Assembly (NCBI GenBank): GCA_027604505.1 | Contig: JADIIX010000088.1 | Coordinates: 1-64,000 of the forward strand | DNA from: Gonapodya sp. JEL0774 | Lineage: Eukaryota | Reading direction: 5' to 3' | Length of the DNA stretch: 64,000 nucleotides | Shown: in pieces, positions 1 through 64,000 of the stretch | How positions within the stretch are numbered: position 1 is the first letter of the stretch | Layout: every line of letters starts with the position of its first letter | Program-made: the position numbers and the translations under genes | Notes under the pieces: generated by a model | What the model was told of the DNA's origin: nothing | The model's input: the letters and a program-made list of their open reading frames with translations, nothing else | The model's database searches: none

Positions 1-1019
1 ATTATACACAAGTCAGATAAAAGTACCGATGTGGGTCAGATAAAAGACTTAAGGGGGTCAGGAAAAAGCGTCACACAACCCAAAATATCCCTACATACGG
101 TACTATTATAATTTTTAACCACGCCGGTACGAGTTGGCTTCCTCGTTATAGCTTACTCTCTGTATTACTCTTTGTTAAATCAAAGCGGTGTGGGTTCGTG
201 GAGAATGAGATTCCACTTGATTCTCATATGGTATATGCGATTTCTACAGCGTCGAAGTTTCTTGTGAGGAGAGCCATGCCGAGCATATGAGTTTCAATTC
301 CGTGGACCCCCGGTGTGGGCTCGTGCGTGCTTGTATTCTATGCCGATTGAGACATTGCAACCGCATCCTTTATGGTGACTTCAGGGAATCTCGGTGAAAT
401 GGAGTGCGTTTTAACAAGTGTTAGTATGTGTCGGTTGAGAAATCAGTGTTGGAGTAAGTTTGCACAAACACGACGTTCGACAGGTCGAGCAGCGGATGGG
501 AAGCCCAACACTCTAGTCCTTCATGCCTGCTTCAGAACCCCATCTTGAGGACAAGGAGAATCTCACTGGCATGATTCTTGCTCTTTTTTCTGTATGATTC
601 TGGATTTGGTTTGACGAACAACCAAGCATAAAAGGCTTCGGGCTTGTTGCTGTGCTGTGGCGACAAGGCAATCATCTGCGGCAATGCAAGCCCTCCATCA
701 AAGGCGACGAGGCTGTGTTCATTGCACCATCGACATTTTTACAAAAGTCGTTGCGATGGTATTGTTGAGTTTATTGTGTGAGAGGGTTTGTCCCTGTTCT
801 GATCACTGGGATTGCACGTGCCGAGATGCTCCTCACTTCCCTGCCTTGAACCCGTCATCATCAGTCCCCCATATCACCCCACATTACCAACGGCCGATTC
901 TTGAAGTCGAGTGGAAACACGTCCACAACTCTCCTTTCCCGTCCTCTGTCCATCCGTCCGTTCCCACTCAAACGTGCAAAGCGAGTTGCCATAGTTGACG
1001 GCCATTTCTGTCATTTGAC

Positions 1020-4000
1020 ATGTCAGACTCTGCCAACAGAGCAAAGTCTCGCTAGTGAGTCCATTGCTCTCTTATCTGTGTGTGTTTTTTGTTTCTTGCC
1101 GAGATCATTTCCCTCCAGTGAAGAACAGTATGCCCAAACCGGAGTACCCGAATGGTCCAAGAAATACATCAACTACCGCCACCTGTCCACACTCCTCTCC
1201 CGCGTCGAACGCGCTGTACGCGCCGTGACCTTCACCGACGCGCCCCCACGTTTCACCGTTTCGAACGTGGCACCTGTCGATTTGGATCCGGATCAAGCCA
1301 GTTCCCATGTCGATTCCGACTCCGGGTCAACGACGATGCCTTTCAAGGTTGACGCCTTGCAGGCCGTGGAGGAGGGCCGTGTACCCCTGCTACAGAGCAA
1401 CGGGTCGTCCGCCGGACACACTCACCGGCAACGCTCGAGCGGGACTGAGGTAGACGACGAGTATGTGGACGACGACGAGACTGCAAGCCTCGTGGTGGCC
1501 AGTCAGTTCACGACGACGGTCGGGGTCGTGATTCCGGAGAGCTTGCACGACCTGTGGAGGAGGAAGAGGCCGGCGAGGAGGGAGAGTTTGGTTCCGGGAA
1601 GGAGCACAGGTGAGCTCCTCAAGGCGGGTCCAAAGTCCCCTCACGTACCCGCGTGATTGCAGCCCGTTCATTAACCATCATGTTTCCACCTTCGATAGCC
1701 ACCCTCACCCACCGCATCAAAGACGTCCTTGACTCCCGCGGGATCCCCGAGGAATCCGAGTTTCTGGAGAACCTCGAACGGGAGATCGATAAGGTGTCGA
1801 CTTTTTTCCGCTCCAAGGAGGACGAGGCACTCCGCGCCTGGGAGGACATTTCCGCGCAGCTCGTCGCACTGGCCAAGGAGGCCGAGGAGATAAAAGAGGC
1901 CGAGGCAACGAACGGAGTCTCTCTCGCTGGGGGTGGAGCTGGAGTGGGCGCACCCGTGTCGACACCCTCAAAAGGCTCCACCTGCAACGTCGACAGCCCC
2001 ACCGCACCTCCCACATCACCCGCTCCCACTTCAACAAATCATTACCTACCCTCCGCCCACCCCACCTCCTCTGCGGTCCACCGAGCCGTCGAGCTCCTCC
2101 ACTCCGTCGCACGGCTGCCCTTGTCTCTCGCCCACTTTCCAGATCCTCTGCGCGGCATCGCCGCGCACCGCGTCGCGAGCTACGGATCGACTGGCTCGAC
2201 TGACTCTGTACTGGGGGTCCGTGACGGTGAGGACTCGGACCTGCCAAGGGTCGACGAGATGAAGAGGCGACACGCGACGGTGGTGAGGGTGGTGGAGCAG
2301 GCTGTAATTGTGAGTGCATAGCCCACGGAAGGTGTAGGATCGGCGGGAGCTGCATTGCCAAGGGTCTGTTGACGGAGAGGAACTTCTTCTTCTTTGCCTG
2401 GTTGGGCTTGTTCCCTTCCTCCGCTAGGAATTCTACAGATCGTGTCGCATGCTCAAGTCGTTCCAGCAGCTGAACAAACTTGGCATAGGAGAGCTTCTCA
2501 AGCGATTCAACGAAGTCGCTGGGTGAGTTGCTTCCATCTTTCGCCATTTTTACACGTGCTCCTTCCCAAACCGGTGAACCCGCACAACCCATCATCTCAA
2601 CCTAGCTGGAACCCCGCCCAATTCTACAACCTCGAAACTCACCACCTGTTTCAATCCCACGAGCTTGACCACCTCCTCACTCAGGTGGCGAAAGTCTACA
2701 GCCACCGCGACCGCCTGAGGACCAAAAAGCATCGCGATCAGGAGCTCGTAGGGTACCGGACGGGGTTTTATTGCGGCGCTGCTTTCATGCTCACGGTGGC
2801 GGTCATCAAGCACGTGCTGCAGGAGCAGGAGCCAGAGGCGGGAATCGAGGGCATGATGATGCTGATTTTCGGAGGGTTTGCTCGTAAGTAAATCCCATTT
2901 AAACTTGTGTTCACTCTTGCGGCTCTTATCCAGTGTAGCTGATGATGTCAATCTGTTTACGTGGGTGTGTTCGACTTCAGTCCCCATGGTCATGCTCGTC
3001 TTTGTCGCAGTCAACTTTGTGTTGTTCGCCCATTACCGAATCAACTACCCCTTCATCTTCGAAACGAACCAACGTGATCACATCACGGCACTCGAGTTTG
3101 TGGAAATTATATTCGTCTTGGTGTGAGCCCCTCGGGAATTCTGTCTGACTTCTTTAGATCAACCCGAACCGTTCGCCTCTGTCACTTCCCAAACGTTACA
3201 TTATGTCAAATCAAATAGCATCACATGGGCACTTTTCGCATATTTAGCTATAGCTGAGAACTTGTTCGATCCTTGGATACCCAGGTCTTACTACCCCACC
3301 CTCCTCCTCGCCGTCGACTTGGCCATCGTGTTGAACCCTTTCGACACTCTCTATCGGTCTTCTCGATTTTGGTTCGTTCGCACCATGGGAAGAATTGCTG
3401 CGAGCGGGTGGCTGTTTGTGGAGTTTCGGGATTTCTTACTGACCGACGTGCTGGGATCCTTGACCTACACGTTCACGGCGTTGGCGGTGTTTGCCTGCGG
3501 TTATTCCAATGGATGGGACGAGGACACGCCGAGCAAATGTGATCTTTCAAGGACGGTGAGATTATTACAGTAAGGTTGAGGGAATGCGCACTGACGAACG
3601 TTTCTTGGTTTCGTGTTCGGAATCCCTGTAGTGGGTGAGTCCGGACTAGGCGTGTCTCGCACTCGGTCATTTGTGCCCCCCCACACTCAAACGCAAACAC
3701 CAGCTCGTTCCCCTCCTGACGTGCCTCCCCAACGTTCTCCGACTGATCCAGTGTGTGCGCCGCTACTTTGATACCCATACGTTTGGACCACACATTGGAA
3801 ATGCTCTCAAGTATCTGCTCGCCATCATTACCATTGTTTTATCATCGGCAACAAAATTGACGGGCGGCCAGGGCATGAGAATCGGTTGGATTGGCGTTGC
3901 CATTTTGAGTACTGTGTATGCGACTTGGTGGGACATACGGATGGACGTAGGTGGGTGTTTCCCGAAACCGTTGCATGATGAAGTGCAGTCACAATGTCTG

Positions 4001-4461
4001 GCCCAACTGATCGTGAGCAGGGCTTTTGACCACCAACCAGCACCACTTCTTGCTTCGCAGCGAGCTTGTTTATCCGGTTTGGACTTATTATCTGTGGATT
4101 CCCGTTGATGTCGTCTTGCGGTGTGCTTGGGTTGTTGTCATATCACCGTCATATTGGCAGCATCTGGGAGTCGACGGGAACACGATCGCATTTGGCCTCG
4201 CGTTGCTGGAGGTTGTTCGGCGCGGACTATGGTGAGTGAGGTCATCAAGACTTGCCGGTTCATGTGGGTGCTTATCCATTCCTGTGGTATGATAGGCTCG
4301 CTCTGCGGTACGATCCCAAAGCTTCATTGTATCAACGCCGTCGTGCCAACGTAACGCGCCCCCCTTCTCTTTGTAGGATTGAAAACGAGCACTCGTACAA
4401 TATCGGGCATTTCCGGGCGACCAAGGAAGTACCTCTTCCACCTCTTCCAGAGACGCAATGA
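1020..4461 (+). CDS. SPX-EXS domain phosphate exporter-like protein (SYG1/XPR1/PHO1 family), multi-exon
   Basis: Spliced N-terminus MSDSANRAKSRY|EEQYAQTGVPEWSKKYINY. SPX helices FLENLEREIDKVSTFF and EFYRSCRMLKSFQQLN. EXS motifs RINYPFIFE, VEFRDFLLTD, RLIQCVRRY, WWDIRMD, LEVVRRGLW and RIENEH. Stop at 4459-4461. Confidence 0.9.
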
Positions 4462-4663
4462 TAATTTATTTCAGGATACCGTGCAATGTTAATCTATCAA
4501 AAATAAGATATTTTCGTGTTCGCGCTGAGCTGTTTCAGCTAGCGAAGGTGGCTTTGGAAGAACACGGCATGCGAAGACTTTGCGAAGCTTTCGATCACGA
4601 GTGATCGGAGCAACCGATTCTTCTTTTGCACTCACCCGTTTTGTACTCCTGTCCATTAATCGT

Positions 4664-6616
4664 ATGGCAAAGAAAGGCAAAGGAGGGAAATCCGGTAGTG
4701 CAAAAAAAGGGGGGAAAGGCGATGAAGCTGCAGCCCAGGTGGTCGGGAAAGCCCTGGTGAGTCTTGAAGAACCCTTCTTGTCCGACTCTTGGCAACATTC
4801 ACAGCCCAGTTTCCACTTTGCATTCGTCCATACAGGAGATTAAGCATCTTCATCTGTCTTATATTGCAAATTGCTCGCATTTTCTCACTCAACCCCAGCA
4901 ATCGGTCCTGAAGAAACTCGAGAAGTGTGGAGCCTCTGTTGTTGGAGTACCTCTGTCACCTGCCGCAAAGTTCAATCCCACTGCACCATTCAATGGCGCG
5001 CTACTCCCACTTGTGACACCAGGAGTATCTGTGGAAAGTGGTGCAACGGCGGGCACCTCGCCTTCGGTGGATAGCCAGCCGGGTTCTTCCGCGATTCCCC
5101 CACCAACTCCTGTTTCGTTCGCACTAGCCGCCGTGTCCTCATCGGGTGAACCGCTCCCATCTCTCTCTTCAATCGAAGGATTCGATCGTCTGCTTCTGTC
5201 TCAGACTCCACTGTCTCAAAATGACATTTACTCTCTTTCCTCGACCTTTCGCACCACTTCGGATCTAAAATTGGTTTGCCTTTGGAACTGCAAACTTGAT
5301 GAGAGGGCAGTCAGAGTGCTGTGTGGGTCCTCTTTCCTCAGGGGCCATCCCGGTGTAACCTGCGTTCAACTTGTGAGCTGTGGGCTCCATTCTTCTGGAG
5401 CCACATGCATTGCGCGACTGTTGGCGGACGTGCCCGATGAAAAGGAATCGAATGAAGGAGGAGCGCCAAGACTCGTCGAAGCTGCTGAGAATGACCGACT
5501 CCATTCACGACGCTCCTCAGCTCTTCCGCCACTTCCTACTACCAACTCGGTAGCTCAACCACGACGAAACCTCGTCGTGGTACCAAGAAAGATTTCGTCA
5601 GATATCTCGTCTCCGAGCCCCTCGAGACCCTCTGCACCAGCTGTCCCCTTTTCCTCTCTTCTCACAGTTCTGTGCTTGGACCACAACTCGGGTCTGGGAA
5701 CTCTCGGCGTTTCTCGAGTCTTTGATGCTATTCGAGTAACGTCAATGAAGCCAGACTCTCGCTCTCATCCGGACGATGGTTTCGCCTCCGCTCAACAGTC
5801 CGACGTAGCACGAGATTCCCTGTCAAGTGCAACCGCGCGACCCCAGACACATTCTGCCGGACCTACAAATCTTCCAATCGGTGGATGTCGGCTGGTCAGG
5901 GTGTCTGTAAAGTATTGTGATGCTGGCGAGGATGCGGCTGGGTCGATCGGGCGAGCGTTGGAGATTAACTCCACGATCATGTGAGCAACGAGAATTTTCC
6001 ATCGAACTCCCAATTCTCACTATTGGGACACACACTATGGCTCATTCATACGTTTTCTAGTGACCTAGACCTTTCTGGTAATGCCCTGTCCAACGGCGGG
6101 GTCCTTCACCTTGCTCCCTATCTCGCTCGCAATACGACGCTGCAACGTCTTAATCTCTCTTCCAACCTCATATCCGACTCCATTCCGACCGCCGAGTCCC
6201 TTTTGAAAATACCCGCATTCTCCGCTCCTTTTAACTATACCGAAGCGCTCGAGCGCCACGTTCAAAGGCACGAAGAGTCACTTGGATCGACATCGCCAAC
6301 ACACGATGCTCAGGCAAGCACCTCTAGTGATGCCACTGAGCCCGTTCTCCTGTCACCAATCGAGTCTCTCGCGTGCGCAATGACCGCCCCCGCGAACCCG
6401 GCATCTGCAATGAGCTTTTTGGACTTGAGGAGCAACGACATTGGAGATCATGGTGGAAGAGTTGTGGTAAACCTTTTGAAGGCGCGGAAGGGGAAATTGC
6501 AGGTTAAAATTGGCGAGCGAATGCAAGGAGAGGTTTTCGGTGGGGTTCTTGATCTAAGTGATCTGGCTGCGGGGGGCGGGAAGAAGGGGAAAGGGAAGGG
6601 AGGAAAGAAGAAGTAA
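4664..6616 (+). CDS. RNI-like leucine-rich repeat protein with Lys/Gly-rich termini
   Basis: LRR units LVCLWNCKLDE, VQLVSCGLHSSGA, LDLSGNALSNGG, LNLSSNLISD and LDLRSNDIGDHGG. ATG at 4664 (MAKKGKGG). Introns near 4757 and 5981. Confidence 0.75.
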
Positions 6617-6797
6617 CGTTTTTGAGGCGAAGTTTCAGTGCTCAATTTATTTACAACCAAGTATTGCATGGTGCAAGAGAAACGAATTCAATCGAATGCT
6701 GATGGGAGCTCGTCATTTCTACGTCATGTTTCCCGTCCTCTCTTTCCACCTCGCTCTCCCAAGTAAGTTGATTGGAGAAAGTGAGAGAGGGAGGTGG

Positions 6798-7730
6798 TCA
6801 CCACGGTAGCTTACATGGGGTTGGGAGATCTTTGCCGACTGTGAGTTCAATGTTACCAATTCCCCTGTGCGACGAGGTGACCACGCAAACCCCGGTTGGA
6901 ATACCAAAAGAACGCATAGAACTAGTTGAAAACTTGTTCAAAGCAACTCACAAGGGACCCATCGGCGCCCAAAATTGACCCGATATCTCCATGGAGATGT
7001 GTTTGTCGATGAACTCAACGAGGTGAGATGCAGCAACGGACGGGTGTACCGCTGCGTTGACCAAGTGGAAATTGAGATCGGTCGGTCTTCCGAAACGGCG
7101 TTCGGGTACAGTGTACCTACCCCCCCCAGAGTCCCAATACTTGTCGTATCCGACGTTCTTTGTCATTTCTGTGCGCATAAAGCCCGGATGGACCATCACC
7201 ACTGAGATACCCAATTTCTCCACGTCCAGTGCCAGCAATCGCCCCACCATATTCTCCCCCGCTTTACTTCCATGATGTGCATAGTTTCCTCCACCCTCCG
7301 AGGGGTGTCGGAGAGTCACGCTGCCGCCCTCACTCGTGACCAGAACGACTTTGCTTCCGGAAGATAGCATCCCGGCCTGTACCAGATGAGACACGATAAA
7401 CGTGGGTGCGATGCATGATATTGTGTACATGGCGAGTTGGGCATCCCAGTTTGGTGATGTGAAGTCTTCCTTGGCAAAGTACCCTGCGTTCACGATCACG
7501 ACGTCCAACCGACCGACCGACATGGTTTTCAGTGCATCCACCAGTTTAGGTGCGGCATCTCTCTTTGAAAGATCGATCGCTGGAACGAATCGAACGTTGT
7601 CCGAGGCTGGAGTAGAAGGGGACGCTTCTCGCAAGGTCGCGAGAACCGTGGTCGATGCGCGGGATGCGTAGTTCGAGAGGAGAGAAGCGCCCAGGCCACG
7701 CGAGGCTCCGATGAGGAGGACGGTGGACAT
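6798..7730 (-). CDS. Short-chain dehydrogenase/reductase, C-signal (CsgA)-like
   Basis: MSTVLLIGASRGLG Rossmann motif, VIVNAG, catalytic-region HHGSK, VHPGFMRTEM. The last spliced exon reads GIGNIELTVGKDLPTPCKLPW*. Confidence 0.85.
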
Positions 7731-7842
7731 GTTGGAGTCGGGTATGCAGTCGCATTCGGCTGGGGGTCCCAAGATCACTGAACATTTCGTAATATATAAT
7801 TTATGTACTCCGTCCACATTTTGCATTTCCCTCTATTGCTGC

Positions 7843-8955
7843 TCATGCATCAACCGTGTAGACAATTCTCAATCTGCCCTTCTTGTGTATTACACTGGTA
7901 ACCACAACAGCGCATCCACTTTCTCTTTGAAGAAATTCTCCGACACCTTTGACATGGGTTCCCCCACAAGGGCATCCCACAGTCCCCGGAACCATCACAA
8001 CGACTCTGGGGGTAGAGTCAGGGGCGATGTAGGGGGGTAGGCTCCCTCCGCAAAGTTTCGCTGCCTCCGCATATGGCGTATTATTTAGGGCGAGAACAGG
8101 GGAAGTGAGGTGCTGGCGAACAATGCGGTTCAGAGCAGAGTTGAGAAGGGGGGGAAGGAGGACGGGAAGCTCTGAGGGGGCGTTTTTGGAAGCTTTGGGT
8201 TTCTTAGGTGTCTGTAGAGAAGCATCGGGTCCACCAGCTGCACCACTCGCACCGGCGGACCAGCCATCTGGCACTTTGCCTTCATACTCGACCCAGCACT
8301 GTCCCTCAAGGTGGCTCCCCTTCCCTGCGGCGAACCCTCCCATCGAACTTTCACTTCCAGGCGCGGACATGAGTCCCACATCCATGACGGCGAGATCTAT
8401 CAAATGTCCTGCTGAGTGGAGGCGTGCGTTGCGGATACGCCGAGTGGGATTGATGGCGAGGCGGAGTTGAGCGTGCTCATGCCAATCGGCCGGAGCTGGT
8501 GCGCTCACGAGAAGCTGCTGACTGTCGGTGACACGCGGTGCAAAAGATCCATAGTGCCATATTACTCCGGTGGTCCTGTCCATTCGAGCCTCTCGGACGT
8601 GGTAAACAACATCATGATCAGGATGGGAAAGCTCAACCGTTCCGCTGTCGGAATCCTGCCCGCCACCAAATGGATGGAAAATGGTCTTATTGAAGGCAAG
8701 TGCGAACTCGCCAGACTTCCATATGGGTGTGTGCACAGACGGCTGAGTTTCAGAGGAGTCGGAGTTACCAACGATTGCAATCAGCGATGCACCATCGAAG
8801 GAGAAAAGTGTTGTATCCGTGTGGTAGAGCGTATCGGTGGGTGGGAGAGCTGGATTGCTCGCAGGAACTGAAGAGGAAGCTTCCAACATTTTTTCGGGTT
8901 TGAACCGCACCTGCCAGTTGACCGCTGGGCTGCGGGTGGGAGCTGAGTGGCGCAT
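7843..8955 (-). CDS. Free-standing alanyl-tRNA editing protein (AlaX/AlaXp), single exon
   Basis: TIFHPFGGGQDSDSG Gly-rich motif, HSAGH (HxxxH) and CGGTH (CxxxH) zinc motifs. Uninterrupted 370-aa ORF. Confidence 0.9.
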   Translation of the reverse strand: MRHSAPTRSPAVNWQVRFKPEKMLEASSSVPASNPALPPTDTLYHTDTTLFSFDGASLIAIVGNSDSSETQPSVHTPIWKSGEFALAFNKTIFHPFGGGQDSDSGTVELSHPDHDVVYHVREARMDRTTGVIWHYGSFAPRVTDSQQLLVSAPAPADWHEHAQLRLAINPTRRIRNARLHSAGHLIDLAVMDVGLMSAPGSESSMGGFAAGKGSHLEGQCWVEYEGKVPDGWSAGASGAAGGPDASLQTPKKPKASKNAPSELPVLLPPLLNSALNRIVRQHLTSPVLALNNTPYAEAAKLCGGSLPPYIAPDSTPRVVVMVPGTVGCPCGGTHVKGVGEFLQRESGCAVVVTSVIHKKGRLRIVYTVDA

Positions 8956-9631
8956 TTTATTGTATGTGTATTTGTGTTCGGAATCTGAGAGTTCTTCTTC
9001 CCTTTCATGTCACCCTGTCATCTTTTATCCGTTCAGCTCACAGTTTTCTTCCTGCTATTGATATTTTTTTTTTGACTTTCTGGCAAGCCTGCCCGATAAC
9101 TGTTTAGTGTGGGCGATGAGTTATAGTTGTTGATTTGTAGTAATATTGCCATGACGGGCGCACAATACTTGGGCAGAAGTGGGCAGGAGTACAGGCGACA
9201 AAGCAGTCGATTCTTTTGAGTGACATAGGACATTCATGGGAATGTCGCACATTGATAACTAAGGATGAGGGGAAAGCCAACATTAGACTGTTGCCTTTCA
9301 GAGGGAGTATTGAAGGATGGTTTGAGTTTGGATGCCAATGACGAATTGATTGATTGAAAACTGTGTCGAGCACTATCGCGGTGGTTGAGTAGGGCTGAAG
9401 ACACGAAGCTGGAACAGGTGAGAGGGGACCGTACGGCCAAGCTACCGCCCAAGGAAGTATGGATGACGAATTGGTTGATTGATGATTCTCTGAGTTTTCA
9501 GAGCGGATGATAGGCCCTCTGTGTCGCGAAAAATTGTGTCCAGCACTGTCGCTGTGGTTGAACCGTCGGTTGATTTTGTTCAAGGGGCTTCGTCAATTTC
9601 ATTTTCCACACCGACACCTCATATTTCAGGA

Positions 9632-11893
9632 ATGTCCAAAAAATATGATGTGGTCGTGTGGGGAGCAACTGGATACACGGGTTCTTACGTCGCTGAGGTG
9701 AGTCTGGATATCAGATCTCTCTAAATCGGCGTCCCGTCAAATTTTTTCTCAATCCCCCTTCGATTCCCTCCGTTGCTTCCTTAATTCGGTTCCTTTTATC
9801 GCCTGATCTTGATGTATTTCTATGACTTTCCCTGAATGGTTCCTTGTCACTGCAAAATGAAAACTGTCCGTGCTCGGTAGTACCTCGCCGAATCCGGACC
9901 AAAGGACTTGAAATGGGCTCTCGCAGGCCGGTCTCTTTCTAAAGTCCAAGACACTCGCGCTGCAATTCTTGCTCGTCTCTCCGAACTCTACCCAGCCCGC
10001 CTCGCCGAGGGCGACCAGGCATTCAACGGCATCAAGGCAAAAGACATCCTGGTCGCAGATTCGGGTGACCAAGCGTCAATCGACGCAATGGTGGCACAAA
10101 CCAAGGTTGTGATTGCGTGCGCGGGTGAGTCCGGGGGCATGAGTCTCAACTCGGCCAGGCCAAACAAATTGTCCGGATCCGGAAGCCCGAAACAATGCTG
10201 TCAAGCAGCTCCAATCAAAAGAACTCTTATGGGATCATTTTCGACACGAGGACTAACTGTGCAGTCCTAAGGCACTGGAATGTCCCAATCTTTTGCTCCC
10301 ACGGCCGACTCACACTACTCTACTCTCCTCTTCCTCCCAGGCCCCTTTTCCAGGTACGGCACTCCCGTTGTGTCCGCATGTGCTCGCCTGGGTGCGGACT
10401 ATGTTGACATCACGGGAGAAAGCAAATGGATCTTGGATATGACTCGCGATTATGCAGACAAAGCTAAGGAAACCGGTGCCATCATCGTGCCGAGCTGTGG
10501 ATTTGATTCGGTGGGTTTTCAAGAGTGGCTAAAGTTGAGACTGATATTTCTAGGGTCGTACCTTCGTTTGAATGGCTCGATTGAATGGGATGCCGTCTTA
10601 CTGGTTTAGACCCCTCTCGAATGGGAGGAGAATCTGAGCCGTGCGATATGAGACGTACAGGCTGTACATGAGAGGGTTGTCCTCGAACTACCCCAGCTTC
10701 ACCACTTCCAACCCAACCCAAACCTTTTAGGTACCCTCTGATCTCCTCACCCACCTCCTCGCCCTCCAACTCCGCTCCCACTCCCTCCTCACTGCTACCG
10801 TCCGCAATTCATGTACCGATTTCGTCGCCGGCGCTTCGGGTGGCACCTTGCTCACGTCCGCCGAAGGGGTGGAGGCCCTCGTTTCTGGGAAAAAGGACGG
10901 AGCCGAGAGGAAGAAGCCTTTTCGATTGGAGAAGGGACCACCGACACCAAGGGGTGGAAAGCTGCCGAAAGCTGGATCGGTGCCACTATACTGGGACAAG
11001 GATTTGGGAAAGTGGCAAGGGATCTGGGTAATGGTGAGAGTGCTGTATAGGTGGCTCGAGTGTTCCGAAGCGATGCCTTAACTTCGCACAACCCACGCAC
11101 ATGAATTCACCACCGTCACTACTGAAACTACCAGGCTCGTGTCAATGCTAGTTGCATTCGCCGGTCCCAGTGGCTGCTCAACTGGCGCTATGGCAACTTC
11201 TTGTACACAGAAACACGAGGCTTCAAATCCTTCTTCTCAGGTACGAGATTCAGTGTACCAAGGCAGACATCTTCGGCGCTTCGCGTTCGTTCATTTCTTC
11301 TGACCGTTACATTCAGCCCTGTTCGCCAACCTGAGTCTCGTCACCTTCGGTATCCTCTTTGCGTTCGGCCCTACTCGCCGTTTGTTGCAGAGATTTGTGC
11401 TCCCTGCGCCCGGGAGTGGCACTGTTAAGGATTCTGAGAGGAGGTCAAATTACTATGTAATGGAGGGTGTGGCAGTGAGCGAGGTGGGCGAGGATGGCAA
11501 ACAGAAGACAGTAAAGGGGACGTGGGAAGGTCAAGGAGACCCCGGGTACTGGCACACGTGTATTGTGAGTGGAACTGCACATCAATGTCGACTTTGTGCA
11601 ATGATGGAGTGAGCATTTACACGCGGTCAACATGAATCCCATCCAGATGGTCGCCGAAGCCGCGTTATGTTGCATCTACGAGCGCGACAGGTGAGGACAA
11701 CACTCATATTTGCTCGCTTCGATGCGCAATTTGACCTTTGTACCATGGCTTTTCGCAAAGTCTTCCTGGAGCCAAAGAGTTCCACGGTGGAGTGCTCTCA
11801 CCTGCGTCAGCGTTTGGAACGGTACTGGTGGAACGGTTGAAGAGGACAGGCACCGTGAAAATTAATGTGTCCAATCCCGAAATTGTTGATTAG
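9632..11893 (+). CDS. Saccharopine dehydrogenase-like oxidoreductase (SCCPDH/trans-acting enoyl reductase family), multi-exon
   Basis: MSKKYDVVVWGATGYTG, WALAGRS, GPFSRYGTPVVSACARLGADYVDITGE, IVPSCGFDS, GDPGYWHT, GGVLSPASAFG. Stop at 11891-11893. Confidence 0.9.
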
Positions 11894-11997
11894 TATCAAA
11901 TAAATGGCGCTACATTTGACTTGGTTCCGGGGTTGTTACTGGTGGGGGGGGTGGGGGGAACACTGCACCATCTCTACAGATACTTTCCCTGATTCAC

Positions 11998-14913
11998 ATG
12001 ATGGCCGATCCGGATTCCAACGTGGCACCACCTTATTCACCCTCTCTATCTCCCGTATCAACCCAGTCATCGATTCCGTTTCCTCTACGCATGACCATAC
12101 CCACTTTCAAACGGCCGCCCGAGCTCGATTCTTCTGATAAAATTGACGAGGAGCAGGCATCACAAAAGAGGATCCGTATCGATGAAGGAGAAAACAGTGG
12201 AGATTCGACTCCAGAGGGCATCAGGACTGATAGCGGGGACGGTGGGGACAACCCATCAAATGGGGATGGAATTGCGAAGGGGGCTGAGAGTTCGCGTTCG
12301 GGAGAGATACGTACCAGCTTAAGAGAATCAAGAGACGTAGACTTGGTGTTAGAAGAGGGTAAGCATGGAGGACAGTTCGGGAAAAGTGAAGTGGAACGAA
12401 GACAGGAAGTTGAACTGCAACTTGAAGATGACTCTGGTTGCGAGACAGGCTCGGGACAGGACCTTTTGCAAGACCAGCACTCGGATGAATCTGTGTCTTC
12501 AGGGTCGGAGCTCCAGTCGGATTATGAGGTGTCCGAATCAGATGATTCGAGTTCGGGCTCAAGCGCAGATCATGCCGCAGATGGTGAAGAGGGCGAACGC
12601 AGAAAGAAGGCAACCCGGCGGTCCAATAGATTCCAAGGTACTGTCCCCATGCTGGATGAAATGGTTTCAATGATGCGGGATATGGAGCGGTTGGGTGTGT
12701 ATTCGAGTCTGATAGTCGTATATCTGTTAATTGAGTTTATTCTCGATCACGTTTTGTGCCAGATATGAACCGCTGGCTAGAGCGGTATGGGGACTTACCT
12801 GTATTGCAAGTTTTAAGGACCATTGCGGTTCTGGCAGTGAGTTGAGAGCTACAAGAAGCTAGTGAGCCTTGCTGGATATTGAGGCAGAGTGGTGTCAGCC
12901 TGGCCAGAGATGCTTGTTGGAAGGGACCGTTTCGTAACAGGCGCGGCTCTGCTGCAAGGGGCCATCACCGCGCCCGTTGAGTCCAGCTTCCAGTATGTTT
13001 GGGCACTCATCACAATCGTATCGTCGTGGAAACTACTATGACTTGAGGATACTTCGGAAGACTGCTGGCTATGTGCTCTCTCCTGCTCGTACTGATGTTG
13101 TGTAATCGCACTTCGCAACCTCCGTTGCTCAGCCTTCTTTACTTCCAGCCAATCTCCTCCCACTCCTCCTCCCCGGCACCGGCCGCTCCACCCCCGACTC
13201 GACCAGCTCTGTGTCTACTTCGGGACAGCGTCCGTACCTCGGACGTCGTGCCTTAAGCGATTCGACCATGGTGAAAGTGTTGGGATCTGTACTGAAAGAA
13301 GTGTGCCCGAGGAGCAAAGTGGAATGGGTAAAGAGCGTGGAGGTATGTTGACGTGGGGATGTATGGTGATAAAATGGTGATGATGGTCGCGTTTAAACGA
13401 GCATGACTCCCCCATCCCTGATATCACGTCTATCCTCCTCCTTCTTGAAACGTCCAAATATTGCTTCTTCTTAGGACATCCTTGACCTCATTCGCTCCTC
13501 GTCTGAAGTTGTGGTGCTCGCTGGCGCAGGCACGTCAGTGAACTGTGGCAGTGAGCTTGCCGTTACTGAGGTTTGCGTCCAAGGTACTCTTGGACTCAAA
13601 TTTCCCCTTGCCTTGCTTAGTCCCCGACTTTCGCTCTGAAGACGGAATCTATGCCAGACTCAAAGGACGCTTCGGACTCAAGAGGCCTGAGGTGAGGTGC
13701 TGCGTTGGTCATGACTTCACTCTGAAAATGAAACGAACACCCTCGCGTCATCCCCATTCCATTCTGTAACGCGCGATAACCAGGACATGTTTTCTCTGCC
13801 TTTGTTTCTCCGGCGTCCCGATATCTTTTACTCGTTCGCAGAGGAGATTTACTGTGCACCCGGTGCCGCGGAAAATCGATTCCAGCCAGGCGCGGCTCAC
13901 TGGTTTTTTCGATTGTTGTCAGAGAAAGGGAGGTTAAAGCGAATCTATACGCAAGTGAGACCGAGATAATACTGTTGTTCCGCGAGGAAAGCTGAGAATC
14001 GTACGCTTTCCTTTGCAGAACATTGACTCGCTCGATATTCTTGCGGGCGTCCCCAAAGAAAAAGTGGTACAATGTCATGGGAGCTTTGCATCGGCATCAT
14101 GTGTGGTGTGTGATTGGAAATGCGAAGGCAACGAAATTGAAGCGGCAGTAAAGGAAAAGGTCTGTTTCGTTTGACCGCATTATTGGCGCTTTTCGGTTAA
14201 ATACCATAAATTCTTCACCACAGCGAGTGCCACGGTGTCCCGTCTGTCCTCCGAAGCAGACACGCGTACCTCCACCGAATGAACCCGCCCCACCCGCTTG
14301 GGACGACTCCACCCTTGTGGAGGCTCTTCTTCCCCCACCGATAAAACCTGACATTGTTTTCTTTGGCGAACAACTTCCCTCCACCTTCCACCGCCTTATC
14401 CAGGACGACTTGCCAAATTGCAAGGTGATGCTTGTCGTGGGCACATCGCTTCAGGTGGCGCCAGTTGCCACCATGCCAAAGTTGCTACCAGTGGATGTAC
14501 CTGCCGTTGTGGTTAACAAAACACCGGTTAGACCAGGCGAGTTTGATGTTGAGTTGTTGGGTGACGTGGACGCCGTCGTGGGGTGGATATGCAAGAAGTT
14601 AGAGTGGGAGGGCAGATATGAAGAGCTCCGAAAACGTCCGGTGGAAACACGGGAAGGTGAGGTTGAAGCCGCCGAAGGGAAAGTGGATAAGGAGGCTCTT
14701 GGATGTGGTTCAGGTAGTCAGAATGAAAACGCAGAAGACGATTCACCGTATCGCTTCGTGGAACCGAATCGGTATTTGTTTCCTGGAGCGGTTCTCGAGT
14801 CAGTTGGAGGGAAGCGCAGACCCAGTGAATCATGGGAGGGAAGTGACGAGACGACGGAGGATGAGAGTGATGTAAATGAGGCGTTAGTGGATGAGGACCA
14901 TGAGGACTCTTGA
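11998..14913 (+). CDS. SIR2: NAD-dependent deacetylase, class I sirtuin (Sir2/Hst1/SIRT1-like)
   Basis: Spliced GAGTSVNCG|IPDFRSEDGIY, YTQ|NIDSLD, QCHGSF-CxxC...CxxC, KPDIVFFGEQLP, VGTSLQVAPVA. Acidic N-terminal extension. Confidence 0.9.
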
Positions 14914-15040
14914 AATCGTAGGACTAGCACATAGCCTCCGACGTCTGAAATTTATTTGAGATTGATTTGTATGTAGATTCGTTTTTTAAACACAGTCCCA
15001 GGTGTCTCGCGATAAATTCAAAATGTACTGGAAACTGTGT

Positions 15041-15152
15041 TAATGTCCATCTCCAACACACAGTTTGGGCATTCTGTAATGTACTGGAGGCTGTACAACT
15101 GTAGTAGTGTTCTAATGTCCATCTCCAACACACAGTTTGGCATTCTGTAATG
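15041..15152. repeat. Imperfect ~40-bp direct repeat spanning the GSH1 stop region and its 3' flank
   Basis: TAATGTCCATCTCCAACACACAGTTTGG(G)CATTCTGTAATG occurs at 15041-15081 and 15113-15152, differing by a single-G indel. Confidence 0.9.
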
Positions 15153-17959
15153 CCTCGGGGTCTCCCTCACCAATTTTACGTACAAAATCACACAAATCCG
15201 CTGCTATTTGCTCCGAGATGACGCTATCACCCTTATAGTCGGGGTGTTTATGCACCACCTCCCGCAACAATGTCGCTGTCGTCACATAATCCCCCCTCGC
15301 TTTCGCAGCGATGAAATCAACATACCGCTGCAAAGAGCAATGGACGGATTCTTCAACATGCGGTTGACCCTGGAGATATGCCCGGACTAGTGGCACTAGA
15401 CCAGGAAAGTCAAGGGTGGCATTGCCATTCATAATGTCATTGATAGTCATAGAGATGTGCTGATCGGGATCTGAGGCACTGGGAAGAGAAAAGTATTCTG
15501 GTCCAGGAACCGAACCAGTGGCGTGACCGTTCGCTGGAGCTTCAGTTGGGAGCAGATCGGCAAGCACATCCGCGTTCACGCCTAAAATCGGGAAACAGTT
15601 GAGTCCGTCTAATCACACGAGGAGGAAGGCCAGAATTCGTACCGAAGACATTCTTTCGGAACCAGAAACGCCCTTGCCGAGCCGCGTCTCGCTTCTGTGC
15701 AGTTTGCAGGTTCTCATCAACCTGTTCATTTCAACCAATACAAGCGAAATAAATGATCTACTAGAAAACCTTATCAGCGGCAATTATCACTTACCTTGGA
15801 CAATGGCATGTAAAAATTAAGCCCGAATCCAAGCACCGCACGAACAAGCAGCACAACGAACACCGCAAACGCTGAGTTTTCGAAGTCTGTGAGCTGGAGT
15901 TCCAGCGGGCGGAACTCTACGCGCCATCCAATGTTGGGATTGTTTGGTGGAGGTGGCTTGAAGCGGAGCGTTTGCCAGTTGGTAGATTGAATATTCTGAT
16001 AATGAGGAGGTTTTGTATAGTCATGTTAGAGTACTCCGAGTTTTGCCGGTGTCTTCACCTCAAAATGGTCGGAGCTAGTGGAGTCGTCTTGGTCTAACAG
16101 TTCCTTATATACGACGAGAGGATCTCGTATAAAGAGATGCGCAACGTGTTGAGCGAGGTGGTGGTCGATATCTAAATGCGCGAAAGACCAACGATTGGAA
16201 AGTCATGCTGGCCATTCCCGCGCGCCGCACCCACCATTCTCCCGCAACCGATCATACACCTTTTTGTTTATCGGCGCCGAGATATCGTTGTACTTATCGT
16301 CAAAGTAGTCCACCTCCACTCTCTTGCTCGGACTGGGTTCGTCGCATCCACAAGGGTTTGTGAGATCCTCTGCAGATGTTGAGCGAATCGGTGTGTCAGG
16401 CGGTGAGTGGCGTGGGGTTACCATGTCGAGTCGGGGAAAGCCGCAACCGCCAGAATAATCAGGTCCGCCGGAGAGGTACAAGGAGACTGAGTCGTAACGG
16501 GATTTGGGAATGCGGAAGGTTGACTTTTGGAGTGGCTGTGGAAGATTGCGAGGCTCATGTTACCTTACCCGGAAATGAGGTGGCCCTCCAATCGTATATC
16601 TATACTTTAAGTAGTTATCACAACGAACCTCGAGACCTCGCTCCTCTCGCGTTCGATCATCCACAGATCCCGAAATTGTATTCCAACGACAATCCACATC
16701 AACCAAGTAGCCTCGGAAAATAGGACTAGCAGCCGATAGAGCAGTCTGAGTGGCATATCAAAGTTCAAAACCGTCGTTCTTGAATCAAAATCAACCAGCG
16801 ACTCACGAGGATTGGCGCCACAGGAATGAGTGCATCGTACAACCTTCTTGCCTCTTCCACCGAGCATGCCTGGAATGTAATTTGCAAACAGCAGTTTCCC
16901 ATTCCAAAAGCCATAGCGTCGAGGTAGACGTGGTCAGGTTTAGCACAGTTGGGCAACAGGCCCGGGACTGTGGGATTCTCTAAGGGTATGGGGACTTGAG
17001 GAAGTGTGCTGGACTCTAAAAGCGTGGACGGAGCAGGCTCCAGGAAGGGAGTCGGGGTGTTGACGTCGTGGAAGATGGGAAGGTTGATCGCGACTTTCTC
17101 CCCGCGGCGAGTGCGAATGTTGGCGGTGAGAGTCCTACGATGGTACATTTCGAACAGAGTCAAGTGAATTCCCAAAGCAAAAGTACACATTTTGATTGGT
17201 AGAAGTTTCTGATTCAAAGCAATCGTTTAGGCCGTCCGAACACTCACGGGAATCGTGCGTGTGGATTGATTGCAGAGTCTGGAATAAATAAACTTCGAGA
17301 CGCGCTCGAATCCGGTTCGGGAAGTTGGCCAGGGGGATAAAACGAGTCGGGGCATCCGAGACGGGGGAACACTGTGAGCGTCAGAAGGGCTTCGTGTGGA
17401 GCGCACACCCGCTCAGCCTGTCTCCGCCTGTCAAATTGTAGGGCACCAGTTCACGTTTGAGGGCTAAGTCACCACCAACACAGCAAAACGCAACCAACCT
17501 CTTTCTCATGCTCTCCTGAACACTCAAGAGATCCTTGAGAGTCGAACCAAAAGGTTCCGCTGGTGTAGCTTCCGCCATGAACCTCCCGTATTCGGGCACC
17601 CAGTGACCATCCGGAACGATTCCAGTTTTTCGCACTTCCTCCTCATCTCGTGCAAGTTTCGCCACAAGTTCATGTGCCGACGTTGACAGGCGGGCTCTTG
17701 TCGGTCGGCCTCGCTTGGTTCCGAAGCCGTTTGTCAAACCATTCGACACATGGGGCTTCTCAACATCTCCATCACCGTCGTAGTCAAAGTGGACGAGCAG
17801 GTACTCCACTTCGTCTCCAAAATAGAGCGCGTCCTGTCGTCTGGTCTTGCACTTTCTCCAAATATTTAAGAACTGCTCGATACCGTGGGTGCGGACGTGC
17901 TCGGCATGCTGCTTCGCTTCATCCCACGAAAGAGGCGTTCCGAGAGTAAGTAGGCCCAT
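15112..17959 (-). CDS. GSH1: Glutamate-cysteine ligase catalytic subunit, multi-exon
   Basis: [82 protein letters not shown]. Confidence 0.95.
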
Positions 17960-18518
17960 ATTATTGGGTTGTTTCAAACAGGATTCTGACCGTTTTGGAG
18001 ACCGTGGAGACCGCAAAGAGAAGCGGACCGTGAGCCGAACGAGTGAAGGTCACTTGACGACCGATATGGCGAGACGATTGCAGCTCAGCAAGAGAATGGC
18101 TCTTGGCGATCAACGTGAGTCTCAATCACGGCAATGTTGTGATCTCGTAATCTGAATTTCTTCTCATTCAACATGAGGCCTCGGACCGCCAGACGCAACA
18201 ATCAGGATATTTCCCAACCATTCAGAACAGCCTTTGCTCTCGAATTAAAATAGCCTTCTTTCAATTAACTACTTCGAGACTTACAGGAGGCGGTAGAAAC
18301 AGAACGGGAATGAAAGAGAGTTGGAGTAGTGAGTGATAGCCCTCGCAAAAGGGGGAGTCACAAAATGTCAAGAACAATAATTTGCACGTGTGTTACCGGC
18401 ACCATTTGGTGTTGAGGAAAGCTCTCCTCTTATTTAGCCGGTCATTTCAAGCAAAGAAATTAGCCAGGCGGCTTTGAAGATAGTAGATACCCACCAAAAA
18501 CATCGCGAACATCATCGC

Positions 18519-21500
18519 ATGAGCGACCGATGGGTACGACCTGAGGACAGGAAGATCCCAAAAGTAGTTTGTGCGAGAGAGCTTCGCGAGAAGGGCCAAC
18601 AACTGTTGGAATCATCGAGGTGGGAACGTGGGAGAGGTCCTGACGGTAGCGGTCACGTCCTTCAAACAGGAAGTCACCCAAACGGAACTCGAGCAGTGGG
18701 CTGGGTACACGGGCGAGGAGGAGGAGGAGATCGAAATTGGAGAGGGAAGAGTAGAGGTTATTGGAACGGACAACCACGGCATTCCCCTACGACGCACGGG
18801 CGAAACTGGAATGCTGTATCCGACCGCTGGAATTCCAGATACGAGCGCGACGTGGGTGGCCGAATCTCGGCTCAAACTGCCTCAAATGAAGAACATCGCC
18901 AAGAACAGGGCGCTCCGCCAGGAAAGAGTCAACTCCCGCTTCCTCCAAATTCGCATTCCTGGCGACCCACGACCTCAACTTCTGGACTTGTTTTTGAGCC
19001 TGCTATAGGTAGGGGCTCTCGCCCATCCACTAGGCGCTCTCCTCCACCTATGAATTCAGAATTGCCTGCGCTAGGTTGGGGTTCTCACCCATCCACCAGG
19101 CGCTCTCCCCCACCTACGAGTGCAGAATTGCGAACACGCTCACCAGTCGAAAAGCCTCGAGTGACAATACTGGAAAAGCGACCAGGTTCCCCGTCACCGA
19201 ATGGACTGACACCGCCCCACAAAAGTAAACGACAGCGTCAGGCTCCCGTGGACGAGTCAACCTCTCACATTTCGAAAAAACTCTCATCATCTGACGTGAT
19301 TCGACCAGAGTTGTTTCAGCCCCGTGATCTTATCACCTCCTCATACTCGTCCCAACCACCATTTGCTCGCAAGAAACAACGCCGGTTCTCTTCATCCTCA
19401 TCATCCTCATCCTGCACCTCATCTTCCGAAGATAACCGTAAACGTCGTCGACGTCACCACGATCGTACTAAATCACGCTCGCGGAAACACCATGGCGAAG
19501 ATCATGTCCAACCCGATAAATCCCACCTACGCGCCCCTTCACCTCGCATTAAACCCGACCCTGATAGCCGATCCCTTCATTTTATCACTGCAAATGACTC
19601 GTCCGTTGGCTCGGCGGCGATTGAGCAGTGGGATATTCGCGAATCGCCACCTTCACCGATGGACTCAGACCCTCTGGATTGGCGATGCTCGTGCTCTACC
19701 GAGCAGAATGCGCCAAGTCGTTTTCCTCCCAATATCGGAGTGAGCTCGCGAGAAGGAGAGGTTGTTGGTATACGAAGTGGAAGTGACGCGACTGGGCCTG
19801 ATCATATGGTTTCGGACGCCGACGAAGCTGATGACGAGTGGGAAGATTGGGCAGAATACATCGTTGAAGAAGACGAAGGGAATGACCAGGTGGAACAGGG
19901 AAGGCATGGGGACGGCACAGTTTGGAACCCTGGTTTGGAACACGGCAACATCCAGGTGGAAGCACCAGGAAGCCCACAACCCATACTTCAAGCACACCAT
20001 GAGCGTGCACCACCAAACACCACTGAACTCCTGCTTCAACCACACCCTCCCAACCACACACAATCACTTCCGCCCTCGAATCCGATTTGCCCTCCAGCCT
20101 CTGTAACACCCCTCGTGGCTGCCCTCGCTGCGGTTCTCCGGCGTCTGGTGAATCAGCAAAATCACGCCCCTGTCATTCTCGGCCTGTCCAACGGAAGTCC
20201 CTTGTCGGTTCCCGTTGCACGTGATGTCGTGTCGGCAGCTGGTATTCCGTTGGCACCCAGATTTTGGACCAAGGAGAAACTGCCAGTGGGAGCAGTATGT
20301 GGCTTGGTGGAGGCACGGGGTCCGAGTACGCTTCTCGTCGTGGGGCATTGGAGGACAGGAAAGGAGGTCGGTGTCATTGCTTGCGATGTTTGCCAATTCG
20401 CCTTCGCTCACGCTGGATCGTCACACACGTACCAGGCGATCGGGGCGTTCAGGATGCTTCACGGTTTCGCACACCCAGCACTAGGTGACGGTGTCACGCT
20501 CGAGGCAACCATGTGGAATAAATGGTGTGACAAAGAATCGTGGCGGTGCGACGTGTGGAACATACCCTTCAGCGTTAGCATGGAGGTGAGTTGTTCGGTA
20601 TGAACGAGAGAGTGTGCGCTGTATCACTCGGCAAACTCACCATTGCGGATGCTTGGATTGCGAAAATTTCAGCAAATTCTCGAGTCAGTTCGCTTGTACC
20701 AACCTCTCTTGCGTCCGCTCGGTACTGAGGGTCGCCGGAGACTTCGTAAAATAACTTGGACGGCAAAATTGTGGCTGGAAACCAAACAAGAGGCGGATGC
20801 AGCCGTTAAGGTTGGTCCCCGCGGTCTGCATCTAAAGAGATTGCGATTTTTCGCTTAACCGCCAAAAACCTGCAAACCGCCAAATCCCCTGCAGGTTTTT
20901 GTCCCTGAGGTAATTGAGAAATGGAACATACCAAAAGATCTTGCCGCAGAAGTTAAGGTCCGTGTTATGACCCCTTCGGTTGCTCTTGATGGGACCTCCC
21001 ATCTGAGCATCGAGAGTACCCAGCAGTCATCGTTGGATGAGGTGGCTCAAAGGAGCGAGAACAGATCTGATCGAGAATCCCAAGAAGCACCGGGAAACGG
21101 AAACGAGACTTTGGTGGGAACAAAAGACTCACTCTACTCATTCTCAGCTGATTCGACGGCGCCCACTCTCACCGTGGATTCAATTCCGAACCGGGGCAGC
21201 CCTCCTGACTCTGGCATGAAACGCAAGGGCAAATTGAAGAGCGTGTGGGCTGCAGTCAAACGTGACCCTGATGGTCCACCCTTTTCCGTATTGCACGCAA
21301 GCTTGCTATACGAATACTTCAACATCGGAGGAGCCACCGACGGGGTAGCTCAACCGTTTCATCGGATCGCTTGGATGACCGACACACTTGGGAATCAGGA
21401 TTGTGCGACTCTCTTTGCATCGACCATCACGGGGGACGTCTACACTGTGAGAGTACGCTTCCCTAGAAGCGCTCACGAATGGAGGAACCAAGTGGCGGAT

Positions 21501-22672
21501 CTCCAGTCTCGAGCAGGAACGCCAGATCGATCCGCCATCACAGTGGAAAAGCTGGTGGCTGGAACCAGCCAAAAGGTGCTCGAGATGCGATGGGTAGATG
21601 ACTGTTGTGAATCTCGCCAGAAGCTTAGTGGTGGATGGCTTTTGCTCAATGTTGACGGTGGTCGATTGGAAGTGATGCGATTCGATGAGTCAAAGGGTGG
21701 AGAACTCGAACCTGCTTTCCGACGATCGATGGTGTTCGGAGGAACGAAAAGCATTGAAGGGGAAGACCTCGACCGACCGTTGCTCACGTTCATCGATGTT
21801 CAGCCAGAAAAGAAGGTAGTTGTGACTGGATGTGGTGAGTGGGGAGTCAGGCTGAGGGTCCTCATCATTATCTCACAGACCTCGACCAAACAGATCCTTC
21901 TTCCATCTACCAGTGGCACTTTGATCTATCACTAAACCTACCGCCTGATATCTGGGGAAGTTCTCCTTCTGTAGTAGAACCTGTTTTTCGCGGATCTTTT
22001 GATTCCGTGCTATCCTCCCTCTCTAGTGGTATTGCCTTGGCGACACATCCAGTGAATGCTAAAATGGCCATTCTTGTGCTGAAATCGGTTCATGACGGGA
22101 TATCTATTGACATTATCCTCGTTAAGTGTGTGGATGACGGTGAAGTAGTGGAGTTGGCCCGACACTCGGCAACACCAGAAAACTGCTCCCCTCAAGGTTT
22201 TCATGATGCTCCGAGCGTCTCTGTTGCCTCTACGCAAACCTCTCTAAGTTCCGTTCGGGTTGCAGCAGCGCTTGGAGCAGTCGTTGTGGTGTGCGATTTT
22301 GTGGAGAGTTCGAGCTCCAAGTTCATCGTCGGGAAGAGCACCACAACCAAGGTTAAAGATGCAACAACCACTGGGATGATTCGTTGGATGGAGAGCCGCG
22401 GACAGGCAGGACCCTCGCAAGAGCGTTCTTGCTTGCAGTTCGTTGTCGGTACTGATCGTGGCTTCCAGGTGTATCAAGTCGACGACGCCGGTGTCACTCT
22501 CCGATTCGTGCACGCAACTTGGACGAAGCGAGATGCAGGTGGTGTGTGGAGGGACGCCGTATGGTGCCCCGTGGATTCGGAGTGGAGCAAAGGGATGCTG
22601 GCAAGTGTAGGTGGAGATGAGCGAGGAACGATTGATGTTTGGAAAGCACGTGGAGCGAGGGGGTGGAACTGA
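18519..22672 (+). CDS. Large hypothetical protein: Arg/Ser/Pro-rich disordered N-terminus and a possible beta-propeller-like C-terminus; about 4 exons
   Basis: ORFs 18474-20603, 20643-20858, 20967-21935 and 21839-22672 appear joinable in frame through GT-AG introns. The C-terminus MLASVGGDERGTIDVWK is WD40-like. Confidence 0.6.
18999..19130 (+). repeat. 66-bp in-frame tandem duplication (two copies)
   Basis: Encodes PAIGRGSRPSTRRSPPPMNSEL followed by PALGWGSHPSTRRSPPPTSAEL. Confidence 0.85.
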
Positions 22673-22915
22673 TTCACCGTAATAAAGTTGGTGAGAAGGA
22701 TGAGGGTTGGCAAGCGGACGAGTGTGGGAAGCAGTTGGTGATTCGAATGATAATGATATCTTTTGCAATCCAAAATACTGTCATATATTGTACAGACATT
22801 ATAGCATTTGAAAGAAATTGCTTATTTCAATGTTTGTGGTTTTGAGACTTTTTGTTGCTCGATTTGGAAGACAGGGTGATTCTCTCCACCGAGCCAGAAA
22901 TCCTTCCACATTACG

Positions 22916-23526
22916 ATGCGTCTCCCCAAGCCGCTCCTTGCTGCCGTCTTCTGCACTTTGGTGATGACTTTTGGGGTTTTGGTAACTCCAGCGCTGGGTG
23001 GTGGGTGCCTGGAAGGGAATCCGGTCACAGTTTCCAGCTGCTTCTCGAGGCAAGGTCGTCAGAAGGTCTCACACCGATTCCACACTTCTGTGCATTCTCA
23101 GCTCCACGCATTCCCGCTGCCGCCCCGAAGTCTCCGGTACAGCCGCGAGATACGAGACCAATTGATCCCCGTCCTGTGCCACCCCAAGGCCCTCACGAGG
23201 GCAACCCTATCCCGCCGAGTCATTTCAACGCGAAAACCTTACCAAAAGAGATGCGAACTCAGTTCTATCACGATCTCGGTCTGCCAAGCCGGGAGTGGAT
23301 GAGACCCGGTGAGATGGTGGATAGCAAGGGAAAAGTAAAGCTCACTGGGAGAATTGGGGGGAGATTCGACGTATGTTGACTGATTTTGCGATTGCGGTGT
23401 TGAAGTGCTTTTGTTGTTTGTGCTCATCTACTTCCGCACCACTGTCACACGGGAACTTCCTGTCAGCCTTCACAAGAGAAGGCATTTCTTGCGGAGCACG
23501 GATGGACCCACCACGACGAACTTTGA
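22916..23526 (+). CDS. Small (~137 aa) secretory-pathway protein with signal peptide and C-terminal HDEL
   Basis: Exons 22916-23000, 23102-23370 and 23467-23526 join in frame: MRLPKPLLAAVFCTLVMTFGVLVTPALG|APRIP...GGRFD|PSQEKAFLAEHGWTHHDEL*. Confidence 0.75.
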
Positions 23527-23948
23527 TTGTTCACTAAGGACTGTTTTCATATCTGCTTAATCATCAATGTTACTGCATTTACTTTTCGATAACTTACTGT
23601 AACTTACCTGATCTCAACCAAAATACCAGTGAATGTCAATTTAATAATGTTATAGGCCGAAAGGTAGAACGGAGGGGGCGTTGTGAGTAGGGGGGAAGAA
23701 GGGGCGAGGGGGGAGGTGGTGGTGGGGGGGTGGAGGAGCTGTTGTGTATTATTATAAAATGAACAGATCTGTGGCCGTACATACACATCCAAAAACCTCA
23801 GCATTATTATTATCTGTGGGGATCGCTTCTCTCAGCGATTCAGGGTCATCTCGCGCTTAAAAACTGTTGTCAGTTTCTGCCAGGCTGGCTGGGGAGAAAC
23901 AGTGGAATCTGGGAGATTTCATACTGCCAACGGCACTGGGCCCGTGGA

Positions 23949-26900
23949 ATGATCATAATCGACCGCGTGATCCCCGTGGCGATGGGGGTTCATCCAGCAA
24001 CTCAGCTCGATGAATCATCTATGGTCACTATAGCCGGGTCAGACGCTGGTCAGGGCTCTGGAGAGATAGTCCGGTCTCCGTCAGTTGAAGCACCACATAA
24101 TGTGCTCAATGATCCGGTACAGACCAGTTTTGTGGATGCAAGCGGGTCAGCGGATTCTCTGTTTGCAGATGTAGATCTTTTGGCTGGGTTGGGCTTACAG
24201 CATGTCAGAGTCTCCGACCCCGAGCTCCGCCATATTCCGTTGAAAACTCCCCCAGCAGAAGGTGAGCTCATCTCATTCAATTCAATTCAGGAAGCTAAGA
24301 TTTTAAACCAAATAACGTAATGCAGAAATGGATCCTACTTCGAAAAGTTCTCTCATCAGTGGAAGGACTGACACTCAGAGCGCACTTCCGAACCCGATAG
24401 AACCCGTGCTGCCCATGGAGCAGGGACCTTCGCAAGCTGTGCGTCCTGCGGAAGCCACAGTAAGCAACAATGCGGTCACTACCGACGTCAGTAGGAACTC
24501 GCCTGTCCGAATGCCCGGTCTCCGAATGTTCCCAGGCGCCAATCGGCACCAGAATTCACACTCATTCGGAATCCGAAAGACGCGCTTTGACGAATCGGCG
24601 CCATCTGTTAAGACCTCTCCACCTCCTCCGCCTCCTCCGCCACCACCGCTTAATTCGCTCCAATCGTCACCTGTCCGTACAGCACCACAACCCTGGGTGC
24701 CACCCCCCCACAACTTGGATCCAACCTCCCCCATGCAGTTTCGACCCCTTCCTCCTCATTTTGATACTGCATCTGTCGTATCTTCTCAAACTCGAAGCAG
24801 AGCTCCATCCCAAACCAACACACCGTCTTCATCTCCACCACCTCAGCAGGCTTCATCCCGACGCACCTTTGCTGCCATCCTCCCGAGTTTACGAAGCACG
24901 CGCGGCAGTGCTTCTGCGATATCCATATCGAACTCTCCGCTGATGAATCGCCGCAATTCTTCCGTCAAATCGCAACCGACACCGGGGAGCGGCGACTTGT
25001 TCACGCGATTAAAGGAGAAATCTGCTTTGGCGGCAGCTGCTGCCACTGCCATTACGAGGGATTCAGATGGTCGCACCACCGCTGGAGTTGCTGGGGACAA
25101 CGTATCAATGCGTTCTGGAGGGTCGTCCAGTGCAGGTGGTGGCCCTTCCGTCATGTCTGGTCGTGACTCTTTCCGAACGCAAAATTCTCAGGACGTAGGA
25201 GGCAAAGGAAAGAACACCAAACAGTCTTCTGGGAGTTCGCGTCCGATTACATCCAACGCACCATCCAGAGCTTCGTCGGTTGATTTTCCGCCATCAGGTA
25301 CCACCTCGGGGCCCGCTGTAACGGGCGATTGGCACGAAAAAACCACGGGAGTGTCAAACGCAAGTCCTGTCAACCCATCTTCCAACCCACCGGAGCCTCC
25401 GCGCCCTTCATCGTCACCGGAATCTGAACCCCATCAAGTGATACCTCGCTCTCTGACTTATTTTGAGCTGCAAACTCCCCAACCTGCTTCAAGTCAAACT
25501 CCCGATGCACAAGAAATAGAGCAGGGAGATGTGGTTCCGCGTCGCTCACTCGAATCAGGTCGAACTGGTGAAAGTTCCAGCGCGTCCCACGGACATGGCT
25601 CGAAAACGAAGGAACCTGGGTCTAAACACACTATTAGTGGCTTCTTGGCAAAATTGAACATTGGGGGATCCAGCATTGCCAGCCGGGAAGATCTTGCATC
25701 AAAGCGCGGTCCTGTTTCGCTTGCGGTGCCTGGCCAAGGCTCCATGTCGATTACTCTCCCACTAGGTCGCAGTAAAGATCGAGAGCGTGAAAGGGAGAGG
25801 GAAAGGGAACGAGAGCTACGGGGATACGTGAAGGTGGGCGTCCATCACAAAAGATATCGGGAGTTGGACAAGTTGCTCTTTGTGCAAGAACTCAAAGGGA
25901 ACAGCCGCTCGAAGCCGAGTACCAACCGATGGAAAGGTGAGGTGGTGACTGTGAAGGTGAAGGTCAAGGTAACTAGATTCTAGCTCCTCACACTCGACAT
26001 ATTCATCCATCAGGATGGACTCCCCCATCACTTCACAGTAGTACCAGCAGTTTGCATCATTCGCCCATCGAAGGCAATTCTTCTCACCCCATGTCGCTCC
26101 CTCATCTCACAATCACCGGCGACGGAGATCAGAAGTTTGATCCTGCAGAGTCAACACAAAGCAATCACCATTCCAAAGCTGCTTCGGAGAATTCTACAAC
26201 TAAGGGTTCCCACGGGAAAGCGACCGGTTTGCGATTGTCTCTCTCGATTGCCTCACTGGCTGGTGGTGGTGAAAGTCGCTCCCCAAAGTCCGCGCGGTCA
26301 CCTCGCGGTGAGCAATTTCCCTCGCCGAGCTTGCCTGACATTTCCACCTCTCAATCAAAGCCGCCCTCGGAGCCCGTTTATGACTTTACGACACGCGTTC
26401 TTCCAACTGGGAAAGGAGGTGCATTCACAACCTTCGCATTCGCAGAAGATGACCCACACACTTTCCCAATGATGTTTTCTGCCGTTAGTAAGCCTGCCAT
26501 AGATGCAGCAGCTGAAAAGGAGGCTGCAAAGAGACTTGCTGAAGCACAGAGAATTGAGAGAGAAGAGGAGGGAAAGCGTGTGCAGACGGGTGTTGTGAGT
26601 GCTGGTGTGCATTGAATCCCCAGATGTCGGATGTCTTCTCCAATGCTTTCAATATTTTAGGGAGCGATATGGTGCATGCGATTCGCACCAGACGGGCGAT
26701 ATCTAGCCACCGCCGGGGAAGACAAGTTTGTGCGAGTGTGGGCAGCATCTTCGGAAGTAGGTGGGGAGGGTGAAACCATGAGCTTGAGCAGTAGCGCCGG
26801 TGGTAGCTCGTCGGGAATTGCAGGTGCTTCGAGGACTACAGCAAGTCCACCGACAGCCAAGCGAGGAGCATTTCGAAGCAAGAAGGATGGGGACATTTTC

Positions 26901-28244
26901 GGATCTTCCTTTTTCGGACCCAAACAAACGTCGAGGCCACCATCTCCAACTCCGTCGGCATCTGGGTCGATGGAAGGGATTGCTACTGTGAAGTTGCCCC
27001 CCGTATTCCAATCAAAACCACTTCGAATCTATCGCGGACACACGTCTGATGTCCTGGATCTGGCCTTCTCGCATAACGATTTTCTCCTATCCTCTTCTTT
27101 GGATTCCACAGTGCGATTGTGGCACGTCGCAGAAGAAGCCTGCCTAGGTGTATTCCATCACCCGGATGCTGTACCCTCCGTCTGCTTCCATCCAAATGAT
27201 GATAAGTGGTTTGTGAGTGGCTGCTTTGATGGGAAAGTCAGAGTGTGGAACATGCGCAACAAAGAATGTGTAGCGTCGGAGCGCCTGAGGAGTACGGGGC
27301 GTGATACCACTTCAGAAGCTGTCGCAGTCAAAGCAGCTTCGCGGACGGGAGTAAGTGCCGTACCGATGCGCCCATTGCACACAATCTGCACCGCTGTCGG
27401 TATGAGTGCTGACGGAGGAATGGTTATTGCGGGAAGTTTCGATGGACGTCTCACATTCTACGAGTTTCAAGGCCTCCGATACCATACGCAAGTCGAATTG
27501 ACCACCCAAGGAAAGGGAAGCAAGATAACTGGGATACTTGCATACCCGACAACGAGGAAGCTGAACGATGGTTCTGCGGCTCGTGACTCAGCAACCGGCT
27601 ATGTCACTCGAGATCCATCCGGCAACCTTCTGATCTTGGACCACAATCGAACTGGAAAAATACTCATCTCCTCCAACGATCAACGAGTGCGACTTATGTC
27701 ACTAACTGACAAGTCACTGGTGCGAAAGTATCACGGTGCGAAGACTGCGCAAGGTCAAACCAAAGCAGAGTTTGCAGGTGTAGATGCTGAGTGGCTTGTT
27801 GCGGGATCAGATGACGGAAAAGTGTTCGTCTGGAGGTGGGTATTTTGCTGCAGATGTGTCCCATGACTTCTATGAATATTCACCGTGCTCGGCATCCGCC
27901 GACTTGTTAGAACCGACCCTGCGCAAGTTGCAACACCCGGAAGCGTTTTTGGACGTGAAAGGGCTGATCGAACCGAGAGCTATGAAGTTTGGACAGCTAG
28001 TGACTCTCCTATTACAGTTGCACTGGGCGCGCCACCTGGATTGCGGACTCATTTGGAAGATGTGGGTTTGAGAGAGCCACAGGACTTTCGAAAAGCAGGT
28101 GCGGGAGGTATCATAATTGTTTGTGCGGACACGAAGGGAGCCATCAAAGTGTTTGAATGTGAACCCACATTACCCGGTGACGTTGAAAGTGAGGCTTCTG
28201 TTGCAGATAAGCAATCCATGTACAGCCTCGATTTTGCTAAGTAG
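23949..28244 (+). CDS. WD40-repeat protein, WDR44/Dgr2-like, with a long disordered N-terminus
   Basis: RFAPDGRYLATAGED, YRGHTSDVLDLAFS-NDFLLSSSLDSTVRLW, HPDAVPSVCFHPNDDKWFVSGCFDGKVRVWN, ILISSNDQRVRL. The start is uncertain (23949, 23982 or 24328). Confidence 0.85.
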
Positions 28245-28271
28245 TACAGAAAGTCTATCCATGTATTTGTT

Positions 28272-31200
28272 TCAATTCGGAGCGAGGGGATCAATGCCAC
28301 ACCCTAAACCGTCTTTCCGTGCACCGGTGTGACCTTCCAAACTCAAAGAGTTCACGATCTTCAGGCCCCACGGGGGGGCCATATGATGGTCTCTTGGAAT
28401 CAAAAACCTGGGCGGCAGTAGAGATGTTTCGGACGTTGTTGTTTGTTTTCTTGCTCCCAAGAGTCGATGTTGTACGACAGTTCCGTCGCCTGCCACAGAC
28501 GACGAAGATGAGGCATCAGCGTCAAGAAGAGGTGATCGTCTTCCCGCCCCAATCAATGAGTCGATCCCCACTCCTGATGCCGTTCGGTTGGCGCTCCAAA
28601 TGGGAATAGGCATCACAGTTGGGTGTCCGTCAATGTCGTTGGTGAGGTTATCGGCGTATCTTGCCTCGAATTGAAGAAATATCTGTTCCAACACCACGCG
28701 GGCAGTTGTGTACAGTGAAGGTATGGACTCCCATGGAGCAAGCGATTTGGCAAGGGTGGACTCCGTGTCCAATGGTATATCGCTTTCAGACCAACGAAGG
28801 AATTTTGGAATTTGTCACCCCCCACAACGTTTCAATCGAACACTCGCACCTGACGTAGTATATGAAACGCGTATCAACATCAGGGTTCAACAAACCCACT
28901 GGCAAAACGAATCAGAGGCGGATCAGAGTCGGATGAATAAGAATAAGGAGGAAGGAAAGAGGAGGAGAAAAGGGGGAAGGGGAGGAGAAGAAAACTCACT
29001 CTGGATTGCCGTGACAATTCGTCGGGCGAAGTAAGACCCCTCCATTTCTAATCCGACTGCGTGGTAAAATCTCCGATAGTAATGAAGTAGTGGTCGATTT
29101 TGCAGTAGAGTTCCTTCCTGGTTTGTTACCCTTAAATGCACGATCCCCTTCTCCGTCCTATGTACGTATCTCACAACTCACGATTGTCAGTACGGGCCCA
29201 ATATGTACTGTGCGACCAGACATTTTAGCAATTTTCTGAGGGTCCAAACCAGCATTTGTAATGGGCGTGAGAATATCTTTGATGATAATGATGCCCACAA
29301 AAGTGAATGAAGTACTCTCTCGTCAAAGGAAGCATACGCTCACCTTGGGTCTGCAAAAGAACGTGCGTGGGAATTAAGATATCACCTCGCTGGCCAATGA
29401 GGCCACCAGCTTTCCCCAGAACTGTTTACAAACATAAACTTCAGATACCCGATGGTCCTCCAACCGCCACGTTTACCAACCATTAACAGATCGAATGCTA
29501 GTTCTGAACAAAATTATCAGACAGTGGATAATCTGATCAGTGCGGGATGATGTTGTGTAAGAACGATGATCCCCCCCCCCGCCCAAGAGAACCATGCAAC
29601 CAAGCCATACCTCTTCCGCTTGCCGCCCAAAGGCAAAATCGATATTAATGATTAGATGTCGTTTTTGTTTTCGTGAAGTGCCTCGGGAATGCTTGCAGGC
29701 AGGAATATCAACAAACTGGTCGTGCAAATCTGGATTTAGCTTCGATGGGTCAAAGAGCTGGAGACTTATTCCGGTAAACTCCTGCGGTATTTGACCCACC
29801 GGATGTCAATACCACGACAAAATGATGTCGATAAATGCAAACCGAAGTCAAATTGCTCCCACCTCTTCCACAAGAGTCCTTATCCCGGATGACCGCTCAA
29901 CCTCCACCCGTTCCTTCGCCAGTGCTGGATCTCTGAAATAAAATTGTGCTAGGATGTAGAGCAGATCTTGATCCTGCAGGGATGTGCGTGAAAGTTCTAG
30001 CGCGTGTTCCAATCAGAGATCGCCAGTACTTACTCCAACGGGGTTGGCCTCCACGACGTCCTTCTTGTACTTTCTACCCCATCCAAGTATTTCGTCTCGT
30101 CGTGCATGAAGAAACGGCGATAGAATGTTGATAACCGAGTGGGTGTTACTTGAGATAATGTCCACATCTAGGTCGGCCTCCGACCATTCCTAAAAGCATC
30201 GTCAAAGCCATGTTGTGTTTCCCGTCCAGATCTACAAAACAACCCAACCCACTCCCATCAAATCATTCGTAAGAGCCGCAACTTTATCGATCCATGCCTC
30301 CTGAAAATTCGTAGGAGCAGATTGCGGACAGTAAGGTGGGAATTTTCGAAAGACGCGGTTTACACTTTTCGCGTCGCTCACACTGATGTCAGCATCGTAA
30401 CTGTCCAAGGCTCGATCGACGAATACGGAGTAATCTCCATGGTGGAAGACAACATTCCAAACGTTCCACAGGGCGTCGTCGGGCCTAGAAACGCAGAGGG
30501 ATCAGAAAATCACCTCAAATATCGGCACTTGTTTGGGCAGTCATGTAGATCCCAGGTACGGCCACTTACCACATTCTTAAGAGCCCGTCTACATCCACCT
30601 CCCTCAACTTTGAAAACCCGGACAGGACCTCCAACTGCACATCTCTTGGTTCTCGTGTGGGCGCATAGGGTGTAGGCGGGGACGGGTTGGGACCACCTGC
30701 CCCTAAACCTTGCTTCCCATATATCCGGTCCACAGCATCTCTAAGTGCAACGATGGCTTCTGATTCGTAGAGAATCGCGTAACGGAGTTTCTGCAGTTCG
30801 ATTGTGTGAAGGCAGAGGCACGTGGTGAAGTCGAGGAGGTCGGTGGTGGCATCTCTGGTCCGACGAACAGACATAAGTCAGTCAATTATGAGATATCATG
30901 AGGTAACAGCACTCGACGTGGGTGAAGATATCCACACTATACAACCCACCTCAACAAAACGAAAATTTTGCCGTGCATCAAAACGATGGTAGTCCTCCTC
31001 CTCGCCGAGGTCTTCACATTCAACAGCACTGCTCGAGCTCCGAGCTCACTCACTGTTGGTGGCGGCGCGTCTGTGAGACCCGCGGGAGCGATACCAGGGC
31101 CCGGAGGAGCGTCGGCAGATGATGCCAGTGCTGACGCGGAGACGGTACTGACCCTTCCAAGTCCGGCGTTATAGGCTGATGTCACGGATTGGGCGAGCCC

Positions 31201-32530
31201 GTCCGAAAGAGAGTAGGCTTGGTCGAGTATGCCAAGCATCTTTGTTGACATCACGATCGTCGATACGGCCGTGATGTTTGTCGGCAGACGGCGAACAGCG
31301 TAGAGCTGTGATCAGGGGATTGAATTGACGAAGGAATGTGAGATACGATGGATGTGGTGTGGGGTTGAGGGATGTGAGGGCTGATGTGCGGGAAGCGATC
31401 ATGGGGTGACTTACCCACGCGCCTGTGTCGAGTTCTCCATCATTAACGCCGCCATGTACGGCACTACATTGGTTAAGCGCCATTCAGAAGGATTTCGGTT
31501 TTTGCTGGCCCCGAACCCCAAGATCCTCACGGTTTCATTTCTTTGTAATACGAGCACAGGGTCTTGAAATCAATCGTGGCGGAACCTGAATGGGCAGCCA
31601 AATTCGGAGAAAGACCGTCCATATTACCAGAGGCCGTGGGGCTTCGCGACGAGACGGCGAAGAAGAGGTAGGATTGAAATGCGTCGAGTGGGGCGAAGAG
31701 GTGCTGTCGGGTGCGCAGCATGCGAGCGAGGGCCACCTGGGGATTGTAGATATTACGCGGTCAATTCATCGTGTAGATAATGAGCAAGAGAGAAAGTGGG
31801 GATGGAAGGGTGAAGGACCTCACCGAGAATGGCAGCTGGGTCATGACAAGGTCAATAAAGACCTCACCCGGCATGACGAGCAGCACCACGGCAACATCCA
31901 TGCTGGGTATTCGTGAGTGAGCACCCGGAGAGGCTGCTTGTGCCAGAGGTGGTGCGGAAGACCTGGTGCCACCGCCGCTTGCGCTGCGGACTGCCGTGAA
32001 TGTTACCCGTCGAGGTTCGTTGAAGAGAGGTGCCCGGTCGCCGAAGAAGGTACCTGCGCCGAGGAGGGAACCTGCCTTTCTATGGGGTGTTGGAGAGGTT
32101 CAATGGCTGTAATGATTGCATGTACCAAAGAATCGCCTCCACCCGTTTTGTCTTACCCGTCGTGATAGTCACGGTGAACATGGCCTGTGCAAATAATAAA
32201 CACATCTTTTGTAGTGTCACCTACAGAACGGCGAATGCACGAAAATTGGTGGTTTTGTGGATGATGATTGTTCAGTCACTCACCCTTCCGCGCGATTACG
32301 GCTCCAACGGGGTAAGAGACGAGAGAAGAAGCAGATGCAATCTCACTGTGGAAAAGGAATCGCCTGTGTCCAAGCCCTGTCAGCTCAATATTTATCAAAG
32401 TCGCGACTCACCGAAGGAGCGTTCGGGGCAAATATTTAAAGGGTGCAGTCCTGGCAAATGCCGCGCACTTGTATTCTGTTTCTGTAGGAGATGCAATCAT
32501 TGATGGGAGTAGCTCCGGTCCTGCTGGCAT
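28272..32530 (-). CDS. cNMP-binding domain fused to a DUF6909-like (nucleoside phosphorylase/AMP nucleosidase-like) domain; many short exons
   Basis: Spliced reading gives PFKYLP...VIARKGDTTKDVFIICTG...LGAGTFFGDRAPLFNEPRRVTFTAV (CAP/cNMP fold). It continues with DLLDFTTCLCLH, IISSNTHSVIN, IINIDFAFGRQA, VLGKAGGLIGQRGDILIP, GTLLQN...GLEMEGSYF and LYTTARVVLEQIF. Confidence 0.75.
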
Positions 32531-32609
32531 AGTTGTGAGGGGATATTGTGTGCAGCTGTGTGCGAAGACGGCACATGAACCAGTGCAATGCAATCACGCT
32601 GAAACGACG

Positions 32610-35600
32610 ATGCCATTGCCATCAGCGAACACCGATGGTCCCAATGTGGATATCAGGGATTCCGCAGCGCTTGCCCGTCGTGCTCAAACAGTTCTCCGGG
32701 AAGTGTTCTCCTTCCCCGCATTCAGAGGCAGTCAACTGGATACTATCGTCGACGCTTGTCAAGGTATGTCAAACACCCATGTCTCCATTGGTTTCCCCCG
32801 TTTCAAATCTCTATTGCAACTTCCCGCTTTCAATTATCGTGATTTGTCCCCCCTGCACTCAAATCAACTCAAGGAAAGGACACCTTCACCGTGCAAGCCA
32901 CTGGGTCTGGCAAGTCGCTCTGCTACCAGGTTCATATCGGTCACGATTGAGGGCTCTTTTTCTTTTGAATGAGCGATCACTGATTCGCCTTTCATTCTTC
33001 TGTCTCACATGTGTCAGCTACCACCCTTGATCCTTCCCCACACCGTCGCCCTCGTTGTATCCCCTCTAATATCTCTTATGGAAGACCAAATCGCAAAACT
33101 TGACCAGCTTGGCGTACCCGCCTGTATGATTGCGTCAAATCAGTCGGAGTCGGTCAGAAGAGATTCGGAGCTGCGAGCGGTGGAGGGAAAAGCTGCAGTG
33201 GTGTACGTCACGCCAGAGAGAATGTAAGTCTCAAACGTTTAGAGAGTAGTGGGCAGAGTTGTAGTGCTGACAATGCTCAACCGATATACCCCCACCAGCG
33301 CACTGGACGGCTGGTTCCGCCGTTTCGCCGAATCTCTCCGTTGCAATGCGAACATTCGGGGCCGGTGAGTACACGCTCAATCGCACTAGTATTGCACGAT
33401 TCTCCCCGCTCTGTCTCGTTCCCAAAACCCGTGTTCCCAAAATAACTCTCAGGCGCCACACCGTCTCTCTCCTCGCCGTCGACGAAGCTCACTGCGTCTC
33501 TGAATGGGGACACGATTTCCGTCCCCAATACCGCCTCCTCGGCCCCCTTCGCGATACTCTTCCCGATACACACCCTCCAGTCGCCATCATGGCTCTCACA
33601 GCTACCGCCACGCCGCGAGTGCGAGACGAGGTGGTCAAAGAACTGAGACTGAACGGGGAAGTGAGGGTGGGTAGTTTCGATAGAGAAAATCTTTACTACG
33701 AGGTACGGAAGAAGGGTACCGAAAAGGAGCTGATCGATGTGGTGAGGAGGGGCGCGGAGAAGGGTGATGAGGGTGATGGAAAGCAAGGGTGGGAAAGAGG
33801 CGCGACGGTCGTCTATTGTCCAAGTGAGTCGATCACTCTACTGTAGCCTCGGACTTATATATCCCCCGCAAAACCGACCTTCGCCCTTCCTCCCATTCCC
33901 AGCCCGCGATGAAACCGTTGAGATCGCCGCACTCCTCTCCAGCAGTGGCATCCCTTCCCTACCTTACCACGCTGGTCTTCCCTTTCGCGACCGTACCGAA
34001 ACGCAACGTGCATTCGCCTTTTCAAAGTGTAGGGTCGTGGTCGCAACCACGGCGTTTGGAATGGGGATTGATAAAGAAGACGTGAGGCTAGTGGTGCATT
34101 GGGGAGTGGCCAGGGGAGTGGAGCAATATTATCAGCAAACAGGCAGAGGAGGAAGAGATGGTGAGTTAGGACAGTGTAGCTGACGTGTCGGATGTGTTTC
34201 GGGACCCTTTTCACTTTTGTACGACCCACTCCAAGGACTCTTCACCAGGTGTATCCTTTTTTACGACCAGGGAGAGCTCGGCCGGGCCATGGCAGTGGCT
34301 TCTCGAGAATCCCAGCGGGCCAGCACCTTCTTCGCTGATTTTCGCCTCTATGCCACATCCGGCGGTTGCCGCCGGCGGCATCTGCTCCAATACTTTGGAG
34401 AGAAACCTGATTGGTCGGATTGTGGGGGAATGTGCGACTCTTGCGTGGCAGCCGCAGCTGCATCGACGGGATCTGCTAGTGGGGTCACAGCGTCGTCGTT
34501 GCGTCGGGATGTCTCGGCACATGCGTACCTTCTGATTTCTACCGTGAGGGACACTGGGAATCGGTTCGGGATGAGGATGCCCATCGACGTTCTCCGTGGG
34601 AAAGCATCCAAGAGAGTCGAAGATGCCGTACGTGGCCGCGTTGTTCCAGCTGCAGGTAAAGGATCCGGGTTGTCGCAGGAGACGTGGGACTTCCTGTTTG
34701 CGGCGTTACAGAACCAAGGTCTGCTCGAAGCCAAAGCCGTGAACACAATGTCCAAGTTCAGAAATCAGGTGTATCAGGTATCCGCCAAGGGACGATTGTA
34801 CCATGACCATTTCACACGATCTGGCGCTTCCGTTTTGGTCCTGAAAGAGCCGCCACCTGCTACCCCAGTCCTGCCAGCAGGAAGCCCACGGCTGTGGGTG
34901 GACGTGCCCACCTGGTTCATCGAGCAAGAACGTGTCGCAGCGGAAAAGTCTCGTCTGTCGACATCTTCAGACGGGGGACTTCTCGTCCGTGTGACAAAGG
35001 CCATCGCACGCGGGCGCACATCCACAGCAGCATTTAACCTTTCCGCTCAACTCACAGCTGCGGAATTTGAGCTGTTGGCAAAGCTGACGGAAGTGACACG
35101 GGAAATTGCTGAGAGGGAACTCAACGGACTCAACCCGGAATTCGTATTCTCGTCGGTGGTGCTAAGGGGAATCGCAAGGAGGAGACCAGGATCGATTGAG
35201 ACATTCTCAAGGTGCGAGGGTGTGGGACAATATAAGGGCGAAAGGTAAGGTCAATGCACTTGATTGAATGGCGCTTGAAACTCTAACAATAGTTTCTGCT
35301 GGTTTCCAATGGCAGATATGGATCATCATTTGTCCCCGTTATCACACGAGTATCCGAATCATTAAATCTTCCTCTTGACATGAGGCTTCCGGGTGATCCG
35401 GAAGATGAGGTTGACGACGATTCTGATGATGTAACAACAAGGCAACTGCAGATCGAGAATCTTTTTGAGTCAGAAGCGTTTTTGGGCCTTGGTGCCCTTA
35501 CTAAGCAGTACTTCCGCTTATGGTATGACGGTAAAACGATGGAAGGTCGGTGGGTCTGAGTCTGCATCCTGCGATCACGGAACGTTGAGTGTCCAAAATT

Positions 35601-36681
35601 GTGGTCCTCTCCCACTGTAGAAATCGCGAACATGCGCGGTGTGAAAAGTAGCTCCGTCCACGAATCCATTTGCAAGGGAATCGCTTCTTGTGGGGCTCTT
35701 TTCGCACCACACCTAATCGTCTCCCTGTGGGATCGATTCGCAGTCCCCGACAAGAAACGCGATCAGATCGTCCAGGCAATGGAGAATTTGATTAATGATC
35801 CCACAAAAGCGTGGGACGGCGCCAGATTGAGGCCCATAATGGATGAAATTGGGGATTATGAACTAAAAGGAATAACTTACGACGATCTCAAGGTAACCAG
35901 GCTGTGGTGGCTTGCGGATCGGGTGTCCCGTGATAAGGAAGTGACTGGAAAGAGGAAGAGACCCCAAGAGGAGGATGGTCGAGGATTGGAATATCAAGGA
36001 AGTCAATCAGCTAGTCCACCGGCCCTCGATGCCACCGAAGCGAAGAAGCCAAAGCTTCTTCCAGCTTCTTCCTCAGCTGAGAAGAGACCACCGTTAGGCG
36101 GTTCGTGGCAGAATATGATACCTTCGCCGAACGAGCCCATAAAGAATGTACGGTCATCTGCGTCGACAGGCATCCGGGTATCCCTTCCCCCTTCGTCCAC
36201 CCCCAGCTCAGACGACACCGTCCTGAACTTTGAAACAAGGGAACCACCGACCTTTGCCTCAGTATCCGATTTCGTGTTCTCGGTAAAGCCCGCGGCTTGC
36301 GGAAATGACCCGGACATGAAGGAGTATAGAGTGAGCTTGCAGGCGACCATTCAAATCCCCAAAGAAAGTTCAACAGGTGGTACGTTGGATAAAAACACAA
36401 TGGAGACCTTATTATTAAATGCTATGAAGGGCCACCTCGCTGGACAAGACTGGGTCTCCAACACCCAACCTGCATCACCCACTGTTCCAAAATTCGCGAA
36501 CGACCTCCCTCTTCGAATTTGTGATACATTGCGGTCAAGAGGAAGTTGCACCGTGGACGAGTTGACGAAGATACTCAACACAGATGAGGCCGACATTCGC
36601 AGGGAGCTGACAGCACTGCAAGACAACTATGATGTTTGGAGCCAGCTCAATGGAACGTCTACGCATTGGAAACTTTTGTAA
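32610..36681 (+). CDS. RecQ-family ATP-dependent DNA helicase with RQC, HRDC and C-terminal HTH domains
   Basis: ATGSGKSLCYQ, VVSPLISLMEDQ, AVDEAHCVSEWGHDFRP, ALTATAT, VATTAFGMGIDK, QQTGRGGRDG, CRRRHLLQYFGE..C..CDSC. Confidence 0.92.
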
Positions 36682-36727
36682 TTCGAACTGCACATTCATA
36701 ATATAATAATAACGCTACAAGATTCAC

Positions 36728-39700
36728 TCATACTGCTACTCCCCGAGGCTTCTTCTTCTCCGGGTCGTATAATGGATGTGTTGCCCCAACTTCCGCTTTT
36801 ACTCTCTTTGCAAATCCATCCAGCTGTCCGACTTCCAATTGCGTGCCCGGCTTTGCGTACTCTACAAGGACTCTTGCGAGACCTATGTGACCGAACAGGG
36901 GAGTCTCCACGCCACTTGTGACCACTCCGACTTTGTAACGGCCGACGAAGACAGGCTGGCCATGTGCAACGCAGTCGTTTGACTTGATTCTCAGCGAGAC
37001 GAGAGTACGTTGCGGGTGTGCACGACGGTTGGCGATTGCTGCGGATCCTATAAACGGGGTTGTTTTTGTCGCTGGGCAAGCGAATCCAATACCGGCCTCG
37101 AATGGATCGGTGGTGTCGTCGAACTCGTAGCCTGCGAAAATAAGACCTGGTGCACGAGTTTAAGTGGCAGACTGTGTAGTTTTGCATTACCGCGCCACCA
37201 CTCACCAGCTTCTACGCGCACCATGTCAAGCGCATCAAGTCCGAGGGGAGCAATCTCAAATTCTTGACCTGCCTCCCACACGGCATCCCATACTGCACAG
37301 GCGTCATTCGGATGTGACCAAACTTCAAATCCGAGCTCTCCCGTATATCCAGTCCGTGTCACAATAACAGGAGTGCCTGTTGGGCTACCAATCCGGCCAA
37401 TTGTCAGCTTAAACCAACCAAGTTCACTGATACTAGGTCTAGTTGGTGGAGTCCAAATGCACTTCTCGAGCGTAGCTTTGGACTTCGGACCCTGAACCGC
37501 CACGTTGTGGAGGTGGTCTGTCGACGACTTGACCCATACCCGATGAAGACCAAGCCGAGCTGCAAGGGTACGAAGCCATTGTCCAACGTAAGGATCTCCA
37601 CAAACAAGCCGGTAGTTTGTAGAGGATAGCCGCGCAATAGTAGAGTCATCCAACAAACAACCCTTTCAGTGAAAACGCGTTGCAGTGTTGCGTAAGTTTG
37701 ACAAGTAGTGGAGACTATTAGTCAACAAAGCTACATACCGTGGGGTAAGTGATTCCAGTATAGGTTACTCCTGCAATAGGCATTTTCCGGACTTCTCGCG
37801 TCACTGCCCTTTCCAGAAGCTCCCCAGCATCTGGAGAGACGCCAGGACAGAAACCTGTCAAGTTGAGCAAGCTGGAAAGGTATGCCGACAGTCTCACCTG
37901 GCCCGAGAATTTCGAATTTCCTGAGAGCTGACAGGTCGCAGATGGTGACCCTTTCTCGGCAAGCTTTGTACTCTTCCAAAGGGCCCCATTTGGTGAAGCA
38001 GGTCGGAAGCCAGTAGCCTTTGTAGGGAGTATAGGAACGTGTCAACTTGGACGTCCTCGGATGGAATCCAGTGTACTTGGTGAGCGCCGGCTGCGCAACC
38101 GGGGTGATTCGTGTGGCGATTGCGGGGGTGAACGTCTCCCCTTTTGAATAAACGCGAACCTGAATCTCCGAAGGGTCCCACCCGTTTGCTGGATCTATGT
38201 CATCGGGGCACGCCGATGAGGCACAGACAAGCTTAGTGAGGGCACGAAACAGCACATAGTCGCCTGGGCGAGACCATGGTTCCTCCAGCCCGATCGCGGT
38301 CGTGGATGAGCTCACAGCGGTGTTGTAGAAAAGGTTGATTGCTGTTATGAAGGATCATTGAGTTAAAAGAATATCTTACAGGTTGCTTCAGCGATGGGTT
38401 TCTCAAACCTTGGTAGGATGGGGCCCGCGGCAAACCAAAAGGAGCTAGAACATTACCGAAGTTGTCGGTGCAGTTCGGATGTCCTTGAGGTTCATAAAGC
38501 AGGTCAAACTTGCCACATCACAACACCTTCAAAGTACAATTTCTCACCGGGATAACCCATGTCTTCGTAGTACTTTGCAGTGCATGCCAATCCAAAGGTG
38601 TCGTGTCGCCCGACGGTATCGCGCACCTTTCAACCCGAACATATCAACAACCATCAATGTCGTTCATACCTACCCAAGTCTGCAATCACTCACCACCTCG
38701 ACCATAGCTTTCATCTCTTCGTTAAAAAACTTATTGAAAAGGCCAGGTCCAGGGTAGGTTGTACCGTTGATCGTTCGTGTGACCGTTGGGTCGAGACCAA
38801 GGAGCTTTGGTACTTCTGATTTTGTGGAGGGCGCATATGCGAGGAAGTCGGAGCATTGTTGGCCGGAAATGTCAACAATCTACAGGCCAAATAAGAAACA
38901 AAGATTATGAGAGACTGCTCTAATCGCCAATGGAGAATATTGAGCCGTCGGACCTGAATGTAGTCACCCTCTTCAACCTCGTAAGCCACTGCTGTGGATT
39001 TCTTGACTCTAATGTCCAGCTTAGGTTTCGCTAGTGGAAGAGGTGGCTCTTTTATCATCTTCTTCCTCGTGACCCCAATCCCTCCAACCTTGCCAATGGC
39101 CTCTGTGTCACGCTCGACGATGACAATAAGGTCAGTAGGGGGGTTCGGACCGAGCCTGTCAGTGAGAGTATCAATACCGTCAGGGACCATTGGTGGAGAT
39201 GGTGATGAGATGAGGAGCGCGAGATCGGAAGACTTGGCCGTGATTGAGACAGCGGAGTGGGCGGCGGACGTTTTGGCGGAAAAGAAATGATGCGCATCAA
39301 GTGTTGCGGCCTCATCAAAGTGGAGCGATTTCAAGGCATCCACAATGGATTTAGCGTCTGCTGCAGAATTGATTGAGTCCGCCGAAGGTGGGGCGAAGCT
39401 TTCGGCTGTAGATGCTGCAGTGGACAAGAGAGCGACAATGGCTTGGGAAGGGCCCCTGGCAATTTTCGGCTGTGTATCTTCAAGAGTGATTGTCACATTC
39501 ACAGGCGCCTCCTTTGGCGCCGCCGGTTTTTTTGGAACTGCAGGCTTTGGAGGAGCTGTGGTGGAAGTTTGAGGAACTGAGGCATCGACCTTCTTGGGAG
39601 CTGCCACCGCCGGGGGTGAGTTCAAAGATTCCTGCGTTGCCTTGGCGATATCAGTGAGGTCACCTAGATCAGGAGTTTGTAGCGAGTCTGCCCCTGCTGA

Positions 39701-40084
39701 TTCGTTGGGGTGAATGGAGCCCACGAGGTCCGAAACCGTATCTGCGTTGTCCTCGGCAGAAAAATAATTGCCACTTCCGTTTGTCGGACCGTTTTCACTG
39801 GAGGACGCATCCGGAATGATGGGAGCAATCGTGACTGCGTCTGGTTTCACGACTGCACGACCCTCGACAATGCCGAATACAACAACTTCGCAAGGCGTCC
39901 GGCCTTCCAAGTCGACAACTTTGAGTCTGTCTCCGGCTCTGATACCGCCGATGAGAACACTAGCACCTCCCAGGACACGGATTTTCGAGCGTTCCGTGAT
40001 CTTGCCCTCAGGTGAAGACGTCTCGGGGAGAGCCAACGAGGTGACGATCGAGGAAACAGGAATTACATCCACGAGAGCGGACAT
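36728..40084 (-). CDS. Trimethylamine N-oxide demethylase (Tdm)-like protein: DUF1989 + aminomethyltransferase (GCV_T) domains, about 7 introns
   Basis: Spliced DUF1989 core: GDYIQ|IVDISGQQCSDF...RHDTFGLACTAKYYEDMGYP|GHPNCTDNF...AINLFYNT...EPWSRPGDYVLFRALTKLVCASSACPDDIDPANGW. GCV_T part: DLSALRKFEILGP, NVAVQGPKS, RTGYTGELGFEV, PLGLDALDMVRVEAG, YDPEKKKPR. Confidence 0.88.
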
Positions 40085-40754
40085 ATCTTAACAGTGGTGC
40101 TTCGGTTCTGGATGAACAAATTAGAATCGTCGTTGTGAGAACATGAGATGAGTAGCGGCTGGCTAGACTTACGTTTGAACTAGGAAGCTCAGATCTTGCT
40201 CCTCCTACCAGAGCTTGATTGGAATCGATTGAGTCGAGATCGCAAGAAAACTGCTTGTTTCGTTTCGTTCCGCAGTAAGACGCTCTGGGATCAAGCTCCC
40301 GTTACATCTGATATATGTGGCCTCCCGACGGGCCGCTCTGCCGTCAACAGGCACGACGCACATAACAGCTCATCTTGCGGGCATGCTTTGTTTGCTAATA
40401 ATCATATATGGCAATTTCCAAGGAGACGGCGCTTGCTGCATCTGTCATTATCGCTGGAATGCATTACGCACCGAACAAGAGTGGAGCAAACGCACCATTC
40501 ATTCATGGTGTACACGTCGCGCTTTTTGTGTACAGGGCTATGTAGAGTAGAAATTGGGTGTGAAATCGAAGGAAGGGCAAGAGGGGAGGCAAGGGGGGCA
40601 GAAAGCAACAATTATAATAGTATGCCCCAAGTATTGCATGTAATCCTCTATTGTCCGCGATCAGTACACACATGAAGTATCAAAAAAAAGGAGTAGAAAT
40701 TAGGTCATAATATAGTGTCCCATTAGCGCGGGGTCAGACCATACGTCTGTTTGA

Positions 40755-43542
40755 TTACACGCCTAGTCCCTCTTCCTCCTTCTTTGCGGGGATGATTTCG
40801 TTTGCCTCCTCTTCCGTCACCTAAACGCGATATACAATAGTAAAACGTTAGATGCGTGACTTAAACGCGGAAAGTCAATTGTTACAAACTCTTACCTGCG
40901 AAACCGGTCCCTTGAACCATTTACGAGCACCCAGAATCCACCATCCACCCGCAAACAGAACGACAAATGCCACGATGAAGGGTGCAAAGTTCTGCACGCG
41001 AAGGATTGGTGTCAAAACTATGGAGAAACTACTCTCCATCAGCAGACGGTCCACTCACCATTGCACCCCAAGTCACAGGGTACACGGAAGGGAAGCAAAA
41101 AATGATCGCAATGAATCCAATCCACAGGACGGCAATGCTGAAAAGAATTACAACAATGTTACGAGGCGGCGCAAGGGCAAGGGCAAGTGCATCGGGTAGC
41201 TACAAACTCACAAGTTGAGGATTCTGGAGAAGGGGCCCAGGTGGAAAGGTCCCTGCTTGAAATCGTTACCAGCGAAGACGAGTTTGAAAAAGATGGGGCA
41301 TCCGTAGGAAATGTACTGTTCAACAGGGCCGATAGTTAATGGTTGCACTTGTTCTGACTTTGTCTCTATCCCACAGTTGGAAAGAAACAACCAAACTTGG
41401 AACGTACCTGTCCGATTGTGCCAATCGAGATTAACGCTGAGAGTGCCTATATGGAATGTAGCACATGAAGCCTGGCAACTGGTATTCTGTGTACCCTCGA
41501 AACATTGGCTACTTACCACGTACGACCCAACCCCAGGAAGTGCAAGAATTGACGCCAATGTTGTGGAAACGATGACTGAAACGCACCACCAGGTTACGAT
41601 GAATCCCCGAATAGGAATACCACGAAAATGACTCACTTGCACGCATTGGAACTTTGGTGGTGGGTTCAATGTGGTGAATCCAGTTGCTGAAGGGGAGGGC
41701 ACCATCTCGCGAGAAGGCGTAGATCATCCGCGAGTTCGAGGTAATGCAACTCATCGTGCAGACTGTAAAGGAAAAGAGAGAAATTAATCTAGTTCATAAA
41801 ATGCTTTAAGGCAGAAACCTACAGAAGATGCACCCGAGGAAGAGCACCTGGAAGAACACGGTGACGTTTGTGCCCAGCGACTCTACAAGCACGATCGATC
41901 GCGATTTCAGATCAATTGTGTAGAATAGAGAATTATAAAGCCAGGTCTCACCGAGCCAGATTACAGTGTAACCCCCAACTGCGACGGCCTCCGGGTCTTG
42001 AATAGAGAACAACATCGAGAGAATGAGCGCCCAGCCAAACATGAATGCTGAACAGACGGCGTAGATAATGCCCCATGGGGCAGCGCGATCAGAGCCGTGG
42101 GTTTCCTCAGACATGTGTGCAGAAGCATCTTAAGCAACGCCTAGTTAGTCCAAGTGTCGTATACCATCCGTGATCTACCACTCACCGTAACCAGAAATGG
42201 TCCACTGAGACAGTAACAAACCCAAGCAAAGAGCATAGAAGTCGGAAAAGCCTGATTCGTTGTTGAACTCAGTGAAAACGAACGAGGCGGATTGCTAAGG
42301 GTGTGACGACCGCGTGAAGATCGCAATTGCGGTACACATTCAATGTTTTGATGTACCACTCACGAAAGATGCAGCTTTTGCGGGAACAACAACGATGAAC
42401 AGGAATGTTGCAATCACGTGCCACACCACGGACGCTGTTGTGAAAAATGCAAGCAATTTGTCGCCCAGACAGTTCAGAGCGCCGCAGAAGATGAGAACTG
42501 CCACGTAAATGAGGTACAGCTGCCAAAGGGAAGGTACCCCTAGAAGAGAATGGTGTTGGAGGACATTCCACCAAACAAGCACTGTGCGACCTACATTCCG
42601 TGGTGAGAGAGCATGTAGTTCCCAAAACTAAAAGTTTGAGGTCCCGAATTAATGTTCATGTAATTGTTCTACAGAGGATTGAGCGGCGACAAACCTGTGG
42701 CAAATGTGTACGCGACCCCCGCGACCAAGCCCACTTCACCGAGCAGGTTGAACCAGCCAGTGATCCATGACGAAAAGGGGACCCAGGATGGGTGGTTTGC
42801 TGTGAGCTTCGCTGACCAGAAGTAAAGAGAACCGGCGGTGGGGTATGTGCTGCAGATCTGGCGGGAGAAATACATATAAGCAATGGTAACCCGTTACAGA
42901 ATGGGAAACATCTCACCTCTGCGAGACTTCCAGCAACTGAAAAAGCATATCAAGTCGGTTAAAATATGGGTGAAATGTCAACTGATCAAAATTGTTTCAA
43001 CTTGCTCGTAAGAACCTATGGTCACGAGAATTTAGTTCAGATGATGAAGGTACGAGGGGAGTCAATACGGAACGTTCAAGGCTCACCATCGCAAAAACCA
43101 CGAGCCAGCCGTATGTCATAATGACTGCTCCTCCATTGAGCAAAGCGTATCCAACCAGAGGCAAGATGCCTGTAGGAATACTAATGATAGAGAAGGAAAT
43201 TCCAAAGGAATGGAAGACTGTGAAGGAGCGAGAAAGCTCCTGTAGGTTGGCAGGGTTCAGTGATAAGGAGTGAAGTGAGGAGTCGTTCGTTTGATATCAT
43301 GATTTCTTAACAGCGCTGTGGCTGTTTGTCCGCCTCACCTGGCGGTATCTTAAAGGTGAACGTCGAAAAATGTTACTTCATGAAGAAACGCATTGTAAGC
43401 AATTGCACATGCTTACCCAAGCTTAGCGAGTTTGATCTCATCTTCCGTGCTGTCAAGTGAGTCGATGGTGTTCAGCAACCGGTTCCTCTTTGACGGGTTA
43501 TAAGACCACAAGCGATGCGACGTACAGAGGGGGGGCTGCCAT
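40755..43542 (-). CDS. APC-superfamily amino acid/amine permease (ACT family; Uga4/Hnm1-like), many exons
   Basis: MAAPPLTEDEIKLAKLGYRQELSRSFTVFHSFGISFS, SLAEICSTYPTAGSLYFWS, SWITGWFNLLG, HMSEETHG..RAAPWGI, SNSRMIYAFSRDGALP, GPFHLG. Confidence 0.92.
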
Positions 43543-44059
43543 GGTGTGCGTCGGTTCAAGAACACGTAAACGGTATCGGGTTTCAACCTCGAAGTGAAGA
43601 AAGAGTTGAGGCCATAAAGCGGGCGGCTGTGTTTGCCCGTTTGGCCGAGGCTCACTCTGTGGCGCAGGCGATCGAGCTAGGGCGAGAATGATAAGCTTCG
43701 ATTGCCAAGATATTCTCAGACCAAGAGTTCCGATTCTGTAAGCAAACAAATAGTAGTTCTCCTGAGCTGTCTTGAATCTTGATACCTTCTTTTCTGTGCT
43801 ACCTGCTGTACCGTCATTCGCCACATGATAGCCTTGTTTTACTTCGCCTATCTCTCTCTTGAGTGAAAGTAGATTGTCTGAAATTTTTGATGAATGGCTC
43901 TGAGAATGGATCGCTGTCCGCAGAATGACTCAAGTTTGGTGGGGAATGTCACTTTGTCATGGTTGCTCGCCGGCCCGCACCGACCGCAAGCAAGCACATA
44001 TAGTGGCGAGCACACAAGTTTCCCAGTTTGCCATTGCAGGATTGATTGGATTCGGAACG

Positions 44060-46276
44060 ATGGCCACTCTCGATTACCAATTAATTGAGAGCTCTGAAAC
44101 TAATCCGTTGGACTTCATCACCATCGGCGGAGGGTGAGTTGGTGATCAACAGGATCGCCTGTCGAAGTCGGTACCTATTGAAAACATCTGGACCGAAACT
44201 ACCTGGACATTCTCCGGAGATTTGCAAAAATGGACTCTTCTGAATGGGTTGGCTTACTGGAATCGCGAAACCAACAGCCCATCATCAATCGTCGCTCTCC
44301 GCAACGCCTTGAAGTCCAACCTCACACGAATTGCCTCATTCGAAAGAGATGACGACACGGGGGGATTGTGGTACAAGCACACAGCCAAGTGGGTACTGCG
44401 TGTCGGCAGGATTGACAACCGTAAGGCGCACGGCGCAAAACCGTCAATGAATTGGTCTCCATCTTCCAGCTACGCCTCCCTTCAGGTCACAACAACTGAC
44501 TGGACACTTCATGGGTGAGTACAAGAAGATATTTTCCGATGGGTGACGTTGTCAGCTGTCACAATACAGTCAGGGGGGCTTTTGCGTGTTTGTTGGATCA
44601 ATGTCGGACTACCCATGGGTTACAATGAAAGATTTTTGTGACTACCACAGTGCTCACTAACCTTATTTTTTAGTGTGCCTATCCGCGATGGGGAGCCCGG
44701 ACGTCGTGCTTCACGCGATTCGATCATGCAGTGGTGTAGGGTGAGGCCACAGCAAAGTACAGATCACTTGTCTCCCATCTCAAACAACTTTTACTCTCAC
44801 AGGACTACATCAACAAGTTTAAACTCGCCCCTTACATGTATTTTGCGGTCAAAGTCGTCAAGGCAGAGCCCGTCCGGGTGTCATCGTGGCAGGACTCGTT
44901 GTGGAGAGTGACCGTCGCAAAGGTCGCGAATCCTGCCGCTCGGACGTGGGAGACGGTGCCAGGCAGTGAAAAAATTGTGTACACCCGCTCGGTACTTGTT
45001 TGCACCGGACTCGAACAGCTTCCCAAGAAAATCAAGGTGATATGAACTCTGTGTTCTTTCCATGGGGCGGGTCCACTAAAGTCACGAGTTGCCCATCTGT
45101 CATGACCGGTAGATTCCTGGAGAGGAAACCGCCACATTCCCTATTGTTCACAACCTCGTAATTCGAAGTGAGAAGGATTTCCCTTCCGACAGTAAAGGTG
45201 AGTTCCCATATCCGAACGCTTTTGCAATATCAGCTCCTGAACTTGCGGACTGAAATCAATACAGAGATTGTTGTGATCGGAGCCGGCCCTTCCTCCATGG
45301 ATATTGCTCAACTCGCCGCTGTGAAGACCAAAATCCCCACCATTTACCTCGCCCACAGACGCCAACATCTAGGACTTCCAGACCTGTGGTGGCCGTGGGC
45401 CTGGAAATTGGGCATTACGGAAATATCTATCACTCACTTCCTGTATGGCACCTTGGCCCTCCCATCTTGGTTTGTTGATCCTTTGATCCGGACATGGAGC
45501 TCTCTTTGGGCGTGGTGGAACAAAGTCCCAGAATGGGCCCCCGCACCTGACGTGAGTAACTAAGCTTGTACGGATGTACCAGATCTGTGCGAGGAGCGTA
45601 TTCTTATAACTTGCTTCGATTCCTGGTACTGGCTATGGTACGCTCCCACAGCACAAATTGTGGGTACTCTATTTTGCCGTTTATTCCTTTGTCCCTAAAC
45701 TAAATTTTGGTATTTAACTGGTCTTTAGCTCATACGATGTCTCGTATGCTCTCCGAAGTGAATGCCTTCCTGCTTATCACCAAAAGCGCCTCAAAATCAT
45801 CATTGCCGAACCCACCAAGATCGAGAAAGACACCCTACATTTTTCAAACGGCGTCGTATCGAAGCCGCAGATGGTTGTCGAGGCAACGGGTTGGAACCTC
45901 GACATGTCCTGGATACCTGTGCGGAGCTCTTACCAATTTGCTGATCTTCAACCACGTCTCTTTGGACGCTTCATTGATGTTGACTACCCTGGCCTGTACT
46001 GGGTCTCCATCGCGAACGGTTTCATGTGCGCAAACCACAACGCGGACATGGTAACGTGAGTGCCCTTACTACATTTCCTGTACGATTACCTGTATTTCTC
46101 ACGTCTGCTCACCGTTTAGTCAATGTATAACACAAATTCTCAACGGCAAGTGGAAGCAACCAACAATGGCCACAATGGAGAAGCAAATCAAGGAAGTCGT
46201 TCTCCCTACAATCTTTGTACCGGGCAGGGCTCTGGCCGAGTTGAGAGCTTGCGGATTCCAGGTTGTTCAAGGTTAA
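44060..46276 (+). CDS. Divergent class B flavin-containing monooxygenase (FMO-like), multi-exon
   Basis: FITIGGG|PSS FAD motif, FERDDDTGGLW, RSVLVCTG, IVVIGAGPSSMDIA NADPH motif, VVEATGW, YPGLYWV. The 3' end is approximate. Confidence 0.8.
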
Positions 46277-46456
46277 TTGATTATCTTCAATTTTTTTTTT
46301 TTTTTTTCGGGAGAGCTCGTTTGTTGTAGATTGTACAAAATAAACATTTATGTGGTCGCCCCCATTTCCAAATCTGTTCAAATCCTAGGCGGGCAACCCC
46401 GCCCTTTTCGTTCTTCGCTCCTGACGCGTTGATCTAGAGCTCCAGTCCACGGAGAT

Positions 46457-48397
46457 TCATCGCCAATCAACTATATGCACTCTAGACTTCTCTCCTAGTG
46501 GTACTTTGATCTCCTCAAGTGATCTGCTCATACTTTCCGTGATAAATATTATGCCTTTGTTGAGGTATTCGTGGTGGTTGGGCTCAAGGAAAGGAACCAA
46601 CTGCAGAGAGACTGTCAGATGGGAGTACCCAAAGGATCACAGTGGGTGAAAGCTTACATAGTTGTAGTTTACCATGACTCCAAAAGATTCGCGAACCCCT
46701 CGTTCTGGCGTACGTGGGAGGTTTTCTTAGAACGTGTGACATGAGATTCGGCAATGTGGTGATCAACTCACTGGATTTGTTACCCATCCAGTTGATCCGA
46801 TGTAAGCACGAGCCGTTTCGCAGGTGAAAGTTTGCTACGGGATCAATCGCATACGCTTGAGTCCCTTTCCTCTCAATGAGAAGATATCTGGAGTGCACGA
46901 AGACGATATGAGGCATACCCACAACGGGCGGTGCCAGTGGACCAACTAGACCTAGTCTCACCTGGCACACCAACGAGTCAGAGGAATGCGCACCTCTTCC
47001 GCAAACGATTCGTCTTCTATCCAAGTCTCCGGTCCGAGAATCCGGGACAATTGCGCATCTGTTAGACGATATTCTGGTTCCACAGCAGACCCCGCCACCT
47101 CTCCGGCAGTCGCTTTGCTCTCGAACCACGATCGAAAACCAGGGATCGGGGACAGTGTGCAGAATGTGGTAATGCGGTAGTTGGAGAAGAGGTGGGGCAC
47201 ACAGCGCTTGAGAAGCATATGCCCCATATCGATTCCAGTGAGACCAGCATGTGGGGAGTTGATGGAGTAGAATATCGCGGTTGATGGATTGGTGGGGTAG
47301 ACTGGGTTTGCGTCTGTTACGATTGCCTTTGAAGGTGAGAACCTGAGAACTCAATCGTTTGAGGAGTGGCAGAATCAACTCTATGACGGTTACCTGCACG
47401 TCGCCTTTGACCTCCTCAAAGAATCCAATTTCCACAAATGCGACCACATCTCCCCGCATTCCATCGTGGAAGAAGCCCAGCACTATCCTTCCATCGCCGA
47501 GACCCCCCACCCTCTGCTTCAGGTCGCGCCAAGTCTGAATCGGATGCACCGCTTCATGTTCCATGACCCGTTCGAGGACACTTGCTGGACTATCCCATGA
47601 AATCGGTTCGAAGCGAAGCGAACTGAGACTAAATATTGGAACTAGGTGACGGCGGAGTGAGTCTGACAGGCTGCGCAGGGATTGTGCTGTGGCGGGTTGA
47701 GTCGAAGAGGTTTTCTTTTGTTGCTTCTGTGATATCGAGAATCATGATGCACCTATCATGATTTGGTCATCAAAATACTCGTGAACACAGAAGCAACTCA
47801 CGACCGCGACACCTCTGACGTCGACCAAGAACCCCACGCCTCCTTCAGCAATTGTCATCGCATGCCAAACTTTTTCGTAGCGCACATCAGAATAGGGTGA
47901 GAAGAACGCAGCGATTGTGGCAGGAGACGACGGGTCGCCGTGTGGGACGGAATGGGGTTCCGAAGGCCGAGACACTGACGTCGGAAGTTACCAAGTGAAC
48001 AAGAAAGCAATTGGCGTGAGCATTGTTGAAAGCACAAGCCTTGTTTGTCAAGAATCTCGCCAATGTGCCAGAAGAGAGTTTCAACAAATAACTCACTGTA
48101 TGCCTCCGCGACATGTATGATGAGCGCCGCCTTGTCGTCCTGCGACAGTTTCTCGTACAAGTCCAACATCCGCGCCACCTCTTCAGCCGGCGCTATCGGA
48201 GCGCCATTTCCTGGAGAAATGAGCCGCTCGAGTTGATCTTGAGCGGCTTTCATGGCGGGGATTCCGGGTGATAAGTCGGTGGGAGACGTGGAGCGGTGTC
48301 GTTTCGCTGTCCTGTCCACTGATTCAAAAAGTCCAAATCAAAGAGCAAATGAAAATGCCATCGAGATTGAACCCCATAGCCCGCGAGTTATGAACAT
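46457..48397 (-). CDS. Malonyl-CoA decarboxylase, multi-exon
   Basis: MEHEAVHPIQTWRDLKQRVG, FCTLSPIPGFRSW, DPVANFHLRNG, INWMGNKS|KRGVRESFGVMVNYNY. The start is uncertain. Confidence 0.9.
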
Positions 48398-48866
48398 GTT
48401 AGAGGCCGCGAATCTCGTGATACAGACATGGTATTGACCAGACACCGACAGCGTGACTCACCCTGCCCATCAGCTCTTCCATTCCCATCCCCGCGAGCCG
48501 ACTCCGTCCAAGAACGAAGAATCGCCACCGACGACATCACCCGCGTCTCGGCTGAAGAAACAGAGGAAGGGCGCACAGGTGGTACAGGGATGAGCGAGGT
48601 GGTGGTGCTGAGGAGAGGGCCTCGCGAGGCAGATGCAGAACGGGGAGAGCGGGGAGAACGGGCAGAATGGTGCGCGCGCGATTGTAGAGCTAGGAATCGC
48701 TTCATCGAGCCCGGCGATGGGGTTGGGATGCGGTTTCTTGTGCGCTTTCGGATACGAAAATCGCCCGAGCACCCTTTTCGCTCCACCCTCATCAACCCGA
48801 TATTGTGTAGTTACAAACACCGTAACATACTAGCAAGGAGCGCAAGAGTCATGTACAGGGATACAA

Positions 48867-49720
48867 TCAGCTGTTGATAATTCTATCCTGCTGCAAAATT
48901 TTCTCTGCCCACTTCACCACGGGTGCGTCGATCATCTTCCCGTCCAACACGAACGCCCCGATCCCCTTTGCCACATGTTCTTCAAAGCCCTCCACGATCC
49001 GTTTCGCCCGGTCGATTTCGGAGGACGAGGGGCTGAAGTGTTTGTGGATCAGAGGGACTTGGAGGGGGTGGATCGCTTGCTTGCCGGTGAAACCCCACTC
49101 CCGACCTTCGGTGCATTCTTCCTCCTGGGCGAGCGAGCGAAACGTAGTCGGAAAGAAGTGTGAGGTGCAGAAAAAGAACCCCCAAACCACGCCCGTGAAC
49201 CCAAACCCTCCACCACGCATCCCCCATCCCACCTTCCCTCCCCCCACCTCCAACTCACCAGCACCACCTCACTTTTATAATCCATGCACACCAAATCTAT
49301 CGCCTGCACGCCCACCGCACTCGCGTGCGCACTCACGCACTGCCGCGCGTACTGCAGTTCCCGCCGGGACGGGGTCCGCCGGATACCCGTGTCTGCGCAG
49401 TAGTCTTCGGACGCGACTGGGGCGGGGGTGGGATGTGTGTGTGAGGCAGCGGAGGCGGGGGAGGCGGCGGGAGCGGCGGGTGTGTCGGCGGGGGTGAGTG
49501 ATGCCCCGCGATAGGGTTCGGTTGGACATGAGATGAGGTGAGAGGCTCGGTCGGTATTTGACTGACCTCCCTTTCGTGCCGGGATTTTGTTCTGGATTCT
49601 CAAATGTACTCACACACGATCCCATCCACCCTCGAATCCGCCGACGCGATTTCCCGCAGGTTCAACAGTCCCAGCGCGCTCTCGACACAGACAATGAACC
49701 GCACGTTGGGGCGGCTGCGA
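48867..49720 (-). CDS. Citrate lyase beta-like (CitE/CLYBL; HpcH/HpaI family), 3' portion only
   Basis: VESALGLLNLREIA, ASEDYCADTGIRRT, AIDLVCMDYK, GFTGKQAIHP, GAFVLDGKMIDAPVVKWAE. The N-terminal half was not found before the GC tract at 49862. Confidence 0.85.
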
Positions 49721-49861
49721 GGTTGCAGGAACAAAAGTCGTCGTGAAAAACCGCGAGACATCACACAAAAATGAAATCACCCGAACAGAAACTAAACCGC
49801 ATATCATTAATAGTTCCATATCGCACAGGTTAAACATCTCGTGGTTGGTTCTCGTCAACTT

Positions 49862-49949
49862 CCCGCCCCCCCGCCGCCGCCGGCGCGGCCGGGGCGCCCC
49901 CCGCCGCCGGCCCGCCCGCGGGCGCCCGCCCCGCCCCCCCCCCCCCGCG
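49862..49949. other. Pure G/C low-complexity tract; probable assembly artefact or junction
   Basis: About 88 nt with essentially no A/T, lying between two truncated genes. Confidence 0.6.
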
Positions 49950-50060
49950 ACCATGAAAATGCAATTGACCTGACATTGTGATGCTCATAACAACGGTGCA
50001 TCCTCCTCGACTGTTTCACACCTGGCACACCTGTGATTCGAGTCCATCCCCACAACTCAC

Positions 50061-50682
50061 TTGAGGCAAAACACACGACCGCATCCTGCACATTCACACA
50101 TAAGAGCCCGCTGGTCAGTTTTCCCGCATTCTTCCAGTTGGCATGTGAGGAGTTGGGATTCTGCGGCGGGGCCGGATCCGGATCCGGATCCGTCGAGGGC
50201 GACGAGGAGAGTGCAGTTGGAGGAGAGGTGGGCTTCGAGCTGAGCTAGGGAGATGTGGATTGGTTTTTTAAATAGGATGCGAGAGTGTGGGAGTAGAGTG
50301 AAATGAGTCGAACGGCGAGGGCCAGGGGCCAGGGGCGGGGGAACTCACGATGGCGTTTGGGTCACCACCATCTTGGGGATGAGCGGTGGAATCGAGGATG
50401 CGACCGCATTTCGAGCACACAATGTTTGCGCGTTTGTCGACAATCTGGGACCAATTGGGGCAGTTATGAGAAGGGGGTAACCTGTGAAGCGAGCTGCAGG
50501 GGGGTTCAAATCAACGAACATGGTTCATTCAGTTTCATTCAGTTTGGAGAGAGGGGACTCAACAAGAGCGATCAAGGAAAGTACCAGAACGAGAGAGTAC
50601 AGAACGAGCATTTGAAAGCGAGGAAGTCGAGTTTTGCACAGGAAGGGAGATGACAATGAGCGCCGACAGTGGGCAGCTCCAT
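50061..50682 (-). CDS. AN1-type zinc finger protein (ZFAND/AIRAP/Cuz1-like), 3' end missing
   Basis: MELPTVGAHCHLPSCAKLDFLAFKCSFCTLSF|CSLHRLPPSHNC. A second finger CQLEECG...CECAGCGRVFCL is followed by an intron that runs into the GC tract. Confidence 0.8.
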
Positions 50683-50810
50683 CAGTTGGTTGGTGTGAGC
50701 GCTGAAATGAAAGAATGAATGAGGCCTGAGACTGAGAATGGTGATGGAACAGGTGTGAAGTCTTGGCTGGATGGTTTGGCAGACCCGTCGCGCCCACTGC
50801 GTTGATAGGG

Positions 50811-50820
50811 NNNNNNNNNN
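50811..50820. other. Assembly gap (N10)
   Basis: Ten Ns flanked by G/C runs. Confidence 0.99.
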
Positions 50821-50984
50821 CCCCCCCCGCCCCCCCCCCCCCGGCCCCCGGGGCCCCCGGCCGCGGCGTTGAGTTTGAAGAGGAGTGGTCCACCTGCCCA
50901 GTGCCAGCCCACCCCGACCCACCCACCTACCATCCCCAACCCCCCAACCCCCCAACCCCCCCACTCTGGTACCCAGACCAATCA

Positions 50985-53900
50985 ATGAAAACTCGCTTCA
51001 CCGCACTCGACATCAGAGCTGTTGTAGGAGATCTCTCTCCTCGCTTGATTGGTCTCAGACTCGCAAATGTCTATGACATCAACCAGAAGACCTATCTCTG
51101 GAAGTTCGCCGCTGGTGGTGAAAAAGTGGTGCTGCTCACTGAATCCGGTCAGTATATACTTTCTCTCGCTTCACAAGGAGAAGGCGAATGCAATCTGTTG
51201 CCCGGAAACGGAGGAGCCCAGCAGGCAATCCTGAACCACAGTTACTGTGAACGTCCCCAGCGCGCCACTTTGTGGAATGATCGGTTTCATACTCCTTACC
51301 GCCTCACGGCTGTTTGTATGGGGCTTCGTAACGTTTTTGCATGTGGGACTGCGGAGGTATCATGTCGACACGACACGAAGATTCTGCCAAGTCTTCACCT
51401 ATCAAATCAGCAATCCACCACCGCTTCTTCCAGCTCGAACCGTTTCTCAAAGAAAACAGCCACACACATCCCTTCGTGATGGAGGAGCTTGCTTCCCACC
51501 CCCGGGGGGGGGGTGGGGGGGGGGGGGGGGNNNNNNNNNNCCCCCCGTTCCCTGTATCGTTGTTTCATCCTTCTGTTTCTCCCACCCTCGCCCCCCTACT
51601 ACCCCCCGTCTACCCGAAACCAACCCCCCCTTTTTCCGCCCACTTCCCCACATCTTCCCGCCCGCCCGCTAGGCATCCGGTTCCACTCCACCATATACGC
51701 CCACACCAAATCCCCCTCCCCCTCGGGCTTCGCCGCCAAGCTCCGCAAACACCTCAAATCCCGCCGCCTCACCGGCCTCCGCCAGCTCGGGTTCGACCGC
51801 ATCATCGACATGAAGTTTGGAGACGGGGAAGCCGCGTATCATGTGCTCGTGGAGCTGTACGTGAGTAGTTTAAGTTCACCAACCCGTGCGGGACGGGTAC
51901 AGTGGTGGTGGTGGGCCTGGACGGATCTGCCTGCGCTCCTTCGCAGCAACAAGAGCATGCGTCTAAGCAAACAAGAAGGACCAAAATACACTTCTCATCA
52001 TCTCCCCACATCAACGTCCCCGCTCAACCCCGCACGTCCTCCAGTCTTCGGGCAACATCATCCTCACAGACCACACCTACCGCATCCTCGCCCTTCTCCG
52101 CTCCGTCACCCTCGAAGCGCCGCCCACGGGAAGTGCCTCCGGTGCTAAAGGTGCGCCCGGTACGTCCGGTACGTCCGGCTTCACCGCGGCCGCCGCCACC
52201 GCCGCTCGTGACGCCGGTGCGGATGCGGGTGCGGGTGCGGGCGACGAGAAACCGATCGAGAAAGTCCGGATAGCCGTCGGGGAAATCTACGATGTGACGC
52301 TGGCGAGGGAGTTTGTTCCCATGACGAGGGACAGGCTGAAAGAGCTGTTGGGCGGCCCTCCCCAACCGGGACCAGGTGGTGGGGGTGGGGGTGGGCTAAC
52401 GGGGAATGGCGGGGTGGTGGACCTTTCCAGTGTCGAGCACCCGCCGGCCACGGCCGTCGACGCGGGGACATCTCCTGCGCCGGCCCTCAACCCCGACCCC
52501 AACGTCGAGACCCCGTCGGACGCCAAACCACCCACCGGCACCAAGGGAAAACAGTCGTCGGGCAGAAAGAAGGACCCAAAGAGCTCCTCACAGCAGCAAC
52601 ACAAGGATGGCGGCAAGCAATCCGCCAAAGCAGAAGCAAAGTCTCTGCGGACGGACGGTGGTGCCGGTGGTGCCGGTATTGCCGGTGGTCCCACGGTGAA
52701 GAAGTGGTTGAAAGACAAGGCAGGGATGGATTTCGCACCGGGTGCGTACTGTTTTGTTTCGGTTGAGTCCTTGTGTCTACTCCTGTCCAGTCTGGCGTTA
52801 CAGTAACAACAAACCAATACCGATCACATTTCATCTTAAACACCATCGCGGGACTCGATACAACCACTGCTTCACCCCTCAGTTGTCATAGATCACGTCC
52901 TTCACCTCGCCTCTGTCCCTGCAACCCTCCGACTCGGAGACCTCGACACCTCGGACACGTCGCCGGACTCGCAATTCGTCAAGCTGTGCGAGGTATTCGA
53001 GCAAGTGAATGACATGATTGTCAGCAGGGGAACTGGAGAGGGGGAGGGGTGGTGTGTGGTCAAGGAAGTGGGCAAAGGGGAGGGGGAAGGGGCCGAGACG
53101 CCATCGGCAGAGGCCAAGGGTGTGGGTGTGCCGACGGCGCAAGCAGGACCGACAACCTTTGGCGGCACTGAAACGCCCACCACCACCCACATCTCACCCG
53201 GCACCTCTGACTCGTCCACCCTCGAGGAGTTCCACCCCTTTTTCCCATCCCACCTGTCCCACCTCCCACTCCGCCGCTTCCCCACCTTTTGCGCCGCCGC
53301 GGACGAGTTCTTCTCCCTCCTGGAACATTCCCGACTGCGCACCAGGGCCGAGCAGGCGGAACTCGCGGCCAAGCGGCGGATAGACCACACGCGGAAGGAA
53401 CACGAGGCAAGAGTGGCGGGACTCACTGCCGCTCAAGAGCAGAGTGTCAAGGTGGCGAGAGCTGTGGAGAGGCATTTGGAGGAGGTGGAGAGGGTGCTTG
53501 GGGTCGTGAGGAGCTACCTGGCGGCGGGGTACGACTGGAGGGACTTGGAACGGGAGGTGGAGGAGGGGAAGAAGAGGGGGAATCCGGAGGCTATGATGGT
53601 GGAGAAACTCAAGTTGGCCGAGGGAATCGTCATCGTTAAGTGAGTGTCGTGTGGCTGTTAGTGGAGCAAACACGATGCTGTCCTGAACTTGACACCCGAC
53701 TTTCGAAACACCCGCTTCCCCCCCCCCCCCCCTGCTCTCTGCCATACAGACTTCCCGATCCAGACTTTGAAGACGCCGAAAGTGATGACGATGAATTCGA
53801 TGAGACCGAGAGCGAGGACGACTCGCGTGACTCGAACGAAGAGCAGCACGCGAGGCACACCAAATCAGATTCCAAGATCAAGGAAGAGCATAAATGGCTG

Positions 53901-56126
53901 AGTGTGGATCTGGACTTGCACCTCGGAGGGTACGCTAATGCGAAGCGGTGAGTAGCGGTTCCTACCAGACGAGGAGTCGTTCACTGAGCAGCACACGCTT
54001 GCCATGCGTCCACCAGATTCTATGACGCACGCCGTCAAGCTCTCCAAAAGCAAGAGAAAACCGTCGCCGCGACCTCCAAGGCCCTGAAAGCCTCAGAACG
54101 CAAAGCTGCTGCCGAGATCCGAACCGCGCAGGCCGCCCGCGTATCCGCCACGACAGCCCGTCCACAGACTCTTCGGAAGCCGTATTGGTTCGAGCGGTTT
54201 CATTGGTTTGTGAGCAGTGAGAATTATTTGGTGATTGGGGGCAGGGATGCCCAACAGAATGAGGAGCTCGTGCGCAAGTACCTCAAGCCGGGGGACGTTT
54301 ATGTCCATGCGGACCTGCAAGGTAAGTAGACGACGTACGTGTGAGATTATGGAGAGGCACGCTTTTGATTCTGGGGAGCGTCGGCTGACACCTCTCACTC
54401 CGTTTGGAGGTGCCCCAAGTGTTGTCATCAAGAATCCGTACCAGTTCGATGCCACGAAGGACAACGCCTTGCCACCCCCACCACCAGGGACCAGCAAGGA
54501 AAATCCTGTTCCACCCCTGACACTGTCGCAAGCTGGAACAATGGCTGTGCGTGAAAAGGAAGCTGAGATTTCTGTATGCACTGCGTCTCTTTGTTTCTTA
54601 CTCGAACCCCGTGAATAGATCTGTACAAGCGATGCGTGGGACTCCAAAATAGTCACTTCTGCGTGGTGGGTGTACCCCAATCAGGTCAGCAAAACAGATC
54701 CCTTTGGAGAACCCTTGCCATTGGGAGCGGTTGAAATCAAAGGCAAGAAGAACTGGCTCCCCCCGACTCAACTGTGAGTACCTGGTCAGAAAACTGGATT
54801 TGGCCATACCACTATTGAAATCTCGTTTCTTGGGGGGTTTTTGACAGTGTTTACGGATTTGCTCTCCTGTTTCGAGTTGAGGATAGCAATATCCCTTCGC
54901 ATATGTGGGACCGGAGGCCTTGGGCGCGAGGAGATTCTGTTGATGACTACAAACTCGCTATTTATGCAGCATCTTCTGTCGATCAAGACGATGGTGAAGA
55001 AGAGGTGCTATCCACAGTAGAAGACGACTCGTTGGACAAGGTGCTGGAGGAGGAAGAAATCGAAGGGACGGAAAATGAAGGAACCCTGGTCAGGAAAGAC
55101 ATTGAGGTACAGCAGGTGCCAGAGGAATCTGTTGAAACTTCGTCGGATCGTGCTAAGGTTAAAGATGACGAAGACGGCGAACTGGCGAATGATTCTGGGC
55201 GGAAAGAAAGACACCTACAAACCACATATGGATTGAATGGTGAACAGGTAGAAGAGGGACAGCCTCCCAAACAGGATGGCATTGATGAAGTGGGTGCTCA
55301 AGGACTGACAGCAGCCACGGCAGGACAAGGGAGAAGGTCCAACAGGCCTGTCACCGCCAAAGAACGACGAGACCTCAAGAAGGGAAGAGATGTTCTGTCA
55401 GATCGACCCAACACTGGTGTTAAAGATATCGACACTGTTCCGCCTATGAGTGAAGACCAAGGAAAGCAATCTTCTCAAAGTGGACGCGGAAAACGCAGTA
55501 AGCTCAAAAAGAAGCAGGACAAGTACGGTGATCAAGACGACGATGAAAAGGAGATGGCAAAGCAGCTGTTGGGTGTCAAGGTGCAAGGACAGGAACAAGA
55601 TGTCAAGAAAAGCATGAGTGTAGAGAAGAAGGATTTGGGATGGAAGCAGCACGGCCAAGCTGGGAAATCTCATCCAAGCTCATCAAGCCAGGCCGAATCT
55701 GGTAAGAAACCTTCTACACCACAGAGTCACAGACCTCAGCCTTCCAATCGAACGCTGGAGGATTTTGGAGAGGAAGTCGACGATGAAGCCGCGCGAAATA
55801 TCGCGTCCCAGGTCGCTGTAGTAGACCAGCTGACTGGAACTCCTTTGGCCACGGACAATCTGCTGTATGCAGTGGCCGTATGTGGTCCTTGGAGTGCGTT
55901 GCAGCGATACAACTACAAAATCAAACTTACACCGGGAACTGTCAAGAGAGGGAAGGCCGCAAAGTCTGCACTGCAGCAATTCCAAAGAGAGTCGCAGGGT
56001 CAGTCTCCGCAGGAGAGAGAGGCAGTACGAACTGTGCTGGAGAACGACGCAATTACTGCAATGCTTCCCAAAGTGAAGATGGTCAGTGGGCAAAACGACA
56101 TTAAAGGTGCGAAGAAAAGTAGATAG
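50985..56126 (+). CDS. RQC2: Ribosome quality control subunit Rqc2/NEMF (Tae2), multi-exon
   Basis: MKTRFTALDIRA, LRLANVYDI, GFAAKLRKHLKSRRL..QLGFDRIID, RKPYWFERFHWFVSSENYLVIGGRDAQQNE, YVHADLQG, AWWVYPNQVSKT, VCGPWSALQRYNYKIKLTPG. Confidence 0.93.
51531..51540. other. Assembly gap (N10) inside the first RQC2 intron
   Basis: Ten Ns after a poly-G run. Confidence 0.99.
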
Positions 56127-56172
56127 TAAACAGGTAGTGTGCCAATTTCGAGTTCATAATGTGTGAGGTTTA

Positions 56173-58047
56173 TTACATCGCAATCAGAAGCTTGCCACTA
56201 GTTTTTCCACTCTGGAGATCAGTGTGAGCTTGTGCGGCATCCTTAAGTGGGTAGTGCTGCATTATATTTGAACGGGCAATCAAAACCACTATAGTCCACA
56301 TGGAGCAATGAATAATTATCACCTTGTGAATTTTGATAGTCAGCTTTCCTTGGGCAATGAGACCAAACAGCTCTGTAGCAAGCTTTTGGAACTGCTCCGC
56401 AGTTTTCAAGCGGTTGAATAACGTGGGCCTCATCTGTGGTGAATTGCAATGTTGATAAAGCACCGTAACATCGGACATTTTGAAGAACACACACCAGTCT
56501 GAAGTTTCCTGCGGCCAATTTTGAGAGTGGAACAGGATCCACGGGACCACTGGCATTACTACGGGAAAAAGCAGTCTGTTGATCGAGTGCGGCTGAACAG
56601 CTGCTCCTTTCTGGCCGAACTCACCCGAAAGTTATCAACCAACCTCCTGGTGTTTTCAAGCAAGCCAAGCTTTGATCAAAGGTTGTTTTACCGACACCGT
56701 CAAATACCGCGTCCACCTGGGAAGCACCCGAGCGAAAGGTGAGTTCAATAACCCAATCCGTCAAACCACCCAAACCGCGATCGATTCTTCCAACTCAACG
56801 TACACCGTCGCCTTTAGTGATTTCTTTCACTTTCGCCACTACGTCTTCTTTGGTGTAACTGAATGCAGCAATATGATAAGGAAATGCTCGCGCGGTAAGC
56901 CGACCCTAAAAATGGGCTCACTCTATGACGTAGTCGGCACCCAGCAACTTGACTGAGTCAATCTTCAGAAGGTTAGAGATTCACCGGTCAACGAATCGCA
57001 GAATGATCGGAGTGATCATACAATCTTACCTTGCTTGTGGAGCAAAGACCGATGACGGTTGCACCTAGATGCTTACCAACCTGAACCTGCAGTGAGCCCG
57101 TTCCACCAGCTGTTCAACAGGTGATAGTAGAGCTGACCAAGAAACCTCACACGTGGGAGCCATCAACGAGAGTAACGCACCAGCCGCCCACACGAGGATG
57201 GTATCACCTTTCTTGATGGGGCAGTCCTGGGTCAATTGAGTCCATGCCGTCAATCCTGTTTTATTCAAAGCGCTGAGAGGTGAATGTTGACGCAAGAATT
57301 CGCGCTCTCCTCACCTTGCAACAACGATGCCCCTCCGATTTCGTCGGTGATGCCAGCAGGCAAAGTAATCGCGAATCCAGCCGGTACAGTAGTGTACTCA
57401 GCATAGCTGGATCCTGAAAAGTAGGCGACTCGATCGCCAACCTAAAACGTGCGAACAATCAGAGTTATGTAGATTAAAATTGCAAGTGTGGTCCGTTCAA
57501 CAGACACTGACCTTGAACCCAGATTCTTCGCCAACGGCTACCACTGTGCCTGAACCTTCTCTTCCAAGTACAAAAGCTGTGCGTTGCAGAAAACAGATCC
57601 AGGTTTCAATGCACGCAAGTTCAACCACCCATCAGACAGGAAACCCACGCAGTGGAACCGAGTAAAGCCCGGATCGCTGGTATGTGTCAATGAAGTTCAC
57701 ACCTGCGAAGGCATTTTTCACCAAAATTTGGCCCTTTGCGGGTCTCTGGACTGCCTTGCAGCAAATAATTATTCGATGGAGCCAAAGGATGAAGAGTTAC
57801 AGAATGAAAATCCTGAAATCAGATGCGATAACTTGACAAATTCATCAGTTCAGAAACGCTGACCAGGATGAGGTTTGTATTGGAGGGCGGAGACATCCCC
57901 GGGCTTTTCAATGAGAACAACGGGTGCCTCTGGAGGAATAGACATTGTTCTTCGAGTTGCGGTGAAGGCACGGAGAGGTGATACTGTAGCGAGATTGAAT
58001 GTGCGGTAACAAGAACTCGGCCGAATTCTGCACAATAATGAGAACAT
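56173..58047 (-). CDS. NADPH:quinone oxidoreductase (zeta-crystallin/Zta1-like), with a putative mitochondrial presequence
   Basis: LGREGSGTVVAVG, GLTAWTQLT..CPIKKGDTILVWAA, YPLKDAAQAHTDLQSGKTSGKLL. Arg/Ser/Thr-rich, acid-free N-terminus. Confidence 0.88.
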
Positions 58048-58236
58048 ATGCAAAGTGTGTGTGCACGGATGAAGGACTAAGGGGATCCACACCAACTTCA
58101 TACAAAAGAGCTTTACGAGTGCATTCTTTGTAAGTGATTGAATGATCCCCGGAGTAAATGAAACGACCAAGAGATGATATTCAGTGGCTGTTACATCCAG
58201 TGGTATGCAATTACCTAATTCTCTGCCAGATTGCAA

Positions 58237-61200
58237 TTAGACTCGGCGATAGTACAAGCAGTATGCCCAACGTGTCTTAGATGGGGGAAAACTGTGTCAA
58301 AATACAATCGTCTCCAGTCGGCACGAAAGAAAAGATAGGCTTACCTTTACAGCTTCTTCCTCAACTTCTTTTACTGCATCATCATCGAACTCAAACCACC
58401 GTCTTTCTGATGAACCCTCGGGTGAACGCTCACAAAACGCGGTATCTGTTGCAAACGACAGGGATGTCAGATGCCGTTTGACTTGGGAAAAGGCAAAACC
58501 CTGAACTCACAGTGCCCGGAATGATTATTACCAAAATGATTTACAACCGCAAATAGCCGGTATCTTGAAGTGGTTCCCTCCCCCATAAGTTCTGGTGCCA
58601 GTCCAATGAAGTCCGCTTCGATTGGGAAATCGATCATTGTCTCAATCTTACGACTGAAACTCATCCCATTTGGAAGCACATCCCATCTAAATCTCTTCAA
58701 ATGGATTATAAGAATCTTAGGTAAGCCGTAGAGAGTCATGCGCTTGACCGCGTTCGTCTTCTTGCCGCAACGAGCACAATCAACCGCTTCAGCTCCAGTA
58801 AGCTCTTCCTCGGAAGTAAAAAGGTCAATACAGTCGAGTAGTGTTGGAACCGGGGGCACGCCTCGTTGTCGCGAAGATTGCTGGTAGCTGGGAGGGCCCA
58901 CATGAAACCCATTGGTCCTTACTGGTGCACCTTCAGAATCAGAGTCTTCAGAGTCGGTTTCAGGAATAGGCGCCTACCATTATAGGTACAAGCAAACGTG
59001 AAAAAGTGACATAGAGAGGAACCAATATTTTGCACTCACGAAAAACTGGTCTTGCTTTTCTCGATAGAAACGACTTCGCCCTTCCCACCGCCAATCCAAG
59101 GAAAGTCTCAAAAATCTTTTAACATGTAGCACTATGCGCTTCGGCCCATTTCCAGACACTTGCTCTTCCTCCAATCTTCTGCGATCAGGTCCGCTTGACG
59201 ACTCATCGTCGGAGGAACTGGGCGATGACTCGAGGGATCGCGTCGCAGTTCCGGTTTCAACCTTTCGGACTACGAAAGGAGGTGGAAAAGTCTTGGTATC
59301 AAAATCGCGGGGAAGTACGTTGTGGTCACTGAGTGCGTGTAGTTCCGAACAGAAATCAATACCAACCACACACGAAGAGCGCAGAAATTACGAGCTATCA
59401 CTCACATCAATTTTCCGACGATGGCACGGTAAATTTCTCCCTGCGTATACTCGCCGGCAAGGAAAGATAGTATCAACGGGGTTCCGAAGACTTCGATCAT
59501 ATGTGAGTTTGGTCCCTCGGGTCCATGATGCTGGGTGACAACGTAAGAATTGTGAGGACCATGCTCAATTTCATAGCTTAGTTTGAGTAAAAGAAGAGAC
59601 ATTTACAAGCGGGCGGAAACAAGCTAGGGCTCTTTGCACACTTACGCGACCAGCTCTCGAAGATCTGCGAGCGCTCTGACCCTCTGACTTTTGTCGAATG
59701 TTTTTTGAATGACGTTTCCATTTGGATCCGACTCAGTGATCAGCCATTCGCGCTCGACTTTCACCCGTTTCGAGGCTCCGTTGACCATTGCTGACTTGGC
59801 CATCAATTCCTTCACCTTCTCTTTGATTTCCAGTACCCGCCCCTCTTTCCTCACAAACATCCTTTTTCGTAGCCTTCTCCTTCCTTCCAAGTCCACGACA
59901 TAAACGTTGAACTGCAATCTCTCTTCAGGGAGAGGTACCGTGAGGAACATGAATGGGTCGAACTTCATGGATGATTTGCCACAGACTTTGCATGTGACTG
60001 ATGACTTGTAGAGACCTTGAAAATTCTCCACTATGATACTGGAATTCAGCAGTTTGTGATGATTCCAGAACTCCCTTGACACAATCTGTAGGAAGAACGT
60101 AAGGTAAGCACGAGTATCGCCTGCAACACATGCCATACTACTCACAGAGTCAGCAATGCTACCGTCATAGTCGGCCATTTCCTTTATCTGGCCCTTCATC
60201 TTGCCGCCACGTTCATTCAAATCTTCATGGATTGCGTCCAGCAGGAAGGCCATTACCTCTTGAGCATCGTGCTGCTGGAATACATCTTCGAATAGTGCCC
60301 AGGTGCGCTCAAGCGTGTTTATGAACGTTTGAGGAGTCACGGGGGACGAGCTGCTGTTCAGTTGCCGCACGAGAGCTGCAAATGATTGGACGACCTTGCC
60401 AGAGTTTCCCAAGGGATTCGAGGCATTAATATCGTGCTTCCATACATCCGAAGCTAGAAGGTATGGATGAGAAACAAAGTTAGGGCACTTCTAACCTAAT
60501 GGACCGAACACACCCCACGCACCGAGAAAGTAATCCCTCAGTTCAGGGGTACTGCTTAGTGCTTGGACAATGCTGTTCACGTAACACTATGGAGTTTAAT
60601 CCAGTTGCGTGAGGAACACGATACTGCGATTAAGGAACAAATTCCACCTTACCGTTTGGCCCATATTGTAAAGTCCTCGAGGCATCCCGTCCTTCCTACC
60701 GCCAACAACAGATCCGATTGCACTACCAAAGAGGGAGGCGATGCCCCCCAAACTCGATGCTTCATATGCTTTCTCCCTCATTGTGTGCTTTTCGGCGACG
60801 ACGATACTATCCTCTAAGACTTCTGCGTCCTGACTACCCACAGGACTCAAGACGCTGCGATCAGTGTCTGTGAATGGGGGCTCCACGTCATCATCGTGAC
60901 GTCCGTGATCTGAAGTGGACCGCGATGTCCCAGATGAGGACGAGTCGGGCCAAGCTCCTGGCATCGACACTTTGAAGGTTGGCTGACGGGAAGGCTGATC
61001 GGACAGCGGGGTGTCTGATTTTCGCTGCAAACTAGCGGGGCTAGACGGGTGGGGAGTCCTAGACGCCTTTGACGGCTCCAGTGATGCTGAACTGGGGGCA
61101 GTTTGAGATTCCAAATCGCCAATGCTTGTCTGAACGACGGGGTCAACGTTCGATGTTGTCGCAATCAGGTGATCTGAATCAGCGTTCATATGGGAGGACG

Positions 61201-63828
61201 GTTGTGCGAGGTGATTTCCCGGCGTTGGTGCTCCGAACTCTGTCACAGACATCACATTTGCCGTTTTCGGAAGTTTTTTCTTCCCTTCTTTTTCCAACAT
61301 CGTCACGCCCTCAATCTTCTTCACAGCCTCCTCCACATCGAAGTCATCCTTCCTCGACTTCTCAGCTTCCGCGACTGCCTTCTTCCCTCCCTTCCCATGT
61401 CCTGATTGTTCGCCTCGGTCTTTGTCTTTCTCCCTCTTCTCAAGTGATTCCCAATCTGCACTGCGCGCTTTTTTCAGCGCAATGAGGATTGTCTTGGGTT
61501 GGACGGTAACCTTACTCTGGGACGGCACAATCGCCTCGGCGAGGGTGAGATCGAGTGAGTGGATCGAATCTTGTTGGAAGAGTACGCCAGGAAAAGTAAC
61601 ACGCAGCTGCAAAACGTCCGCACATCATAGAGTTGACACTAGTCCACTTCAGACGAAACAACGAATTAATAACCCACTTTCCTCTCCTCAAACTTGCAAT
61701 CTACTTGTTCCTCTTTCAAGCCCTTCATGTAAATAGTTACAAAAAACTCTCCTTTTGTTTGGTAGCTGTCATATCGAAGTCTTGAGGCGGTCCAAGAGTA
61801 TGAATTGAGTGATGTAAAAATTGGATTGAGTGATCTTCATCATTCGCCGATCTAACGAAGCCTCACTCACTTGTGCTTGGTTGGCTCTGGCTCCACGCCA
61901 ATTTTCTTGTAGTACTCTTCCTCCAGTTCTTTTCTGCTCTTCTTCCCTTCCATTTCTTCTGACAGCTTCCCATCTCCGCCGGAGCCGAGCCCAACAACAC
62001 CCAAGCCGGCCCGCCGCAGTGGTTGCAAATGCCGGAGGTAGTGACTTATAAAAAGCTTGTTATTGTATTCCATAATATCACGAGCTTTGTCAGGAGTCAG
62101 TGAAGGACCAGAGTTGGGCTCTGCATTGGGTTGCACAGGGACCGTCTGAAGTCTACCGTTAACAATGCGCCGGCGAGGACGCCGGTCAGAAGCGGGGGAA
62201 GATCCGGTAGAAGCTGATGCAACAGAAAGGGTGTTCGCTCCGTTGACCAATCCATTTGTGACCCCGACTTCTCCCTTAGTGTCCTTTCCGGTTTCAGTGC
62301 CCGTTTGGGCCGCATCTCCGTCCTTGCCATTGCCATCGGGAGATAAATCGACGACTTTCTTCTTTTTGTGTTTCCTCTTTTTTCTCTTCTCAGTGGACGT
62401 TCCACCTGTGACCTCCGCGTCCTCTTCGGATTCCATAGCAGGATTATCTGCAGTTTCACGAGTAATTTGAGCATCCTCGGACGTTTGAGGTGGACTTTCA
62501 GGCGGGTTTGTGACAACAGGAGGTGAGGTTTCTGCAGTGACCGCTTCTGGTATGTCAATTCGCGATTCGGGCAAAGTCGCGTCCTTGAACTGTGTGTGAG
62601 CTGAGTCCCCCTGAATAGAGTCCGCGACAGGGGAGAGCGGAGCGATTGTAGACACAGCACTGTGTGCGGATATTGATGCCCCGGCAAATGTTGTGCGGCC
62701 GACATCTTCCTCCCGTCCGTGCTGAGGACCATCATCCGGCTTTGCAGTGTCAGCACCGGATCCCGCCGATCCTGACCACGAGGCTGAGTCAGCTGCAGCC
62801 AGCGTAGCATCGGTAGATGACGAATGGGAAGGAGATGGTGGCGATGGAGGTGAAGGAAAGGATGTTAATTCTGTTGTGTTTGAAGGGGGGATCGTGGCAA
62901 GGAGTGGCAGATTTTCGGATTGGGGGTCTGTAGAGAGCTTGCTGCGTTGCCTTTTATTCTTTTTAGATGAAAGTGCGGGTTCCACCCGTTCTCCGACTGA
63001 TGACTGAGGCGCTTTTACAGTTTGTGAGTTGGTTTCGAGGGATATGTTATCCGCCATTTGTATCGGATATGAGGTGTGAGAAGCCGCATTCTGGGTTTCG
63101 AAATACGGTCGAGAATTGCTTTCGGAAATAGAAGGGGGGGTAGCAGCTTTCAAGTCTGGAGGTACATGAGTAGTGGATGTGGCCTGCGTGTTGCAATTAC
63201 TGTCTCGGGCAGCGTCTTTGACGGAGTCCGCCTTTAAGCCTGCAGTTGGTAGACCGAATGACTCTTCTTGAAAGACCTGTGCAGCCTCCTCAGACAACAA
63301 CGGGATTCCGAGTTTCCAATCGAGGTCCTCAGAATTCACATCAGATTCTCGTCCACCGTCCACAGTAGGTTCTTGATTCCTTGAGCTCTCCAAAGACGGA
63401 GAAAAAGGCTCGGCTCCGATACTATGTGACACTGCACCCGGTTTCCGCCGCTTTCTCCGCTTCTTGCGGGTGTCAGTGCCTTTCGTGTCCATGAGTCCGC
63501 CAGTGGATGAGGTCACAGACAACTCAGATTCCCTGAAGGGCACAGTCACCGAATGAGAATGTGTATGCTCAACAGGTGCAGGATTCGCTCCAGGAGCTTT
63601 CGGAGGTGTGCTGAGACGGTTGGGAAGTTTTGGCAGATGGCCCGATCCCGATGGAAGTCCCCGCCCAACGGCCGTCCCGTCCGCCGTCCCACCTGCTGCC
63701 ACCTCCGCTGAAGCAGCAGCCTCTGGGTGACTGCCATGAACTCCTGCAGGGCCATTTGTTGCAGGCGAGGGTGCAACCTTGGTGGAAGCTGACCGAACGC
63801 CAGAGGAACTGCCCTGTTTCCGCGCCAT
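58237..63828 (-). CDS. Ubiquitin-specific protease with a CS (p23-like) domain, USP19-like architecture
   Basis: CS-like LDLTLAEAIVPSQSKVTVQPKTILIALKK..WESL. Cys box GLYNMGQT|CYVNSIVQAL, QQHDAQE, FDPFMFLTVPLP, LPKILIIHLKRF, His box LFAVVNHFG..SGH, AYCLYYRRV*. Confidence 0.9.
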
Positions 63829-64000
63829 CGCCCAGACGTCTCAAAAAAAGGGCTTCCAGTAATGTCCACCGCCTAATCAAGTTCCGTTTCGGGGGAAACA
63901 AGAGTGAGCTCTTCGGAAGCTGGGGACTTAGGTGTTAGAAATCAATGGGGGGAATGGTACCTGTGTGGGCCAGTAAGACCGAGATTCGAGAAACGACAGA

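Follow-up and report, generated by a model that had tools for sequence, protein, structure and literature searches.

A Tdm-type gene in the fungus Gonapodya, with a predicted TMAO demethylase activity and a likely bacterial origin

A gene on contig JADIIX010000088.1 of Gonapodya sp. JEL0774 (GCA_027604505.1) raises the question of whether a fungus carries a working copy of the bacterial TMAO demethylase Tdm, and how such a copy could have been acquired. In the literature reached, the Tdm family is characterised in bacteria alone, and tdm is regarded as a gene with which bacteria turn over TMAO. The window analysed comprised positions 1 to 64,000 of the forward strand of the contig, and a preliminary description of the gene had proposed a functional enzyme that was taken up from bacteria and domesticated with introns. 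Sequence comparisons suggested that the product probably acts as a zinc-dependent TMAO demethylase and that its gene is likely to have come from a bacterium in a single transfer, ahead of the split between Gonapodya and Hyaloraphidium.

The gene (Table 1) is real, intact, fungal, and interrupted by spliceosomal introns. About seven GT-AG introns had been proposed, and exactly seven GT...AG introns were found. None of their lengths, which range from 59 to 76 nt, is divisible by three (7/7); thus, the protein cannot be read from the DNA unless the introns are removed. The spliced frame of eight exons encodes 960 aa with no internal stops. The database protein P0001, labelled Gonapodya sp. JEL0774, is identical to the spliced model, and since this entry, too, is a predicted gene model, it counts as agreement and not as proof of splicing. 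In pairwise alignments with each of the three bacterial Tdm-type proteins tried, all seven junctions fell within ungapped blocks. The DUF1989 (PF09347, aa 360–528, E 4e-41), GCV_T (PF01571, aa 584–844, E 8e-56), and GCV_T_C (PF08669, aa 868–949) domains all scored above the Pfam cut-offs, in line with the DUF1989 + GCV_T protein described originally. The GC3 of the Tdm exons (0.43–0.65) overlaps that of five native exons (0.49–0.62), and the gene is flanked by eukaryotic, intron-rich genes, among them a permease with introns of similar size.

Table 1. Positions of the Tdm-type gene, its parts, and the neighbouring genes in the window.
Feature	Position	Strand	Remarks
Tdm-type TMAO demethylase gene (predicted activity)	36728..40084	-	8 exons, 960 aa
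Exon 1, aa 1-377	38954..40084	-	N-terminal DUF1989-like domain + insert, linker, start of catalytic domain
Ala/Pro/Ser-rich insert, ~100 aa, aa ~92-195, within N-terminal domain	39500..39811	-	
Intron 1, 74 nt, GT-AG	38880..38953	-	
Exon 2, aa 378-439	38694..38879	-	D388 = Paracoccus D220 / Methylocella D198
Intron 2, 67 nt, GT-AG	38627..38693	-	
Exon 3	38548..38626	-	F450, Zn ligand C454 (= C285/C263), Y464
Intron 3, 64 nt, GT-AG	38484..38547	-	
Exon 4	38409..38483	-	H467 (= Methylocella H276), Zn ligand C470 (= C301/C279), Y489 (= Paracoccus W321)
Intron 4, 67 nt, GT-AG	38342..38408	-	
Exon 5	37898..38341	-	Y496 (= F327), W513, Zn ligand C535 (= C365/C343), D537 (= D367), D538; start of GcvT-like domain
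Intron 5, 67 nt, GT-AG	37831..37897	-	
Exon 6	37739..37830	-	R650 (= folate-site R480)
Intron 6, 76 nt, GT-AG	37663..37738	-	
Exon 7	37206..37662	-	F753 (= F582), one-residue insertion
Intron 7, 59 nt, GT-AG	37147..37205	-	
Exon 8	36728..37146	-	F843 (= F672), K952 (= K782), GCV_T_C barrel, stop
Fungal-type APC amino acid/amine permease, intron-rich (P0301)	40758..43441	-	5' end uncertain
Divergent FMO-like flavoprotein gene (P0300)	44060..46276	+	

The assignment of the protein to the Tdm type was supported by its predicted fold and by its sites. The best PDB match was the TDM of Paracoccus sp. DMF (9Q59, E 2e-200), collinear over aa 343–957, and the second was GcvT (E 3e-40). The Gonapodya protein shares the three-domain layout of the Paracoccus enzyme (9Q59/9Q5A/9Q5L), with a collinear core and folate domain. 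According to the accessible text of PMC13619132, Zn is bound in the Paracoccus enzyme by C285, C301, and C365, the pocket contains D220, F327, and D367, and the residues R480, F582, F672, and K782 lie at the folate site. Nine of these ten residues are identical in Gonapodya, the exception being F327, which is replaced by Tyr, the majority state at this position in bacteria (175/193 rows). The three-cysteine Zn site is kept as C454, C470, and C535, the pocket is represented by D388, Y496, and D537, and the folate-site counterparts (R650, F753, F843, and K952) are all present. The apparently intact metal and substrate site reported earlier was thus recovered in the alignment, with Tyr at the F327 position. 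The plasmid-borne protein of P. aminovorans, close to Paracoccus TDM, is 50% identical to the Gonapodya protein. The latter differs from Paracoccus TDM in its seven spliceosomal introns, in an insert of ~100 aa in the N-terminal domain, in Tyr at both F327 and W321, and in its location outside a tmm/dmm operon; its activity is a prediction.

The Tdm of Methylocella silvestris BL2, mapped through the Paracoccus numbering (+22), shares with Gonapodya the equivalents of C263, C279, C343, H276, D198, and D346, as given in the accessible part of PMC12560246; the first five of these had been named correctly in the preliminary description. At the position of A344, Gonapodya has Pro, which the same source lists as a common variant. 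The preliminary description had spoken of a Zn/Fe enzyme; the zinc stands, and the iron site is disputed, since Paracoccus TDM contained only Zn in cryo-EM and ICP-MS (PMC13619132, accessible text). The residue spacings reported previously, counted from C454, were also exact (D388 at −66, F450 at −4, Y464 at +10, H467 at +13, C470 at +16, W513 at +59, and C535 at +81). Three further Methylocella residues given in the preliminary description, F259, Y273, and W321, correspond to columns with F in 193/193, Y in 193/193, and W in 192/193 bacterial rows. The C-terminal domain of the Gonapodya protein matched GcvT 1YX2 (Z 47, rmsd 1.5, 356 aligned). However, GcvT, DmdA, dimethylglycine oxidase/dehydrogenase, and sarcosine oxidase alpha are without the DUF1989 zinc domain, and the scores of these families (127–204 bits) were all below the respective cut-offs. 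A fold search with the full Gonapodya model did not list 9Q59, which may not be included in the fold library.

Tdm possesses an additional N-terminal DUF1989-like domain without Zn cysteines, and its oligomeric assembly is based on a core dimer, with a hexamer or 2+2 half-subunits. This third domain was missed in the two-domain architecture proposed earlier. Residues 1–340 of the Gonapodya protein correspond to it, broken by a low-complexity insert: aa ~23–85 and ~200–330 align with the bacterial domain and flank the Ala/Pro/Ser-rich stretch. The AlphaFold2 model of the whole protein had a pLDDT of 82 and a pTM of 0.86, with values below 50 at aa 95–115, 117–146, and 160–185, so that the insert is largely of low pLDDT. 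When aa 1–332 were modelled alone, 3ORU, a structure of the DUF1989 type, was the top match (Z 10.8, rmsd 3.4, 157 aligned); it also ranked first in Foldseek at an E value of 0.29 that is not significant. Given the two-piece alignment and the match to 3ORU, the N-terminal domain is predicted to be present and to refold around the insert. Gonapodya sp. and G. prolifera share 63% identity in this stretch, which is missing from all five bacterial rows displayed. According to the accessible text of PMC13619132, Paracoccus TDM aggregates without its N-terminal domain, which is needed for solubility.

The family assignment was compared with the NCBIfam equivalog model NF053776, the cut-off of which is 1100 bits for the whole protein. 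The proteins of Gonapodya sp. (982 bits), G. prolifera (1002), and Hyaloraphidium (1042) all scored below it. NF053776, the family of the Methylocella enzyme, was by far the best family for the Gonapodya protein, the next one reaching 204 bits, and non-Tdm paralogues from two bacterial genomes scored at most 270 bits. Bacterial cores deprived of the N-terminal domain passed the cut-off in five of eight cases (1066–1179 bits), which indicates that the fungal shortfall reflects divergence of the core and not the missing score of the N-terminal domain. The Gonapodya protein was therefore classed as a Tdm variant that lies outside the equivalog. This divergence is visible at near-invariant columns, of which Gonapodya keeps 153/176 and Hyaloraphidium 167/176, against a bacterial median of 175. 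The Trp at Paracoccus position 321, found in 260/263 rows, is Tyr in both Gonapodya proteins (Y489 in Gonapodya sp.) and is retained in Hyaloraphidium. The Cys/Asp/His set was also kept in 11 divergent representatives, 10 of which scored below the cut-off; thus, the Zn and acid residues indicate the chemistry and do not fix the substrate.

A search with exon 5 gave 7402 matches; among the best 120, the top three were Gonapodya sp., G. prolifera KXS18042.1, and Hyaloraphidium curvatum KAI9021162.1, and the others carried bacterial names or none. Gonapodya and Hyaloraphidium belong to different classes of Monoblepharomycota. The gene is thus not restricted to Gonapodya sp. JEL0774; homologues exist in G. 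prolifera and H. curvatum, and neither was found to be characterised. In a search of 50% representatives, the only close match was the G. prolifera protein, and the 10 subsequent matches inspected were either bacterial by name or nameless. Of 448 metagenome matches, the top 80 were 50–59% identical in their best segments, and no closer or intron-split relative stood out among them.

The phylogenetic analysis was carried out in IQ-TREE (LG+C20) with 45 rows and 609 columns. The rows were chosen from 207 (34 by hand and 11 by a 72% identity filter), and proteins shorter than 690 aa among the first 120 matches were excluded. The three fungal proteins formed one clade (99/96) nested in a clade of 35 rows (98/97), which contains the P. 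aminovorans Tdm, encoded beside tmm and dmm genes. All 15 full-length bacterial rows scored in the 35-row clade passed the NF053776 cut-off, compared with none of the 10 rows outside it. The Gonapodya branch was long (0.61). The position inside the Tdm clade is that of the best tree; an alternative position outside the Tdm core, together with the divergent rows, was not rejected by the AU test (p 0.129). The one-residue insertion in exon 7 was common to the three fungal proteins and to 20/260 bacterial rows. In addition, the fungal proteins had seven rare residues in common, whereas 204 bacterial controls had a maximum of six and a median of zero. The nested fungal clade, the common insertion and rare residues, and the eukaryotic, intron-rich flanks fit one old transfer. 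It is likely, judging from these sequence data, that a single ancient transfer from a bacterium preceded the split between the Gonapodya and Hyaloraphidium lineages. Two parts of the original proposal, bacterial acquisition and domestication with introns, were supported; its third part, a functional enzyme, stays a prediction in view of the score below the NF053776 cut-off, the long branch, and the retention of these site residues in more divergent bacterial homologues.

The data pinpointed no donor. In a quick tree, the fungi grouped with Carbonactinospora, an actinobacterial MAG, and two alphaproteobacterial MAGs (95); this grouping was not retained in the IQ-TREE LG+C20 tree. A grouping of the fungi with three insertion-bearing rows was not found, nor was it rejected by the AU test (p 0.42). 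In FastTree, the sisters of the fungal clade had a support of 0.46 (207 rows) and 0.17 (263 rows).

Other histories of the gene were weighed against a single transfer. Two separate transfers, into Gonapodya and into Hyaloraphidium, would be in keeping with the bacterial top BLAST scores of the Hyaloraphidium protein and with the AU test, in which the grouping of this protein with two bacterial rows was not rejected (p 0.125). However, the fungal clade was recovered with high support not only in IQ-TREE but also in FastTree (0.998 with 207 rows and 0.991 with 263 rows), and the insertion and the rare residues are common to the fungal proteins, which makes independent acquisitions improbable. 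We regard an old eukaryotic or mitochondrial inheritance, with losses in most lineages and no transfer, as very unlikely. The Gonapodya protein is 50–59% identical to bacterial cores, the fungal clade is nested among bacteria, the only eukaryote-named matches among those listed come from one fungal phylum, and the DUF1989 + GcvT atlas clusters shown were 100% bacterial among the recorded members; the survey of eukaryotes was shallow (the best 120 of 7402 matches, mostly nameless), and further copies in eukaryotes could have gone unseen. That the gene is a bacterial contaminant in the assembly, or a pseudogene in decay, is largely refuted and hardly credible: all seven introns break the frame if retained, the flanking genes are eukaryotic, and orthologues occur in two other fungal genomes. 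Moreover, the two Gonapodya proteins share 91% identity in the core, compared with 76% for the permease and 64–75% for the FMO-like neighbour, and this excess over both neighbouring genes suggests that a working enzyme is under selection.

A different doubt concerns the substrate. With the origin and the chemistry unchanged, the Gonapodya enzyme might now act on a different tertiary amine N-oxide or N-methyl compound, perhaps one that the FMO-like protein produces. The long branch, the 23 changes at near-invariant columns, the W321-to-Y and G320-to-S replacements beside the pocket strand, and the score below the NF053776 cut-off would all be compatible with such a shift, as would the FMO-like neighbour, which is far from Tmm (30.6 bits against a cut-off of 675) yet adjacent in both Gonapodya species. 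On the other hand, every residue for which contact with TMAO, DMA, or Zn has been reported is either kept or replaced by the variant common in bacteria, and Hyaloraphidium retains the Trp together with its 167/176 columns. A change of substrate therefore seems unlikely, and by analogy with the bacterial enzymes, the Gonapodya protein would rather be expected to perform TMAO demethylation.

By comparison with Paracoccus TDM, TMAO would bind through its oxygen to a Zn that has C454, C470, and C535 as ligands; D388, Y496, and D537 would belong to the pocket, and O2-independent cleavage would yield dimethylamine and formaldehyde. The formaldehyde may then be transferred to tetrahydrofolate at the GcvT-like domain (R650, F753, F843, and K952), giving methylene-THF, as suggested by homology. 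The use of the folate site is disputed even for bacterial Tdm, the Methylocella site being called vestigial in the accessible part of PMC12560246. The Km of bacterial Tdm is 1.3–3.9 mM (PMC13619132, accessible text). For the fungus, the TMAO of decomposing plant litter would probably serve as a source of one-carbon units and perhaps of nitrogen. Such a source of substrate is plausible, since several plants contain TMAO (PMC8133759, in the part available) and G. prolifera is counted among the litter saprotrophs (PMC11291939, in the part available).

As far as searched, a fungal Tdm is new. No report of one was found in the literature, most subscription papers lying outside the search, so that absence from print is not proven; in PMC13345962, three of the four supplements held no match. 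The novelty is limited, since Gonapodya was known before to carry bacterial xenologs with introns and the enzyme probably uses established chemistry. The accessible part of PMC11291939, a study of such xenologs in early-diverging fungi, describes G. prolifera as prone to intron-rich examples (26 in 22 trees); in its two supplementary files, the accession of the G. prolifera Tdm and DUF1989 were absent, and the G. prolifera accession prefix occurred 144 times. If the enzyme has been kept working across two classes, O2-independent TMAO cleavage would extend to eukaryotic decomposers. A fungal Tdm would also provide a concrete gene for the use of methylated amines in fungi. Its presence in yeasts is not implied; the di- and trimethylamine demethylases of budding yeasts were still unidentified in 2017 (PMC5816127, in the part available). 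The natural Trp-to-Tyr replacement and the large insert would be useful probes of the mechanism of the enzyme.

Both the permease gene and the FMO-like gene lie upstream of the Tdm gene. The FMO-like neighbour was not recognisable as Tmm, given its score against the Tmm model and the absence of the FMO fingerprint. When the FMO-like protein was searched in 166 bacterial tdm loci, one weak match was obtained, compared with 50 strong matches for a true Tmm query. Co-transfer of the permease or the FMO-like gene with tdm was rejected because the permease matches fungal proteins and neither gene has a close relative in the 166 bacterial loci. In G. prolifera, the accession of the FMO-like orthologue (KXS18043.1) directly follows that of the Tdm orthologue, and the contigs of the two are equal in length. 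The best match of the permease is on a different scaffold, which weakens the case for a conserved three-gene cluster. It is conceivable, though quite unlikely, that monoblepharid Tdm pre-dates the class split and that Gonapodya rebuilt a tmm-tdm-permease module from unrelated parts. In such a module, the divergent FMO would N-oxygenate trimethylamine, the APC permease would bring in trimethylamine or its oxide, and Tdm would carry out the demethylation. This would represent a eukaryotic methylated-amine gene cluster, with the first named fungal gene for the TMAO step. The adjacency of the Tdm and FMO-like genes in two congeners can be plain synteny, and our low estimate for a rebuilt module reflects this. 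The arrangement of the permease and FMO-like genes recalls the bacterial tmm-tdm-permease order of P. aminovorans.

The FMO-like neighbour of the Tdm-type gene encodes a protein in which the FxGxxxHxxxY/F fingerprint is absent. When a single exon served as the query, 2 of 176 candidates proved to be matches, namely the proteins of the two Gonapodya species, and the look-alikes in the atlas were bacterial FMO clusters. Either a second xenolog or a native gene that evolves fast could account for it. The APC permease gene contains approximately 14 or more introns. Judged against the G. prolifera protein, its database model appears to have 5' exons missed or mis-spliced.

Genes and other features around and within the Tdm-type gene
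Feature	Position	Strand	Characteristics
RecQ-type helicase	~32400-35250	+	domains DEAD, RecQ_Zn, RQC, HRDC
Long frame after the RecQ-type helicase	35560-36681	+	weak helix-turn-helix match at the C-terminal end
Insert in the Tdm N-terminal domain	39500-39811	-	
Fungal GABA/choline-type APC permease	40758-43441	-	directly upstream of the Tdm gene, same strand
Divergent FMO-like gene	44060-46276	+	both dinucleotide-binding motifs present
Malonyl-CoA decarboxylase gene	~46584-48340	-	PF05292, E 1e-27; beyond the FMO-like gene

On its other side, the Tdm gene lies tail to tail with the long frame, the end of which is located approximately 46 bp from the Tdm stop.

In the annotated Tdm homologue of Hyaloraphidium curvatum (P0003), most of the N-terminal domain is missing. 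Since the last strand of this domain seems to be kept, the gene model is probably truncated, and a real loss is less likely. Three blocks of the insert within the same domain of the Gonapodya sp. JEL0774 protein are conserved in G. prolifera; one of them is proline/lysine-rich and presumably resembles an SH3-binding motif.

Tdm-type genes were also found in 139 plasmid records of the plasmid collection, where they are mostly annotated just as DUF1989 or aminomethyltransferase proteins; Rhizobium accounts for 95 of these records and Acinetobacter for 20.
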